From assembly GCA_965240325.2 (NCBI GenBank), contig OZ251222.1, positions 124,001 through 188,000 of the forward strand: a stretch of DNA of 64,000 bases, written 5' to 3'. Origin of the DNA: Rebecca billardiae RCC1528 (Eukaryota > Protista > Haptophyta). The notes under the pieces were generated by a model, which made no database searches, had not been told where the DNA came from, and was given only the letters and a program-made list of their open reading frames with translations. Shown here in pieces: positions 1 through 64,000 of the stretch (positions are counted from its first letter, which is position 1; every line of letters begins with the position of its first letter). The position numbers and the translations under genes were made by a program.

Positions 1-2041
1 GAGCGGACTTGCTCGACGGATTTCTTGATAATGTCCGATGCGCCAATGGGCGACACCTTTGTCGGGTATAACTTCAGGAATTCATCCCTGAGTTCGGACA
101 TAGTTGTGATCTTGAGCTCGCGCTCAAATATCTGTAGCAGCAGCGCCAGATCCAAGTAGTTCTTGGTCGGATCGCTGATGTGCAGCTTCGATTCCAGATA
201 GGCGAATAACTGAGGCTCAATAGAGTCCTTCAGCTGCTTGAATATCGCTGCCGCAGATCGATCGTAGACCGATCCGATCTTGTTGGCGTCAGCGTTGTCA
301 GCCTTGTATGGATCGATTTTGGCTGCGTCTTTCACCCATTTGTCTTTGGCAATGAGTTGAAAGCCGGATAGCTTGCTATCCTTGGGCTCCATTATGTCAG
401 GTGTGACATCTGAGGATTTGCCCTTGTAGTAGGTGCTCACTTCTGCGAGTGCATCCCGTATCGCGCTGTGTACCGCGCGCTTGGATTTCAGAGCCGACTG
501 TGTCAGCTTGTGTGTGGCGGGTGTATCCACTCCTGCCGAGGATTCGCGTGCCATGAACACACGTTCCTTCTTGGTTGGATTAGAGTCTGTGACTCCTCCT
601 TCGATGACTATCCAGTCACGTTTCTTCGACTCAAGTGCATTGGTCGATGTGTCGCGCGCGCTCTGTGGCGATTCGCGCTCTACCTTCGAGCGAGGAGTGA
701 CCCTCGTCGAGGCTGTGGTGCCTTCTTTGGGCTTCTTCACGCTCGTTCTGTCCAGCGGTGATGCATGTGCATCCGCGGCAGCTTCGGCGGAATACTCTTC
801 CTTGCAAGAGTGTGGCGTTGTGATGGCTGACGCAGCTGATGCATGCGCACGCGCGTCGCGCTCGCCAACTTGGTTTTGCTGCGGCTTTGCCGTCAAGCAG
901 GTGTATGATGCCCCCCCTGCATCGTATGCGCTTCCTACGTTCGACGCGAGTCGATACGTGCCAGACGAGGACTCTGCCGTCTCTGCGGCGGTCATCTCGC
1001 GGCTGCTTGTGTCGCTCGTGGCGAGCAGCTCGGCTTCGGAAGCCATCGTGAGGCCTGCGAGGGCCCCGTGAATTTTGGGGTAAACGTATTTGTTGGTCAT
1101 CTCCAAAAATACGATGGGTTTGGTTCGGCCCTGGCAATGAATATTGGGGCTGGTGCTCGCGGTGACTGAGTCACGCGTCGTAGCATCTTGGAGCATAGTT
1201 TGCTCTGCCAGACCATACAGGTCGTTTGAGTCGCACTCATCGGTGCTAATGTCATCGTTCGATCGGTCAGACTCAGACACAGAGTCGTGCGAGCGAGGCT
1301 GCAGACTGACTGCGGTCACGACCGCGCTGTCATTGGCGGCGGCCAGAAGGCCAGCACGCCGAGCAGCGTTGGCAGGCTCGAGGGCCTCGACGGTCGGAGC
1401 GGCATCAGCGGCAGCAGCGTCGAGCGCTACATCTGCCCCGGAACGCTCGGTGACCTCGTTCGATGACTCGGAGGCCGCAAGGCACTCCTTGAGCTGCGGG
1501 CTCTCCGAGCCGCGCGCTCTTGAACCGCGCTCGCGGGCGCAGAGTCCCGGGCGGTAGTTGTTGAGATCCCCTGCGCAACGACGTGCGTGCGGATGGAGTG
1601 GCGCGATGGCGGGGGATGCGAGCGGCAACGCTCCTCCTCACCGCGCTGTGCGCGAACCTCCTCCTCAAGGTGATCCTTGATGTCGGCTCGAGGCCTTGCG
1701 TGCGATGCAGCATTGCGCGCATACGACACGATGCTGCCTGAGTTCAGGTCAGCGATGTTGCCAGGCCCGGAGGCGCTGGAGATGGGCTTGCGGAGAAGCG
1801 TGAGCTTCTCGCCTTGCCGGTTCTTCTCAGCCTGCATGCCCCTCAGGGCAGCGGCGAGGTAGTCTGGCGTGCGCTTGCGCGCGATCGCCGATGAGCAGCG
1901 CGGCAATGCCGCGCGCTCTGCCACGCCTGGCTTCAACCCAATGAGGGGAGCAACTGGGGCGGGCTGATGGCCGTTCACGTCCTTGCCGCTGTTCTCGTCG
2001 TCTCCATCCTTGCCCAAGTTCTCCCAGCACCGTGCTAGCAT
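1..2041 (-). mobile_element. Long interrupted ORF running off the window edge; C-terminal part gag-like (possible LTR retrotransposon)
   Basis: One frame is open from about 1664 to the window edge (...MTNKYVYPKIHG...DRSAAAIFKQLKDSIEPQLFAYLESKLHISDPTKNYLDLALLLQIFERELKITTMSELRDEFLKLYP...). It overlaps ORF 1427-2041 in another frame. Lower GC than host genes; the helical pattern resembles retrotransposon gag. No LTR, PBS or pol identified. Confidence 0.4.
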
Positions 2042-2644
2042 GTCAGGGAACGCGTCTCGAGGCTTGACGGTCGCGAGGTCGGTCGACGGCTTCGGCTCTT
2101 ATTTGCGGTGGAGAGCTCAGCGTGTTTTGAGTGATCGGCTCATGTTTCGTTCACGAGTTTCGGAAGCATCTAGAATGCTTCCAGATGCCGCCGCCAGCCA
2201 TGCTGTCCTGCTGTATTTTAGGATGAGGTTCAGGTTGATTTTGGAGGATTTTGTGCGAGCGCCGCCGCAGCGGTCGCGCCGCCACTGTGTGACTGCGAGT
2301 AAAATGTTGGATTGGAAATTGGAAATCACTGTAGATTGGCGATTCCTTTGACACTATTATTAGTACCGACGGGCGACTCTGAGTCACTCACTGTACTCAG
2401 ATCGTCCGAGTGACCGAGTCCTTGAATTCAGAATCGGCATGCACTGCCGGCCTGCGAGTGCCAGGGCGGCCCGGACTCGGGTTATTATTGAGATACAAGC
2501 TTCTATAGAGCGCGGTGTGCCGTGTTCGCTTGAATCGTAAACGCTGACTCGGCTGACTGGCTGCCGGCGGAGCCTGCCAGCCAGGGCTCGTGGGCCCCGT
2601 GCATTGCAGATAGTGCTCCTGCGCCTCCCAGGGCTAGTGCCTAA

Positions 2645-3085
2645 CTAGTACCCATCGTCCGACCACGTGACTTTGTGGGAGGACAGCTCCTGTTCGCACA
2701 GACGTGCTGCAAGCGCATGGTCTGCCTTGCCAAAGCCGTAAGAGTGACCGTAGATCGACACAGTCTTGGCATCATCGTTGCGGTCGATACGGCCGCCTCC
2801 TGGAATCGAGGTCTGCAGGCCTGCAGCCTTCAGGGCCTCCACGTGCGGCGTGGCCACGTCCACGTGATAGTTCCCAGGGCCGGAACGGACGAGCGTTTTG
2901 GCCACACTCCCATCTGGCGCCATGATGTTGATGAGCACGTACTTGTAGAGGCCGTTCGCAACTTGGACTGCAGGCCACTGGTCCAGGCTGCCAACTGATG
3001 AGGTCGCAGCACGCGCGCCCTCAGCACGCAGCGCAGCAGCACGCGCCTGGTCTTCGGCGTTGGTCGTCGGCCCACTTTCCGCCAT
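2645..3085 (-). CDS. PHPT1: 14-kDa phosphohistidine phosphatase (Janus/Ocnus family)
   Basis: GLYKYVLI...YHVD...GGGRI...IYGHSYGFGKADH...VTWSDDGY family motifs; ATG at 3085. Confidence 0.92.
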   Translation of the reverse strand: MAESGPTTNAEDQARAAALRAEGARAATSSVGSLDQWPAVQVANGLYKYVLINIMAPDGSVAKTLVRSGPGNYHVDVATPHVEALKAAGLQTSIPGGGRIDRNDDAKTVSIYGHSYGFGKADHALAARLCEQELSSHKVTWSDDGY

Positions 3086-3298
3086 TGTGACCACAGGAGC
3101 GAGCCCGAAGTGGCGCGAGCGCGGGTTCAACACGCCGCCGCGCGCGGCGGCTACACACAGGCAGAGCAGCGCCGTGGCGGCGGCGGATCCAGGTCGGGTG
3201 ACAAGACCACGGACTCCGCCGAAGACTTCACTACTGTCTTCAGTGCGCTTTCGGCTTTCCGTCCGGAATTCCGGGGCTCGCCTGCACACGTAATCAGC

Positions 3299-4312
3299 AT
3301 GGCCGGGCAAAACGATGGCCGCTATGTCACACTCCTGATCGCTCTTGCCGGCCCAGCCGCCGGCGTCGTCCCGATGGTGACCCTCTCGAGTGGCCATCGC
3401 ATGCCTGCTCTCGCCTTTGGTACTGCCGATGCCAAGCAGCTCGCCCGCTCTCTGCACCACGCGTTGGGCCGTGGCTTCCGACACGTTGACTCCGCGCCCA
3501 TGTACAATACCGAAGGTGTGGTCGGCCGTCAGCTGCGCAAGGCTTTCGCGGCAGGGCTCGCCCGAAGCGACTTGTGGGTGACATCGAAGCTGAACAACGA
3601 CATGCACGCGCCAGCAGACGTGCCGCGTGCCCTGAACAAGTCGCTTGCCGCCCTCCGCCTGGATTACGTCGACCTGTTCCTCATCCACTGGCCAATCGCG
3701 TCGGATCAGAAGCTGCGGCCCATCCGGGATTTGCGGCGCTGGCCTTCGATCGAGAAGACGTGGAGGGCAATGGAGGGGCTCGTGCGCGCCGGGCTCGCGC
3801 GTAATATTGGCGTAAGCAACTTCGGGCCGAAGCGGCTCCGCGCACTCGTGAGCACGGCCACGATCCGGCCTGCCGTGAACCAGGTGGAGCTCAACCCGTG
3901 CTGGCGGGATGACGCGCTCGTCGCCGAGGCCGCGAGGCTTGGCGTCCATCTGATCGCCTACTCGCCGCTCGGCGGATACTTCCACGGTGGCAAGGCGGGG
4001 CAACGCGTCCACCTGCTACAGCTGCCTGCGGTGACTGAGATTGCGCAGCAATTGGGACGCACACCGGCGCAGGTCGTGCTGAGATGGGGCATCCAGCGCG
4101 GCACGTCCGCTGTGAGCGCATCGAGGAGTCCATCGCACCTGGACAGCAACATTGAGATCGCCGACTTTGCCCTTAGCAGGCAGCAGATGCGCCTGCTGTC
4201 GTCCATCGAGCCACAGCAGCGCTTGACCTCGGCTGGATTCGCGCGCATGATGCTCGGCCACAACCGGACATCACCGCCAACATTGATGACGGTAGACGAG
4301 CTGCTTGCCTAG
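3299..4312 (+). CDS. Aldo-keto reductase
   Basis: GFRHVDSAPMYNTE, LWVTSKL, DYVDLFLIHWP, IGVSNF, PAVNQVELNP, AYSPLG, PAQVVLRW. Confidence 0.93.
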   Translation: MAGQNDGRYVTLLIALAGPAAGVVPMVTLSSGHRMPALAFGTADAKQLARSLHHALGRGFRHVDSAPMYNTEGVVGRQLRKAFAAGLARSDLWVTSKLNNDMHAPADVPRALNKSLAALRLDYVDLFLIHWPIASDQKLRPIRDLRRWPSIEKTWRAMEGLVRAGLARNIGVSNFGPKRLRALVSTATIRPAVNQVELNPCWRDDALVAEAARLGVHLIAYSPLGGYFHGGKAGQRVHLLQLPAVTEIAQQLGRTPAQVVLRWGIQRGTSAVSASRSPSHLDSNIEIADFALSRQQMRLLSSIEPQQRLTSAGFARMMLGHNRTSPPTLMTVDELLA

Positions 4313-4451
4313 CAGTAGCGCCCGTAGCGGCCGTAGCCAGTAGCTGTAGTAGCTAGTATAGCTAGCAGCGCGAGTTGCTGATGCAGTGTAGCGTCGGCTA
4401 GCAACGCTCAGCTGCTGATGATGATGATGACCAGCAGCAGTGTCTGGCAGC

Positions 4452-5785
4452 GGGTGAAAATCCCATTTTCTGGCCTGTCCGGGCGGAAAATCCGGCTGCT
4501 CAGATCTGACCGGACCGGGACCCGGACAGCACAGTATCTAGGGACCAGACACTTTTACATCTTCGTTCTCTTCGGATTTGAGCATGGGGCGGCGCCCCAT
4601 TTGCACAGTCAAAAGACCGCGGGTGTAAAAGCAACCGTTGTCGAGTTCGATGTAGCGGCTGGGCGAATTAGTGAATAAAAAAACAATTCACGAGACACTT
4701 GCGCCCACGGCCGCGATGGCGTGCGCCGTCCACCCACGACGGAGTCGTGGACGGACATCGCTACACAGCCTACGCGACAGGCGTTGTCGTGATCGAGGTG
4801 CCCGTGCCCGTTGTCGATAGCCAAACGATTGGCACGACGACCTGGCACCACATCCGCGTCAAGCGCGGCGAGGCCGTGGTCCAGCGCGTGTGCGGCAAGC
4901 TGGCCGATGTGCGGACGGCGTCGGGTGGCGCAGGGGCTCCTGCCGATGCTACCTGGCGGCTGCTGCGGGGCCTGCTGCCGTGGTCGAGCCTGAGGCAGAG
5001 GGTGAGTCAACCGCGGAGCAGCTCAACGCTTCTGAGATCGAGCTGCGCGCGGTCGGACCAGATGACGGCCCGCGGCCGTCCAAGCGCACACGCAAGGACG
5101 CCTGAGCACACGCGTTCAGTCCGAGCAAAGCCTGGTCGGCGTACGAGCGCGAGCCAGCTCAGACACGGCACGAGCGCACGCGTGACGGCTCGTACGATGA
5201 GCTCGTCAGCTTGGTCACCGGGCTGCCGTCGCTCGTCGCCTCGCTTGTCACGTCACACTCAGCTGAGCAGAGACATCACTCCCGCCGTTCAGCTGATCGA
5301 CGAGGACGAGGCGGCCAAGGCGGCGGCGGCTCAAACGCCTGGAGGAGGAGCGCAGGAGGAGGATGAGCTCCCGGCGCTGAGCCTGTGGGGCCGCGCCGAG
5401 GCCAGGCACCGCGGCCAGCGGCTGCAGTCGCGGGTGGCTGCCGGACAGCAGCTCGGCGGCACACGCTCACTCATACGTCGATCCTCTCTCTTGCTTGAGA
5501 GTCGAGGCGGCGGGCAAGGTGCAGGCCGCACGCGAGCTTGCTGAGCGTGCGCAGGCCGAGCCGCAGCTGAGCCCCGAGGGTGCTCGGGACGCCGCGTGCG
5601 CAAGCAGGCCGCCTCGCAGCAGATGGTGCTTCGCATGAATAACTACGCTGATACTAACCCGAAAAAAATTTCTTCGCACTGCGTGCGCTTTATTCCCTTT
5701 ATTACTTTATTCCTTATTCGCGTATTAAATGCCGCTTTTCCGCCTCCCCAGTGCGGAAGTGCGCCAGAAAATGGGAATCCCACCC
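4452..5785. mobile_element. Non-autonomous TIR DNA transposon with 4-bp TSD (GGG termini; Sola2-like by rule)
   Basis: Left end GGGTGAAAATCCCATTTTCTGGC vs reverse complement of right end GGGTGGGATTCCCATTTTCTGGC; both flanks CAGC (4448-4451, 5786-5789); internal unrecognised ORF 4699-5544. Confidence 0.65.
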
Positions 5786-6079
5786 CAGCCAATGGTCGTT
5801 CAACTTCACGACCTGACTCAGGCGGACCCGTGACTGAATGGCCTCAGCCTCAGGACCGCTGCCACGCTGATATTGATAACTATAATGCAGACTAGGATAA
5901 TAGGATCGCGGAGCAGAGTCTGCTGACGAATAATCTGCCACGAATAATTAATCATTTAATGCGCGCGTGCTGATCAATGATAGACGAGGCATATAGCAGC
6001 GCAGCAGATCTATTAACTGAGAGTAGTAACTTTAGCTTGCAAGTTGCGTCAGAACCGTCAACGCTGTCAAATAATCCTG

Positions 6080-7360
6080 TCACAGAGAGTCTGACACCAT
6101 CCGGACAAGCCGCGAAACACGCAGCCGTAGGAGGATGCGGATGCCCGCGGACGCGAGCATGTTGTACAAGAGCGAGCTCGACATGTACGCAAGGACGAGC
6201 ATCACGCAGCACGAGCGCACGTTGAGCTGCAGATCGTGCATCAGCCGCGGCAGCAGCACGATCGTCGTGGTCGTGCCGATGCCAACGAGCACCGCGCGCG
6301 CCACCTCCTTGCCGAGCAGGTGGCGGTACATCTCGTCACACACCTTGCCGCGGTGCCGGTTGCGCTTGAGCGCGCGCACGGCCCGCCCCAGCTGGATCGC
6401 GACCTGCAGCGCGCACGGCGTCGTCGCGAACAGGTGGTACAGCGCCACGTTGCGCTTGATCTCCGGCGCTTCGCGGAACCACGGCCACACGAGCGCAAGG
6501 TCGCAGCAGTGCATCGAGAGGTGGTACAGGGAGTACGCGCCGACGAGCTGCAGCGCGAAGCGGACGAGGGTGAAGAGGACGTGCGGCACCTGCGGGGAGA
6601 CCCACGTCTGCCGCGACTTGGACGTGGGCGACGGCGCGCCCGCCGTGCGGAACATGTGCTCCGAGCCGATCCGGCTGAGCGTGGTCGCGTTCGCCACGTG
6701 CTCGCAGTTGCGGAAGAAGAGGTGGTACGACTCGTAGTTCTCGAGGAGCGCCGCGAGCCGGCGGATGATCTCGTCGCGCTCGGCCTCGCTGTACCGCCGC
6801 ACGATGCGCAGCAGGCCATGCGGGTGGCGCGAGTCGCTGTAGTCGTGCAAGGGGAGCTGCTTGAACGAAGCGAGGTTCCTGCACAGGTGCATGAAGCCAA
6901 ACTGGCGCATCTGCCTGAACGCCGCCGCGGGGGTGTTGCTGTACTCGCAGATGAGCGCGGGCTCGCCGCACGCGTTGAGCGGGATGCCGTCGGCGTCCAC
7001 GGCCACGACGTCGTCCCACATGATCATGTGGTGGTACAGCGGCCAGAGCTCCCACGTTGCCAGCCACGTGAAAGTGGCGTCGACGAGCCGCGAAACCTTG
7101 CGCACGGGGTTCAGCCCGACCATGCAGTGGTCACCCCGGCGCAGGGTGGTTAGGTCGTGCACGGGCTCCACGAGCGTCTCAGAGTCGACATACAGCCTGT
7201 ACGGCAGTCGCACCCGCGGGTCTTTCGGCGCCCGCTGCGCAAAGCTAGCCACGCGCGTGTTTGGCGACAGCGGCGTGGGCTCGGCATGGGCCGACTTGGA
7301 CCGCGGCAGCGGCTCGTCGCTCGCATCGCGAAAGTCAGCATCGAAGCGGGAGCGCGGCAT
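6080..7360 (-). CDS. LRAT-like (permuted NlpC/P60) protein with C-terminal transmembrane helices
   Basis: LRRGDH...LYHHMI...YHLFFRNCEHVA (LRAT NCEH motif); several hydrophobic segments follow. Confidence 0.7.
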   Translation of the reverse strand: MPRSRFDADFRDASDEPLPRSKSAHAEPTPLSPNTRVASFAQRAPKDPRVRLPYRLYVDSETLVEPVHDLTTLRRGDHCMVGLNPVRKVSRLVDATFTWLATWELWPLYHHMIMWDDVVAVDADGIPLNACGEPALICEYSNTPAAAFRQMRQFGFMHLCRNLASFKQLPLHDYSDSRHPHGLLRIVRRYSEAERDEIIRRLAALLENYESYHLFFRNCEHVANATTLSRIGSEHMFRTAGAPSPTSKSRQTWVSPQVPHVLFTLVRFALQLVGAYSLYHLSMHCCDLALVWPWFREAPEIKRNVALYHLFATTPCALQVAIQLGRAVRALKRNRHRGKVCDEMYRHLLGKEVARAVLVGIGTTTTIVLLPRLMHDLQLNVRSCCVMLVLAYMSSSLLYNMLASAGIRILLRLRVSRLVRMVSDSL

Positions 7361-7553
7361 CTATCCACGCGCGTGCGCCGTGCTGCTCGCCGCCCGCTCC
7401 GCAGGCGATCCCAGGGCTGCGTCTCGACGGCGGATGGTGACGAAATCAAGGTGGCAGGCGATCCAGGCCGGACCGCCGCGCTCTTCCGCCGCCGCCCCGC
7501 GGCCGCCCGGGCCGGGCGTGAGATCGCGACGACGTCGCGTTCGAAACAGGGGG

Positions 7554-9234
7554 ATGGCGGCCGTCACGTGGGCGTGCTGCGCCCTTTGCGTGCTCTGGGC
7601 GCACACGGGCGTGGGTCACGCGCATCGGCTCGATGCACGCCTCATGCGCCCCATCACGCGCCCTCCGCGCACCAGCGTGCTCCTCGCCATCGGCTCACGT
7701 CGTGCGTTTGAGCGCCAGCTCCGCGGGCTCGCCATTCCGGATCGTGAGCTTGACCAATTGGTGCGCGCTCGCACGCACTTGCGCACGCCTCGTGGAACGG
7801 ACGGTGCCCACGCGCCGCGAGCGCACACCACCACGTACCACACGCGCTCAGCCGGGCGTGCGCCCTGCCCGCACTCTCTCCTATGCGCGGCCAATCCCTT
7901 TCGCCGCGACACAGATGACAGCCAAGGTGGGCTCGCTGGCAGATGTGGCCGCACTCTCCGACGACGAGTTGGTTCAGGCGGGAGTGCATAGCAAGCATTG
8001 GAGCGCGTTGAGAGCAGGCGTGTCTCTGCTGCTGATGGAGGCCGGCGAGCTGCCACCGCCGCCGCAGCCGTCGGCGCCAGGCGCGCCCACCCCGGCCTCC
8101 GACGAGGACGATGCTGAGGACTCGGCAGAGCCGACCGACGTGGAGGACGTGGTGATTCGAGCGGACGAGGTGGGCAAGCGGCTGGACGCGCTTCTTGCCA
8201 AGCGCTTCCCCGCGCAGTCGCGCACGTACTTCGGCGCGCTGTGTGCGCAGGGATGCGTGCTCGACAGCGATGGCGCGCCGCTGCCCAAGAGCGCGCGCCT
8301 CAAGCAGGGCGCGACGGCGCGCGTGCTGTTCGCGCCAACCGCCGAGATGGAGGTGGTGCCGCAGCCGATGGATCTGGACGTCCTCTTCGAGGACGAGCAC
8401 CTCCTCGTGCTCAACAAGCCCGCAGGCATCGTCGTCCACCCAGCGCCGGGCAACTGGGACGGCACGCTCGTGAACGGCGTGCTGCACCGGCTGCAGCGGC
8501 CGCCCGTCCGAGCTGACAGCACGGGCAGCGGCGCCGAGGGCGCGACGGGCACGCGTGCGGAGGCAGCGCGCGCGGCCGTGGTCGTGCACCGCCTGGACAA
8601 AGGCACCTCAGGCGTGATCCTCTTCGCCAAGCACGCGGACGCGCAGCGCCGCCTCTCCGCGCTCTTCCGCGACCGCGCCGTGCGCAAGGAGTACCTGGCC
8701 ATCTGTGTCGGCGACCCCGGCCCCGAGCCAATCGAAGTCGACCTGCCGATCGGGCGCGACCGGGTGCATCGGCTGCGCATGGCCGTCGTGCAGACGCATG
8801 ACGGCGGGCGCGATGCGCACTCGCGCGTGTTCAAGCTCGCGTACAACGGCCGCTTCGGCCTGTGCCGCGTCGAGATCAGCACCGGCCGCACCCACCAGAT
8901 CCGAGTGCACCTGCGGCACGCCGGGCTGCCGATTATTGGGGACGCGGAGTACGGCTCGGCGCAATGGAACGCCATGGCGAAGAAGCAGCTGCGCATCAAG
9001 CGACCGATGCTCCACGCGCACCGCATCGGCTTCACCCATCCGTTCACCGACGAGCCCCTTGAGTTCACCGCGCCGCTCCCGGCCGACTTTGAGCGCGGCT
9101 GCGAGTGGATCACCTCGACGCCGGGGGCGGTCGTCGCCGAGGATGACCGGGACAGCGCCGTGCTGGCTGCTGGGGGCGAAGGGGGTCTTGGGGTCGGGGA
9201 GGCAGCGGGGATCGCGGCTCGCGCGGATGAGTGA
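7554..9234 (+). CDS. rluD: RluD/RluA-family pseudouridine synthase with S4 domain, presequence-bearing; intron 7761-7914
   Basis: RLDALLA...SR (S4), VLNKPAGIVVHP, VHRLDKGTSG (catalytic Asp), TGRTHQIRVH, LHAHRIGFTHP; a GT..AG intron joins a signal-peptide exon in frame. Confidence 0.9.
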
Positions 9235-9986
9235 TGCGGATGGCGCGCTGGAGCTTACTGTAAACCGCAAGTGCGGTCAGACTGCGAGGCCTGCGGACCG
9301 GCGTCGTCACAGTCAGTCTGCGGCCGCCCGTGCGGACTGACTCACTACTGAGGCCGGGCCACTCGGTCACTAGCAGCGGCGTGCACACTGCCAATTCGGG
9401 GGCCCCCTTGGTTTGTTTGATCCCGGGGCGGTCAGTCACGGACACCGAACGGGCGCGCGGCGAACATCGGATCCACGACCACTCATGCAGTGACCACTGT
9501 GACAGCGTGTGCCGTGGGCGTGTGGGCGGTGTGCCCCGCCGGCAGACCGGGTCCGGGACCGGGTCCGGCGGCCGGACACGCCACACGGGCGGCCGCGGTA
9601 CTTCCGCGGCTTAGACTGAGACTCCTGAGTCGTCCGACGACTGGTAAGTAGCTAGTAGTACGTCAGAATGCTGAGATCGAGATCATTGGCTGACGACGCG
9701 AGACCGGGCACCTGACTGTCGAGACCGGGTCCGGTCGTCATCGTCGACCGACTCGTCCGACTCCGTACTCCGTAGTCCGTGACTCCGAGACCGAGTCACC
9801 GAGTGCTTGACGTTTGTCCTGAGCCCTGACCAGTAGTCTGATGATCTCGTGCTTGAGTCATGGGGCTGGAATGACGCCGATAACGCGCATGTCGAAGAGC
9901 TCGTAGAGGACCAACAAGCGCTTGCGGCAGCGCCGCTTGCGCATTACTGTCATTGAAGTCCTTGATGAAGTCAAACTTGATGCGCC

Positions 9987-10553
9987 TCACTTTTGTCTTC
10001 CAGCACAGGATGGATGGCAGAGCCCAGGCTGGTCAGATTCCGTTGTGCACGCCCCGCAATCAGCGAACGGAAGGTAGCACGGGGGCGAGAATGTGCCCAT
10101 CGCCGGTTCGAACAGGAGCTGCTTGCCACATTCGGCGCAGCTGCTCCCGTTGAATAGGGCGGTGTACCCCGCCAGCCAGATGAGCAGAGCCCGGAGCGAG
10201 GACCTCAACAAGCGCTCATTAGAAATGAAAGAAACGAGGGCCTGCGTGGCACATGATGTCACTTGTCTCATTACTGCGTGAGCCGAAACATGCCGGGCTC
10301 CAAGCGGCATCGGCTCGTGGAATGCCCCGACTCCCAAGCGTACCGGCGTAGCGCCTGGGACACCATCGTGCTGAGCATGATGATCTAACGTCACCTCCAC
10401 GACGGCGCGAAACACGCCCGCACACGCCACTTCCAGCTCGACATTACCCTCGGCAGTGGGACGCCCATCGGCTAGCTCGTATGTCAGCCCCGAGCCAGCC
10501 GGAATGCTGTCGATGACCTCAGCAACGCGCGAGGTGAGGTCGGACGACTCCAT
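9987..10553 (-). CDS. MED27: Mediator subunit 27-like protein (C-terminal domain only)
   Basis: LLIWLAGYTALFNGSSCAECGKQL...PP...CHPSC matches the Med27 C-terminal Zn-binding signature. Confidence 0.7.
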   Translation of the reverse strand: MESSDLTSRVAEVIDSIPAGSGLTYELADGRPTAEGNVELEVACAGVFRAVVEVTLDHHAQHDGVPGATPVRLGVGAFHEPMPLGARHVSAHAVMRQVTSCATQALVSFISNERLLRSSLRALLIWLAGYTALFNGSSCAECGKQLLFEPAMGTFSPPCYLPFADCGACTTESDQPGLCHPSCAGRQK

Positions 10554-10716
10554 CGTGCCGGGGACGCGTACAACAATTGACAATTGTACCGGAGGTACTC
10601 CGTACTCAGTACCGGTCCGGGACGGGCTTGGTCCGGGGCGTCACCTCGCCAGGCGATGGCGGCGGCATAATATGATGATGTCGTGCGCATCACCATGCCT
10701 TCCCTGCGAAAGAAAC

Positions 10717-11268
10717 ATGGACGTGGTCGTGTACGGCTCTCTCATGTGGGCAGCTGTCCTTCGCGAGATGCTCGGTCGCCTGCCGCGGGCAGAAGCTGCC
10801 GTCATTCCGCACGGCTTCGAAAGGCGCCGGGTGCCTGATCATGCCTTCCCTGCGCTCACTAAGTCCAAGACGCAAAGCTCCCCGGTGCACTGCCTCGTCT
10901 TGCCCGACCTGACCGTGCAGGAGAAGGCCATATTTGACTTGTTCGAGGGTTCGCTGTACACCAAGCAGGAGGTGGAAGCTCTCATCCTCGCCGACGTACA
11001 GGAGCCTTACGAGTGGGCTGTCAGGACACCACCACCAGCACAGCTAGAGCAGCTGGGAGCAGGCGATGCCGTCCGTGCGCGTGCCCTCGCATACGTGTGG
11101 GCGGACCAGTTTGCGCTCGCGGACGAGCTGTGGAGCCCAGAGCACGACTTCACACCCCATCTGCCGAGCTATCTGAACTTGTGCCGCGAATTCGCAAGCG
11201 AACCGCAAGTTGTGCAGCTCAGGCGGGCATCATCCCAGCCACATGCCCACGGGCACGGCGAGAATTGA
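10717..11268 (+). CDS. AIG2-like gamma-glutamylcyclotransferase-fold protein
   Basis: VVVYGSLM...FERRRV...FPAL...IFDLFEGSLY...AYVW. Confidence 0.85.
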   Translation: MDVVVYGSLMWAAVLREMLGRLPRAEAAVIPHGFERRRVPDHAFPALTKSKTQSSPVHCLVLPDLTVQEKAIFDLFEGSLYTKQEVEALILADVQEPYEWAVRTPPPAQLEQLGAGDAVRARALAYVWADQFALADELWSPEHDFTPHLPSYLNLCREFASEPQVVQLRRASSQPHAHGHGEN

Positions 11269-13316
11269 ATTTGAGACGAATCATGTCTGGCTGTCTGCAT
11301 GCTCTTCTACTTAATAATATATATATATCGAGCTAGGCTCTCAGAGCTTGTTCAGGATCCTAGGCTCTGCGGTGCTGATCCTGACGACTCGTCCGGCCCC
11401 GGGGCCCGCATCACAAATAATCAGCAGCACATCATACATCAGTATCATCGATCATCAGTAGTATCGCAGATCGCTGCATGTGCCGGCATCGGAGTGTCGC
11501 GCGGAATAACTCGCTCACTCGCCGAAACTCGCGCGCCGCTCCGGCGGCAGGAGACGGAGAGGACCGCCATTGAGTCCGATGAGTGCCATCGTCATCAACT
11601 TCAGTCAGTGAATGTGATGCTGACTTAGTAACAGTATACTGCTGAGTATTGAGTGTCGCCGTAGTCTCAGACGAGTCAGGTATTTATAGATATTTCATAG
11701 TCTTTGCGTTCAATTCCAGGCCGCCGACACACGCCCACGGTGTAAGTAAGTGTAAGTAAGCCGTGATTTGACCTCACTTAATATTGCCAACCTGCTGCCG
11801 CTGGTAGCTAACTACGAAATGTAGTTGATCAGTGAGCCTTATAAGTGACAGTGTCATCTGGTGCACTGAGTCAGGACTGACTGATGCACAGACCTGAGAC
11901 AGTGCTCAGTCCGGTCATCCGCCGGCACGGACCGCCGGCTATCTAGATTATCTAGCTAGCTATCATGCCGTACCCCGCAGCCTGGTCTGTGACACTCTGT
12001 GCCTGGGCCGTACTATAGTTAATTAATGCGGTTCCTGCCGCCGCGGGCCCGCGGGTCCGGGCCGGCCCGGGACGTGCGCCGCAGCCGAGCCGCGGGCTGG
12101 GCGCCAGGCGAGCGCCAGCGCGCAGTGGTCCGGCGGGCCGCGCCGGCGGCGGCGTTCAGTGATTATTGAATTCTGACCGAGTAAGTACTTAGTACTCTGA
12201 GTAAGCTACTTAGTAGCTGCTAGTTTTAGTTCTTCGTTTTAGGCGGCGCCGCGCCAGCGCAATTTAAATTAATAATTTCGCTCGAATTATTATACCGGGG
12301 CCGGCGCGCAGCACTTCGCGCGGGTGGCCACCGCGCCCGAGGCGGAGGCTCTGACGCATGGCTCCGGCTTCCATCCCCCCCCCAGTCCGGTCACTGGAGC
12401 GTTACATCTTGACACTGCAATCGGCGGGATGGCGCCGCCTCTGATGATCTACAATAGCTCCTAGCCCACCCCAGGCGGTCCCTTGGACGATATTAATTAC
12501 GGCCAGATGGATATCATCAGGCTCAGCCATGCACCTTCAATACTCAATAGGTTCGGACTCTATTTTCTATAAGTAAATACCCAGTCCGGGTATCATTTTC
12601 GCATATGTATACATGTGTCCGGAACGCTCCGCCTGGACTATATGCGCTGAAATATGAGTAAGGGACGGGTATAACTGTTACATAGTAAAAATAGAACGTC
12701 TGAACCTATTAATAATATTATTATAGTACAGTGTAGTTGGGAGGTGCGGTCTGACGATGCGACATTATTTCTCGTTGAAGTCATCAATCTAAATCGGGAT
12801 TCGGCCTCGGGGGTCAGAAGGGACTCTGCTGCATGGACCATGGGAGTCACTGAGAGTGATGGCCCGCTGATGCCATGCCATGGAACTCCGCTTGGTTGAC
12901 TTCGGCTCACGGGGCCAAGACGTAACGGAGCTGGGCAGGGGGTGGACCGGAGCCGGAGCCACATAGTACTAGCGCCAAAGTCGTCATACCGCCGCCCCCC
13001 GCCCTGACCGGCCTGACCCCGCCCGCCCCCCGGGCTCAAACTCGTCGCCGGCGGCCGGCGGTCGGCGGGCCACTCGGGCCCGGCCGCGGCCCGGCCGGCG
13101 GCGGCGCCGCCGCCGGGCGGCGCCCGACCGCCGGCTCCGCGCTCGCCCTGGTCCGGGCACACCCGAGGTGAACCGGCATCGGCCGTCATGAGGTACTAGC
13201 AGGTAGGGCGTCGGCTGTGCCCGTCGATTGCAGACCCGCTTTCCTCACCCTGTGCCGCTGCCGATGTCCGGAATGGCGCCAACGCTGCAGGGTCCAGAGA
13301 TCGGAGTGGTGTGTCG

Positions 13317-14060
13317 TCATCTCCGCTGTTTGCCCAGCGCCGACGAGCCCGGCAGCCCCTCGAGGGCTAACGCATCGAGCACACTGGACAGATTCTGAGC
13401 GCCCTCACTCTCCGTGCGAGAGTACCGCGCCTGCGCGTGCTTGCCCCTCCGGCTGCTCTCGGCCAGGCCATCCACACCACCCAGGCCCTCGGCGTTGTCT
13501 GCAGCGCCGGGGGGTGGCAGCACATGCAGCGATCGCCGCAGCCATGGGCTGAGCCCGTCAGCGTTGCCTGCAGAGAAGCGATGGAGCTCGGGGTCCACGG
13601 CGAACGCGTCCACAAATTGCACCTGCGCCGCCGTCGGGGCCACCGACAGCTCGCTGCGCACGCGCGAGAAGCGCGAGAATTCCTTGCGCGCGGCCGCTGG
13701 TGCCCACCGCTGCACCTTGCGCAAGCACATCACGACGATTCCGGTCGTCGCGAAGCCGTCGAGACAGTGGATGTATGCGGGAAGGCTCTCTTCCAGCATC
13801 ACAATCCTCAGCACATCGTACACCGCCTCGGCACTCAGCCCGACCGGCTGCGAGCGCTCGGTCGGCACGTAGTGGTGCCGAATCTCCTCATGCTCGCAAA
13901 AGTCGCGCAGGTCGGTGCTCGGCTGCTCGGGCAGAAGCGAGACAATCGTGCGCAGACGGAGTCGCCGCAGGAAGCGGAAGTTTACGAGCGTCGGGTACGC
14001 CCCGCGGTGCACGCCCTCCTCCACCGTCGCGAAGCGCAGCGGAGGTGCGACCGCGATCAT
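13317..14060 (-). CDS. Siw14/OCA-family atypical tyrosine phosphatase (OCA6-like)
   Basis: PPLRFATVEEGVHRGAYP...FLRRLRLRTIVSL...YIHCLDG...TGIVVMCLRKVQRW; lacks the CX5R arginine. Confidence 0.85.
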   Translation of the reverse strand: MIAVAPPLRFATVEEGVHRGAYPTLVNFRFLRRLRLRTIVSLLPEQPSTDLRDFCEHEEIRHHYVPTERSQPVGLSAEAVYDVLRIVMLEESLPAYIHCLDGFATTGIVVMCLRKVQRWAPAAARKEFSRFSRVRSELSVAPTAAQVQFVDAFAVDPELHRFSAGNADGLSPWLRRSLHVLPPPGAADNAEGLGGVDGLAESSRRGKHAQARYSRTESEGAQNLSSVLDALALEGLPGSSALGKQRR

Positions 14061-14116
14061 GATGGCGTCGATCTACTCCAATTACGGGATTTTACGCGAC
14101 CAGAATTCAGAATTCC

Positions 14117-15408
14117 TACAGTTTACTATGATTTAACGTGCACACTTGGTTAAGGCGTGATTAACGCCATCCAACACTGCACAAAGACACCGCCACAAAA
14201 CAGACCGGCGCAGGCAGGTGAGGGGCGCGTTGCCGCACCTCATCGAGGCGGCCATTGCAGCAAGCGGCCGCCCCGCGCTCGGAGGCACGCGCTCGAGAGC
14301 GCGTTCTGACACCACACGGGGAGGGTGCTGCACCTGGATGTTGCATCCCAGCCACCTCGAGAGTGCAGCCACGCCAAACACCTGCCTGCGCTGTGAGCGA
14401 CGCCGCGTCGACTGATCGAGCCCCAGCCGAAGGGAAGAACTGGAAGATGAAGGGTGGGCAGGTCCACATGCCCGGCGTAAACTGCGCGCTGCTCGCCCGC
14501 GAAGGCAAGCAGCGCACCCCCGCCGCCTTCGCAAGCAGCGGGGGCGGGGGGAAAGCGGCCCCTCTCGGCTGCCGCCAGCCCCTGTCTGCCCACCTACCCC
14601 GGTTGTGGCACAGAGCCTTCGCCTGCCCCGAACACAAACACCTTGTGAACAGGGCCAGGCGCGGCCCCACGCCCCATCGGGACGAGTGGGCCCGCGAAGA
14701 GCGCGCCCACGACCGCGTCGGTCGTCGCCGACGCCGCGCCCTCATGCCCAGACGCCGCAGCCGGGGCGCCATCACCCAGAGGGTGATGGCAGCCCCCGGC
14801 CTCTTGGCGGTCCGAAGACATGCGGGACGGCCGCGACGACGGGTCCGACGATGCCGAAGGCGCAAGCTCGCGGAAGGGGCCAGAGTTGGGAAGCTGCGGC
14901 GTCGGGCCCGCACGCGCCTTGTCAGCACGATTGACCCGTCGCGTACCCGCAGCCGGCCTCAGCGAGCCGTCCGCGCGGTGCTTCTTCTTCCAACTCTTGG
15001 ACCTCTTCGCAGCACCAGGCACACCAGAGACTGGCGTGGCTGCCCCCCCCTTGCGAGGCGGGACCGGCCCGCGGGCCGGTGCGCTGGGGGCGGGGCCGCG
15101 GCTCCTGTTCGGACGCCCAGCCCCGCCCTGTGGGGTCGCCGCACCGTCCACGTCCCCAGGGGAGTTGCCCGACACGAACACCTTGAAGCGCAGGTCACCG
15201 TTGCCAGTGACCCACACATCCACGGTGAAGCTGCGGGCCGGGTCGATGCAGGCGCACACGTCGCGGACGAGTCGCGCCGTCTCGTCCACCACCGCGCGCA
15301 CCCGCGTCGACCCCTCCCCCGCCGGCCCGCGCATCGCCTGGTCAGCGGCGGGGCGGCCACACTCCATTGCGGAGGTGGTCACGTAGAAAACGGTAGTACA
15401 GTTTACTA
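14117..15408 (-). mobile_element. Insertion bounded by direct TACAGTTTACTA repeats, with a 257-aa ORF (15367-14594)
   Basis: 12-bp direct repeat at 14117-14128 and 15397-15408; 14117-14339 recurs nearly identically at 34395-34617; lies between two divergent host genes. Confidence 0.65.
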
Positions 15409-15551
15409 AGAATAAGAGACGCACACAGCTCAGGCAGGCGAGATTACTAAGAAATAGAGGGGGAAATCGCCGTCGGCCCCGCGTTCGTCGGCAAGACATC
15501 GCGGGACGGGCAGGCCCCCCCCTCCGGGTGGCGGCCGCCCGCTGGCGCGAC

Positions 15552-16732
15552 ATGAGGCTGACCGTGCGCACGCTCACAAACCGATCGATCGACATCGAAG
15601 CCGAGCCCGACTGGACCGTAGGTAGCATCCTACAGCGCGCGTCGGATGTCGAGCACTGCTCGTGGCGCCCTGGGGAGTACCACAAGGTGTGCTGAAGCGC
15701 GTGGCACGTGCCCACGCGCAGGCGACACCGCGCATCACTGTGCCAGGCATGGCCGTCGGTGCCGTGCCGTGAGACCGTGTGGTTCTCGACGGGGTGCTTG
15801 CTCCTGCTTGCCACCTGACGGAACCGACCCGCGCGTCGCTGCCCATTGTGCGCGCGCAGGATGTGGTCCTCGTCCACAGGCGAACATTCCGCCGATTCTG
15901 CGATGTTGAGCAAACGCTGAGTCAGTGCAACATAGGCGACGGCGACGTGCTCGAACTGACGATCCGCTTTGCTGCGCAGCCAGCCGCGACGAAGCTCCTC
16001 GAGCCCGTCGGCTTTTACGAGGTGCTGCCGCGCCCTGCATCGGCAGGCGTGCCCCGCCGCACCGAGATTGCCGTTCACCTCGTGAATGTCACCGTGGAGA
16101 ACCGACGATGCATCGTCCTGAGGCCCGCCGAGGGCGACGTGGAGGAGGCGGCGGTGCCATGCATGCAGATCTGGCAGCCGCCGAACGTGCTCAAGCTCGT
16201 ACCGAGCGTCGCGCTGCGCGCGGACACGCTCTACTCCGTGACGCTCGACCTCAACCTGGACGTGCCGGGCGTGCACGTCAACCACGGCACGTACGACCTC
16301 TCGTGCGTGGCCGACGGCGTGGACACCGTCCGGCCGTATGTCTTCGTGTGGCACTTCCAGACGGGTGCCGTCGAGGGCGACGAGGCGGTCGACCGGCCGG
16401 CCGCCGCCTCGCTGCAGCAGCCCGCTGAGCCCGGGGCGCCCATGCTTGAGGTCGTGCAGGGGCTGCTCTCTCGGCCGCTCGACGGCTTCTCAAAGAAGCA
16501 GCTCGTGATGCTGCAGGCCAACCTGAGCGGCATGCTCGATCGGGTCGGTGACGCAATCACCAACATCGACCAGAAGATCGACACGATCAACCGCAGGCTG
16601 CAGGAGAAATCTCGCCGCCTCAATAATGGCGACCGCCCGGGCGGCGACGACGCGGATCGGCGTCATCACAGCGATGCTGCTGGCAGCGCAGCGATAATCG
16701 AGCACGCGCTCAAAAAGATCAGGCACAGCTGA
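15552..16732 (+). CDS. Ubiquitin-like domain + bacterial-type Ig-like domain + coiled-coil protein; intron 15687-15859
   Basis: Spliced N-terminus MRLTVRTLTNRSIDIEAEPDWTVGSI...TLSQCNIGDGDVLEL (UBL); PRPASAGVPRRTEIAV...LVPSVALRADTLYSVTL...VWHFQTG resembles Big_5/SbsA Ig. Confidence 0.7.
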
Positions 16733-17038
16733 CAGAGTGACAGTCCGGGCTGATCGTCACTGTGCTGGAGCGCGTCCAGGACTGCGTGGCATGTACCACC
16801 GTAGCCGAGCGATCGAGTCGTAGTCCCATCACATCGACTTTAAGCAGTGAGTTTAACTGAGTAACTGAGCAGACGGCCGCCGGCGGCGGGCCCGTGCCCG
16901 GCGGAGTAGACCGCAGGCCCCGCGCCCCGGTGACTTAGTGAGTGATTACGACTCGTGAGTGCGTGACGAAGCCGGAAGCGGGTCTTGAGCAGACTGTAGA
17001 GTGTAGTCTGCGCAGTCTGGCCCGCGTCGCTATTCGCT

Positions 17039-17041
<3 letters not shown>

Positions 17042-17103
<62 letters not shown>

Positions 17104-17114
17104 ATTTCTCTCTC
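17042..17114. repeat. (CT)n microsatellite, interrupted
   Basis: Directly visible. Confidence 0.95.
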
Positions 17115-17120
17115 TATATA

Positions 17121-17926
17121 TGTGGCGTTATAGGGAACCTATAACTGAGTGTCTATGAGCGACGCCAAGAATCCGGCTCGCACGGCATTGCTGCGTTGTC
17201 CTGTGCGCACCGCCGCGCGCAGGAGTCCTACTGGTGCGCTGCCAATCTGGCCCACAGCGGCGCACCTGGTCCTGCAGGACTCGGTTGGTTACCGCTCACA
17301 TCGGATCGATCAGGCTTCGCTCTCGGGGGCGCCATGGGGCTGCTCACGACGAAGGCGCCGAGCTGGGCAAGGGAATCGCCTGCATCGAGCACTGCCGGGT
17401 GCACTCTCCACTGCAGGAGGTGCACCGCAGTCGCCGCAGCCCCTCTGCTCGGTAAGGTCGCTGGCTGTCTGTGTGGCCCGGCTCCCCGCCTGATCGCTCG
17501 GCGGCGCGACGACATCATCTACTGTCTTCGCCGCGTCGCCCCTCATGCAATATGGTCTCTTGCTCTCGCCGCTGTCGCGTCAACCCGCACGCTTCATCGT
17601 TTCACGTTTGCCCGCCCGCCCACCCTCGGCCTCTGGCGGATATGGAAGCACTGCAGTGTCAGCGAGCCATCAGCCTTAATCGACCTTGCTCAGTGACTGA
17701 CGACTCGCGGGCGCCCTCTCGACCTCGGGCAGCAGCTCAACCGCCACGCCGCTGCCAGCGCCCGCTGTCGTTCGTTGCTCAAATCCCAACATAGCTAACC
17801 TGATCGTTCCATGATTGATCATTGTGGTCTGTCTACTCCACGACGCCGCGCGCCGCGACCATCCAGCTCCAGAGTCCATTCGTACCCGACGCCTTGTACG
17901 AGCCGGGCATGGCGGAGTGGCTCACA
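17121..17926. mobile_element. Candidate solo LTR inserted in a (TA)n tract
   Basis: TGTG...CACA termini, TATATA on both sides, no credible ORF inside. Confidence 0.4.
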
Positions 17927-18336
17927 TATATATATATATTCTATAGCTACCGTTACTCTGAATGAAGTAAATCGAACTAACTAGGCCGCAGCGGTACGGT
18001 CAGTCACTCTCAGTGACAGTGAGTGCCCGCCGGCGGTAGCGCGCATTGTAATATTCTGATAAACGTCGCATCGAGTAGTATCATCTAATAGTTATAGTAC
18101 GCCGTAGAGTCTAGTCACTCTAGAGAGCTCTTTACGACGGTTATATAGTCATAGTGCTACTGCGCTAGCAGTTTTTGACGCGGCCAGTTTTCAAGACGGT
18201 CCGCGGGGCCGACCGCCCGCCGCGCAATCGTCAGTCTGATGGATATATATATAGCTACAGGATCGACCGTAGACCGGGCGGCGGCCGGCGCCGGCCGAGT
18301 GACAGCCTCGAGTCCTCGAGAGGCTCGGCCTCGGGC

Positions 18337-19683
18337 TCAGTCGCCGGCCGGCGGCGCGAGGAACACCTTGCCCTGCTGCGCGAGGTGGGCGAGCGCGGCT
18401 GCGAGTGCCGGGCACTCGTTGAGCATCAAGTCGGCGGGCATGACGGGGTTCTCGCGGCAGATCAGGCTCGCCGCGCGCACGACGGCCTCGCCCGCATCCC
18501 CCGACAGGTCGTGCGCATGCCCATCCACGAAGAGCATGGCCCCACCACCAGCCGGCTGGGCGCCCGCTGGGGCGGCATCGAGGGCGCTGCCGCGCGCGAA
18601 CGCGAACGTGACGCCCTCGGCGCGCCACAGCGCGAGGCCGCGGGATGCCTCGCGCGCGCCGTCCGCGTCTGCGCGCCTCGCCGCGTCCGCCAGCAGCGCC
18701 GGGCTGTCCACGCCCTCGTGGTCGCCCTCAAACTCCAGGGGGAGGCGCCATCTCTCCGTGAGCTGCTCGCCGAGCCACGCGCGCACGAGCCGTGGGTCGT
18801 CGAGCACGGTGCTCAGCTTGGCGCGCATCATCTCGGTGAGCGCCTCGAACGCCTCCGCCGAGATCTCCCCGCCCTCCTCCGACGCCGCGCCGCCGGGCAG
18901 CAGCGCCTCGGAGAAGAAGTCGTCCTCTGCGCACCGCGCGCCCGCCAGCTCGCCGAGCGCTCTGAGCAGGTTGGCGCGCTTGGGCGCGCGGTAGCCGATG
19001 GAGTAGGTCATGCACTGGTCGTCGAGGGAGACGCCGCGGTGGGGGATGCGCGGCGGGAGGTAGAGGCAGTCGCCCGCCTCGAGCACCCAGCTCCTGTCCG
19101 GCGCGAACTCGCGGAGGACGCGCACGGCGAGGCCGTCCACCAGCTCCTCCGCGTCGGCCGGGCGCAGGCGCTCCTCGATGCACCAGCGGCGGCGGCCCGA
19201 GCCCTGCAGGAGGAAGACGTCGTAGTTGTCCGTGTGCGCGCCGATCCCGCCGTCGGGTGCGGCGTACGAGACCATCACGTCGTCCGTGCGCCAGTCGGGC
19301 ACGAGCGCGAACCGGCGCTGCAGGAGCGCGGCCACCTGCGGGTGCACAATGTTCACTTCATTTACTAACAGCGTCCAGCGCTCCTCGGGCAGCATGGCGA
19401 AGTCCTTGTCGTCGAAGGGGCCGTGCAAGAGCGCCCACGGCGTGTCGCCGATGCCTCGCTCACAGATGATCCGCGCCTCCACCCCCTCCTCGCACGCGAT
19501 GCCGGCGAGCTCGTCCGGCGTCAGGATGTCCGCCTCTGACGGCTCGAGCATGCCGCGGATCAGCAGCGGGCGCCGGCCCCAGAAGTCACGCATGAACTCA
19601 GCGCGGCGCGCGCGGGGGAAGCCCTGCCACTCGCCCGCCGGCGCGTGCGTGACGCCCGCGACGCACGCCACGAGGAGGAGCAT
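18337..19683 (-). CDS. roxA: JmjC/cupin-4 ribosomal oxygenase, RoxA(YcfD)-like uL16 hydroxylase
   Basis: FMRDFWGRRPLLIRG, WTLLVNEV, WRTDDVMVSYA..GGIGAHTDNYDVFLLQGSGRRRW, GDCLYLPPRIPHRG, CMTYSIGYRAP; hydrophobic N-terminus. Confidence 0.88.
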   Translation of the reverse strand: MLLLVACVAGVTHAPAGEWQGFPRARRAEFMRDFWGRRPLLIRGMLEPSEADILTPDELAGIACEEGVEARIICERGIGDTPWALLHGPFDDKDFAMLPEERWTLLVNEVNIVHPQVAALLQRRFALVPDWRTDDVMVSYAAPDGGIGAHTDNYDVFLLQGSGRRRWCIEERLRPADAEELVDGLAVRVLREFAPDRSWVLEAGDCLYLPPRIPHRGVSLDDQCMTYSIGYRAPKRANLLRALGELAGARCAEDDFFSEALLPGGAASEEGGEISAEAFEALTEMMRAKLSTVLDDPRLVRAWLGEQLTERWRLPLEFEGDHEGVDSPALLADAARRADADGAREASRGLALWRAEGVTFAFARGSALDAAPAGAQPAGGGAMLFVDGHAHDLSGDAGEAVVRAASLICRENPVMPADLMLNECPALAAALAHLAQQGKVFLAPPAGD

Positions 19684-19818
19684 GGGACCGGCGACGCGTG
19701 CGGGCCGTCGTCGGGCGGGTACGCCGCGTGGCCGTGCAAAGCCGGCAGCGGCACAGCCGGCTGGTCCCGGAGGCTTCATCCGGTTGCCACATTAAGCCTT
19801 GACCACCTGCCACATTAA

Positions 19819-21344
19819 GGTGGCACGGCAGGAAACCGCCGGACTGCGACGTAACAGCCATGGCTGCCGCGTGCGCACGCCGATTGGGGGCTCGTGCGCG
19901 CCGAGCGCGTACAGCACGGTCCGGAGCGCATGCCGGGTGGTCAAAGCACGTGCGCCGGCCTCCTGGCCCGCCCCCTGATGAGCTCGTCGCGTCTCTCCTC
20001 ACGCTCCAGCCGTGGACCAGCGTGCACACGTGCGGGTCGGCTGGCGAGCTGCAGACGCGGTGGATGCGCTGCATGGTTTGTGCGCCACTGGCCGCCCAGA
20101 TGGTCAGAGCGTACGGGGGTGGGCGTGCACACGTGCGTCCAGTCGTTTGAACCGCGCGCCGAGGCTGTTTTGGAGGTGTGCACCTACTCGCGGATGTCGG
20201 CGGCACTCCGTGGGCAGCCCGTGGGGCCACAGAAGCCACGGCGGGCAGCATTCGGGCGAGATGTACACGGCCCCATGGCGGCAGGGAGCGCTCTGTGCGT
20301 ACGCTACGGGTCCCGCCGAGGTCAGTGATACGGGCTTCGCCTGTGTCCGTGGCTAGAACAGGCTGCTCGGGGGCCCACGGATCACCGCCCATGGTGCTGG
20401 TGGCCCCGGCGCCCCAGAGTAGGCTATACGCGGCATGCCAAAACTAGAAATCTGACATAGAACTTCAACCGGGACCCTAGCTACTCTCGAGCCCTTCCCA
20501 TAAGCTGTGTTCAGCCAGCTCGGCATGCGAATCGTATTGCACGTTTTGAAATTAACACGAAAATGGTCCAAAATCGGCGATTTTGGACCATTTTCGTGTT
20601 AATTTCAAAACGTGCAATACGATTCGCATGCCGACCTGGCTGAACACAGCTCATGGGAAGGGCTCGAGAGTAGCTAGGGTCCCGGTTGAAGTTCTATGTC
20701 AGATTTCTAGTTTTGGCATGCCGCGTATAGCCTACAGCCTACTCCGGGGCGCTGGGGCCACCAGCACCATGCACGGTGATCCGCGGACCCCCGAGCAGGG
20801 TGATCAGGCCACATACCCAGGCGAAGCCCGTATCAATGACCTCGGCGGGACCCGTAGCGTACGCACAGAGCGCTCCCTGCCGTCATGGGGCCATGTACAT
20901 CTCGCCCGAATGCACTGCCCGCCGTGGCTTCTGTGGCCCCACGGGCTGCCCACGGAGTGCCGCCGACATCCGCGAGTAGGTGCTCACCTCCAAATCACCC
21001 TCGGCGCGCGGTTCAAACGACTGGACGCACGTGTGCACGTCCGCCCCCGTACGCCCTGACCATCTGGGCGGCCAGTGGCGCACATACCATGCAGCGCATC
21101 CACCGCGTCTGCAGCTCGCCAGCCGACCGGCACGTGTGCACGCTGGTCCACGGCTGGAGCGTGAGGAGAGACGCGACGAGCTCATCAGGGGGCGAGCCAG
21201 GAGGCCGAAGCCTGTGCTTCGACCACCCGGCATGCGCTCCGGACCGTGCCGTACGCGGTCGGCGCGCACGAGCCTCGAATCGGCGCGCGCAAGCGGCACC
21301 CATGGCTGTTACGTCGCAGTCCGGCGGTTTCCTGCCGTGCCACC
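19819..21344. mobile_element. 1.5-kb foldback (whole-element palindrome) with TTAA TSD and GG..CC termini (Kolobok-like)
   Basis: Arms of about 760 bp centred on G20577 (CCAAAATCG-G-CGATTTTGG); TTAA at 19815-19818 and 21345-21348. Confidence 0.88.
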
Positions 21345-21399
21345 TTAAGGGCCCCGCGACCGGCTGCCACATTAAGGCGACCGGCTGCCACATTAAGGA

Positions 21400-23550
21400 T
21401 CCGCGCCAACGCTCGCACGGCCACCGACACGCCACGCGCGGAGCGATGCGCCGATGGTCTTCGGCTCGGTCGCAAACGTCCTGAACCGCGCTGGCCTGTT
21501 CAGTCGCCCTTTGCTCGACGCAGTCGTGCACTGGCCGGTGGAGGCAGTGGCGCCGGGCGTCGGGAAGCACTTCGAGTTCCTCGGTGAGGCTGGCGAGCCC
21601 GCGCCCGACAAGAAGTAGCGCGGCGGCGCGTGCGCGCCGTGCTCGCGGTGACGTACGTGCTGCTCGCGAAGGGAAAGCAGTTCAAGCAGGGACACCTCGA
21701 GCACTCGGCAGATTATCTCGCCTTGCTCGCCGCTGACGGCCAGCGTGCGAAGCGCGCTGCTGGCATACACGGCGTTGAGCAGGTCACCGTGCGAGAGTGC
21801 TCCGTCAGACCCGTGGCCAAGGCCCTTGTCGATCAGCTGCGCTGAAGGGCGCGCGCAAGAGTGCGTGATGGAGGTCAGTTCCAGGCAGGCTCCATGTTGG
21901 CTGCAGCGCTGCGTCTGCGCAGCATGCCCCCGCACGCGCGTCTGCACGCGCACGGCTGCGCTGAGCTGCAAGTTGCGCTCGAGCTCAGCCTTGAGCGCGC
22001 TCAGCGTGCCCTTCAGCAGCTCGAGCGGTTCCTCCTTGCGCCACGCGTCCGCGTGGCGCCGCGAGTAGTTGCTTGTTCAGCGGCTGCACCTGCACCGCCG
22101 CGCGCTCGACGCTCGCCTCGACCACCTCCGCGCGCACGCGCTCGCCGACGCGCTCCAGGGACTGCTGCGTAAGCTCGTGCGCACAGTGGAGCGCCGGAGC
22201 GACACCTCCGCGCCATCCACCGCGCTTATCGCCTGGCTGGGCGCTATGGAGAGCTACACGCGCGCCGGGGGCGCGAGCCCGACGACGCATTCGCAGTTCA
22301 CCTCGCTGTACGACGAACGCCACCTCGAGCGCACGAGCGCATGCGTCTGCAGCGGGAGCACCGACGGCCGCTCCGGTGGGCTCGCCGCCGACTTCCCCAG
22401 TAGTAACCAGCATATCAAAGTCGTCCTCGGTAGCGCGCGAGGCTCGCTACAATACGGTGATGCTACACCACATGGTTTGCGTCACACGCAGCACCACATG
22501 GGTGGCCGGCAGCGGCGTACCATCGGCTGAGCTGTTCCTGAGTCACTGTTCCTCTGCAGAGACGTGCGCGCGTCGACGAGCACTTGCGCGCTCTGCGGCC
22601 TTCGGCACCTTGACACCTTGACATCATTGCGCGTGCGCATGACAGGCGCGGATGGTTGCGCACTTGCGTGTCCGTCGGCGGCGCGCACGATCCGCGAGTA
22701 CCGTCCGCCGGGGCCTTGCCATTGTCGACCTTGGACGGCGCACGTCGCACCGCGGCGCGCTTGCGGCCTTCGGTCGGGTAGCCCTCGCTGGACATGTGCT
22801 GGCCTCTGTTGCTCCGCTGCTCATCGGACCGGGTGCCAATCAGTGGCCCACAATTGACGACCCGTGCGCCTGCCCCGCATGCTCGCACACGGGATGACGC
22901 AGCCTGGAGCCACCCCGGTCGAGATTTCGGGATGTCAAAGCAGTGGCCGAGCATGCGCTCAAGCGCTCTCATCCTCATGGAGCGTGACCTCTACCGTTCT
23001 ACCGTCTGGGCGTCTGCCGTCACAGGAGTCGGACAAGTCCCCAAAGCTGGGTGCAACCAGTCCCTCGGGAGTAGCCGCCAGGCCTCCCGCCACCCCCGCA
23101 GCCGCGCCGCCCAGGGTTGTGAGTCCTGGGATTACGCGGGGTGGTCAGGCTGGCGCGCACGCTCGCGGAACCTTGGAACCCGCGCTCCCGCGCTGCGTCG
23201 CGTGTCACCCCTCGATCGCCGCCCCACCGCCACCTCTTCCCTCCCATCACCACCTCTTCCTCGACATCCTCGGCCTTCGCCGCAGCACCGACGCCCCCGC
23301 GCGCGGCCGCTGTGGCAGCGTGCGATCAGCGTGCGCTGCGCCGCCGCGCCGCCGCGCCGCCCAGAGTTGTGCAGCGCGGCCTGTGAGTCCTGCGAGCTGC
23401 CCTGTGTGGTCAGGCTGGTACGCACGCTCGCTAACGCTTCGAACACGCGCTGCATCGCGTGTCGCCCCTCGATCGCCGCCCCACCGCCGCGTTTTCCTCC
23501 ACGCACGGCGGCCGTCGCCGCAGCACGAGAGCCCCGCGCGCGGGCAGCGC
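21400..23550 (-). pseudogene. Frameshifted gene fragments inside the MULE-like element (IQ motif, coiled coil, internal duplication)
   Basis: LKAELERNLQLSAAVRVQTRVRGHAAQ IQ-like motif near 21930-22000; frameshifts; diverged direct repeat at about 23141-23231 vs 23406-23488. Confidence 0.45.
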
Positions 23551-23736
23551 GCCTTAATGTGGTGGCGGGATCCTTAATGTGGCAGTGGTCAACCGGCTGC
23601 CACATTATAAGGCTTAATGTGGTGGCGGGATTCGGCTTAATGTGGTAACCGGCTGAAGTCGGTCCCGGAGCAGCAGTCTGAAGATGGCGACCGCCGCGGC
23701 GGCCTCGTGGACCGGGAGTCCAAGACCACGAGCGCG

Positions 23737-26700
23737 ATGGCTCCTCTCGCCACCGCCGCCGCGATCGCGTGCATGCTCGGCTCTGCGGCGGCCTCGCGCG
23801 TCGGCCTCCCGGTCCGCGCGCCCGTCCCGCGCCCCGCCCTGCCGAGGATGGCCGCCCCTTCGCCGGACTCGCCGGACGATTGGAAGAGCGAGCGCGCGCT
23901 GCGCTCGCGCAAGCACACGGAGCTGTACACGGGTCTGGCCGCGGGCGCGGGCGAGACGAGCGGCAACGCGGGCGCTGCCCCACGGTCCGAGGGCGCCGTG
24001 CACGCCTCGCCGCCCGAGATCCTCGCGCCCGCGGGCGGCTGGCCGCAGCTGCGCGCCGCGATCGCGGCGGGCGCGGACGCATGCTACTTTGGCTGCGCCG
24101 AGGGGCTCAACGCGCGCGCGCGCGCGTCCAACTTTGGGCTGGACGAGCTGGGCGACGTGATGCGCGAGCTGCACGAGCACGGCATGCGCGGCTACCTCTG
24201 CGTCAACGTCCTCGTCTTCGACGAGGAGCTGGCCAGCGGCGCGCCCGAGAGGCTGATCCGAGCGGCGGCCGAGGCCGGCGTCGACGCGTTGATCGTGCAG
24301 GACGCGGGCGTGGCGCAGCTCGCCCGGCGCGTGGCGCCCGAGCTCGAGGTGCACGCCTCGACCCAGCAGAGCGTGACCGACGGCTACGGCGCGCTGCACG
24401 CGGTGCGCACCGCCGGCGCGAGCACCGTCGTCGTCGGCCGCGAGCTCTCCCTCGACGAGGTGGCCGCGGTGCGCAGCACGCTCGACACACACGGCCATGC
24501 GGACGTGGCCCTTGAGGTGTTCGTGCACGGCGCGCTGTGCGTGTCGTACTCGGGGCAGTGCTTCTCCTCCGAGGCGTGGGGCGGGCGCTCCGCCAACCGC
24601 GGCCAGTGCGCGCAGGCGTGCCGCATGCCGTACGGCCTCCTCGTCGACGGCGCCCTGCACTCCTTGCTTGAGCAGCAGTACCTGCTCAGCCCGCAGGACC
24701 TGTGCGCGCTCGAGCTGGTGCCGCAACTCGTGCGCGCGGGCGCGCGCACGCTCAAGATCGAGGGGCGGCTGAAGGGGCCGGAGTACGTGTACGCGACGAC
24801 GCGCGCGTACCGCGCCGCCGTCGACGAGGCGTGGGCGGCGCTCGCGCCCGCGCCCGCCGCCGAGCCCACCGGCGCGCGCGCGGACGAGGCGAGCGCGGCC
24901 GTGGCGGCGGGCGGCGCCGCCGCCGTGCGCGAGCGAGTCCTCGACCCGTGGGTGCCCTCGCGCCCGGAGCTTGCCGCGCTGTTCGCGCGCGCGCAGGATG
25001 CGCGGCATGACGGGCTGAGCGCAGGCTTCCTCAACGGGCCGCGTCACCAGTCGCTCGTGCGCGCGCGCACGCCTGGGCACCGCGGCGTGCTCGTGGGCCG
25101 CGTGGCGGCGCGGCCGCGCACCGCTCCGGCCGCGGCCGTGGCGGTCGAGATCGCGCAGCCCGTGCGCCGCGGCGACGGCGTGGTGTTCGACGAGCCCTCC
25201 GCGTACGAGGCCGCGCGCGGCGAGCTCGGCGGCGCGGTGTACGACGTGCTGGACCCGACGACCTCGCAGCCCGTGCCCCCCGACGCGCAGGAGGCCGGCA
25301 GCACCTACCTCCTCACGTTTGCGACCGAGAGCGGCGGCGCGCTCGGCTCGGTGCGGCCGGGGCAGCACGTGTGGCGCACGCGCGACGCGAGCGTGGAGAA
25401 GGCGGTCGCGAGCCGGCTCGCGCGCGCGGACGAGCTCGGCCGCGAGCGCGTGCGCGTGCGCGTGCGCGGCGCCCTCGGAGCGCCCCTCACACTCGAGCTC
25501 ACCGACGCGGCGGGGCGGCGCGCGGAGGGCCGCACGCAGAGCGCGCTGGAGCGCAGCACGCGCGACGCCTCCGGCGCCTCCGACGCCGCCGACGGCGACG
25601 CGCTCGCCGCCGCCGCGCTGAAGGCCGTGGGCGACCTCGGTGGCACGGCCCTCGCACTCGGCAGTGCGGACGCGGCCGAGCTCGCCCCGGGCCTGCACGT
25701 CCCCCTGCGCGAGATCAAGGCGGCGCGGCGCGCGGCCCTCGACGCGCTGCTCGAGGCGCGGCGCGCGCCGCCGCCGCGCGCCGCGCCGCCGCACGCCTCG
25801 CCGCCGCCGCGCGCGCCGCACGCTGACGGCTCGGCGGGCGGCGAGGGCGCGAGGGCGGCGGCGCCTGCTGCGCGCGCGCGCCGCTCGGCGGCGTCGCCCT
25901 CGCGCGCGCCGCTCGCCGCCGTGCGCCTCTCCGTGCTCTGCCGCACGCCGGCGCAGGTGGAGGCGCTCACGCTGCTGCCCGCGGCCGTGCGCGCCGGCTC
26001 GGCCGTGGACGAGATCGTGTGCGACCACCTTGAGATGCGCGGGATGGAGGCGTCGGTGGCGCGCGTGCGCGCGTCGGGGCTGCGCGCCGTCGTCGCCGCG
26101 CCGCGCGTGATCAAGCCCGCCGAGGCCGGCCTGTGGCGCGTCCTCGCCGACGCCGGCGCCGACGCCATCCTGGTGCGCTCGGCGGGGCTGCTTCTGCAGC
26201 TGGCGCACGAGCGCTCGCGCGCGCGGCCCGAGGACCCGCTCTCGCGCGTCGCACTGCACGGCGACTTCAGCCTGGGCGTGGCCAACGCGGACTCGGCGCG
26301 GCTGCTGCTCGACTCGGGGCTCGAGCGGGTCACGCCGACGCACGACTGCAACTCGGCGCAGCTCGAGGCGATCGCGCGCCGGCTGGGCGCGGACGGCGCG
26401 CGCCGCATCGAGCCGATCGTGCACACGCACGTGCCCATCTTCCACACCGACTACTGCGTGTTTGCGCGCACGCTCTCCGAGGGCGAGAGCTACCGGGACT
26501 GCGGCCACCCGTGCGAGCGGCACAGCCTGCACCTGCGCACGGCGGAGGGCGCGGACAATCTCGTGCTCGCAGACATGGGCTGCCGAAACACCGTGTTCAA
26601 CGCGGAGGCTCAGTCCGGCGCGCGGCACGTGCGCGGCTGGGCGGACGCGGGGATCACGCGGCTGCGCATCGAGCTGGTGGACGAGCCGGCGCACGTCGCG

Positions 26701-26883
26701 GTGCGCCTCGTCCAGGCGTACATGGACCTGCTCGCCGGCGCGGCCACGCACGACGACATTTTTGACTTTGTGCGCCGCGAGGCGACCGACTCGAACGGCC
26801 GGCTACACGGCGTGGGCGAAGGCAGCTTGCGCGTCAAGCGCGAGCGCGAGTGGTCCTCGCTGAAGCGCACTGCGCGCGGCTGA
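23737..26883 (+). CDS. Long peptidase U32-family protein (RlhA/YdcP-like RNA hydroxylase), probably plastid-targeted
   Basis: PEILAPAG, GADACYFG, NARARASNF, VHASTQ, EVFVHGALCVSYSGQCFSS..GGRSANRGQCAQACR, LKIEGRLKGPEYV; second degenerate barrel with YCVF..CGHPC..GCRNTVFN; bipartite presequence. Confidence 0.88.
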   Translation: MAPLATAAAIACMLGSAAASRVGLPVRAPVPRPALPRMAAPSPDSPDDWKSERALRSRKHTELYTGLAAGAGETSGNAGAAPRSEGAVHASPPEILAPAGGWPQLRAAIAAGADACYFGCAEGLNARARASNFGLDELGDVMRELHEHGMRGYLCVNVLVFDEELASGAPERLIRAAAEAGVDALIVQDAGVAQLARRVAPELEVHASTQQSVTDGYGALHAVRTAGASTVVVGRELSLDEVAAVRSTLDTHGHADVALEVFVHGALCVSYSGQCFSSEAWGGRSANRGQCAQACRMPYGLLVDGALHSLLEQQYLLSPQDLCALELVPQLVRAGARTLKIEGRLKGPEYVYATTRAYRAAVDEAWAALAPAPAAEPTGARADEASAAVAAGGAAAVRERVLDPWVPSRPELAALFARAQDARHDGLSAGFLNGPRHQSLVRARTPGHRGVLVGRVAARPRTAPAAAVAVEIAQPVRRGDGVVFDEPSAYEAARGELGGAVYDVLDPTTSQPVPPDAQEAGSTYLLTFATESGGALGSVRPGQHVWRTRDASVEKAVASRLARADELGRERVRVRVRGALGAPLTLELTDAAGRRAEGRTQSALERSTRDASGASDAADGDALAAAALKAVGDLGGTALALGSADAAELAPGLHVPLREIKAARRAALDALLEARRAPPPRAAPPHASPPPRAPHADGSAGGEGARAAAPAARARRSAASPSRAPLAAVRLSVLCRTPAQVEALTLLPAAVRAGSAVDEIVCDHLEMRGMEASVARVRASGLRAVVAAPRVIKPAEAGLWRVLADAGADAILVRSAGLLLQLAHERSRARPEDPLSRVALHGDFSLGVANADSARLLLDSGLERVTPTHDCNSAQLEAIARRLGADGARRIEPIVHTHVPIFHTDYCVFARTLSEGESYRDCGHPCERHSLHLRTAEGADNLVLADMGCRNTVFNAEAQSGARHVRGWADAGITRLRIELVDEPAHVAVRLVQAYMDLLAGAATHDDIFDFVRREATDSNGRLHGVGEGSLRVKREREWSSLKRTARG

Positions 26884-27536
26884 TGATGAATCGTGATGAT
26901 GAAGCTTAATGTCACTGATGCTGCTACTGGATGGATATACGCTGCTTCTCTGCTAAGCAGTAACATTTATTCATCATGAATTATACCGCCATGCTATACG
27001 CGTAATAACCGCGGACGTCATCGACTCATCGGAGTCACGGTTCAGTCACCGTTCAGTCAGACGGAAAGCGGCTACAATTATTATATAAATATTATAATAA
27101 TAAGCCGCCGCGCAGCAACTTAGTCGATATCTTGCATGATCCGCCCTCCGATCCGGGCCCCGCCGATCGAATAAAGATCAGCATCATCATCGCGAGGCAT
27201 ATATATATATCAATAAAGCAGTCGACCGCGCGCCACTGCGTGCCGTGCTAAGCTACAGTAGACAGAGTAGTAACTAGTATAGGCACTATAGCCAGCGGCA
27301 GCAGTGAGCAGACATTGTATTTGTGCCAGACACTGGGCGCGCGTCGCCATCACTCGCGGCCGCGAGCATTCTCACTACTGCAGTCTACTGCTCAGTGCTC
27401 AGGGCGCGGCCACGATCGGGCATCGCTATCGGCGGCGACGGCCATCGGGCATCGGCCATCGGGGCGAGGCGGACGTCGCGGACGATGCCCTGGCCCGGGG
27501 ACGGCACTCGTCATGACATCAGTATATTCAGAGCAG

Positions 27537-30179
27537 TCATGAAGGTGCGGTCGATGACGATGTTGACGAGGCTGGCCTTGAGGTAGGAGTGCCGCCTGTC
27601 TCTGCATCGCCGACGCCAGCTGCGCCGAGCTCGTCCATCCCCGTCAACGCCCGACGCGTGGCCGAGTTGCCGCCTGTTCTGCTGCTAGCACTCGCGCTGC
27701 CTGTAGGTGCACCGAACGAATCGCTGCCGAGAGTGGCCTCGCCCTCACCGTCGTCCTCGCCGTACATGAGGACATCCTCGTCGTCCACGTCGTCGTCAGC
27801 AAGCCCGTCCGCGATGTAGAGCATCAGCCTGGAGCGCAGCTCTTCCTGCCGTGGGCGCGGAGGCGCGGGCCGAGTGCCGCGCGCGCGGGCGGCAGCACAC
27901 GCGCGGGTGAGCGCGCGCGTGCGAGGGAGTGGGAGGGCGCGTGGGCCCACGCCAGCCGCAGGGGCGGGGCCGCACACACCTTGGTGCCCGAGATGGGCAG
28001 GCCGTGAAGGCGCAGCTCCTCGCGCAGCTCCTCGCGCGTCATCGCCACGATATCATCCGCCTCGTCGTACTCGTCGCCGATCCGCTCGAGGTGCTCGGCA
28101 TTCATCGGCGGCGCAGCGGCTGCGGGCGCCGCCTGCGCCTCCGACTCCGAGTCCGCGGGCGACGCCCCGAACGCGTACGTGAACGCGTCCCCGTCGTCGT
28201 CGCCGGCGATCTCGCGCGCGTCGGCGGGGAAGAAGAGGTCATCCTCGTCGTAGTCGTCCTCCTCCTCCTCCTCCTCCTGGGCAGCCGCGCCCGCAGCCCG
28301 GCGCTCGTCCGCCTCATAGGCCGAGTCGGCCATGTCCCCGTGCGGCGCGTCGTACAGCTCGTCCTGCGCAGCCGCGCAGCCGCGCAGCCGCGCAGCCGCG
28401 CCGCCCGCACCGGAGGGAGGCGCGCGGCGCGGCGTGCGCGCGCGCGGGGGTGGGGGTGGGATGGCGCGTCTTGCGCGCATGGCACGCGGCGGCTGCGGGC
28501 GCCCGCGCGCGCGGCACGCACGGCGCGGACGGCCCCGCGCGGCCGCGCACCTGCTCCGCCTCCTCCCGCTCCATCTGCCTGCGCGCGCGCTTGGCCTGGC
28601 GCGCGGCGTCAAAGCCGCGCCGGCCCGCGCGGAGCACGCCCGCCTCCTCTGGGTCGAGCTCGACCATGTGCCCGCGCTGCAGCATCTCGCGGATGCGCCC
28701 GCCCTCGTCCGCGCCGCGCCCCTCGAACACCTCGCCGTACGACAGCTCCTCCGCCTCCTCCTCCTCCGCCTCCGCCTCGTCCAGCAGCTCGAGCGGCTCG
28801 CCCAGCCTGTCGTCGAGACCGCCGTCCGCGCCCGAGCCGGAGGCGTCGGCGCCCAGCATGCCCACGCGCAGCTGCGCGCCGCCGTCGTCGAAGCCGGCGC
28901 TCTCGAGCACGGCCTGCGAGAGCTCCTCCCCGCGCGCGCCCAGGCGCACGTGGAACTCCGTCTTCGTCGTCGCCGTCGGCGAGTTGTGCTCGACGGCGAA
29001 GATGTGCGTGTACGCCTGCAGGAAGGACGAGAGCCGACCGTGCCGCGCCTTGAGGTGCTCGAGCGCGCTCACGCGGCCGTGGATCTGGCGCGAGAGGAAG
29101 CGGCCGATGGTGCGGGAGGAGACGAGGCCGGTGGAGCTGAGGGAGACGCAGCGGATCACGAGGCTCACCAGCCACGAGTCGAGGCTGAGCGACGCCTGCT
29201 GCGCGATCCGCACGCGGCCGCCGCTCGTGCGCGGCCGCGCGACCGCCTCGGCAGCGCCCGCTGCGCTCGGCCCGTCCCCAGCGGGCGTGGGCGCCCCGTC
29301 GGCCGGCGGCGGCGCGGCGGCGCGCGGCGGGAGCACGGGCTCGAGCAGGTCCGCGCGCGGCACGATCAGCCGCGCCAGCTGGTCGTCCAGCCACGTCGTC
29401 TCGAAGTCCTTCACGTGAATGGAAGGATCGGAGAACTCGCGGTTGCACGAGTTGCGCATCGACGCGATCGCGATGCGCCGGCCGCGCTGGCGCGCGCGCA
29501 CGAGCGCGGGGATGAAGTCGCGGTCGCCCGAGACGAGCACGCCGATGTCGTACGCGTCGGGCACCGTCGCGTAGTGCAGCAGCTCCACCGCGAGCGCGAT
29601 GTCGACGCACTTCTCCTGAACGCCCTGGAACGAGCCGAGGTGCACCTCGTAGTTGAGCGCCTGCATCTGCTCGAAGAGCGCGACGCGCTGCTCGGACATG
29701 ACGTCCTGGCGGTACGAGGTGAAGACGAGCGTGCGCACCACCTCGACCACGCGCGGCGTCTGCAGCTGCTCGCTCAGCTGCACGGAGATGTCCTCGGCGA
29801 TGATCGGCGGCAGCTGCGACACGTCCACGCAGTGCGTCGCGCGCCAGTTCTCGCCGTACAGCTCGCGGATGGCGCAGCGCTCGCCGCGCTCGAAGAGCGA
29901 GTAGTACAGCCACGTGCCGTCGATGAAGAGCATCGCCTTCAGCGGCGGCAGCGCCGCGGGGCGCGCCCACTCGGGCGAGGACACGTCGCCGCCGCCCGCT
30001 CGCGGCGGCACGCGCTCCGTTGCCGAGCTCGCGCGCGCGTGGAGGCGAGGGAGGCAGGGGACGCGCGAGATCCCGACACTGCGACCGCCTCCGACGATCG
30101 CGCGCGGCAGACCGGACGGCGCGCCGTGTGCCACGAGCAACGCCGCCACCAAGAGCGCGTGGCCCCGGCCGGCCTTCAT
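27537..30179 (-). CDS. NYN (LabA/PIN-like) nuclease + LOTUS/OST-HTH-like + SAP protein; introns 28364-28550 and 27846-27979
   Basis: MLFIDGTWL, QEKCVDIALA, VLVSGDRDFIPAL (NYN acidic motifs); SSRTIGRFL...HGRLSSFLQ (LOTUS-like); MTREELREELRLHGLPISGTK|EELRSRL (SAP, split by an intron); signal peptide. Confidence 0.82.
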
Positions 30180-30484
30180 GGCGCCCGCACCCGGATCACT
30201 CCGGCTCGTGCTCCGTCGTCGCCGGCATTTTGCGGTCGACGAAAATCATCAGCCGAAATGATGTCCGATGCGCATCATTTTCTCGCCCCGGGATTTCGGT
30301 GTGCACAGGTCGGCCCGATTTTCCGCAGTCGACACCTCTTCGAGAGAAGGCTGGAGTACCCGGGTAAGTAGGCCTCCATCCTTAGCTGGCGCGCACGGCC
30401 GCCGCCAGGGGGCGCCACAAGCCACGGCGGGGCTTGATGGGCCTGGAGGGCCGGCGACCGCCAGAGTCGGTACTGCCGGAGCGC

Positions 30485-32544
30485 ATGCCGGCTAAGCTCG
30501 ACGCCACGCCGTCGCGTGGCGTGCTGCAGATCTTCTCGGTCGAAGAGATCACGGCGATCTCGCTGCTCGGCGAATTGCCGATTGATCCCTCGGACGACCT
30601 CGCCGAGCCAGAATCGCTCGACCTGGCGGACGACCCGCCGGAGATGGCGGCCATCGCCGCGGCAGTCGTGGCCGCCGCGCGACCCGCCCAACCCCGCGCG
30701 GACCCCGCCGACGCCGAGGACGACGCTGGTCAGCTCGAGCCGGTGGTGCTCGACACGCCGCAGGGCGAGCGCCGCCTCAGCGGCGCGGGCCCGATGTCGG
30801 CAGGCAGGCGGTCGGTGGTGAGCCACTTCTCACCCGAGGACTTCCTCGCGCTCGACAAGTCGAACCTCCAGCTCGACCTCCCCGACGACCTGTGGCTCTA
30901 CTGCCTGCGCTTCCTGGACTTCAAGATGCAGGGCGTGATCCCTCGGCTCTCGAAGCGCTTCCTCGGCCTCTCGGACTGCCAGGAGCACTGGCGCAACGTG
31001 GCCGCGCACCGGGGGTACACGGAGGGCGGGCGCATCCGCGGCGAGAAGACCGCCCTCGCCGCGGGCGGCTGGCGCGAGTACTGCAAGCAGCAGAGCCGGC
31101 GCGAGCTGCGGTGGCGCACGCCAGACGGTTGCCTGATGCACGTCGTGCCGGACTGCCACCAGCAGTGGTCGCCGGCGATCGTGTACGCGCCGCGCTCGCA
31201 GGAGATCGTGACGTGCTCGTACGACGGCACGGTGCGCACCTGGCTGGACGACAGCGCGCGCGGCGGCGCCTACCCGTGCACGCGCGTGCTGACGACCGAG
31301 GAGGGCGAGGGCTTCAGCGTCGTCACGATCGCGCCCGACAGCGTGCTCAGCTCGCCCGAGGGCATGCTGCTCGCGGCCGGCTCGGAGTACGGCAACCTGC
31401 ACGTGTGGTGCGCGCGGGCGCCGCACCGAGCGCCCCGGGCCCGCCCGCGCCGCGCTCCCGCCCGGCGCGTCCGCGACGCAGTGGCGCGCACGGCTGACGC
31501 CTCCCTCGCGCGCGCGCGCCGTGCTGCGCCCGCCGCTCGCGCAGGCAAGTCGACGACGAGGAGGCGCGGCGAGTGGCGCACGTGCCGACGACGCACGACT
31601 TCGTGCAGTCGGCCGCGTGGACGCCGACCGGGCGCGTCGTCACCGGCGGCGACAGCGGCGTCATCCAGATCCACGACCTGGGCGGCGTGATCGGCACGGT
31701 GAGGGAGGAGGAGGAGGAGCCGGTGCGCCCGACCGGCGCGGCTGCGGGCGGCGGGGCGGGGCTCGGCGCGGCGATTGCGCCCGGCTCGCCCGGCAGCGTC
31801 GGGAACGCTGGCGCCGCCCCCGCGGGAGGCAACTCGAGCACGCTCGAGGGCCACTCGCAGGCGGTGATGTGCATGACGATGTGCGGCCGCGGCCAGCTCG
31901 TGTCTGGCAGCGTCGACCACACCGTCAGAGTGTGGGACCTGACCACCGGCCGGGCCACGTCGGTGCTGCAGGCGCACTCGCGCTCGGTGCACTGCGTGTG
32001 CTCGCACGAGCTGGATTCGGGCTCGCCCTACGGGCATGGCGCACAGCTCATCTTCTCGGGCTCGCGCGACCACTCGATCAAGGTGAGTGCTGCTCGGCCG
32101 AGGCGCGGCGCCGCGCGCGCGCCGCCCTGGCGCTTTGCGCGCAGCCGTGCTCACGCGCCGCGCACGCCACGCCCCCGCGCGCGCTCGCCTTCACCGCGCG
32201 TGCAGGTGTGGGACCTGCGGACCAACAAGTGCGCCGCCGAATTGCGCGGGCACGCGGGGAGCGTCACCTGCCTGGGCGCGTACCAGTGGCAGCTCGCGAG
32301 CGGCGCGGGCTTCAACCGGGGCATGGACGACGACACCGTCCTCTCGGTCGACTCGACGCTGCGGATGTGGGACGTGCGCACGATGCGATGTCTGTGGACA
32401 AAGGACGTGCCCAACCCGCCGGGCGGCACCGCGCACCCGAAAGGCGACCCCATCCTGTGCCTGCAGCTGCTGCACGACAAGATCCTGACCAGCCACGGCG
32501 GGAAGGACTGGACGGCGCGCGTGTGGCAGGTCACCGACAGGTGA
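30485..32544 (+). CDS. F-box/WD40 protein; introns 31408-31544 and 32083-32205
   Basis: LPDDLWLYCLRFLD F-box; WD repeats (SYDGTVRTW, GHSQAV..SVDHTVRVWD, SRDHSIK|VWD, DSTLRMWD). Confidence 0.88.
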
Positions 32545-33124
32545 CGAGCCGGCCGTTCATTCACGCCTCGGCTCGGCACGAGGTGCACGCGGGTGCACGC
32601 GGGCTCCTGCTGCGCCTCTCCTCGCGGATGTGCGATGCGCGCAACCAAGGCGGCGGCGGCGGCGCTGGCGCTCATTGCGCTGGTGGTGATGGGCTTCTCG
32701 CGCCGAGGACGAGGTTGGGACGGCGTGCTCAATGACGATCGTGGCGATGGCATGTGCATGGCAGCATGGATCTTGAGTCCCCCCCCCCCCCGGCCGACTC
32801 GATGCGGATTGCGGATGCCGGGTGGCCGTTCGCCGCGGCCACGGCGGCATCTCACGCATCGGTTGGTGAGTGGCCCCGGGACTACGAGACCGAGTACGAC
32901 TCTGCCGAGCGGTCAGCCGGGGTCAGCCAGCCCTTGGAATCACAATGTCAATGGCAGCCAACGGCGCGACTCCGGTATATTTCAATGTCGTCCTCGGATG
33001 TGCGTGGTGATATGTACGTATGCGCATGTAGTAAGCTAGTCGCATGATGATGCATGATGATAGATGGCGCGCGGTAGCATCAAGCAGACTTGTTGCGCCT
33101 CACTCAAGCGGTCCGACCGCCTGC

Positions 33125-34282
33125 TCAGAAGCCTGGCGCCTGCTCCAACTCCCGGCACAGCTCGTTTGCTGCCATCATCTGAGCGTGTGTCGACCAGCGG
33201 TCGAGCCCGTGGGAATCACAGTACTCGCGAACGCGGCTCTTCGCCTCCCTCCAGGTGGCATCGTCGGCATCATCCGAGGCGTCGCACGCCGGGGTCATCG
33301 AGCGCAGGCGATTTGCGAGCCTTTGCACTGCGGAGCGCATGCGCGGCTGGAGCGCGCGCCATGTGTCGCCAGCACGCTCGTTCCAGAAGGGCATGGACTC
33401 GGCGTCAGCGGTGGCGCAGTTGTGCACGCTGCGCGCGGGGAAGTTGCTCACGTCATCCGTGGTCTCGTCCACCGCAACCACGATGTACGCCACGGCGCGC
33501 TCGCGCGAGTCGTTCGCCCGGCCGCGATGGATGGTCCGGTAGTCGAAGATGATCGCACCACCCGCAGGGCACGCGGGCGACTCCATCTGCGCCATCGCAG
33601 CGTCGTCCTGCGGCAGGGCGAGCACCTCGTGCGCGTCGAGCGTGCGCTTGTGCGAGCCCGGCCAGAACTGCGTGCCGTCCCCGTCAGCCTCAATGTCGAC
33701 GAGGGGGACGAAGATGTTGAAGAGCCGACCGTCGCCGTCCGCATGAAAGCTCTGCTCCTCCGCGCCCTGCCTGCTGACGACGAGCCCGCGCATGACGACG
33801 CGCGGGTGCGCGAGAAAAGGCGAGGAGCCATCCGTCTCGGCATCGCACAGCGCGCGCAGTACGGGCGCCGCTTGGTCCACGGCCCGCTCGCACAGCTCGT
33901 CCCACGCCGCGCTCTGCGGCATGCGCATGTCCCACCGGCGCGGCTTGCGGTGGCAGATCTGGGAGAACGAGTATTGCTGCTCAAAAATGTTGCACCCGGC
34001 ATCATCCGCGGCGGCTAAGAGCGTCTCCAGACGCTCGTGGCACTCCTCGGAGACGCGGGCGCACAGCTCGCTGTCCAGCGTCGAGCCGCCATCAGCGCCA
34101 GCAGACAGCACAGCAAAGCCGTCCTCGCGCAGCCGAGATGCCACGGATGCCACCGCGGAGTCTGCGATGCGAGGGGAGGTGGTGGAGACGGCTGGACGCC
34201 GCGCAGCAGGGGTGGAGATGGAGCTTCTCCCGATCGTCGAACCCGGGGCCGCAGTAAGGAGCACGGCGAGCGACGACAGCAT
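33125..34282 (-). CDS. PhyH-like Fe(II)/2-oxoglutarate dioxygenase with presequence
   Basis: QSFHADG, FVPLVD...GTQFWPGSH, GGAIIFDYRTIHRGRAN...RAVAY. Confidence 0.85.
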   Translation of the reverse strand: MLSSLAVLLTAAPGSTIGRSSISTPAARRPAVSTTSPRIADSAVASVASRLREDGFAVLSAGADGGSTLDSELCARVSEECHERLETLLAAADDAGCNIFEQQYSFSQICHRKPRRWDMRMPQSAAWDELCERAVDQAAPVLRALCDAETDGSSPFLAHPRVVMRGLVVSRQGAEEQSFHADGDGRLFNIFVPLVDIEADGDGTQFWPGSHKRTLDAHEVLALPQDDAAMAQMESPACPAGGAIIFDYRTIHRGRANDSRERAVAYIVVAVDETTDDVSNFPARSVHNCATADAESMPFWNERAGDTWRALQPRMRSAVQRLANRLRSMTPACDASDDADDATWREAKSRVREYCDSHGLDRWSTHAQMMAANELCRELEQAPGF

Positions 34283-34391
34283 GGGGCGTGGGCGTGGGCG
34301 CGACGGGTGCAGGTCGCGAGCTGATCTCGGCCGAGTGGTCGTCTGGCCGACAAAGAAAGTACAGTCCCAACAAACAATGCGTACTGTATGA

Positions 34392-34617
34392 TAGTACAGT
34401 TTACTATGTTTTAACGTGCACACTTGGTTAAGGCGTGATTAACGCCATCCAACACTGCACAAAGACACCGCCACAAAACAGACCGGCGCAGGCAGGTGAG
34501 GGGCGCGTTGCCGCACCTCATCGAGGCGGCCATTGCAGCAAGCGGCCGCCCCGCGCTCGGAGGCACGCGCTCGGGAGCGCGCTCTGACACCACACGGGGA
34601 GGGTGCTGCACCTGGAT
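34392..34617 (-). repeat. Truncated second copy of the 14117-15408 element end
   Basis: 223 bp nearly identical to 14117-14339, including the TAGTACAGTTTACTA boundary. Confidence 0.85.
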
Positions 34618-34787
34618 ACGACGTAACTCCGCCACTACTCTCCAGTGACAGCCGCTGCAGCGCTGCTGGCTGTCGCTGACGGTCCGTCGTAGCGGAGCAG
34701 TGGTTACGACGCTGCGCCTGCTGAGACTAGTGCCGGTACTGGAGGCGGCATTGGAGTGTCACGGGTCATCTGCAGCATCGTCAGTAG

Positions 34788-35591
34788 TTACGCACGGAAG
34801 GTCCCCGCCGGGGCCGGCTCTGACAGATCGCGCACAAGGAACGCGTTGGTGGTGCGGCGCCACTGCAGCGCAAAGCCTGGCTGCACGCGCTGCTGCTGGC
34901 CGGGCCTGGGCAGCGGCTTCTCGGCGCGGAGGTAGGCCACAGCGCGGTAGCCGAGGCGCTCGTAGAGGCCGATCGCCGGCTCGTTCGAGTGCTCCACGAA
35001 GAGAGTCTGCTCGTCATAGCCCCACTCGCGGGCGACCTCCTCAGCTGTGCGAACGAGGTGCGTGGCCACGCCTGTGCGCCTTGCGTCGCGAGCGACGGCC
35101 AGGTTGCTAATGTGCGGCCGCAGAGTCGAACTCATGCGCTGTCGCCATCCACGTGGCGTCTGGCCGTCGGCCGTGAACGGCAGCAGCTCGAGACCCGCAC
35201 AGCCGATCACCTTGCCGTCATCGCCATGCGCGACGATCAGCCTGCTGCGATCGGCGCGGCGGAGTGTGGCATATCGTCGGCACATATCGGCATCGATCTC
35301 CTCGACGAGCTGCGCGTGCTGGGCGTCCGAGCTGATGCTGTCGCTAAACCACGCCTCCACGAACATGTTGGCGACGTCGCTCAAGCCCCTCTTGTCGATT
35401 GCAAGGTCGCTGAGCGGGGCCACGAGCGTCGGCGGTCGTGCGAGTGATGCGGCGGCATGTTGGCGGGCCACGACAGGGCGTGAGGAGGGTGTCGCGGCGT
35501 GCCACTGAAGGCTCACAGATGCGCCGCTGACGTACAGCACGAAGTGCGTGAGCACCACCAGACGCGGCAGGGCTGGTGAATGAGCGCGCAT
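34788..35591 (-). CDS. GNAT N-acetyltransferase with presequence
   Basis: VIGCAGL...HISNLAVARDARRTGVATHLV...LFVEHSNEPAIGLYERLGY. Confidence 0.87.
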   Translation of the reverse strand: MRAHSPALPRLVVLTHFVLYVSGASVSLQWHAATPSSRPVVARQHAAASLARPPTLVAPLSDLAIDKRGLSDVANMFVEAWFSDSISSDAQHAQLVEEIDADMCRRYATLRRADRSRLIVAHGDDGKVIGCAGLELLPFTADGQTPRGWRQRMSSTLRPHISNLAVARDARRTGVATHLVRTAEEVAREWGYDEQTLFVEHSNEPAIGLYERLGYRAVAYLRAEKPLPRPGQQQRVQPGFALQWRRTTNAFLVRDLSEPAPAGTFRA

Positions 35592-36380
35592 CTTGGCCTC
35601 GCCGCGGTGAACGGGCACCGGGTGTTTCAGGAGGCGTGGTAGCGCGCAAAAGATTCCCATCCCGATAAGTCGCATCGGAGAAGCCCGCACACAGTGGTCG
35701 AACTTCGTCGTTGCATGGCTAATGACGAGTCTGGCGAGCCTGTCGAGAACGCAAAGGTTCTTAGCGGGACCTGACGACGGTGAAGAAGACAATTCATTGA
35801 TATCCTGCGCGAGGATCGGCGGAGAATCATCAGCAGCAGCTTTGGCGCCTTTGTCCCCCTGATACAGTATTCAGTGCAGTCAATGAGCTGCTCATCACCG
35901 CCGCAAACCGGTGCTCGCGTCGCCCGCGCGGCAGCCCGGGATGAAGAGCGCGCAAGACGCTTGTCGAGGACGATTGCGCGCTGATAGCATACTACAGGAA
36001 TGCGTGCGTGAAGCTCCGCGCAGGATCAGTTGTGCCCTTAGAGACGTCGCAGAAGCGCCTTTGTAGGTTGACGTAGGAGTAGTGGAGTTGCCTACGTCGA
36101 ACTGACGGCCGCGAGCGCCCGGCAAACAGACGTGTGCATGGCTGGGCAGTGCCAATCGCCAGAGGTGCTTGACGTGATTTTGCCTCGCGGTCGGGTGTGA
36201 TGGAAAATGGACTGGCGTGCTGCCAAGAAGTGCGCTTGTGCCAAGGCTTGTGCACTGCCAAGGCCTCTTCCCGTTGCGCCTGCCAAGGCCGCCATCGTGC
36301 AGACCGGTTGACTCACTGCCGCTACTTGGACCGGGTGGAGTGGCGCCGCGGCCGGACTCAGACCACGCGACCGCGAGAAA

Positions 36381-39293
36381 ATGGCGACGGAGCCGATCTC
36401 GGAGCTGCTACGCGCCTCTCGGCCGGCCTCGCGAGCGGCGGGAGCGGAGCTGCTCCGGCGCGTGGCGAGCGATGTCAGCGACGGTGCGTTCTCTCGCGAG
36501 CACGTCGCGTGGCTCCGTGCGCTCACGCCGCTGCTGCAGGACGACGAGCCAGCCACGACGCGCGCGGCGGCAGTGTCGGCACTCGCCGTGCTCGTGACAC
36601 GCTGCGCAAACACGCCGCAGGAGCAGCGCGCAATGGCGGGGGCGCTGCAGCGGCTCATACCCGCGCAAATACGTGCGCTGCGCGCCCTCGGCGCCAGCGG
36701 ATCCACCCTCGTCCGCGCCCTCGTCGAGCTGGTCGACGCGGCTGGCTCGGCATTCAAGCCGTTCGCGAGCAGGCTGGAGGCCGCGGCGAGCGCGCTGCTC
36801 GCGCACGACGATCCGGAGATGCGCGCGGCCGCAGCGACGCTGCTGGCGCGTACGCCGTACACGCTCATCGCCAACCCCGGCGCCCTCGCCGACGCGTGGG
36901 GGCACCTCGTCACCAGGTCCCTCGGCACGCTCGACCGCGCCGTCAGCATTGCGCTCGGCGCTCTGGACGGCGAGGGCAGCACCTTCGGCGACGGGGCGCT
37001 GCCGCTGCTCGACGTGGGCACCGAGCTGAGCGCGTACGACGAGGACGAGGACGAGGACGAGGAGGACACCACCGGCGGCGCCGCGCAGGCGGACGCCCCG
37101 AACGGCGTGGCGCGCGCAGGCCGCGGCGAGGAGGCAGCTGCCGGCAGCGCGGCGCGTAGTGGCCCTGCAGACGAGTTGGCCGGCGCGCTGGGTGCGCGCG
37201 ACGCGGCGGATATGCCGGCTGCGGCCGCGCGCATCCGCGCGGTCATTGGCGCCATCGAGGCCCGGCAGCCGTACGTGGACCCGCTCGAGCAGCCGACCGC
37301 GCGCTCGGAGCTGCGCGCCGCGGCGCGCATCGCGCGCGTCGCGCACGCGCTGTGCGCGGCGCTGTGCGCGTGCCTGCAGCCAGAGCCGTCGGCTTCGGGG
37401 CGGCTGTGCGGGGTGGTCGCGCACGGCATCGTCGTGCCGGCGGTGCCGATGCCTGTCGGCGGCATCGTCGCGCTCGCCCGCCGCGTCCTGCTCGCGGGCA
37501 GCCTGCCCCCGCCGCAGCTGCCGCCCGCAGACTGCCTGGGGCCATCGGCCGCGCTCGCGCTGCTGCCGCAGCTGCAGGCGGCCATGGCAGAGGCGCTCGT
37601 GGCACTCGCGGCCGCCGCGCGCACGAGCGCGCTGCCGCACGTCGAGCCGCTCGCGCACGGCCTCGTCACGGCGCTGCGCGCGCACCAGCCGGCAGGCAGG
37701 GCGCATGCGCACGACAGCCGCCCTCAGCTCATCGCCGCCGCCTCGACCATCTCCCTCTCCCTCGGCAGCGCGGCCGGCCCGGCGCTCGCCGCGCCCGCCG
37801 CTGACTGGTGCACGGAGGTTTGCGCGGCGGCGGTGTGCGCAGAGATCGAGCGGGGCGCGGAAGCGTCCGCGTCCGCCGCTGGTGCAGCGGAGCCCACGCC
37901 CGCCGCCAAGCGCAAGCGAGGCGCCAAGCAGCTGCAGCCGTCGCAGCCCGGAGGCGCAGCGGGCCGGCCGTCGGTGTGGGCGGGAGGTCCGGAGGAGAAC
38001 GCGCGCGTGCTGCTCGGCGCGCTGCGCGCTCTGCCTGCGCTGCTGCACGTCGGCGCCGGCTGCATCGCGCCAGCCAGCCGGCTGGGCCTGGAGCAGGTGC
38101 TGGCTGCCCTGCTCGAGCTCTCGCTCGGCCCGACGCCCGGCGAGCGTCGCGCCGAAGCCGCGCCGCGCATGGCACCCGGGGCCGGCGGCGGCGCGGAGGG
38201 CGAGGCCGGAGGGCCCACGTCTGCCCGCGCGCCTTCGAGCGTGCCGCCCCCGCCGTGGCGCCACTCTGCAGCGGTGCGCTGTGCGCTCATCGACGCGCTG
38301 CGCGGCTCGTTCGCAACGCCGTATGCGCTGCACCCGCCCATGCTCGCCGTCACGCTGCCGCTGCTGCTGCGCGCTCGGCAGGCCGCAGACGCGGCGGTCG
38401 CGGCGAGCGCGGCGAGCGCGCTCGGCTGCGCCGAGGTGTTCCTACACCCGCGCGTCGCGCCCGCCGCGACGCCGCGGCTGGCGGTCGAGGCGTGGGCGTC
38501 GCTCCGGCCGCACGCCGCCCCGCGCGGGGTCGAGGCTGCGGGTGTGGACGCTGGTCGTCCGGCGTGGCCGGCCGCGGACAGCTTGGATGGTGCGGCGGCC
38601 GCGGCCGCGGCCGCCGCAGCTGTTGCGCAGGCGCGAGCGCTCTCGCCGCCCACCGAGTGGCCGCCCACCGAGCTCGATGGCTCGGCCGCCGAGGGCGGCG
38701 GCTGCGCGCCGCTTGCGGCGGATGCAGCCCCGCAGCCGGCCGCTACGCCGCACGAGCCAGTGGGGGCGGCAGCGTGCCTCGCGGCCGCGAGCGCGCAGCC
38801 CGTGTCATCATCACAGCCGACACCCGCGGCGGAGGCATGCGCGGGCGGCGCTCCTGGCGGGCACACATCGCCAGCAGCCGAGCCAGCTGCGCGCACAACA
38901 ACGCCAGCGTGCAGCGGGCAAGCTGCGCCCCGCGCTCCTGACGCACTCGACGGCGGCACGGGGGGCCTCGACAGCTCCGCAGCCGCGGCAGGCATGAGCA
39001 CCGCCGAATGTGGGGGTGGCGCCTGCTCGAGCGCGGCCATACTTGCCGCATCGCTAGCACCGCCCGGCTACGCCCTGCTCGCGTCGGCTGCGTTCGGTGG
39101 CCAAGCGGCCGACGCAGAGTCAGGGCTGCGGGGCGCGGCCAGCATCCCAACGGACGAGGCAAAGGGTCGGACGGACGGCGATGACGAGAGCGTCGACGAC
39201 GATGACGACGACGACGAGGGTGAGGATGGTGCGAGCGACGACGGCGACGACGAAGCGATGCCAGACATCGTACTTGCACCGCCCGACCAGTGA
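36381..39293 (+). CDS. PELP1/Rix1-like ribosome biogenesis protein
   Basis: Helical-repeat body, conserved-looking FLHPR, Pro/Ala-rich linker, acidic tail ending DDEAMPDIVLAPPD as in PELP1/Rix1 homologues. Confidence 0.6.
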   Translation: MATEPISELLRASRPASRAAGAELLRRVASDVSDGAFSREHVAWLRALTPLLQDDEPATTRAAAVSALAVLVTRCANTPQEQRAMAGALQRLIPAQIRALRALGASGSTLVRALVELVDAAGSAFKPFASRLEAAASALLAHDDPEMRAAAATLLARTPYTLIANPGALADAWGHLVTRSLGTLDRAVSIALGALDGEGSTFGDGALPLLDVGTELSAYDEDEDEDEEDTTGGAAQADAPNGVARAGRGEEAAAGSAARSGPADELAGALGARDAADMPAAAARIRAVIGAIEARQPYVDPLEQPTARSELRAAARIARVAHALCAALCACLQPEPSASGRLCGVVAHGIVVPAVPMPVGGIVALARRVLLAGSLPPPQLPPADCLGPSAALALLPQLQAAMAEALVALAAAARTSALPHVEPLAHGLVTALRAHQPAGRAHAHDSRPQLIAAASTISLSLGSAAGPALAAPAADWCTEVCAAAVCAEIERGAEASASAAGAAEPTPAAKRKRGAKQLQPSQPGGAAGRPSVWAGGPEENARVLLGALRALPALLHVGAGCIAPASRLGLEQVLAALLELSLGPTPGERRAEAAPRMAPGAGGGAEGEAGGPTSARAPSSVPPPPWRHSAAVRCALIDALRGSFATPYALHPPMLAVTLPLLLRARQAADAAVAASAASALGCAEVFLHPRVAPAATPRLAVEAWASLRPHAAPRGVEAAGVDAGRPAWPAADSLDGAAAAAAAAAAVAQARALSPPTEWPPTELDGSAAEGGGCAPLAADAAPQPAATPHEPVGAAACLAAASAQPVSSSQPTPAAEACAGGAPGGHTSPAAEPAARTTTPACSGQAAPRAPDALDGGTGGLDSSAAAAGMSTAECGGGACSSAAILAASLAPPGYALLASAAFGGQAADAESGLRGAASIPTDEAKGRTDGDDESVDDDDDDDEGEDGASDDGDDEAMPDIVLAPPDQ

Positions 39294-39592
39294 GTCTGCC
39301 CGAAGTGCCGGCGCCGTTCAGCTTGGCCTCCCTGAGTGCTGCTGCCTCCGCCCGCCGAGAGCTGCAACAAGCATCATGATCAATCAGCCTTGGCCTCTTG
39401 TTGATTGGCCAGCTGTTGATCATCTCGGCTTGCAAGTTGCATGGTCACTTGTCTCCTCCGGATTTTGGCGGGGCTGGGGCAACAAATCCAAGTTGTGCAA
39501 TAAAATAGCGCACTCGGAAAATTTGTCGCGCGGCGCAGACGCCTGTGCCCGGTGACGAGAATCTGGAGTGTGGACGTCATCGCGTTCGCGGG

Positions 39593-40495
39593 ATGAGCGC
39601 CGACATGAGCGGTCCACTCGGCTTCGTGGGCTTGGGCATCATGGGGAACGGTATGGCCGCCTGCCTTGTCAAGGCAGGGCACAAGCTGGTCGTGTGGAAC
39701 AGAGACACGTCCAAGGCGCAGGCTTTCGCGGACGCCCACCCGGGCACGGTCGTCGCGCCGAGTGCGCGAGAGGTCGTCGCGTCCACGGCCATCACCTTCT
39801 CGATGCTGAGCACGCCGGAAGCCTCGCGCGCCGTCTTTGATGGTGACAACGGCGTTCTGGCAGGTGTTGCGCCGGGCAAGTCGATCGTCGACTGCGCCAC
39901 GCTGACGTCTGAGCGCATGTCGGAGATGGCGTCGGCGGTTCGAGCCAAGGGCGGCTCCTTCCTCGAGGCTCCCGTTTCCGGCTCGAAGAAGCCGGCAGAA
40001 GACGGCTCCTTGATCTTCCTCACGGCGGGTGACGAGGCCCTGTTCAATGCCGCTAAGCCCGCCTTTGACATCATGGGCAAGGCGACGCACTACTACGGCA
40101 CGGAGGTGGGCGGCGGGACCAAGATGAAGCTGGCTGTGAATATGACGATGGGCATTCAGGCGGCCGCACTGGCCGAGGGCGTGGCACTGTGCGAGGCGGC
40201 CGGCCTCTCGGCGGAGTCGTTCGTCGAAGTCCTCAAGCAAGGCGCTATGAGCTCGCCGCTCGTCGCGGGCAAGGGCGCCGCCATGCTGAAGCGCGCGTAC
40301 GACGCAAACTTCCCGCTGCAGCATGCGCAGAAGGACATGCGCTTCGCTGTGCAGCTCGGGGACGAGCTGGCGCTGTCGCTCCCGGTGGCGGCCGCGTCGA
40401 ACGAGCTGTACAAGCGCGCGCGCACCGCGGGGTATGCCGATTCCGACTTCTGCGCCGTCGCCGAGGCGGCGCGCAAGTCTGGCACCGCCAAGTGA
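39593..40495 (+). CDS. GLYR: Glyoxylate/succinic semialdehyde reductase (beta-hydroxyacid dehydrogenase family)
   Basis: GFVGLGIMG..VWNR, FLEAPVSGSKKPAEDG, KMKLAVN, FPLQHAQKDMR. Confidence 0.88.
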   Translation: MSADMSGPLGFVGLGIMGNGMAACLVKAGHKLVVWNRDTSKAQAFADAHPGTVVAPSAREVVASTAITFSMLSTPEASRAVFDGDNGVLAGVAPGKSIVDCATLTSERMSEMASAVRAKGGSFLEAPVSGSKKPAEDGSLIFLTAGDEALFNAAKPAFDIMGKATHYYGTEVGGGTKMKLAVNMTMGIQAAALAEGVALCEAAGLSAESFVEVLKQGAMSSPLVAGKGAAMLKRAYDANFPLQHAQKDMRFAVQLGDELALSLPVAAASNELYKRARTAGYADSDFCAVAEAARKSGTAK

Positions 40496-41145
40496 TCCCT
40501 CACCAACACCGGCCATAGCTACCGCAGCCATCATCAGAAAGTCGACCGGCCACGCTCGGCCCGTGCGGCGGGCGACGTTTGCTGCGCGCGCCGTGCTGCT
40601 CGCGACGCGTGCGCTTTGGCTCGCTGGCACGCGGCTCTCGGCACACAAAACGACTGACTGCAGCTGGGATGCCCGTTCGCGCCGCAAGGAGGCGTGCGTG
40701 GCCGGTTGCCGCGGCCGAGCGGACTCAGAGGCGTGCTCGTGCCGCCTGCACGCCGGGCGCCCATGGACATGGCGTCGCGGCGCGCGCTGAGGCTGGCGAC
40801 CGTCGCGTCCGAGTTCTGCGACGGGCGCGGCGTGCCATCTGCCCGCTTCCTTGCATCCCCCGCACGCCTTCTGCGGGCAGCGGCGACTCGCAATGACAAT
40901 GCCAACAATGTTACACTGCGGTGGGCAAGGGCCAAGGCGCCAAGCCCGAAGCCGCCGCGCTTTGCTGTATTTTCGGACAGTCGACTCGCAAAATGAATGC
41001 GCCGCTCCACCCGCAATATGTGGCAGTGCCTCGTCAAAGACGCTTTGCCTTGAACTGGCCGTGAGCCGGCAGGCGTCAACTGGCCGCCTGCCGCCGGGCC
41101 GCGGCCGTCCACTCCGAAGTTCGAGCGCACCGAGCCTTGTGCCGC

Positions 41146-42910
41146 ATGCTGCATCGCGCGCTCGGGGAGCTGGGCATGGGGCAGCTAGCCCGGCCGAATC
41201 CGACGTGGAGGTCCGCCCTCAGACTCGCGGCAATCCGCGCGCGCTCGTCATCCTCGACTCCGGAGCACACCGTCGACAAGTCCGAACCGCGCTTCCTCGA
41301 CATGGTGGGCATCAACTTTGATCGCGCAGGCGAGCTGATCAAGGACGAAGTGAGTCCTGACATGCTGTCGTTCATCAAGAGTAGCAACGCAGTGATCCAG
41401 CTCGCCTTCCCCCATCGCCGGCCCGACGGTAGCATCGAGGTGATCAACGCGTATCGCGCGCAGCACTCGCATCACCGGCTGCCGACGAAGGGCGGCATCC
41501 GCTACTCGGAGGCCGTCAACCAGCAGGAGGTGGAGGCGCTAGCCGCGCTGATGACGATGAAGTGCGCGGTGGTGGACGTGCCCTTCGGCGGCGCGAAGGG
41601 CGGCGTCTGCATAGACCCGCGCAAGTACTCCGACATGGAGCTCGAGAGCATCACGCGGCGGTACACGCTCGAGCTCACGCGCAAGGGCTTCATCGGCCCC
41701 GGCATCGACGTGCCCGCGCCTGACATGGGCACCGGCGCGCGCGAGATGGGGTGGATCAAGGACGCGTTCGCTACCCTCGACCCCGACCTCAACTCCTCCG
41801 CGTGCGTCACGGGCAAGCCGATCTCGCAGGGCGGTGTGCGCGGGCGCACGGAGGCGACCGGGCTCGGCGCCTTCTTCGGGATCCGCTCCTTCCTCAACGA
41901 CAGGGAGTTCTGCGACAAGGTGCACTTTGACGAGCCGGGCGTGAAGGGGAAGCGCTTCATCGTGCAGGGCTTCGGCAACGTCGGCTACCACGCCGCCAAG
42001 TTCATCCACAACGCGGGCGGGCTGGTCGTCGGCGTGGGCGAGGCGAACAGCGCCATCTACACGCCCTCGACCACGACCGGCTTTGTGCCGGAGGAGGTGC
42101 GCGCGCACTTTGCGGAGCATCGCACGCTGAAGGGGTTCCAGCCTGGGTCGGGCCCCCGGCCCGAGCTGATGGAGGGCGAGGACGTGGTACGCGTGCTCGA
42201 GCGGGAGTGCGACATGCTCGTCCCCGCCGCGCTCGAGCAAGTCATCCACGCGGGCAACGTCGGCCGGCTGCGGTGCAAGGCCATCGCCGAGGGCGCCAAC
42301 GGGCCGGTCACGCCGAGCGCCGAGGACGCGCTGCTCGCGCGCGACATCCACATCCTCCCCGACCTCGTGCTCAACGCCGGCGGCGTGACGGTGAGCTACA
42401 TCGAGTGGCTGAAGAACCTGCAGCACGTCCGGTGCGCCCGCGCCCTGCACGCGGCGCGGCGCGATCCCGTGCTCGCAAGCACGCGCGAGCCGCGCGGCGT
42501 GCGCCTAACGCGGCGCGGTCTGACCCGACGCGCGGCTCGCACTCGCGCGAAACGCGTGCGAACTCGTCGTGGGCTGTTCCGCACGCCCACGCGCCGCGCC
42601 CGTCACCGACAGCTTCGGCCGGCTGACCAAGAAGTGGGAGGAGCGCTCCAAGCGCCTGATGATGTCTGTCGTCGACTCGCTCGTCGAGAAGACCCTTCCG
42701 GGCTTCCTACCGGACACGCTTCGCGAAGAGCTGGTGAAAGGCCCGTCCGAGCGCGATATCGTCTACTCGGGGCTGCAGGAGACGATGGACACGGCGTGCG
42801 CCGAGACGCGCGAGACGGCGCACGCGCTCAACGTGACGTACCGCATGGGCGCGTTTGTCAACGCGCTGCGCAAGATCAACCAGTCGCTGAAGGACGCGGG
42901 CCAAGGGTAA
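41146..42910 (+). CDS. GDH: NAD(P)-glutamate dehydrogenase, probably mitochondrial; intron 42432-42612
   Basis: HRLPTKGGIRY, KCAVVDVPFGGAKGG, DVPAPDMGT, VTGKP..GG..GRTEATG, QGFGNVG, AEGANGP, NAGGVTVSYIEW, HVR|FGRL, ERDIVYSGL. Confidence 0.95.
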
Positions 42911-43057
42911 AAGGCGCGGGTCACGGCGGGCATAGCCTCTCCGGACGTGGTGCCCGCCTGCCACCCCCCCCCCCCCTTCTTACTAGACTACTACTAGTAG
43001 TACATCACTGCAGTACATGATACAGAATCAGTAGTTTTAATACTGATATTTTTAATT

Positions 43058-44173
43058 AATTCCCCTTTATAATACTACGGGCTCCGGATCAGATCAGACT
43101 GGCGGCCGAAGCCTCCATCCAGCCCTACCCTGGCCAGCCCCCCGAACCAACCAACACCCTCACCCAACCTCAAACCACTGACCGAGACACCTAGTGCCTT
43201 GACACCACTCCACCGTGTGGACAGCCCGCCTCCAGAGGGGGCGGGGGTACGTATGCCATTGCCAGCAGCATACAAGCCCAATACTGTGGGGTGGTTGTAG
43301 TTCGAAACGAGTAAAATGACGCACAACACACTTTTACCTGATGCTCCCCCCCCGACTCCTCTACCGTATTGGCAAATAGGACAATGTTCGCGCGCGCGAT
43401 CTCGATTCTTTGTATGTGGCGTGGGGATTACTTTCATACAAACGGTCCTCCTAGGACAACCTTCAAGAATGTGTGGAGAAGTACTCACTCGCATATTTTT
43501 AAATTCCCCTTTATAACGGGCTCCGGGTGATCAGACTGGCGGCCGAAGCCTCCAGCCCTACCCTGGCCAGCCCCCAACCAACCACCACCCTCACCCAACC
43601 TCGAACCACTGACCGATACACCAAGTGCCTTGACACCACTCCGCTGTGGACAGCCCGCCTCCAGAGGGGGCGGGGGTATGCCATGCCAATCGTATCGCCT
43701 CGCCGTTCCGATAACCGACCACGAGCGTCCGCGACATCTGTCGGTGTGCCGTCGTCGTCGTTCGAAGCGTGCATGCGGCCACACCTCCGAGTTTTTGCTG
43801 ACGACCAGACGTGTGGCCCTCGCGGCCCTGGCCGGCGCAACGGCGGTGGCCGCGATGGCCGAAAAACCGCCGAAGCCGCCGAGCCCGGCCGCGCTTGTCC
43901 TCGAAGCTCTTTGCCGTACGTCGGCCTGCGTCCCAGAGTGGATGCACGGCCCACGAGAGGAGGTCCAGCGTGCAATTCCGTTCGCACGTGGCGCGGTCCG
44001 GCGAGTTATGCCTATGGTATTGGTCGAGCCGGGTGGATGTTTGCGCATCTTTCATGGAATGCCGTCAGCGCTCGCAGCCCGCCTGTAGCTTCGCTCGCCG
44101 CTCCAGGGCCAGCGTCTCCGCTCCTGTGGTAGTGTGCCAGGCATGCGGCCGAGGTGATTAACGAGTAAAATGA
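43058..44173. repeat. Two tandem members of an unclassified repeat (about 43058-43319 and 43502-44173)
   Basis: About 200 bp of shared start (AATTCCCCTTTATAA...GGGGGCGGGGGTA) and a shared end AACGAGTAAAATGA; interiors differ. Confidence 0.8.
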
Positions 44174-44387
44174 TGATGATGAATATGAAGCTCTTTCATC
44201 AAGTTTGTGCGACCGAATCTTCAGAAAGGCGCGCGCGGCGTGCCGATTGGGTGCCGTCCAGTTGCTGGGTTCAGGCACAGAAAGTTGACGGCATCGGCAC
44301 CGGCAGCCTGAAAAAGGCACTGGCCGTTGCCAGCTCCACCCGTCCAGCAAGGTGCCGGCACACCGACTTTCCATCCACAGCGGCTCC

Positions 44388-44870
44388 ATGGCGCGCGCAA
44401 CGCTCTACGTCCTCGCGTCGCTGATGCTCGAGAGGGTGGCGTGCCTTTCAACGAACTTTGCGGCACCACCCAGTCCCCGTGTCACGCGGCTCCAGAACGT
44501 CGCGCGCTCCGCGATCCACCAAGGGCGCTATCACGAGGCAGACCGGTGCTATGACATCATCCTGTCCACGTCCGATCCGCATCCGCGCACCTTCCTGCTC
44601 AAGGCCCTTCACGACGTGCGCATGGGCCGATGGGAGGAAGCGCGTGCCACTTATCGTGCCGGCAACAAGATGTATCCCTCCGACCCGAAGCTCCTCCAGG
44701 GCTGGGGCCTCCTCGAGAGCCGAATGGGTCGCATGGATGTTGCCACGCGCCTCCTGAGCCGGTGCATCGCAGTGGATGGGGGGCACTCGCCGGTGCAGCG
44801 CTGGCACATCTTCCGCGACTCGTTGGAGAGGTTGAATATGCGCCAGCGCCTCGCCGACGCACACACATGA
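44388..44870 (+). CDS. Small TPR/HAT-repeat protein with presequence
   Basis: GRYHEADRCY, GRWEEARATY, KLLQGWGLLESRMGRMDVATRLL helical repeats. Confidence 0.7.
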   Translation: MARATLYVLASLMLERVACLSTNFAAPPSPRVTRLQNVARSAIHQGRYHEADRCYDIILSTSDPHPRTFLLKALHDVRMGRWEEARATYRAGNKMYPSDPKLLQGWGLLESRMGRMDVATRLLSRCIAVDGGHSPVQRWHIFRDSLERLNMRQRLADAHT

Positions 44871-45169
44871 CGAACGAGCGTGCGGAAACGGATGGCCTCG
44901 GTCAGGATGTCTCGAGTCGTCTGTCTGTCTCGGTAACACGCTGTCACGCAGCCCCGGCCTGTCTGTTATTTCCGTCGGACCGCACGTCGCCGCTGACTCT
45001 CACTCTGAGACAGGCTGACTCCTGGCCCAGCCCGCCCAGTGCCGCTGGTGAGAACTGATGAGTTCTGCTGATCAGAGTCACACGTGACGGCTGACGCGGA
45101 TCATCGGCACGGGCGTGACGCGGACCAAGTAAATTCGTCAATCGTCATATTATTATATAATTATCATTA

Positions 45170-46734
45170 TGGCCCGCGGTGCAGGGCGGAGCGCGCAGCG
45201 TGGAGCCCGCACCAGCGGGCCCGAACCACGTTTCAAAAAGATCTTTGATCAAAGAAAAAAGGGACGGGGGACGATTTTCAGGGCTGGAGGAGACCGAGTT
45301 TCGAATTTTGAGACTCCCTTACAGGTGCATCCTCGTCGAAAAAGGGCGCGTCCGCCGTCTTGAATAGTGAACAGAGGAATCAACGAAACCCGCGCCCAAG
45401 TGTGCGAGGCAGGGTAATTGTGGGTAGACTCTCCTTAATGTAGTGTGACCATAGTAAAATAATATGGCCTCGCCGCTGCAAGATGCCAAGAACGACCGTT
45501 GACATAATCGTCCAACCAACTCCAATAGTGCGAGAGATTGAAAATACCCGCCGCAGCTATCCGTATAGTCGGAGCCGGAGGGGGCGCGGCGCGCGGCGTG
45601 TGCGGCCCGCGGCTGCGGCGACAGCGGAGCTCAGGAGGCGCCAGCCACGAGCGACCGACGGGTGAGGACGGCGATGGGCAGGTGCGCGCGGCGAATGGCG
45701 CCTGGAGCGCGCGGCTGCGGCGGGTCCCGACTGCCGTCGACATCGCGTTCGTCGTGCCCCCGCTCACTCCGCGCGCCCCCGCCGCCCCTGCCGCCCTGTC
45801 GATGCCTCGGCGCGGCCTTGCGCGGCCCCGGCGCGTCCGCGAGCCGGCGCCGCAGCCGCCGCCCTGTGTTCGGGCTCTCGCAAGCTCGGGGGCAGCGGCG
45901 CCTGATGCCGGACTGATCGATCTCTGAGCCTTCGACTTCACCACGCGCCGCCCTTGCCATGCCTTTCCGGGGTCTCCCAGAACTCTTCTTGATTGAGAGA
46001 GAGCAGGCGCGCCGACGATCCGAGTCCATCGTCGGTCGACTCTGAGCGAGGGCTACGCCTCGGAACTGAACGGTACTCTACGAGGAGGACGAGCTGCGCG
46101 GGCGACGGTGGTGCGTGACGTCCCCAGAGCTGGCCGTGCCTCTGCAACGCGTGCCGAGCCTGATCGAGGTGTGTCAGCTGCCCGTGCACGCGCGGCGAGT
46201 GCGCGAACCGGATCACCGGTGCCCTCGCACCTCGGCACCGTGCTCCCTCGGGCTGTCAGCTCCGCGTGGCCTGGCGTGCACGTAGAGTTGCGCTCATGCG
46301 TCGATCACGCCTCGCGCCCGCCTGTCGGCCGTCGCGCAGGCGCTGGTCGAACCCTACTCGGACCAGTGCATCATCCCGGGCGCTGCCGGCGCGGGGGGTG
46401 ACCCCGGGGACAGCGGTCAGCAGCAGCGGCCCGAACGAATCCGCGGCCCCGCACCGTGCTCCCTGGCTGTCAGCTCCGCGTGGCCTGGTGTGCACGTGGA
46501 GTCGCGCTCATGCGTCGATCACGCCTCGTCGCATCCGCCTGTACACAATCGGCGCCGCGCCGGCGGCTGCAATGGGCCCGCCCGGCGCGGCCGGGGCGGC
46601 GGCGCGCCGCTGGAGTCTAGTTGTACGGGCATATGCAACTGGTCTGTCAATAGACGACTGCGACGGAGGGTGCACCGCCACCGCGGGCCCTGAACTACGT
46701 TCGTTCTACGGAAAAGGACCGCGGAACGCGGTCA
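45170..46734 (+). mobile_element. Non-autonomous Helitron2/Helentron-like element, copy 1
   Basis: Asymmetric inverted repeat GGCCCGCGGTG (45171-45181) / CACCGCGGGCC (46679-46689), then terminal hairpin GACCGCG-GAA-CGCGGTC (46717-46733); internal duplication of about 95 bp. Confidence 0.72.
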
Positions 46735-47089
46735 TAAGTTTCGGCGTCATATTACAATTTACATGTGTATGTATCGGTTTTCGGTACAAATAGTTATATT
46801 ATTATAATCTCTCGTCCGTCTCAGACTACTCACAGTCACTCTCAGACTCAGCTCTCTCACTCTCTCACTCTGCCTGAGACTGAGAGGCCCGTCTGGCCTT
46901 CAGAGCCCTTCAGTTTTGAACCGTAATTAACTGACGCGTGAGTACGCTCATGCTACGCAGACGCTGACGCACTCGGTACGACTGTTCAGTGCGCCTCGGA
47001 GAGTGAGACTGTACTAGTATAACTAAGTAAGCAGTCGTGCGTAGTCGAACGTCTATCGCTAGTTCACAGCTGACAGCAGGGACGACCGT

Positions 47090-47091
<2 letters not shown>

Positions 47092-47152
<61 letters not shown>

Positions 47153-47197
47153 TATATATATATCAGTATATATATGCATATATATATATGTATATAT
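47092..47197. repeat. (TA)n microsatellite
   Basis: Directly visible. Confidence 0.95.
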
Positions 47198-47642
47198 GCG
47201 ACGAATTATACGGCGGCGTTCCGTTTACAGGACTCGCTAAATCACGGGTAGCTACTTACGAGGGCTGGCTAAGTCGCCTGAGCAGTGGCTGCGCTAAGTA
47301 CTGTTTCCAGGTCTCTCTTCGGAGAGCGTGGCGATGAAGGAAGCGGATGGCGGACCGCAGCGGATGCCCGGGATGGCGCGGCAACCGCCTGCCACCGTGA
47401 GCCTTAGCCCCTTAATTACTACGCACGTTATTCGTTAAAACACACACACACATATATATATATATATAAACTGTACGGCCATCATCAATTTCAAATTGAT
47501 TCATTCAAGTGAAATATGAATCATCACGGCTGGCATCGCCATGCACTATCCAGCCCCAGGAACCTCGGTCCGTCGGTCCGATGGCACAGGCGCTGACGGT
47601 CTAACGCGGCGTGCGGCGGCCGAGGCTCAAAGTCAAGCGGCA

Positions 47643-48926
47643 TCAATACCAGTGCGCATTCAGCAGGAGGAAGACCAGCACAACGAAGAGGCGCGCGATC
47701 ACCCCGCTCGCCCACTCGGGCACGGGTGCCCACCAGCTCAGCGGATCCATCGTGAAGGCGAGACAGATCACGAAGATCACAATGGAGTGGAACCATCGAG
47801 CTAATGAGTACTCGCGCGACCACCACGGACGGTAGGCGGCCCCGGGACGGATCACGGCGCCCACGCCACCGCCTGCCTCCGCGGACCGCGCCTCGATGCT
47901 CACGGTCGCATCGGCGAAGCGGCGCAGGTCCCAGTAGAGCCACGTCTTGAGCCAGTAGAAGGGTGCAACGGCGGCACCCCAGCGGAGGCCGCGCACGCGA
48001 GAGGGCTTCGGCTGGCGGAATTCGTTGGCGCGCTCGAGGTAGACGATGCGTACGCGCGGTGATTGGCCACCGGCCTTGTCCTGCCGCCGTCGGTCAAGGA
48101 GCAGGTGCTCGAGCATGTCCACGACGATCGCCTTCGGGAACGTGTGCAGCCGCTTGGCGACGCCGCCGAGCACGAGCGCCTGGCTGATCCAGTTCGAGCA
48201 GTTGCCGGTGATGCCGGTCTCGCCGAAGCCGAGGATGAGGCGGAGGGTATCGGCCATGGCGCCGCAGTGGCCAAAGCCCACCTTCGCCGTCGCCTCGGCG
48301 TTCTCGCGCTGGAAGGCGTGCGCCACCCCCTTGAACCAGTGGTCCATCGCCAGCACGCTGTCTTCGTCCCACGCGTGCACGCGCACGAGGCAGATCGATC
48401 GCGCAAAGATGCCTCGCTGGCCGTTCACGCCGAAGAGGTAGTCCGCGGGGTCCTCGTAGATCTGCACGAGGGGCGTCTCCGTCTCCACCCCGCCGGCGCC
48501 GCCGCGCGTGATGTTCACCACGCGCTGCTCCCCCGTCGGCAGCGTGTACCGCACGGCCGCGTGTCCAAACGCAACGCCCGCGCAGCGGACGCCAAAGTCC
48601 GGCAGCACATTCTCGACGAAGACGTACTCAATGGTAGGCGGGCCATCGTACCCGAGGAACGTGTCAATGTCCGACAAGATTGTCGCCTTGTTCCTCAGGT
48701 AGACCTCAGGATCTTCGCGGGAGGCGGCTGGCTCGTTCACGAGCAGGGACTCGTGCTGACGCTCCGACTTGGTCGACTTGGTCGACGGCTGAGCGCTCAA
48801 GGCGGGGGCTCCTGTCCGACGCCTGCCACCACAGCAGCCCCACCACCCGCCCACCGCCTCATCCTCGACCTCATCGAGCTGCTGGTATGTCGCGAGCCGC
48901 TTTGGTCTCGCCGGGGGCTCCGCCAT
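47643..48926 (-). CDS. Uncharacterised membrane protein with putative permuted papain-like H...NC catalytic motifs
   Basis: 427-aa ORF with host-like codon usage; FGHAAVRY and TGNCSNWISQAL; two C-terminal hydrophobic helices. Confidence 0.65.
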   Translation of the reverse strand: MAEPPARPKRLATYQQLDEVEDEAVGGWWGCCGGRRRTGAPALSAQPSTKSTKSERQHESLLVNEPAASREDPEVYLRNKATILSDIDTFLGYDGPPTIEYVFVENVLPDFGVRCAGVAFGHAAVRYTLPTGEQRVVNITRGGAGGVETETPLVQIYEDPADYLFGVNGQRGIFARSICLVRVHAWDEDSVLAMDHWFKGVAHAFQRENAEATAKVGFGHCGAMADTLRLILGFGETGITGNCSNWISQALVLGGVAKRLHTFPKAIVVDMLEHLLLDRRRQDKAGGQSPRVRIVYLERANEFRQPKPSRVRGLRWGAAVAPFYWLKTWLYWDLRRFADATVSIEARSAEAGGGVGAVIRPGAAYRPWWSREYSLARWFHSIVIFVICLAFTMDPLSWWAPVPEWASGVIARLFVVLVFLLLNAHWY

Positions 48927-49036
48927 TTGCGGCGAACGACGACCAACTTTTGCTCCCAGGCAGCCGGGCAGACGAATTTGCGCTCCAGCACGCCCAGCCG
49001 CCGCCGTCCTTCGTCGTCATCGCAGATTCGATCGGC

Positions 49037-49954
49037 ATGACGCCGACGCTTGCGCGCGTGCTCTCGATCCAGAGCCACGTGGTGCATGGGTACGTTGGGA
49101 ACAAGGCCGCGGTTCTTCCGCTGCAGGTGCTCGGTGTCGAAGTGGACGCCATCAACTCTGTTCAGTTCTCGTGCCACACGGGCTACTCGCTCTTCACGGG
49201 CGACGTCCTGCAGGGCGATGCGCTGTGGGAGCTGGTTCGTGGACTGGAGGGCAATTCGCTGCTCGGGTACACACACCTCCTCACCGGGTACATCGGCTCA
49301 GCCTCCGTGCTTCGCACCGTCCTGCGCACGCTCACCGCCATCCGTCGGGTGAGCCCGGCCGCGGTGTATCTCTGCGATCCTGTCCTCGGCGACGCCGGGA
49401 AGCTATACGTGCCCAGCGAGCTGGTGGAGATCTACAAGACGGAGGTGGTGCCTTTGGCGACAATGCTCACCCCGAACCAATTCGAGGCCGAGCTGCTCAC
49501 GGGCATGAGCATCGCCACCGAAGCGGACGGGTTCGCCGCATGCGAGCAGCTGCACAGCCAGGGCGTGCACACAGTCGTGATCACGAGCATGCAGCTCGAT
49601 GACGCGGACGCGGCGAGCAGTGTAATCACGCTGCTCGCGAGCCGGCGGCGCGCCACCGCCGCCGACGGTACGGCCGTGCCAACACGCTTCCGCATCGACA
49701 TCCCCAAGATCCCGTCCTCGTTCACCGGCACGGGCGACCTGACTGCTGCACTCCTGCTCGCCTGGACCCACCGGCTGGGGGAGGAGGGGCTCCAACAGGC
49801 GCTTGAGAATACCGTCGCTTCGGTGCAGGCGGTGCTCAAGCGCACCGTCGAAGAGGGCGACGCGAACAAAGAGCTTCGTCTAGTGCAGAGCATTCACGAC
49901 ATCATCCAACCAAGCGTCAAGCTTGTTGCGCGCGCTGTTGCGATGACCGACTGA
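49037..49954 (+). CDS. PDXK: Pyridoxal kinase
   Basis: RVLSIQSHVVHGYVGNKAA, NSVQFSCHTGY, LLTGYIGS, CDPVLGD, TPNQFEAELL, FTGTGDL. Confidence 0.96.
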   Translation: MTPTLARVLSIQSHVVHGYVGNKAAVLPLQVLGVEVDAINSVQFSCHTGYSLFTGDVLQGDALWELVRGLEGNSLLGYTHLLTGYIGSASVLRTVLRTLTAIRRVSPAAVYLCDPVLGDAGKLYVPSELVEIYKTEVVPLATMLTPNQFEAELLTGMSIATEADGFAACEQLHSQGVHTVVITSMQLDDADAASSVITLLASRRRATAADGTAVPTRFRIDIPKIPSSFTGTGDLTAALLLAWTHRLGEEGLQQALENTVASVQAVLKRTVEEGDANKELRLVQSIHDIIQPSVKLVARAVAMTD

Positions 49955-50252
49955 TGAGCCGAGCCGTCTGAGGAGTAGTGACGCACTACTCAGAGTCATA
50001 TGCACTCAAAGCAGTGCTAAGCAGGCATTGCCGAAGCATAGCTCCGATTTGCCCTACTGCTATCTCGGACTGGCATGCAATATATTTGTTTATTGTATAT
50101 ATATATAGTATCAGGGGCGCCGTCCGCTGTAATGGGCAATGGCCCCGCATCGCGGTCATAATACGCCAAATCGAACCATCACCTTCCTTGTTCCTATTGA
50201 ATGACGAGGCTTCCTCCATTTGAAGCGTATACATTTGAATACGAAAAAACGC

Positions 50253-50287
50253 AAAGCCCCCGCAGCGCCGGGGGCTTTCGGGCTTAG
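50253..50287 (+). other. 10-bp GC-rich hairpin followed by CTTAG|T (possible Helitron 3' end)
   Basis: AAAGCCCCCG-CAGCGC-CGGGGGCTTT. Confidence 0.35.
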
Positions 50288-50704
50288 TTCAGGAGCGTGC
50301 ATGGCAGGATCCCGGGAACGCCCTTATTGATGGTAGTGGCGGCAGTATATCGATATATATGACGACTGTTATAGTGATGCTGTTACTCATGACGATGGTA
50401 CTAGTACTGTACCGTAGTGTACGCAGCGGCTGGCTCGCTCGGACTCGGAGTCGGCTCGGACGACTCGTGACTCAGTTCGCGCCACCGGACCGGACCTGCG
50501 CGATGAATCCGACAATAATTTAGTGAACGAATAATGATTCACATCCCGGCGAGTCCCGTGATGAGCTGATGCCAGAGCGGCCTTATATATTATATATTCG
50601 GCGATCCTCGGGAGTGGTGACTGGTGGCCACATTCCGCAGGCCCGGGCGAAGTCTCGCCGCCCAGGCTGGCGGTAATTGAAGTATCGCCGCCCAGGGCCC
50701 AGGC

Positions 50705-52495
50705 TTACTTGCTAACGCTAGCAAACGCGCTGGCGAGCTCGCGCTCCTCGTCGGCCGTGAGCTCGTGGTCCATCGTGACGTGGGCGAGCAGCGCAGGGTG
50801 CTCCGCGCACACCCGCTCGACGCGCTCATACGCGCGCTCGCACGCCGCCCCCAGGTCGGCGCCGTGCAAGTCGTCGAGGCAGCCGTTGGCCGCGGCGTAC
50901 AGCGCGAGCACGGTCTGGCGGAGTGAGCGTGGCGCGCTCTCCGGCTGCTGCAGGACTGCACGCCACGCGAACGTGCGCCGATCGGCAGCCGTCACTTGGC
51001 CCGACGCGAGCGCATCGCTCGCCATTGCGAGCTCGAGCCGCAGGCGCGGTGCGATCTGTCGGATGGCGGCCGCCATCGGCGTCGACTGCAGCCCCTTCGA
51101 CTTGCCCAGTCCGATGCGGCTGAGCGAGTCGCGCACCTCGATGGCGGGCCTCACGCCGGTACGTGCGAGCGCCTCTTCGATGAGGAGATGGCCGTCGGCG
51201 AGCGAGATGCACTCGTCGATGTGCCGCCTCGCCTCGAGCAGCATCGTGCTCGCCCGGCTCTCGGGCGACGGGATGCGCAGCTTGGCGAGCACGCTGTTGG
51301 TGAGCGCGACGCCGCTCGCGTCGAGCCTCTGCAGCCGCTCGAGCATCGACTGCGGGTAGCACGCCGGGTCAAAGGCGGAGAGCGGGTGCCCCTCCTCCTC
51401 GCCGTCGGAGTCCGCGCTGCTGAGCAGGCTCGGCTTGCGCGCGAGCTGCACCACCGTGAGCGAGCCCCCGCCGCGCGACGTCGGGCACGCGCCCGCGCGG
51501 TCGAGGAAGCTGGCGTAGAAAGTGCGCAGCTCTGAGCCGGTCGCGTCGTCGCGGATGCCGGCGTCGACCGGCATGCTGGGAGCGTCGGCGGCCAGGTCGT
51601 TGGCCTCGAGGAACAGCCGTTCGCTCTCCTGCATGAACTCCCACAGCTTGCGCATCGGCTGCATGTCGTCAATCACGAGGCACACGTGTGCGCCACGGTC
51701 CCGGCGCATCTCGGCGAGCGCGCTCGCGGTCGTGAGCGAGGCGATGAACTCGCCCGCGTCCGTGGACGCGACGGCCGTGCAGCCGACGCGCGCGGCGATG
51801 TCAGCCATCTCCTCGGGCGGGCGCATGGCGATGTACATCGTCTCCACGTCTGATTCGCGCTGCGCGAGCAGCATGTCGAGCGCCAGCGACGTCGGCGACT
51901 CGTCGGTCGGGCCAATGATGAGCATGTTCTGCCCGCGGCCGACCGGCGCGAGCACGTCGATCGCCGTGATGCCGGTGAGGAGGCCGGCTCGGGGGGAGAT
52001 GCGGTCCTTCTGCGCGAGCGCGGGCGTGAACGCGTCGCGATGCATGGGCTCCTCGCCCTCGACCGCTCCCGTGGCCACGCCTGCCGCGTGGGGCCGCCCA
52101 GCCCAGTCCAGCACCGTGCCAGGCGGGAGGGCCGTCTCATCCACCATGAGCGGCCCGCCAAACTTGGCGGCGGACAGGCCGGTGCTGGGCACGAAGACGT
52201 AGTCAAGCTCGTTACGCTTGTACAGCACAAGCCCCGGAGAGCCGTCAACCTCGACGATGGATCCCTTCTTCGCGTTCACGTCGCCGCCCACGGTCACGGC
52301 GGTGAGCGAGCCGAAGCGGTGCAGCACGTCGCCGCTCGTCGCAGCGGCTGTGCACGTGGCTCGGCTCGGGCGGCGTGATCTGCCGGTGCGAGAGAGCAGC
52401 GCGGATGGCCGCACTGCGCCCGTCGTGAGCGCGCCCGCTCCGCCGAGCGCGCACGTGAAGACGATGAGCGCGCTCGCGAGCTTGATGACGTGCAT
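50705..52495 (-). CDS. Nucleus-encoded F1-ATPase alpha-like protein with degenerate P-loop and bipartite presequence
   Basis: VLDWAGRP, LLTGITAIDVLAPVGRGQNMLIIG, RDRGAHVCLVIDDM, FYASFLDRAG..GGGSLT, ISLADGHL, RPAIEVRDSLSRIG, LRLELA; Walker A position reads GPTDESPTS. Confidence 0.8.
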   Translation of the reverse strand: MHVIKLASALIVFTCALGGAGALTTGAVRPSALLSRTGRSRRPSRATCTAAATSGDVLHRFGSLTAVTVGGDVNAKKGSIVEVDGSPGLVLYKRNELDYVFVPSTGLSAAKFGGPLMVDETALPPGTVLDWAGRPHAAGVATGAVEGEEPMHRDAFTPALAQKDRISPRAGLLTGITAIDVLAPVGRGQNMLIIGPTDESPTSLALDMLLAQRESDVETMYIAMRPPEEMADIAARVGCTAVASTDAGEFIASLTTASALAEMRRDRGAHVCLVIDDMQPMRKLWEFMQESERLFLEANDLAADAPSMPVDAGIRDDATGSELRTFYASFLDRAGACPTSRGGGSLTVVQLARKPSLLSSADSDGEEEGHPLSAFDPACYPQSMLERLQRLDASGVALTNSVLAKLRIPSPESRASTMLLEARRHIDECISLADGHLLIEEALARTGVRPAIEVRDSLSRIGLGKSKGLQSTPMAAAIRQIAPRLRLELAMASDALASGQVTAADRRTFAWRAVLQQPESAPRSLRQTVLALYAAANGCLDDLHGADLGAACERAYERVERVCAEHPALLAHVTMDHELTADEERELASAFASVSK

Positions 52496-52729
52496 ACCGC
52501 TGTTGGCGACGAGGTTGCGGAAGCGGACGTGGTGATGGTCTACGACTCTCACGTCATCGCGAGCTTTCGCGATGCGGACGGGGCTGATCAAGAGTCCGGA
52601 GTTCCGGCGGCGTGCCAAGTGCCAAGGCCAAAGCCCAAAGGCCGCATCCGGACTTCCATTTGGCTCGTGCTCGGCCACCGCGTGATTTCCATCGTCTTTC
52701 ATCTGCTCGCTGGAAGGAAGCTCGTGAGG

Positions 52730-53116
52730 ATGGGGCTGCGCCTCGCGCTCGTGGTCGTGCTCGCGGCATTCGCGTCGGTCTGCAACGCGTATGTGGCGCC
52801 ATCGGCGTGCCGTCAGTCGCGCACCGCGCGATCCGCGCTGGCGATGAAGTTCTCGCCGGTGAAGGTGGGCGTCGAGGTGAAGGTGATTGCGGGTGATGAC
52901 AAGGGCAAGACGGGCAAGGTGCTCAGCCTGGGCCGCAAGCAGCACAAGAGCAAGAACGGCCCATTCGTCGTCGTTGAGGGCGTCAACATCCTCACCAAGC
53001 ACCAGAAGCCGCGCGCCCGCGGCGAGACTGGCAAGCGCGTACAAAAGGAGGGCCCCATCCACATCAGCAACGTGCAGGCGCTCGACAAGCCCGCCGCTGC
53101 CGCGACGGAGGAGTAG
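52730..53116 (+). CDS. rpl24: Plastid ribosomal protein uL24
   Basis: VKVGVEVKVIAGDDKGKTGKV (KOW), VVVEGVNILTKHQKP, EGPIHISNV; signal peptide ..CNA|YV plus transit peptide. Confidence 0.93.
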   Translation: MGLRLALVVVLAAFASVCNAYVAPSACRQSRTARSALAMKFSPVKVGVEVKVIAGDDKGKTGKVLSLGRKQHKSKNGPFVVVEGVNILTKHQKPRARGETGKRVQKEGPIHISNVQALDKPAAAATEE

Positions 53117-53730
53117 AAACGTGAGCTCACGCGGGCACTTTGCCCAACACACTGGCCTCGGTTCGCGGCGATCACGGGGCCTTGCAGCTCGACGCGCGTG
53201 CCATACCACAGTGAGAGCAATGGCTGGCTGCACGGGCAGTATGCTGTGGGTGGTCGGCTCGATGGCTGCAGGCGGCTTTGGCGATCTTCAACGCGAGTGC
53301 TGTGCTACATTCGCAGCGAGCAAGCGGAGGCCATCCATCTCGCGCGCATCTCCGATTCTGTGTCGAGCGCTTCTCGTTTGATTGGTGGCCCCAGCGCGGC
53401 GTTCATGCACGCATCGATATGGGAACTTGACACTTGTTGACGCGCCCTGAACATTCACGTTATCATGTTCGTTGTCATTGGCACCAGAGACGCAGTCACG
53501 ACAGCTGAGGCGTTCGAAGACTGACTATGAACGGAGTGATGATGATGCTATACTTAGATAGACATACAGCGCAGCTCGTCGAAGCACTGATGCTGATTGA
53601 GTGAGCTGCTCGGCGCGCGGGCCGGCGGCTGACAGTAGGCAGTAGACAGTAGTGTCAGTGTGACCGTGTGTGTGTGACATGCAAGCTCATCATCGCACTA
53701 CGACATCACAGTAATATGTGATTGATGATA

Positions 53731-55293
53731 TGACCGCGTTCCGCGGTCCTTTTCCGTAGAACGAACGTAGTTCAGGGCCCGCGGTGGCGGTGCACCCTCC
53801 ATCGCAGTCGTCTATTGACAGACCCGGAGTTGCATTGCCCGTACAACTAGACTCCAGCGGCGCGCCGCCGCCCGCCGCGCCGGGCGCGGGCCCATCGCAC
53901 TTCGCAGCCGCCGGCGCGGCGCCAATTGTGTACAGGCGGATGCGACGAGGCGTGATCGACGCATGAGCGCGACTCCACGTGCACGCCAGGCCACGCGAAG
54001 CTGACAGCCAGGGAGCACGGTGCGGGGCCGCGGATTCGTTCGGGCCGCTGCTGCTGACTGACCGCTGTGGCGCTGTCCCGCGGGTCACCGCGCACCGGCA
54101 GCGCCAGGATAGTAGATGATTTGCACTGGTCCGAGTAGGGTTCGACCAGCGCCTGCGCGACGGCCGACAGGCGGGCGCGAGGCGTGATCGACGCATGAGC
54201 GCAACTCTACGTGCACGCCAGGCCACGCGGAGCTGACAGCCCGAGGGACGGCACGCAGTGCCGAGGTTCGAGGGCACCGCAGTCACAGATCGTTCGCGCA
54301 CGCCGCGCGTGCACGGGCGGACACACCTCGATCAGGCTCGGCACGCGTTGCAGAGGCACAGCCAGCTCTGGGGACGGCACGCACCACCGTCGCCCGCGCA
54401 GCTCGTCCTCCTCGTAGAGTACCGTTCAGTTCCGAGGCGTAGCCCTCGCTCAGAGTCGACCGTCGACGATGGACTCGGATCGTCGGCGCTCCCCGGAAAG
54501 GCATGGCAAGGGCGGCGCGTGGTGAAGTCGAAGACTCAGAGATCGATCAGTCCGGCATCAGGCGCCGCTGCCCCCGAGCTTGCGAGAGCCCGAATACAGG
54601 GCGGCTGCCGCGGCGCGGCCGCCGGGCGCCCCGGCGACCGGGCGCGCGGCCGCGCGCAGGCATCGACACGGGGCGGCGGGGGCGCGCGGAGTGAGCGGGG
54701 GCACGAACGCGATGTCGACGGCAGTCGGGACCCGCCGCAGCCGCGCGCTCCAGGCGCCACTCGCCGCGCGCACCTGCCCATCGCCCGTCCTCACCCGTCG
54801 GTCGCTCGTGGCTGGCGCCTCCTGAGCTCCTGTCGCCGCCGCGGCGTACAAACGCGGGCGCACACGCCGCGCGCCGCGCCCCCTCCGGCTCCGACTATAC
54901 GGATAGCTGCGGCGGGTATTTTCAATCTCTCGCACTATTGGAGTTGGTTGGACGATTATGTCAACGGTCGTTCTTGGCATCTTGCAGCGGCGAGGCCATA
55001 TTATTTTACTATGGTCACACTACATTAAGGAGAGTCTACCCACAATTACCCTGCCTCGCACATTTGGGCGTGGGTTTCGTTGATTCCTCTGTTCACTATT
55101 CAAGACGGCGGACGCGCCCTTTTTCGACGAGGATGCACCTGTAAGGGAGTCTCAAAAATCGAAACTCGGTCTCCTCCAGCCCTGAAAATCGTCCCCCGTC
55201 CCTTTTTTCTTTGATCAAAGATCTTTTTGAAACGTGGTTCGGGCCCGCTGGTGCGGGCTCCACGCTGCGCGCTCCGCCCTGCACCGCGGGCCA
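53731..55293 (-). mobile_element. Non-autonomous Helitron2/Helentron-like element, copy 2 (inverted)
   Basis: Reverse complement of 45170-46734 over its whole length, with small indels; same termini. Confidence 0.75.
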
Positions 55294-56479
55294 TGATGAT
55301 GATGATGATGTCATGATGACGACATCAGCATCATCATCATCATCATGACGATGATTCATCATCAGCATGTTTTAAATGATAAATCCGCCCGCGTCCCGCG
55401 ATCGACAGTAGCGTACCGAATTCCGAGAATTATGAGCCGGCCACCGCCGCGGCGCCGTGCAGGCGTGCAGCCAGTCGTGAGTCGGACCGTGTGACGTGAG
55501 ACTGTGCCTCTGTCACAGTCAGTCAGTCTGTGCAGGCGGCCCACGGCCACGGCCCACCGGGGCCGCGTGGCAACGCCGGAGTGAGAGTCCGACGGCAGGG
55601 CGCCCCAACGGGCACGCGCCCGCCGTGACGCGGACCGTCGTACGTCTGACGTCATATATTATAATTCGTCACTACTCTATATATATATATTCATTCGTCA
55701 GTCAGACAGTGTCACGGATTCTAATCACGCCGTAGCGGTACGGCCCGTACGCACGCGTCACACTGACTGCGTGGTCCGGCATCGGACCGCGCGGCGGCCG
55801 CGCCCGCGGGCCCCACTAGCCCCAGGTGCTTCGGGCCGCCGCCCAGTGGGCCAGCGGCGCGGCGCCGCGGTCTGCGGCGCGGCCGGCGGCGGGGCCGGGG
55901 GCGGGGGCGGCGCCGCGCCCCGTGCCCGGACACGCGTGCTGTACATCAACGGGTCTCAGGAGTGAGTGAGACGACGGCTATTCAGATAAGGTATTTCGTC
56001 TGCTCAGAGTAGTCGTCATTTAGTCATTTCGTCTACGTACAGACTACGCACTCTATAGTCTCACAGTGTGACGATGAGTGGCAGTGTTGGCGTGAAGTCA
56101 TCGACTCGCCGTCTGCTGTCCGCTCAATGATATATGTAACATCAGAATGTTACGGCGCGCCGGACCCGGGTCAGTGAGCGGGTCACCCGACGCGGGCCGG
56201 GCCTGGCGGCCGACCTGTGGGCGTGCCGCGTGCGGCCCCGGCCGCGCGGCTGCCGCGGGCCCGCGGGGCCCGGCCCGGCAGCACGATCGTGCGTCACCTC
56301 GGACCGCCGGGCCCGGGACACCGGACCTCTGTGAGGCGGGCGCCGCCCGGGTCCGCGGGGTCCGCCGGACCGGGCTGACTCCGATCCAGACTCCGGCTGC
56401 CTGAATCAGCACTCGGCGGCCTCGACTTCCATGGTGGCATCATGATCACCTGTTGCAGCGGACGAGTACTAGCTAGAGC

Positions 56480-57943
56480 CTAGAAGCGCGGCATCGGCCC
56501 GCCGCCCATCATGCCGGCGTTGCGGAAGGTGTTCATCTCCATGGCGATGCGCTCCTCCTCCGATGGCGGCGGATAGTAGGCGAACTCGACGGAGAAGTCG
56601 AGCTCGCTCAGCTCGCACAGCTCGGCTAGCCGCTCCGCGAGGCCCTTGTGGTCGACGTTGATGTACACGGGCAGTGGCTCAGACTCGTCGTCACGCATGA
56701 CGCGCACAACGGCGCGCAGCAGTTCAGTGGGCGATGGGACCGGATCCCGGCTCGTGCCTGTGCGCAGCACCCCGCCGGTGTGCCCGATGACAGCGAAGCG
56801 GCGATCGGTGCTTCCCAGCTCCATCGACGTGCAAGCGCGGCGCACCGTCCACATGACCGCGTAGTCGTTGCTGAGTCCGATGAACGGGCCCGGGCAGAGC
56901 CCTGCCAGCTCCTCGAGCAGCTGGCGCTCCGAGGCGGTGGGCTCCGGCGGCACGGCGGCGGGCGCCGCTGCTGCCAGGTCTCCCGGCGCCGCGGGCCTCT
57001 CCTCGGCGCCAGCGTCACGCGGTCGCGGGAGCACGGTGCCCTGCGCGCACGCGCGCTCGTACACGGCCTCGAGATCCCGAAGCAGGCGCTGCCGCGCCCC
57101 GCGCTGATTCGGGCCGGCATTCTGGTTGCCGAGCACGATCCCATCGTACACGTACCATCCTGCGAACGGGAGCAGGGTCACGCGTGCGACGACAGGCAGA
57201 TCCGCATGGACGTGGCGGCCGAGGGTGCCCACGATGCTGTCGGACATGCCAAGCGCGTGCACGACCGTCTTCTTGTCCATCGAGATCATGACGGTCCCTT
57301 TGCAGGCCACCATCTTGAATAAGTACCACTCGCCGCTCAGCCGCTCCGAGCCCCAGCGACGGGCGTCGCGCCGGACGAGCTCGCGGAAGCGGCGGCGCTG
57401 CTCCTCGCTGTAGTGCGTGGCGATCTTGCCGTTGTGGACCCACTCGTCCAGCAGCTCGTAAATACCCGGCTGCGACTTGGGCCCGCTCTCCCAGTATGTG
57501 TAGCAGAGGCCGTTCAGCACGAACACGTCGAGCATCCGGCCGCTCTGGACAAGCTTCTGCACGGCATTGACGCTGCGCAGCGTATAGCGCATGGCGTAGC
57601 GGTCGTTGACGATGAATCGCGCCATGTTCAGCATGGCGTAGAACATGTGGCCATCTTCTTCCGGGATCTTGCCGTCGCGCAAGCACTCCTCCGCCGGCGC
57701 AAACTCTGGGAGGCGAGAGCGACGCCGGCGCAGGTAGATGAGGAGGCAGACGAGCGGCACCACAACCGCCAGGGCGGTCCAGACCCATTTGCTTTCATTC
57801 GGATCGTGAGCTAGAGGCACGGCCCCCGATGTGCCGTCGACATTCGGATCGTGAGCTAGAGGCACGCCCCCCGATGTGCCGTCGACACCGACTGCGTCCT
57901 CAGCGACGGCGTCGGCGACGACGATGGGCGCGAAGAACAGCAT
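56480..57943 (-). CDS. Uncharacterised single-pass membrane protein with a 15-aa tandem duplication
   Basis: 487-aa ORF; TM helix WVWTALAVVVPLVCLLIYL followed by RRRR; 45-bp repeat 57796-57885; LLPFAGWYVYDG and YYPPPSEEE motifs. Confidence 0.7.
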   Translation of the reverse strand: MLFFAPIVVADAVAEDAVGVDGTSGGVPLAHDPNVDGTSGAVPLAHDPNESKWVWTALAVVVPLVCLLIYLRRRRSRLPEFAPAEECLRDGKIPEEDGHMFYAMLNMARFIVNDRYAMRYTLRSVNAVQKLVQSGRMLDVFVLNGLCYTYWESGPKSQPGIYELLDEWVHNGKIATHYSEEQRRRFRELVRRDARRWGSERLSGEWYLFKMVACKGTVMISMDKKTVVHALGMSDSIVGTLGRHVHADLPVVARVTLLPFAGWYVYDGIVLGNQNAGPNQRGARQRLLRDLEAVYERACAQGTVLPRPRDAGAEERPAAPGDLAAAAPAAVPPEPTASERQLLEELAGLCPGPFIGLSNDYAVMWTVRRACTSMELGSTDRRFAVIGHTGGVLRTGTSRDPVPSPTELLRAVVRVMRDDESEPLPVYINVDHKGLAERLAELCELSELDFSVEFAYYPPPSEEERIAMEMNTFRNAGMMGGGPMPRF

Positions 57944-58829
57944 CACCTTTGGCCGTCGTCGCGTAAAAATTAGTTAGGCGGCGCCTAAAAAAGGCAGCCG
58001 CGATTTTCAGTTTTGTGTATGGCGGGCCTTTTTTTTCCGCGGGCAGTGCTACTTGATCATTACGCAACGGGCGGGCCTAAAAAGTTACCATTTCTCGTGA
58101 TGAAGAAGACGTGTGATTCCCGCAGCCCTCCGTGCGTGTGCGCGCGCGCGCGTCCGGAGGCGGAAGGTGCCGACCGGACGCAACGCCAAATCGATTTATC
58201 GCCGCTGGCGCCAACGGCCCAATTGAGCAATTCGGCACTCGGCTGTATAGACACTATAGTTATCCTATTCAGACCTATAATTAGTAATGTTCCTATAGTA
58301 ATGTAGTAAATTGGCAAATGCTCCTATATAAATTTATTAATAATTTCGTACATTACATATACGTACATCAGCGTAGTTAATAGTAGTAGTAATAGCTTAT
58401 TCGTGTATATTGTTATTTGTTTATCGGTGGGGATATATTTTTACATGGACGGTCGCGGACAGTGACACGGGACAGAGTAACTACGAGGCGCGCCTTTGGC
58501 CTTGCCCGCCCTCGGCCCTTGGCGGGTCGCCATTCTTGTCACTGTCTGTGTCAGCCACGTCTGCCACTCGACGTACGCGAGGTACGACTACAACTACCGT
58601 AGATTCTAAGATAATAAGTCAATAACAGCATGCAGTTACACAGCGCCAGTTAGTCGATGACTAATAACTTTGCTAAACACGGCCCGCCATATGAATTAAT
58701 TTTTAATTAACTGACGACATGTACCGCAGATTGACGACGCAGTAAATATCACTTATGAAATAATCGGACACATTATATATATATATGATCGGCTACGCCG
58801 ATCTTCGAGTAGTTAACAACGAAGTTGAG

Positions 58830-61800
58830 GGCGCACGGCCCTGGTAGGCTCTGGCTGGTAGTTGCGTCGCGTTGGCTTCACCGCCAATCACACGGCACGA
58901 TGCTACCAGTCAGCAAAGCGCGCGGACGAAAATCAGTCAGCTCTCCGAGAGGGCCCCGGGCCTGCGCGGGTCCGGCGGTCGCGGCGCCGGGCGCGGGGAT
59001 GCTGTCAGCTTCCGAGCCCGTACAGCTCGTCGCGCGCGCTCGGGGTGCGCGAGGCGACGCGGTACGACGGTGGCGTGGACCACCACCTCACGCCTCGCTA
59101 CGTCGTCAGCGTGTACAGCCCGCCGCTGCCACTAGCGCCAAGTGGCACTGCTCGGAACAGCTCGATGCGTCGCGCGTCGTCGTTTGCGTCGACTAGTCGC
59201 TCGGCCGGAGGTGCAGCTGACGCGCTCGCCGAAGCAGCACCGCAGCCCCCGCTCGATGATGTGCGCGGCATGAAGTTCGCACCGAACGTCTTCTTGTCGC
59301 GGCCCGGTGCTGCCCGCACTCGCTGCGGAGCGACCACTCGAAGATGCGCGCAGCGTGACGTGCGCGGCGAGTAACTCCTCGTCGCGAGATGCGCTCCGCC
59401 CGCAGTCGCACCTGCCGCCGCGGCGTCCGCCGCTGCGTCTGCCACCGCGCCGCCCGCCACAGTGCCGCGCCAGCGCAGGCGCAGCGCCCGACCGCTGCGG
59501 CGCCCGCCCGGCCGCTGTCACGCCCGCATTCAGCAGGCCCGGTGCTGCCGCGCTCGCCGGGCGACGAATCGATACCGCGCGCGGCGTGACGTGCGCGCCG
59601 AGTATTTCCTCGTCGCGAGATGCGCTCTGCCAGCCGCCGCGCCCGCCACCGCTGCTGCACTCGCCGCGCCGCGCCCGGATGCCGAGTAGCGCCCGCCCGA
59701 CCGTCACGCCCGCCGTCAGCAGGCCCGACGCTGCCGCGCTGGCCGGGCGCCGCGGTGGTCGCGGCGTTTGATGCCGTCGCAGACGGCGTGCGAAGCGCGG
59801 CGTCGGTACCCGCCCACCCTGCACGATGTTGCCGCGCTGCAACCTCAGCTTGATCGCTGACTCCACGCCAACGCGGAGCTCGCTGAAGAGAGCCCACCCG
59901 CACAGTGGCAGTCTTCGAGCGAGCGCGGGCGCGCGTAGCTCGATCTTCAAAGAACGGAATCAAAGATACCAGCACCCGCCTATGGGGTTTGACCACCCGC
60001 ATATTGACGTCGTATCAGTAGATGACCAAGAGTATATCAGCAAGTCAGTAGCTCGATAGCCGTATGATATGAGAGCGCGCGGGAACGTCGGTTCCGGGAC
60101 TACCCGCGCAATAACATCTCGCGTCGAGCTTGATGAATATGAGGAGTGAACGACTATCAAAAGAATGTTCGATATCTCAGACCTTGTTTGCAATCTGTTC
60201 GTCAACAGGCGAATCTTGACTATCAGAAAGGTAGCTAGAGATGTCTTTGTCCTATTCGAGTTCGATTTCTTCTATTACTTACTATCCAAGGATTAAGGAG
60301 CAGTACAAACGCAATCATGAGCAGCGATATCGAGTCAAATGCGGATTTCACACCTAAATCCACCCACAAAAATCCCCCAAATCCTGCGCGCATCCTCTTT
60401 TTTGATTTTGCGGAGCACGTGCGCCGCCCCCCCGGCTTTCGCTCACGCTCAGACCTTTCGGCCTGTAAGTGAATTCGGGGGGGGCCGTGCGCCATGAATG
60501 GTGGCCCAATGCCTGCGCATAGGTGGGTCCCTGGCGATTTTCCAGCGGTCTTTTAAACATTTACCGGGTTCTCTGGCCGGATTTCTTTTCGCGCGGGGCG
60601 CGGCTCGGGAAAATCGCCGGGCCGCCGGCCGAGGTCCGATCTGAACGCTCCCGACGATGTCGGAGTGCCTCTCCAGCGCGACCGAGCCGCCGTGTGTCGG
60701 GTAGACTACTGCCAACACCTATCGCGCGCTCCAGCGCTTTGCGCGTGCTCACGGATGGGATCCGTGGTCACACATCCCCCGCCTGGCACGTGCCCGCATG
60801 TTTGACTCTCGCCCGGCTAGACGCGTACAGACAACTTGAATCGATCGGCAGGTGTTCGACCCGTGCCTTCGAGCAGGGTCACTTTTCGCTACAGGCGGGT
60901 CAGGCGACGGGAGGCATGGGTCACCATCAGGCATGTGCATACTCTTGACGCTCCCGCCATCTTGAGCAGCTCTACGCACCGTGAAGGTGACAATTGGGCT
61001 GCGCGCAAGCTGCTCGTGAGAACGCACGACAGCCAGCCCCGGGCTCTCGGGGAGCCATGTGAGCGATTGGCGACTTCCGAGAGGGCGTGTTTGGTGGGGG
61101 TTGGTACCAATAATCGACCAGCAGGCCTAGGATGGGTGCACTGAGGACTTGGGATGCTGAGAAGCCGCCGCGATGTGCATCGAGCACGCTGACTTGCCAT
61201 CCGTGTGCACGATCAAGCGCCAGGAAGATCAGCAGGGCCTTTGACAGCGGCAGCAGGCGCTCAGCGATCCTTCCCTATGCCGAGTGTGGGCATAATATGC
61301 GGTGCTCGAGCGTGGTCGCAGGATATGGGTCCATTCTTGACAGAACGCGGTCGCGTTGACAGGCGCGGGTGCCACCCCACGCTGTTGCTCCTGCCATCGG
61401 GTGGTCCCACTCGTTCCGCTTGTTATCTGCGAAGACTCGTACTCAGCAACTCTACGGCTAGGCGTGGTAGACCCCTCAGACGCATGTCTGATGATTGCCC
61501 GGCACGTTCTCGTCGTCACGTTGGGTGTACTTGAGCGAGCGGAAGCCGCAACGTGATGGCTAGGCCAGCAGCTCAACCATCTGACGTCTCGCCGGCCAAC
61601 TGGCTGAGTGCTCTCAGCCTAGCAGCAGCGTCGGTGAACCTATCGTATTGCTGCCTGGCAAGAAGATTGTAGGAGGTATCGTCGACGGCATGGGCTGCAG
61701 CTGCGGTAGTCGTGGACTGGTGGCGGCCTCACGCGGGTGGGCATACGACGACCGGTGACACGCGGAGTACGAGCACGAAAGCCGCCGAGCGCGGCAAGCT

Positions 61801-62250
61801 CCGGCGGTGGCGTTGGCTGATAGTCCAGCCTCGACGGCGGAGGGCTCCCGTGTGACGACGGTGGCATGCTCGGTGGCGGGCGATGATGCGTGCCTCGGCA
61901 CGCAGCCCGCCACAAACACTGCCACTCGCAGGCAGTCCGGTTGCGGCCCGGTTTGCCTGTGTCCGCGTCGCTCGGCGCCTATTCGATGACCGAACAAACG
62001 TACCCACATATCGGAACGAATTTGAATATATAGTGAGCCACATCCACGGTCAATATAAAGTGGGTAACCGTCGTTCTATATACGGGTAATTGTCTATATA
62101 CAAAGTGGGTAATCTGCTCGATCTTGCTGTAGTTTGTTGGAGGTATCCGCGCACAGCATAGAGCCCCACTCTTTGCTTCATAAAATGGTTCGGTCGGGTG
62201 TCAACGGTTGCCAATAAGTCATTCCGATCGCATGTCGCCATCTAGCCACC
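58830..62250. pseudogene. Decayed repeat/pseudogene-rich region
   Basis: Interleaved duplications (about 59353/59584 and 59503/59692); stop-interrupted protein-like frame on + at 59850-60320; no intact recognisable ORF. Confidence 0.35.
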
Positions 62251-62692
62251 ATAACCATCAAGTAACGCTTCGCAAAATCTCTATGTGACACTAGTGGCGC
62301 GGCGCGCGCGCGCTCGGCCGCGCGACGGCACGCGGAGTAGGTTTTGAGGTCGAAACTTTTGCTCCGCCCCGATGGGACGCATTTATAGCGTCGATTCTGG
62401 GTGAGAGACGAAATCTAGGACGCCATTCTGAGTGCGCCAGAACATCGCCCCAGTTGGGAGGGACCCACCTACTGCGCAGCTGTTCTGAGTGTTCACAGCG
62501 CGGCGCAATGACCAATGTCCCTGACGGCCGACCCGCCCGACGCCCCGTCTGCCGTCATCATTCGACATACAGCCGCCGATCCAGATTGCAGACTCCAGTC
62601 GTACGGATTAGCTGAGTTACACTAGCTAGTTTGGAGAGCACCTTGAGGACCGTTGGCCGTGGGAAGTCCTCTCGCCGTGCACGCGCCATCGG

Positions 62693-64000
62693 CTACACGT
62701 TTCCCCAGCAGACATACTTGGTCTCGAGGTACTCCTCGATGCCGAGCCGGTGGCCTGTCACGTGATCGAGGGCGCGCGCGACCGCGAGACGGTGTCATCC
62801 GGTGAGGCGCGCGCGCGACGCAGCGCGCGCTGCTCGTGCGAGCCCCACGCGGGTCGCGAGCTCCGAGGTGTCAAGGCGCGGGCGCGGCGTTTGCCCACCT
62901 TCGCGCCCCAGCCCAGATTCCTTGAAGCCTCCGAAGGGCGCCACCTCGGAGCTGATGATCCCCTCGTTCACTCCCACGATGCCGGCCTCGAGCGCCTCCG
63001 CAAAGCGCCACGCCCGGCTGATGTCCGACGTGCAAAAGTACGCGGCCAGGCCGGCGCGCGTGTCGTTGGCGAGCTCGAGCGCCTCCGCGTCGGATGCAAA
63101 GGTTGTGACTGGGATGAGCGGTCCGAAGGTCTCCTCGCTCCAACACCGCGCGCCAGCGTCCACGCCGCTGATCAGCGTGGGCGCGGCGAAGCCCGCGCCT
63201 TCAGACGCACTGCCGGCCGCGCGCAGCGCGGTCGCCGCTGGCTCGTCAAGGCCACCACACACAAGGCGGCCGCCGCGCGAGATGCAATCTTCGACGTGTG
63301 CCTTGAACTTGTCGTAGCCGGCCGCGTTGATGAGCGGGCCGATGGTGACGCCCTCCTCGAGCCCGTGCCCGAGCCGCTCCTGCTCCAGCAGCGCTCGCAC
63401 ACGCTCGCACAAGTCTGCGGCCACAGACTCGTGCACGAGCACGCGCGCGGGCGCGACGCACACCTGGCCGGCGTTGCGGACCTTGCCGATGACGAGCGCG
63501 CGCGCGGCGACCGCGAGGTCGGCGTCGGCGAAGACGACGAAGGGCGCGTTGCCGCCAAGCTCGAGAGCGACGCGCTTCACCTGCGGCGCGCACTGCGCGG
63601 CGAGCCGCTTGCCCACCGCCGTCGATCCGGTGAACGAGAGCATGCGTACGCGAGAGTCCTCGCACAGGGCGGCGCCCACCTCCGCGGCCCGCGCGCGAGA
63701 GCACGTGACCACCTTGAGCAGGCTAGCCGGCGCGCCCGCCTCCTCGAGGAGCAGGGCCTCAAGCGCGAGCGCCGTCAGCGGGGTCGCCTCCGCCGGCTTG
63801 AGCACGACGGGGCACCCGGCTGCGAGTGCGGGCGCCGCCTTGCGCGTCACCATCGCACAGGGGAAGTTCCACGGCGTGATGGCGGCCGCGACGCCGATCG
63901 GCTGCTTGAGTACGAGGAGGCGCCTGTCTGCTGTCGGCGCTTGAAGGATCTCACCGTGCACGCGCCGGGCCTCCTCGGCGTAGTACCGCACAAACGACGC
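62693..64000 (-). CDS. SSADH: Succinate-semialdehyde dehydrogenase (5' part outside the window); intron 62755-62898
   Basis: YYAEEARRVHG, QPIGVAAAITPWNFP.AMVTRK, KPAEATP, SFTGST, LELGGNAPF, NAGQVCV, EETFGP, PFGGFKESGLGREG|HRLGIEEYLETKYVCWG. Confidence 0.93.

Follow-up and report, generated by a model that had tools for sequence, protein, structure and literature searches.

The window, that is the whole 64,000-nucleotide stretch of DNA analysed here, carries on its minus strand the start of a Y_phosphatase2 gene (ATG at 14060) and that of a PhyH-like dioxygenase gene (ATG near 34285). Upstream of each of them lies a copy of the same repeat, hereafter family A. The end of the longer copy at 14117 was found 57 nt beyond the Y_phosphatase2 start codon and that of the shorter copy at 34395 was found 110 nt beyond the PhyH-like start codon, close to the 60-115 bp given in an earlier reading made without database searches (the sequence-only reading). 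The shorter copy is flanked on its other side by the end of a GNAT gene. A plus-strand gene (15553-16732) diverges from the longer copy; its N-terminus looks ubiquitin-like (MRLTVRTL…) and is followed by an apparent intron, and the ORF forming its downstream part (15779-16729) gave no match in a Pfam search. Elsewhere in the window (47093-47192), a (TA)n microsatellite is broken up by CAGTATATATAT units.

The sequence-only reading had noticed a palindromic TAGTA-N5-TACTA motif at this locus and had suggested that it bounds a possible site-specific or recombinase-mobilised element. The letters of the motif were confirmed. The 12-mer TACAGTTTACTA is present at 14117-14128, 15397-15408, and 34395-34406, and the 15-mer TAGTACAGTTTACTA, which is the 12-mer with TAG in front, at 15394-15408 and 34392-34406, a version with 2 mismatches being located at 14114; such matches were absent from every dinucleotide shuffle. 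However, TACAGTTTACTA is not a boundary site: read on the opposite strand, it is the 3' terminus (…TAGTAAACTGTA) common to two repeat families, A and a LINE. At 14117 and 34395 it is the terminus of A itself, while the copy at 15397 belongs to a separate fragment of LINE tail, 15397-15445, which matches at 100% the last 49 nt of the LINE copy found at the loci L075/L076. The TAG at 15394-15396 corresponds to the first three bases of A, and the TAG at 34392-34394 to ordinary flank. The reported second copy of the element is real, 14117-14339 and 34395-34617 forming a direct repeat of 223 nt with 99% identity, and it corresponds to a 5'-truncated copy of A, with 98.7% identity to A positions 1058-1280. 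The coordinates are collected in Table 1.

Table 1. Features of family A and of its partner LINE; positions are those of the window unless a locus is given.
Feature	Position	Strand	Description
Family A, full-length copy	14117..15396	-	1,280 nt; 5' end at 15396; 3' end (…TAGTAAACTGTA) at 14117
Family A, orphan ORF	14594..15367	-	257 aa, stop codon included in the coordinates
Family A, 3' tail module	14117..14186	-	Hairpin (apical stem GGCG/CGCC), GTGTGC box, terminal 12-mer; homologous to the LINE tail
LINE tail fragment, 5'-truncated	15397..15445	-	49 nt; abuts the 5' end of A; supplies the second TACAGTTTACTA
Decayed remnant resembling a further LINE tail end (…TTCTTAGT)	15446..15463	-	Upstream of the 49-nt fragment; weak resemblance, by eye
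Family A, 5'-truncated copy	34395..34617	-	223 nt, the last 223 nt of A
Partner LINE copy	L075:2163-L076:2699 (G000:C12:1140163-1150699)		10.5 kb; one frame of up to 3,371 codons (about 3,350 aa)

Copies were searched for in the assembly to which the window belongs, a GC-rich algal assembly of 72 Mb in 41 contigs, and natural copies were compared throughout. As the sequence-only reading had proposed, the 223-nt end was used as a genome-wide query and the flanks were aligned. This query proved to be a dispersed repeat with 97-100% identity between copies (617 candidates at first look, 40 of them scored). In all 30 fetched loci the homology starts exactly at (T)ACAGTTTACTA, and the DNA outside is unrelated from one locus to the next, whereas on the opposite side the point where the homology breaks off differs in nearly every copy. 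With a longer query, the longest copies extended 1,259-1,331 nt from the fixed end, again with 97-100% identity, and many were shorter. Read on the ORF strand, the copies of family A thus share one 3' end (…CATAGTAAACTGTA), while their 5' ends are ragged, being scattered over positions 1 to 1227 of 1,280. Such a combination is characteristic of reverse transcription that is primed at the target and aborted.

The copy next to the Y_phosphatase2 gene is full length. It was retrieved by BLAST back to the window as 14117-15396, and its 5' end aligned with the 5' end common to four copies of the A2 subfamily (94% identical) that are inserted in unrelated DNA. The mobile element of about 1.3 kb foreseen from the sequence therefore exists, and the absence of terminal inverted repeats and of poly(A) was confirmed when both were looked for. 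No RT or endonuclease of its own was found in family A, and its sole long sense ORF has no Pfam domain.

At least 363 A copies keep the 3' end, as counted genome-wide with a 33-mer of the tail. The exact 12-mer TACAGTTTACTA occurs 1,699 times in the genome, as compared with 6 times for a reversed control. Among the 12-mers that lie outside the lists of A and LINE tails, 20 were checked and all 20 could be assigned to A or LINE tails that are very short or diverged, or consisted of the 12-mer alone, so that no third family using the tail was found in this sample. Insertions consisting of the tail only, either the bare 12-mer or 17-30 nt of an A or LINE tail, are dispersed in intergenic DNA (for example L080, L089, and L097, G000:C1:221333-221744, 972438-972849, and 1549579-1549990). 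Together with the CTGTA-rich flanks described below, they may account for part of the 'stutter' look of the spacers of this genome. At two places an A insertion was found twice with identical flanks, 30 kb apart for L013/L014 (G000:C11:2811631 and 2841413) and 5.3 kb apart for L041 (G000:C17:974251 and 979548). These pairs are segmental or tandem duplications younger than the insertions.

The sequence-only reading had suggested looking for longer relatives that encode a tyrosine recombinase or an RT/endonuclease. The only longer element found to share the terminus of A is a LINE with an APE-type endonuclease and an RT, and no tyrosine recombinase was found. Tails of this LINE were counted 838 times in the genome (39-mer, up to 2 mismatches); as in A, their 3' end is fixed and their upstream extension is variable. 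Upstream of several of them, at a distance of about 5 kb and on the same strand, reverse-transcriptase matches are found. At the locus L077+L075+L076, an element of about 10.5 kb contains a single open frame of 3,371 codons that ends about 360 nt before the terminus, which makes it an unusually large LINE. Pfam domains were detected in this frame for the endonuclease (Exo_endo_phos, 3.6e-7) and for the RT (RVT_1, 4.8e-25), and the nearest solved structures to the RT are those of R2 and of L1 ORF2p. The stretches on either side of the two domains, of about 820 residues N-terminal to the endonuclease and about 1,500 C-terminal to the RT, gave no Pfam match at E up to 1. The 5' end is common to at least six copies at 97-100% identity, and a second subfamily stands at about 80%. 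With both domains in one frame and at least six such similar copies sharing the 5' end, the LINE is young and could plausibly supply the enzyme.

Of 39 short LINE tails, about 15 have their first base at one of two positions, 48-49 nt before the terminus, which fall within the apical loop of the tail hairpin. They form a truncation hot spot, in a sample (L045-L074 and window 15397-15445) that was picked by the 39-mer and from which shorter tails are therefore missing. The idea that the 49-nt unit is a spliced-leader relic was dropped, as longer copies show it to be the end of the LINE. At the other extremity, the 5' ends of A1, A2, and the LINE (window 15396; L037-L040; L075:2160-2175) look alike by eye, with a pyrimidine-rich start TA(Y)NCGT/TACTGT. 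The resemblance is weak and may reflect a shared initiator-like transcription start.

The 3' tails of A and of the LINE (about 65-70 nt) are identical at 45 of 70 positions. The hairpin segment contributes 19 identities out of 23 and the terminal 12 nt are all identical. When these 12 nt were removed, the alignment score of the remaining tail was reached by none of 2,000 shuffles. Both tails contain a GTGTGC box and the terminal 12-mer in addition to a hairpin, whose apical stem GGCG…CGCC encloses a TYAATCW loop, and the A and LINE tail RNAs are both predicted to fold into an extended hairpin followed by a single-stranded tail of about 20 nt, with modest z-scores (-1.1 and -2.8). No clean compensatory change was observed in the hairpin among the four tails compared; the oldest copy (L044) has two changes in the hairpin, which lie in different pairs and thus bring no compensatory support. 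Outside the tail the two elements are unrelated. When the body and ORF of A were compared with the LINE by blastn and tblastn, only the tail matched, the best protein E-value being 0.37.

Stringent-type LINEs recognise a stem-loop and the terminal sequence of their own 3' tail, and SINEs that share this tail are mobilised in trans (PMC1636434, PMC4176376; review PMC3747384). The anatomy of A fits this scheme, indicating that A is very probably mobilised in trans by the LINE. We therefore consider it highly likely that 14117-15396 is a full-length, young, non-autonomous non-LTR retroposon that borrows the machinery of the 10.5-kb LINE via the shared 3' tail. According to this proposal, the LINE protein would recognise the 3' tail on the A RNA in trans and nick AT-richer intergenic DNA, where A would be reverse-transcribed from its 3' end by target-primed reverse transcription. 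Reverse transcription would frequently stop early, which would account for the 3' end being fixed and the 5' ends ragged, and 34395-34617 would be an abortive A copy of 223 nt. The 257-aa ORF would be carried along with A. As for the junction at 15396/15397, the motif at 15397 is the end of a 49-nt abortive LINE copy placed head-to-tail with A. This arrangement may have arisen when one hot spot was hit a second time, or by a template switch.

Similar joints are found elsewhere in the genome. Head-to-tail joints, with a LINE tail before or after the A copy, were observed in 5/81 insertions and tail-to-tail joints in 4/81, and both are far too frequent for chance. The joints arose repeatedly, since their junctions differ from copy to copy. 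They result either from re-use of a hot spot, regenerated by the inserted tail itself, or from template switching. The four tail-to-tail joints (L042, L050, L060, and G000:C1:1330762-1330783) form a perfect palindrome, …GTAAACTGTACAGTTTAC…, with the central TGTACA in common, and could be due to a palindromic nick site or to twin priming.

The ORF of A had been described as encoding an unrecognised, basic, and largely disordered protein, and this description holds. No relatives were found in Pfam, in PHROGs, or in a word search of 5.8 billion clustered proteins, and none at E up to 0.001 in a HMMER profile search of 1.84 billion representative proteins. AlphaFold2, run with a 7-sequence alignment, gave a mean pLDDT of 46, with only residues 21-70 or so above 60. 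The model consists of a small N-terminal helix and beta-hairpin (residues ~19-66, pLDDT 63-77), the rest being disordered, and outside this N-terminal unit the protein is basic. The ORF is intact in 9 of the 11 full-length A copies, and its start codon and frame are retained in three subfamilies, including a copy with 81% identity that has an in-frame deletion of 77 codons. Its length alone means little at such a GC content, since two other long ORFs overlap it in other frames. Its composition is heterogeneous: the GC content at codon positions 1/2/3 is 0.70/0.56/0.90 over the first 70 codons, which is gene-like, as in the neighbouring host genes, and 0.75/0.70/0.76 over the remainder, which is not.

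The dN/dS ratio of the ORF is 1.2-1.8 overall and 2.4-9 over the N-terminal 56 codons, in which the third position is the one that changes least. No purifying selection was found, the ratio being at least 1 also between subfamilies. The high N-terminal values could reflect diversifying selection or, equally, GC-biased fixation on a relaxed segment that was formerly coding, since the GC3 of 0.90 at the N-terminus lets GC-biased fixation explain dN/dS as well as positive selection does. In our reading, the ORF is a lineage-specific passenger frame that may be translated. A more ambitious reading is that A codes for a protein and is a parasite or partner of the LINE. Its orphan product, with a small folded N-terminal unit and a long basic tail, would be translated, placed under diversifying selection, and act either as an RNA-binding cofactor, in an ORF1-like role that has no counterpart in the single-ORF LINE, or as an anti-silencing countermeasure. 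We regard this reading as rather unlikely; if it were true, A and the LINE would form a two-component retrotransposition system split over two unrelated elements.

The same data bear on another origin of A, from a host messenger. The transcript of a real host protein gene that ends in a LINE-like tail would have been retro-copied into a processed-gene family, the copies being dead retro-pseudogenes. The gene-like composition of the first 70 codons and the conservation of start and frame in the three subfamilies would both be expected from such an origin, and a dN/dS near 1 suits dead copies. However, the ratio is also 1 or more for the differences between subfamilies, which represent the source lineages, and the two large protein searches returned no homologue of such a protein. 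Moreover, the tail is a 65-nt module derived from the LINE and not a chance ending of a transcript. No intron-bearing parent gene was seen, in a search of the own genome that cannot see past the many copies. A host messenger as the source of A thus appears improbable.

We also looked at the flanks of the insertions. Among 81 unique insertions, no consensus position was found in the 3' flank from +1 to +12, and the CTA that completes the 'palindrome' after the terminus is present in only 4/81. A consistent target-site duplication was not found either in 80-81 unique insertions: the longest words shared by the two flanks average 4.46 nt as compared with 4.2 nt in shuffled pairings, which is no excess, with a few cases of 7-11 nt. 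Absence of a target-site duplication is unusual for APE-type LINEs, though short or absent ones do occur. The flanks are AT-richer than their surroundings (GC 54% vs 67.5%), and the words CTGTA/TACAG are 4 times more abundant in them than in DNA 400-1,000 nt away. The preference for promoters advanced by the sequence-only reading is thus partly supported, as regards an association with AT-richer, promoter-like spacers near gene starts, but a similar pattern would be expected if selection in a compact genome removed the insertions into genes.

These flanks decide against the recombinase proposed at the outset, i.e. a site-specific or tyrosine-recombinase element that targets the palindromic TAGTA-N5-TACTA and leaves it duplicated or retained at its boundaries. 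Such an element was favoured by the 15-mer, of which the window contains two exact copies and one with 2 mismatches while no shuffle contains any. But in every copy 12 of its 15 nt are part of the repeat, and none of the other flank positions is conserved. The flanks of the other copies are unrelated, so that the site-specific reading fails by the criterion which the sequence-only reading had itself set. In addition, the copies are ragged at one end only, A has no recombinase gene and no split or inverted terminal repeats, and the motif at 15397 terminates a fragment of another family, namely the tail of the LINE. With a fixed 3' end, variable 5' truncation, and a homologous tail on a partner that encodes an APE endonuclease and an RT, we give mobilisation by a tyrosine recombinase almost no credence. 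A DNA-level element, Helitron-like or of another rolling-circle or cut-and-paste type, whose imprecise termination would leave one end fixed and the other variable, is hardly credible, since the ends, TAC…/…CTGTA on the element strand, are not 5'-TC…CTRR-3', there is no consistent A|T insertion site (Helitrons being marked by 5'-TC, 3'-CTRR, a subterminal hairpin, and insertion between A and T), the fixed end is common to the APE+RT LINE over a 65-nt homologous tail, and the extreme copies of 12-30 nt, tail only, suit abortive reverse transcription.

The retroposon that remains is a new family of a known type of element, as the sequence-only reading had allowed when it spoke of a possibly undescribed family: the body of A has no described relatives, and what is known of retroposition is unchanged. 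A false lead is removed, as there is no new recombinase target at this site, and a young and clean pair formed by a LINE and a non-autonomous partner is identified in a GC-rich alga. Several features make this pair useful. Its recognition module is short and sharply defined (the hairpin and the terminal 12-mer), about 1,700 copies of the tail are present, some of them reduced to 12 nt, and the partner lacks a Pol III head and contains an orphan ORF. The pair could help to annotate the repeats of the genome and to account for some of its odd, CTGTA-rich intergenic sequence, and it could be used as a natural test case for the choice of RNA by a stringent LINE.

Among known systems, A resembles the Crypton, DIRS, and Ngaro elements in being devoid of long terminal inverted repeats and of poly(A), but differs from them in lacking a recombinase, split direct repeats, and a conserved target core, and in being ragged on one side only. 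HAL1 (half-L1), a non-autonomous ORF1-only derivative of L1 (PMC5753468), is comparable in that A, too, very probably depends on a LINE and has one protein-coding frame without RT or endonuclease. In contrast to HAL1, the ORF and body of A have no similarity to the partner LINE, which consists of one giant ORF with no separate ORF1; a HAL1-like deletion derivative was thus rejected, the body of A being unrelated to the LINE. The trypanosome pairs Ingi/RIME and L1Tc/NARTc and the short retroposons SIDER/TSIDER (PMC3820030) are another case of protist LINEs with short non-autonomous partners that share terminal sequence and reach hundreds of copies. These partners are built from both ends of the LINE, whereas A shares the 3' tail only.

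The nearest parallel is with the stringent LINE/SINE pairs. A is not a classical SINE, and this assignment was rejected because a Pol III head is missing: no tRNA was found in A, and Rfam gave no match above noise in 14000-15600. Unlike the SINEs of these pairs, A has no head derived from tRNA, 7SL, or 5S, is long for a SINE with its 1.28 kb, contains a 257-aa frame, and shows no clear target-site duplications, and its mobilisation in trans is one that we infer. Nevertheless, like these SINEs, A is without poly(A), has a fixed 3' end and 5' truncations, and has a body unrelated to its LINE. As described for UnaL2/UnaSINE1 of the eel and for the ZfL2 family of zebrafish (PMC1636434, PMC4176376, PMC3747384), A carries the 3' tail of its partner LINE, a stem-loop followed by a short conserved terminus.

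Follow-up and report, generated by a model that had tools for sequence, protein, structure and literature searches.

The closest described relatives of the element studied here are the Pack-MULEs and Pack-TYPE transposons of plants (Jiang et al. 2004, as cited in PMC12477816; PMC8903248; PMC13317346). Algae are not mentioned in the latter two publications (reviews and a survey), and the paper on Ectocarpus (PMC12477816) gives analogues only, namely families described as 'analogous to Pack-MULE' which carry only non-transposase genes. These Ectocarpus families are giant and contain whole transcribed genes, whereas our element is of small size and its cargo is a decayed fragment. For an algal MULE of Phaeodactylum, target site duplications (TSDs) of 9 bp are regarded as typical (bioRxiv 10.1101/2023.01.02.522487). 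Our family shares with this MULE the 9-bp TSD and the recent mobility, but the Phaeodactylum element differs in having terminal inverted repeats (TIRs) of about 200 bp and its own MULE/SWIM transposase (bioRxiv 10.1101/2023.01.02.522487).

The window analysed here is a stretch of 64,000 nucleotides from Rebecca billardiae RCC1528. We consider its positions 19772-23660, with a probability of roughly 80%, to be a copy of a non-autonomous, cut-and-paste TIR DNA transposon of the Pack-type, which carries a myosin cargo, harbours a nested foldback element and lies in the spacer of two divergent genes. Like the plant Pack-MULEs it is a non-autonomous TIR element without transposase and with 9-bp TSDs, it holds a host-gene fragment (the myosin 3' end) between its ends while the parent gene is kept elsewhere, and it was amplified after the capture, with some copies located at the 5' ends of genes. 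Unlike them, the family has short subterminal repeats and a TIR of only 27 bp, which is unmatched to the MULE transposase elements of the genome, only one captured fragment can be identified (about 570 bp of 2.36 kb), a single family with one shared cargo stands against many independent captures, and instead of a land plant the host is a eukaryote with a GC-rich and intron-poor genome. The locus comprises the following features (window positions):

18337-19686, minus strand: left neighbour, JmjC_2 (RoxA-like) gene (PF08007, E 6e-31), 5' end facing the element
19763-19771, unstranded: left 9-bp TSD GGTCCCGGA, exact match to 23661-23669
19772-23660, plus strand: composite element, 3889 bp, consisting of a 2.36-kb non-autonomous TIR transposon and a nested 1.53-kb foldback
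19772-19798, plus strand: left TIR, 27 bp, 24/27 against the reverse complement of 23634-23660
19786-19819, plus strand: first two left subterminal repeats (GCCACATTAAG), which form the outer half of the four-repeat block
19815-19818, unstranded: left TTAA target duplication, inside subterminal repeat 2
19819-21344, unstranded: palindromic non-coding foldback, 1526 bp, termini GGTGGCAC...GTGCCACC
21345-21348, unstranded: right TTAA target duplication, beside the right end of the foldback
21349-21397, plus strand: third and fourth left subterminal repeats, belonging to the host element and moved 1.53 kb inward by the nested insertion
21393-22413, minus strand: remains of a 350-codon open frame, divided here by a 1-bp insertion into one ORF of 192 aa and one of 142 aa
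21659-22224, minus strand: host-gene fragment captured from a myosin heavy-chain gene, comprising its final ~115 codons plus ~225 bp of 3' flank
23094-23540, plus strand: imperfect internal tandem duplication of ~250-265 bp (direct repeats D2, D3, D8, D11)
23553-23645, minus strand: right subterminal block, four inverted CCACATTAAG and one degenerate forward copy
23634-23660, minus strand: right TIR, 27 bp, 24/27 against the left TIR
23661-23669, unstranded: right 9-bp TSD GGTCCCGGA, exact match to the left copy
23737-26883, plus strand: right neighbour, Peptidase_U32 and DUF3656 gene (PF01136, E 1.4e-78), 5' end facing the element

An earlier, sequence-only reading had proposed imperfect 27-bp TIRs, a perfect 9-bp TSD and four repeats per end, and all three are present: the TIRs agree at 24 of 27 positions, GGTCCCGGA is found at 19763-19771 and again at 23661-23669, and the repeat CCACATTAAG starts at 19787, 19810, 21367 and 21388 on the plus strand and at 23553, 23573, 23613 and 23636 on the minus strand. 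With up to one mismatch the window contains 11 matches to this motif, where 0.81 are expected, a number which none of 100 shuffles equalled. The four repeats of each end lie within ~105-110 bp, their spacers being unlike between the ends, and the complementarity of the two element ends amounts to 78% over 46 nt, the strict TIR being 27 bp long. Within the right block the degenerate forward repeat at 23599-23611 contains a TA insertion (TTATAA). The near-repeat CCACCTTAAG at 21340-21349 does not count as a fifth repeat; it represents the end of the nested element together with its TTAA.

The same reading had taken the locus for one single element, and in this it was mistaken, as two transposons are nested here, a host with a 9-bp TSD and a foldback guest with TTAA. 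Positions 1-48 and 1566-3888 of the composite match canonical copies of ~2.35 kb elsewhere in the genome, while positions 49-1565 are absent from these. In uninterrupted copies the four left repeats are contiguous within about 100 bp; at this locus the block is split because the second transposon (19819-21344) is nested within it. The self-matches of the internal tandem duplication (23094-23540) are found in every copy of the family.

All searches for further copies covered the near-complete 72-Mb assembly. A genome-wide search for the TIR had been named beforehand as a test, and it recovered more copies, 10 of the 12 full ones with distinct perfect 9-bp TSDs. The 19-nt terminal motif has 32 exact matches, all located in family copies and paired at distances of 2.3-3.9 kb, and its matches with 3 mismatches lie at background level. 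The element ends are found again at about 16 other loci, and with the 2.1-kb interior as a query 19 matches of at least 1.1 kb were obtained at 90-100% identity; the host family comprises ~19 copies. The TSDs differ from each other, the two full copies which lack one are L038 and L041, and the sequences flanking the copies are unrelated to one another. Pairwise divergence is 0.1-1% within sub-families and at most 5% between them; from the low divergence within sub-families recent activity follows. The family is thus mobile, generates 9-bp staggered-cut duplications and has been active recently. It is a Pack-type TIR transposon, a kind which is already known and ordinary.

The superfamily of the mobilising transposase is less evident. 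Mutator-like elements produce TSDs of 9 bp (range 8-11), Merlin elements of 8-9 bp, hAT elements of 8 bp, and CACTA and PIF elements of 3 bp. We regard a transposase of the Mutator/MULE superfamily as the most probable source, because the TSD is exactly 9 bp, the genome's own MULE makes a 9-bp TSD, and no Merlin-type DDE was detected. This affinity has the length of the TSD as its single basis. A DDE transposase acting in trans would bind the four CCACATTAAG subterminal repeats of each end and cut at the 27-bp TIRs. The transposase-bearing MULE on contig 23, the one clean example in the genome, has a 1037-aa PF10551 ORF, 124-bp TIRs and a perfect 9-bp TSD (CCGCAGGCA). In a census with this one Pfam model (PF10551) only two such loci were found in the genome, on contigs 23 and 10; the termini of both are unrelated to our element and the CCACATTAAG motif is absent from them, and both were therefore rejected as partners. 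Many MULEs and Pack-MULEs have TIRs of at least 100 bp, and the short TIR of our element (27 bp, 24/27) may speak against a MULE.

Searching the genome with the 19-nt pattern of the TIR, three mismatches being tolerated, revealed no longer element with the same TIR, and all clusters in a genome-wide search for paired subterminal repeats are copies of the 2.35-kb family or fragments of them. The ORFs beside solo or truncated ends (L040, L045) were scanned for a hidden transposase and none was recognised; a 1012-aa ORF beside the solo right end is alanine-rich, host-like and without a Pfam family, and the remaining ORFs gave no hits. Of the former assignment to the MULEs the 9-bp TSD has stood, whereas a MULE-transposase element sharing these ends, and with it the MuDR-type partner that had been predicted, was not found among the two PF10551 loci or as a longer TIR-bearing element.

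A superfamily other than Mutator is possible, although we rate it well below the MULEs; candidates would be a transposase, DDE or other, that has not been described so far, and a lineage similar to P, hAT or Merlin with an atypical 9-bp duplication. This would agree with the lack of a cognate MULE, both MULE loci having unrelated ends, and with the combination of a short TIR and several short subterminal repeats, an architecture which is common in hAT, CACTA and P elements too. It is opposed by the exactly 9-bp TSD in ten independent insertions and by the bona fide MULE of the same genome with its 9-bp TSD. Merlin itself was rejected, since a search of the 72-Mb assembly with PF12762 (Merlin/IS1595 DDE) gave no match and thus no IS1595/IS1016-type DDE is detectable, and hAT with its 8-bp TSD does not fit the 9 bp found in all ten informative copies. 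If the superfamily is not Mutator, 'Pack-MULE' would be the wrong name, but 'Pack-type' would still be valid. A divergence of 0.1% between copies implies a recent source of transposase though no autonomous partner was found; such very young copies without a cognate transposase are a puzzle, which makes cross-mobilisation testable.

The element has landed in a spacer of ~150 bp between two divergently oriented genes. Without the element and one TSD copy the start codons of the JmjC and U32 genes are about 152 bp apart, in good agreement with the ~155 bp given previously. The present spacer of ~4 kb between JmjC and U32 consists of transposon DNA and does not represent regulatory sequence of these genes. 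Whether both neighbours are now driven by promoters in the ends of the element, these genes having been pushed 3.9 kb apart from a shared bidirectional promoter of ~150 bp, appears doubtful to us. By geometry only, both 5' ends face the element, with 85 bp and 67 bp of the original spacer left, and the copies L039, L041 and L044 likewise each lie directly beside a coding-like ORF, at its 5' end. In addition, the open frame of the JmjC gene runs on upstream to an in-frame ATG at 19779-19777, within the left TIR; as few stop codons occur by chance in DNA of about 70% GC, such an ATG carries little weight. Against promoter donation, in a compact genome the residual 67-85 bp per side may be long enough to contain the core promoters.

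The cargo stems from a gene for a myosin heavy chain, of which it represents the 3' end. Its parent, for which the sequence-only reading had suggested a search, is found on contig 8 with 84-87% nucleotide identity (C8:1223727-1225229; 84% over 581 nt and 87% over 277 nt), and the parental ORF (L066:3213-7505) scores 578.6 bits for Myosin_head. On the amino acid level identity to the myosin is 77% over 82 residues. About 21880-22224 is the coding-derived part of the cargo, and at the myosin locus homology to the element is limited to element positions 1887-2452. Two further matches, both short and weak, were obtained for the right half of the cargo, at C8:1068909 and C38:777880. Because this homology extends ~225 bp beyond the myosin stop codon, genomic DNA was copied and not a protein motif. 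Comparison with the parent gives dS 0.30, dN 0.12 and dN/dS 0.4, and with these values the capture predates the spread of the family. Since the cargo is common to every copy, there was one capture before amplification and not one at this locus. The myosin 3' end of ~570 bp is therefore a single old capture which was amplified later, as in Pack-type elements. What had been suggested as Pack-type gene-fragment capture holds with the myosin as parent, but capture at this locus does not, as all ~19 copies share the cargo. This provides a clean Pack-type case on the family level outside land plants, in which the donor gene is identified and the capture is dated relative to the amplification.

The description of the interior as decayed, non-transposase coding sequence is borne out by the myosin fragment, by frameshifts and by a Pfam scan of all ORFs inside the element, which gave no family match. 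The 350-codon frame, which extends over the cargo and shows no selection, is intact in other sub-families. Variable columns are distributed over the codon positions as 43/38/47, without bias among the copies, and 10 of 17 copies contain frameshifting indels; on these counts a coding function of this frame was rejected. It would thus be a myosin-derived frame without coding function, and 'orphan ORFs' within the family should not be annotated as genes. A protein atlas search with the myosin tail returned generic IQ and myosin-tail look-alikes only.

The reverse direction, in which the myosin gained a duplicated tail segment and its 3' end from the transposon family (exonisation), is in our view very improbable. 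It would explain why the myosin ORF has two copies of the segment (near residues 359-498 and 670-764 in a C-terminal stretch of 780 residues, L049:163-2505), why these two segment copies are virtually identical, and why the homology takes in the 3' end and flank of the gene, where a transposon could supply a new terminus. However, the segment lies in frame within an ORF of 1430 aa, which has a complete motor domain and an IQ-like neck, and its sequence is that of an ordinary heptad coiled coil which runs on without a break into the adjoining parts. Moreover, the myosin locus is devoid of TIR, subterminal repeat or any other part of the element, and the dN/dS of 0.4 fits one constrained and one neutral lineage.

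The foldback is a separate, unrelated non-autonomous element which was inserted after the host element had landed. Its arms are 90-99% complementary around a 1-nt centre near 20577. In the genome there are 42 matches to the foldback arm; full copies on contigs 1, 3, 14, 24, 30 and 39 are 86-99% identical, and C24:493294-494050 matches the left arm without a single difference (100%). At this locus and in seven of the nine further full copies the foldback is flanked by TTAA at both ends, and in 8-9 of the nine at one end at least; L055 has TTAA on one side and the one-base variant TTAG on the other, and L058 TTAA on one side and a shortened TTA on the other. An origin of the whole locus as assembly artefact or segmental duplication, to which a near-perfect 1.5-kb palindrome (in principle a possible long-read chimera) and the two copies without TSDs might point, is effectively refuted already by the perfect 9-bp TSDs of ten copies, which all differ and lie at unrelated loci, by unrelated copy flanks, and by palindrome arms which differ by 1-10% with the same arm differences recurring in copies on other contigs.

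With TTAA flanks in nearly all copies, non-coding sequence and long inverted arms the foldback is similar to piggyBac-type non-autonomous elements, but none of its termini (GGTGGCAC...) was found beside the three loci of piggyBac-type DDE genes (PF13843) in the genome. None of the 37 TTAAGGTGGCAC ends genome-wide is near a PF13843 locus, all being arranged in pairs of ~1.5 kb, and these loci were thus rejected as partners. TTAA duplication alone does not tell piggyBac from Kolobok-type elements.

The insertion site of the foldback was one TTAA of the left subterminal repeats. Inserts in other family copies were compared with the palindrome: those in L038 and L043 are a second foldback family and that in L031 is an unrelated insert of 1.49 kb, so that none is the same element. 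Rather tentatively, and with less than even odds by a wide margin, we suggest that this is an orphan yet recently active Pack-type family, mobilised by a MULE with unrelated ends or by an unrecognised transposase, and that its CCACATTAAG repeats, which resemble the TTAA plus terminus of the GGTGGCAC foldbacks, may be a homing site for them. For TTAA foldbacks, the subterminal repeats of the family stand out statistically as a place of insertion: three foldback insertions within these repeats were found, compared to about 0.05 expected by extrapolation, and the same TTAA was hit by two different foldback families in sister copies.

The element in the window is delimited by two copies of a 9-bp TSD and stands between the 5' ends of two genes:

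18337-19686, minus strand: JmjC_2 gene, 5' end towards the element
19763-19771: left TSD copy, GGTCCCGGA, read in the sequence
19772-23660: element, bounded by both TSD copies
19787, 19810, 21367 and 21388, forward: four left subterminal repeats, CCACATTAAG
23553, 23573, 23613 and 23636, inverted: four right subterminal repeats, CCACATTAAG
23661-23669: right TSD copy, GGTCCCGGA, read in the sequence
23737-26883, plus strand: Peptidase_U32/DUF3656 gene, 5' end towards the element

The TSD, the 27-bp imperfect TIRs and the four plus four repeats of the sequence-only reading are all present. The first 27 bases of the element agree with the reverse complement of the last 27 at 24 positions, and with one mismatch allowed CCACATTAAG is found 11 times in the window against 0.81 expected, a number reached by no shuffle.

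Searching the 72-Mb assembly (41 contigs) reveals 32 exact matches to the 19-nt terminal motif, all of them inverted pairs 2.3-3.9 kb apart or obvious fragments; at three mismatches the match frequency is not above that of a control pattern. With the 2.1-kb interior as query, 19 matches of at least 1.1 kb are obtained, at 90-100% identity. Junctions were read at 16 loci; of 12 full-length copies (canonically ~2.35 kb), ten have a perfect 9-bp TSD, each a different one, which is the check previously named as decisive. In an alignment of 17 copies pairwise divergence is 0.1-1.0% within sub-families and up to 5% between them. As the window copy differs by only 0.1% from C8:2729440-2733311 (L038), the activity is recent, and the family is mobile. 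L038 itself is without a TSD, though so close to the window copy. At L061:327-370 (G000:C26:539626-539669) the two TIRs stand back to back in 44 bp (junction CCACATTAA/TGTGG), an extreme internal-deletion derivative with no recognisable 9-bp TSD. In another copy (L032:1018-1113, G000:C1:1795816) the first 48 bp, that is the TIR and two repeats, are tandemly duplicated at the left end, and the 9-bp TSD borders the outer unit.

The transposon and its ends stand as first described, but what was taken for a single element is two, a foldback inside a host element. Canonical copies match only element positions 1-48 and 1566-3888; the additional 1526 bp (19819-21344) are a near-perfect palindrome with arms 90-99% complementary and a 1-nt centre. 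One arm used as query gives 42 genome matches, mostly back-to-back pairs, and nine full copies of the palindrome (86-99% identity) lie at other loci. TTAA is found on at least one side of all nine and on both sides of seven, with unrelated sequence beyond, and therefore the palindrome is an independent, non-coding foldback transposon which duplicates TTAA. Its insertion site is the TTAA within the second CCACATTAAG repeat, which explains why the left repeats are split, two at 197xx and two at 213xx. A near-repeat CCACCTTAAG at 21340 was rejected as a further repeat, being the foldback end with its TTAA. A copy on contig 24 matches the left arm at 100% identity, so the nesting is also recent.

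All eight TTAA sites of the canonical copy are within the subterminal repeats. A different foldback of ~1.5 kb occupies exactly the same TTAA in L038 (L038:1088-2599, G000:C8), and L043, a further family copy, has one of its kind at a TTAA within the right repeat block (L043:3285-4794, G000:C16). This second foldback family shares its first eight terminal bases, GGTGGCAC, with the window's foldback, while its interior is unrelated and 24 nt separate the arms. Three insertions compare with ~0.05 expected (Poisson P ~2e-5), a rough expectation which supposes ~20 such elements choosing TTAA sites uniformly, takes the TTAA density of the window as valid for the whole genome and leaves selection against genic insertions out of account. 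On this rough estimate the repeats appear to be a target of foldbacks. The target TGCCACATTAA is similar to GTGCCACCTTAA, the terminus of the foldbacks themselves together with TTAA; this similarity is absent at the other foldback insertion sites examined, so TTAA density alone may account for part of the excess. Three piggyBac-type (PF13843) transposase loci (G000:C37:611123-612004, C19:841155-842036 and C1:2181275-2182144) have open frames of 524-585 aa, and genome-wide none of these DDE loci is adjoined by GGTGGCAC ends.

A TTATAA at window 23599-23611, a small insertion at a subterminal-repeat TTAA site, is common to the window copy and L038, and L043, which has also lost its left terminus, shows TTATTAA at the hot-spot TTAA site (L043:1049-1063); either may be a footprint left by an excised TTAA element or simply a mutation. 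The copy at G000:C1:929723 contains a nested element of a third kind (L031:3272-4759), 1.49 kb long and inserted immediately interior to the right repeat block. Its inverted ends, CCACTGGG...CCCAGTGG, are short, and it has neither a long inverted repeat nor a clear TSD.

The internal ORFs of the element have no Pfam matches. At the DNA level its interior has a single substantial non-family match in the genome, C8:1223727-1225229, to which element positions 1887-2452 (window 21659-22224) correspond in reverse orientation. This is the locus of a myosin gene:

L066:3213-7505 (G000:C8:1220712-1225004): myosin heavy-chain donor gene, 1430-aa ORF

The cargo is 84% identical to this locus over 581 nt and 87% identical, over 277 nt, to a second copy within it; at the protein level identity is 77% over 82 residues. 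Behind a complete motor domain (PF00063, 578.6 bits) the donor ORF has IQ-like repeats and then a coiled-coil tail. The tail contains a near-identical internal duplication with no synonymous difference in the 82-codon blocks compared, which points to duplication or gene conversion in the very recent past. Homology to the cargo extends from the last ~115 codons to ~225 bp past the stop codon, and the rest of the element has no counterpart at the myosin locus; on the simplest reading, genomic DNA of the myosin 3' end was copied into the transposon. Because divergence from the parent (dS 0.30, dN 0.12) is above that within the family and every family copy carries the fragment, there was one capture, before amplification. 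The captured gene fragment proposed earlier has thus found its parent, at 84-87% identity, and the capture did not take place at the window locus. A 350-codon frame over the cargo, open in six copies, was rejected as a maintained gene, since variable alignment columns are evenly spread over codon positions 1/2/3 (43/38/47) and frameshifting indels occur in 10 of 17 copies. A tandem duplication of ~250-265 bp lies in the right-hand 1.3 kb of the element.

Concerning the transposase, the PF10551 (MULE) profile identifies two loci in the genome:

L059:2266-6031 (G000:C23:326265-330030): contig 23 MULE, 3.77 kb, 124-bp TIRs (99%), 1037-aa PF10551 ORF
L060:373-8782 (G000:C10): contig 10 MULE locus, ~8.4 kb, MULE-domain ORF split over several frames

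The contig 23 MULE is apparently intact and has a perfect 9-bp TSD, CCGCAGGCA, at its junctions; therefore MULE transposases in this genome do make 9-bp duplications. Its insertion site is a long satellite array of the CCGCAG(G/C)CCTGCGG type. The contig 10 locus has complex inverted ends of several hundred bp, made of a palindromic TTAAATCAGCCCGGGCTGA motif, and no clear TSD. The MuDR partner that the sequence-only reading had called for was not among them, as neither locus carries the family's termini or the CCACATTAAG motif. Longer elements with the family TIR or repeat clusters are absent from the genome, and no transposase lies beside solo or truncated family ends in the sequences examined. 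TSDs of 8-9 bp are otherwise known from IS1595/Merlin, whose DDE transposase is absent from the genome by search. By its 9-bp TSD and the exclusion of alternatives the family is Mutator-like, while the defining connection with a MULE transposase was looked for and not found. We give a probability of about 0.65 that the family would be mobilised by the MULE superfamily; that another or an unknown superfamily moves it seems rather unlikely.

In anatomy and behaviour the element is a Pack-type non-autonomous DNA transposon, an already known kind of transposon of which this family is a new example. Algae are not mentioned in a Pack-TYPE survey and a gene-capture review (PMC8903248, PMC13317346), and in a diatom movement has been demonstrated for a MULE that has 9-bp TSDs and TIRs of ~200 bp (bioRxiv 10.1101/2023.01.02.522487). 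Modestly unusual are the very young copies, yet without a cognate transposase found, and the repeated nesting of foldbacks in the subterminal repeats.

The two head-to-head genes are separated by the insertion: once the element and one TSD copy are removed their start codons are ~152 bp apart (~155 bp as reported before). The element might now lend these genes promoter activity. Three other family copies (L039, L041, L044) adjoin the 5' end of a coding-like, high-GC3 ORF, L041 on both sides, which is weakly reminiscent of the preference of MULEs for gene 5' ends. The left TIR of the window copy has a minus-strand ATG (19779-19777) that precedes the likely start of the JmjC ORF by 31 codons and shares its reading frame; at such a GC content this is weak evidence. 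A transcript beginning in the element could give an N-terminally extended JmjC protein.
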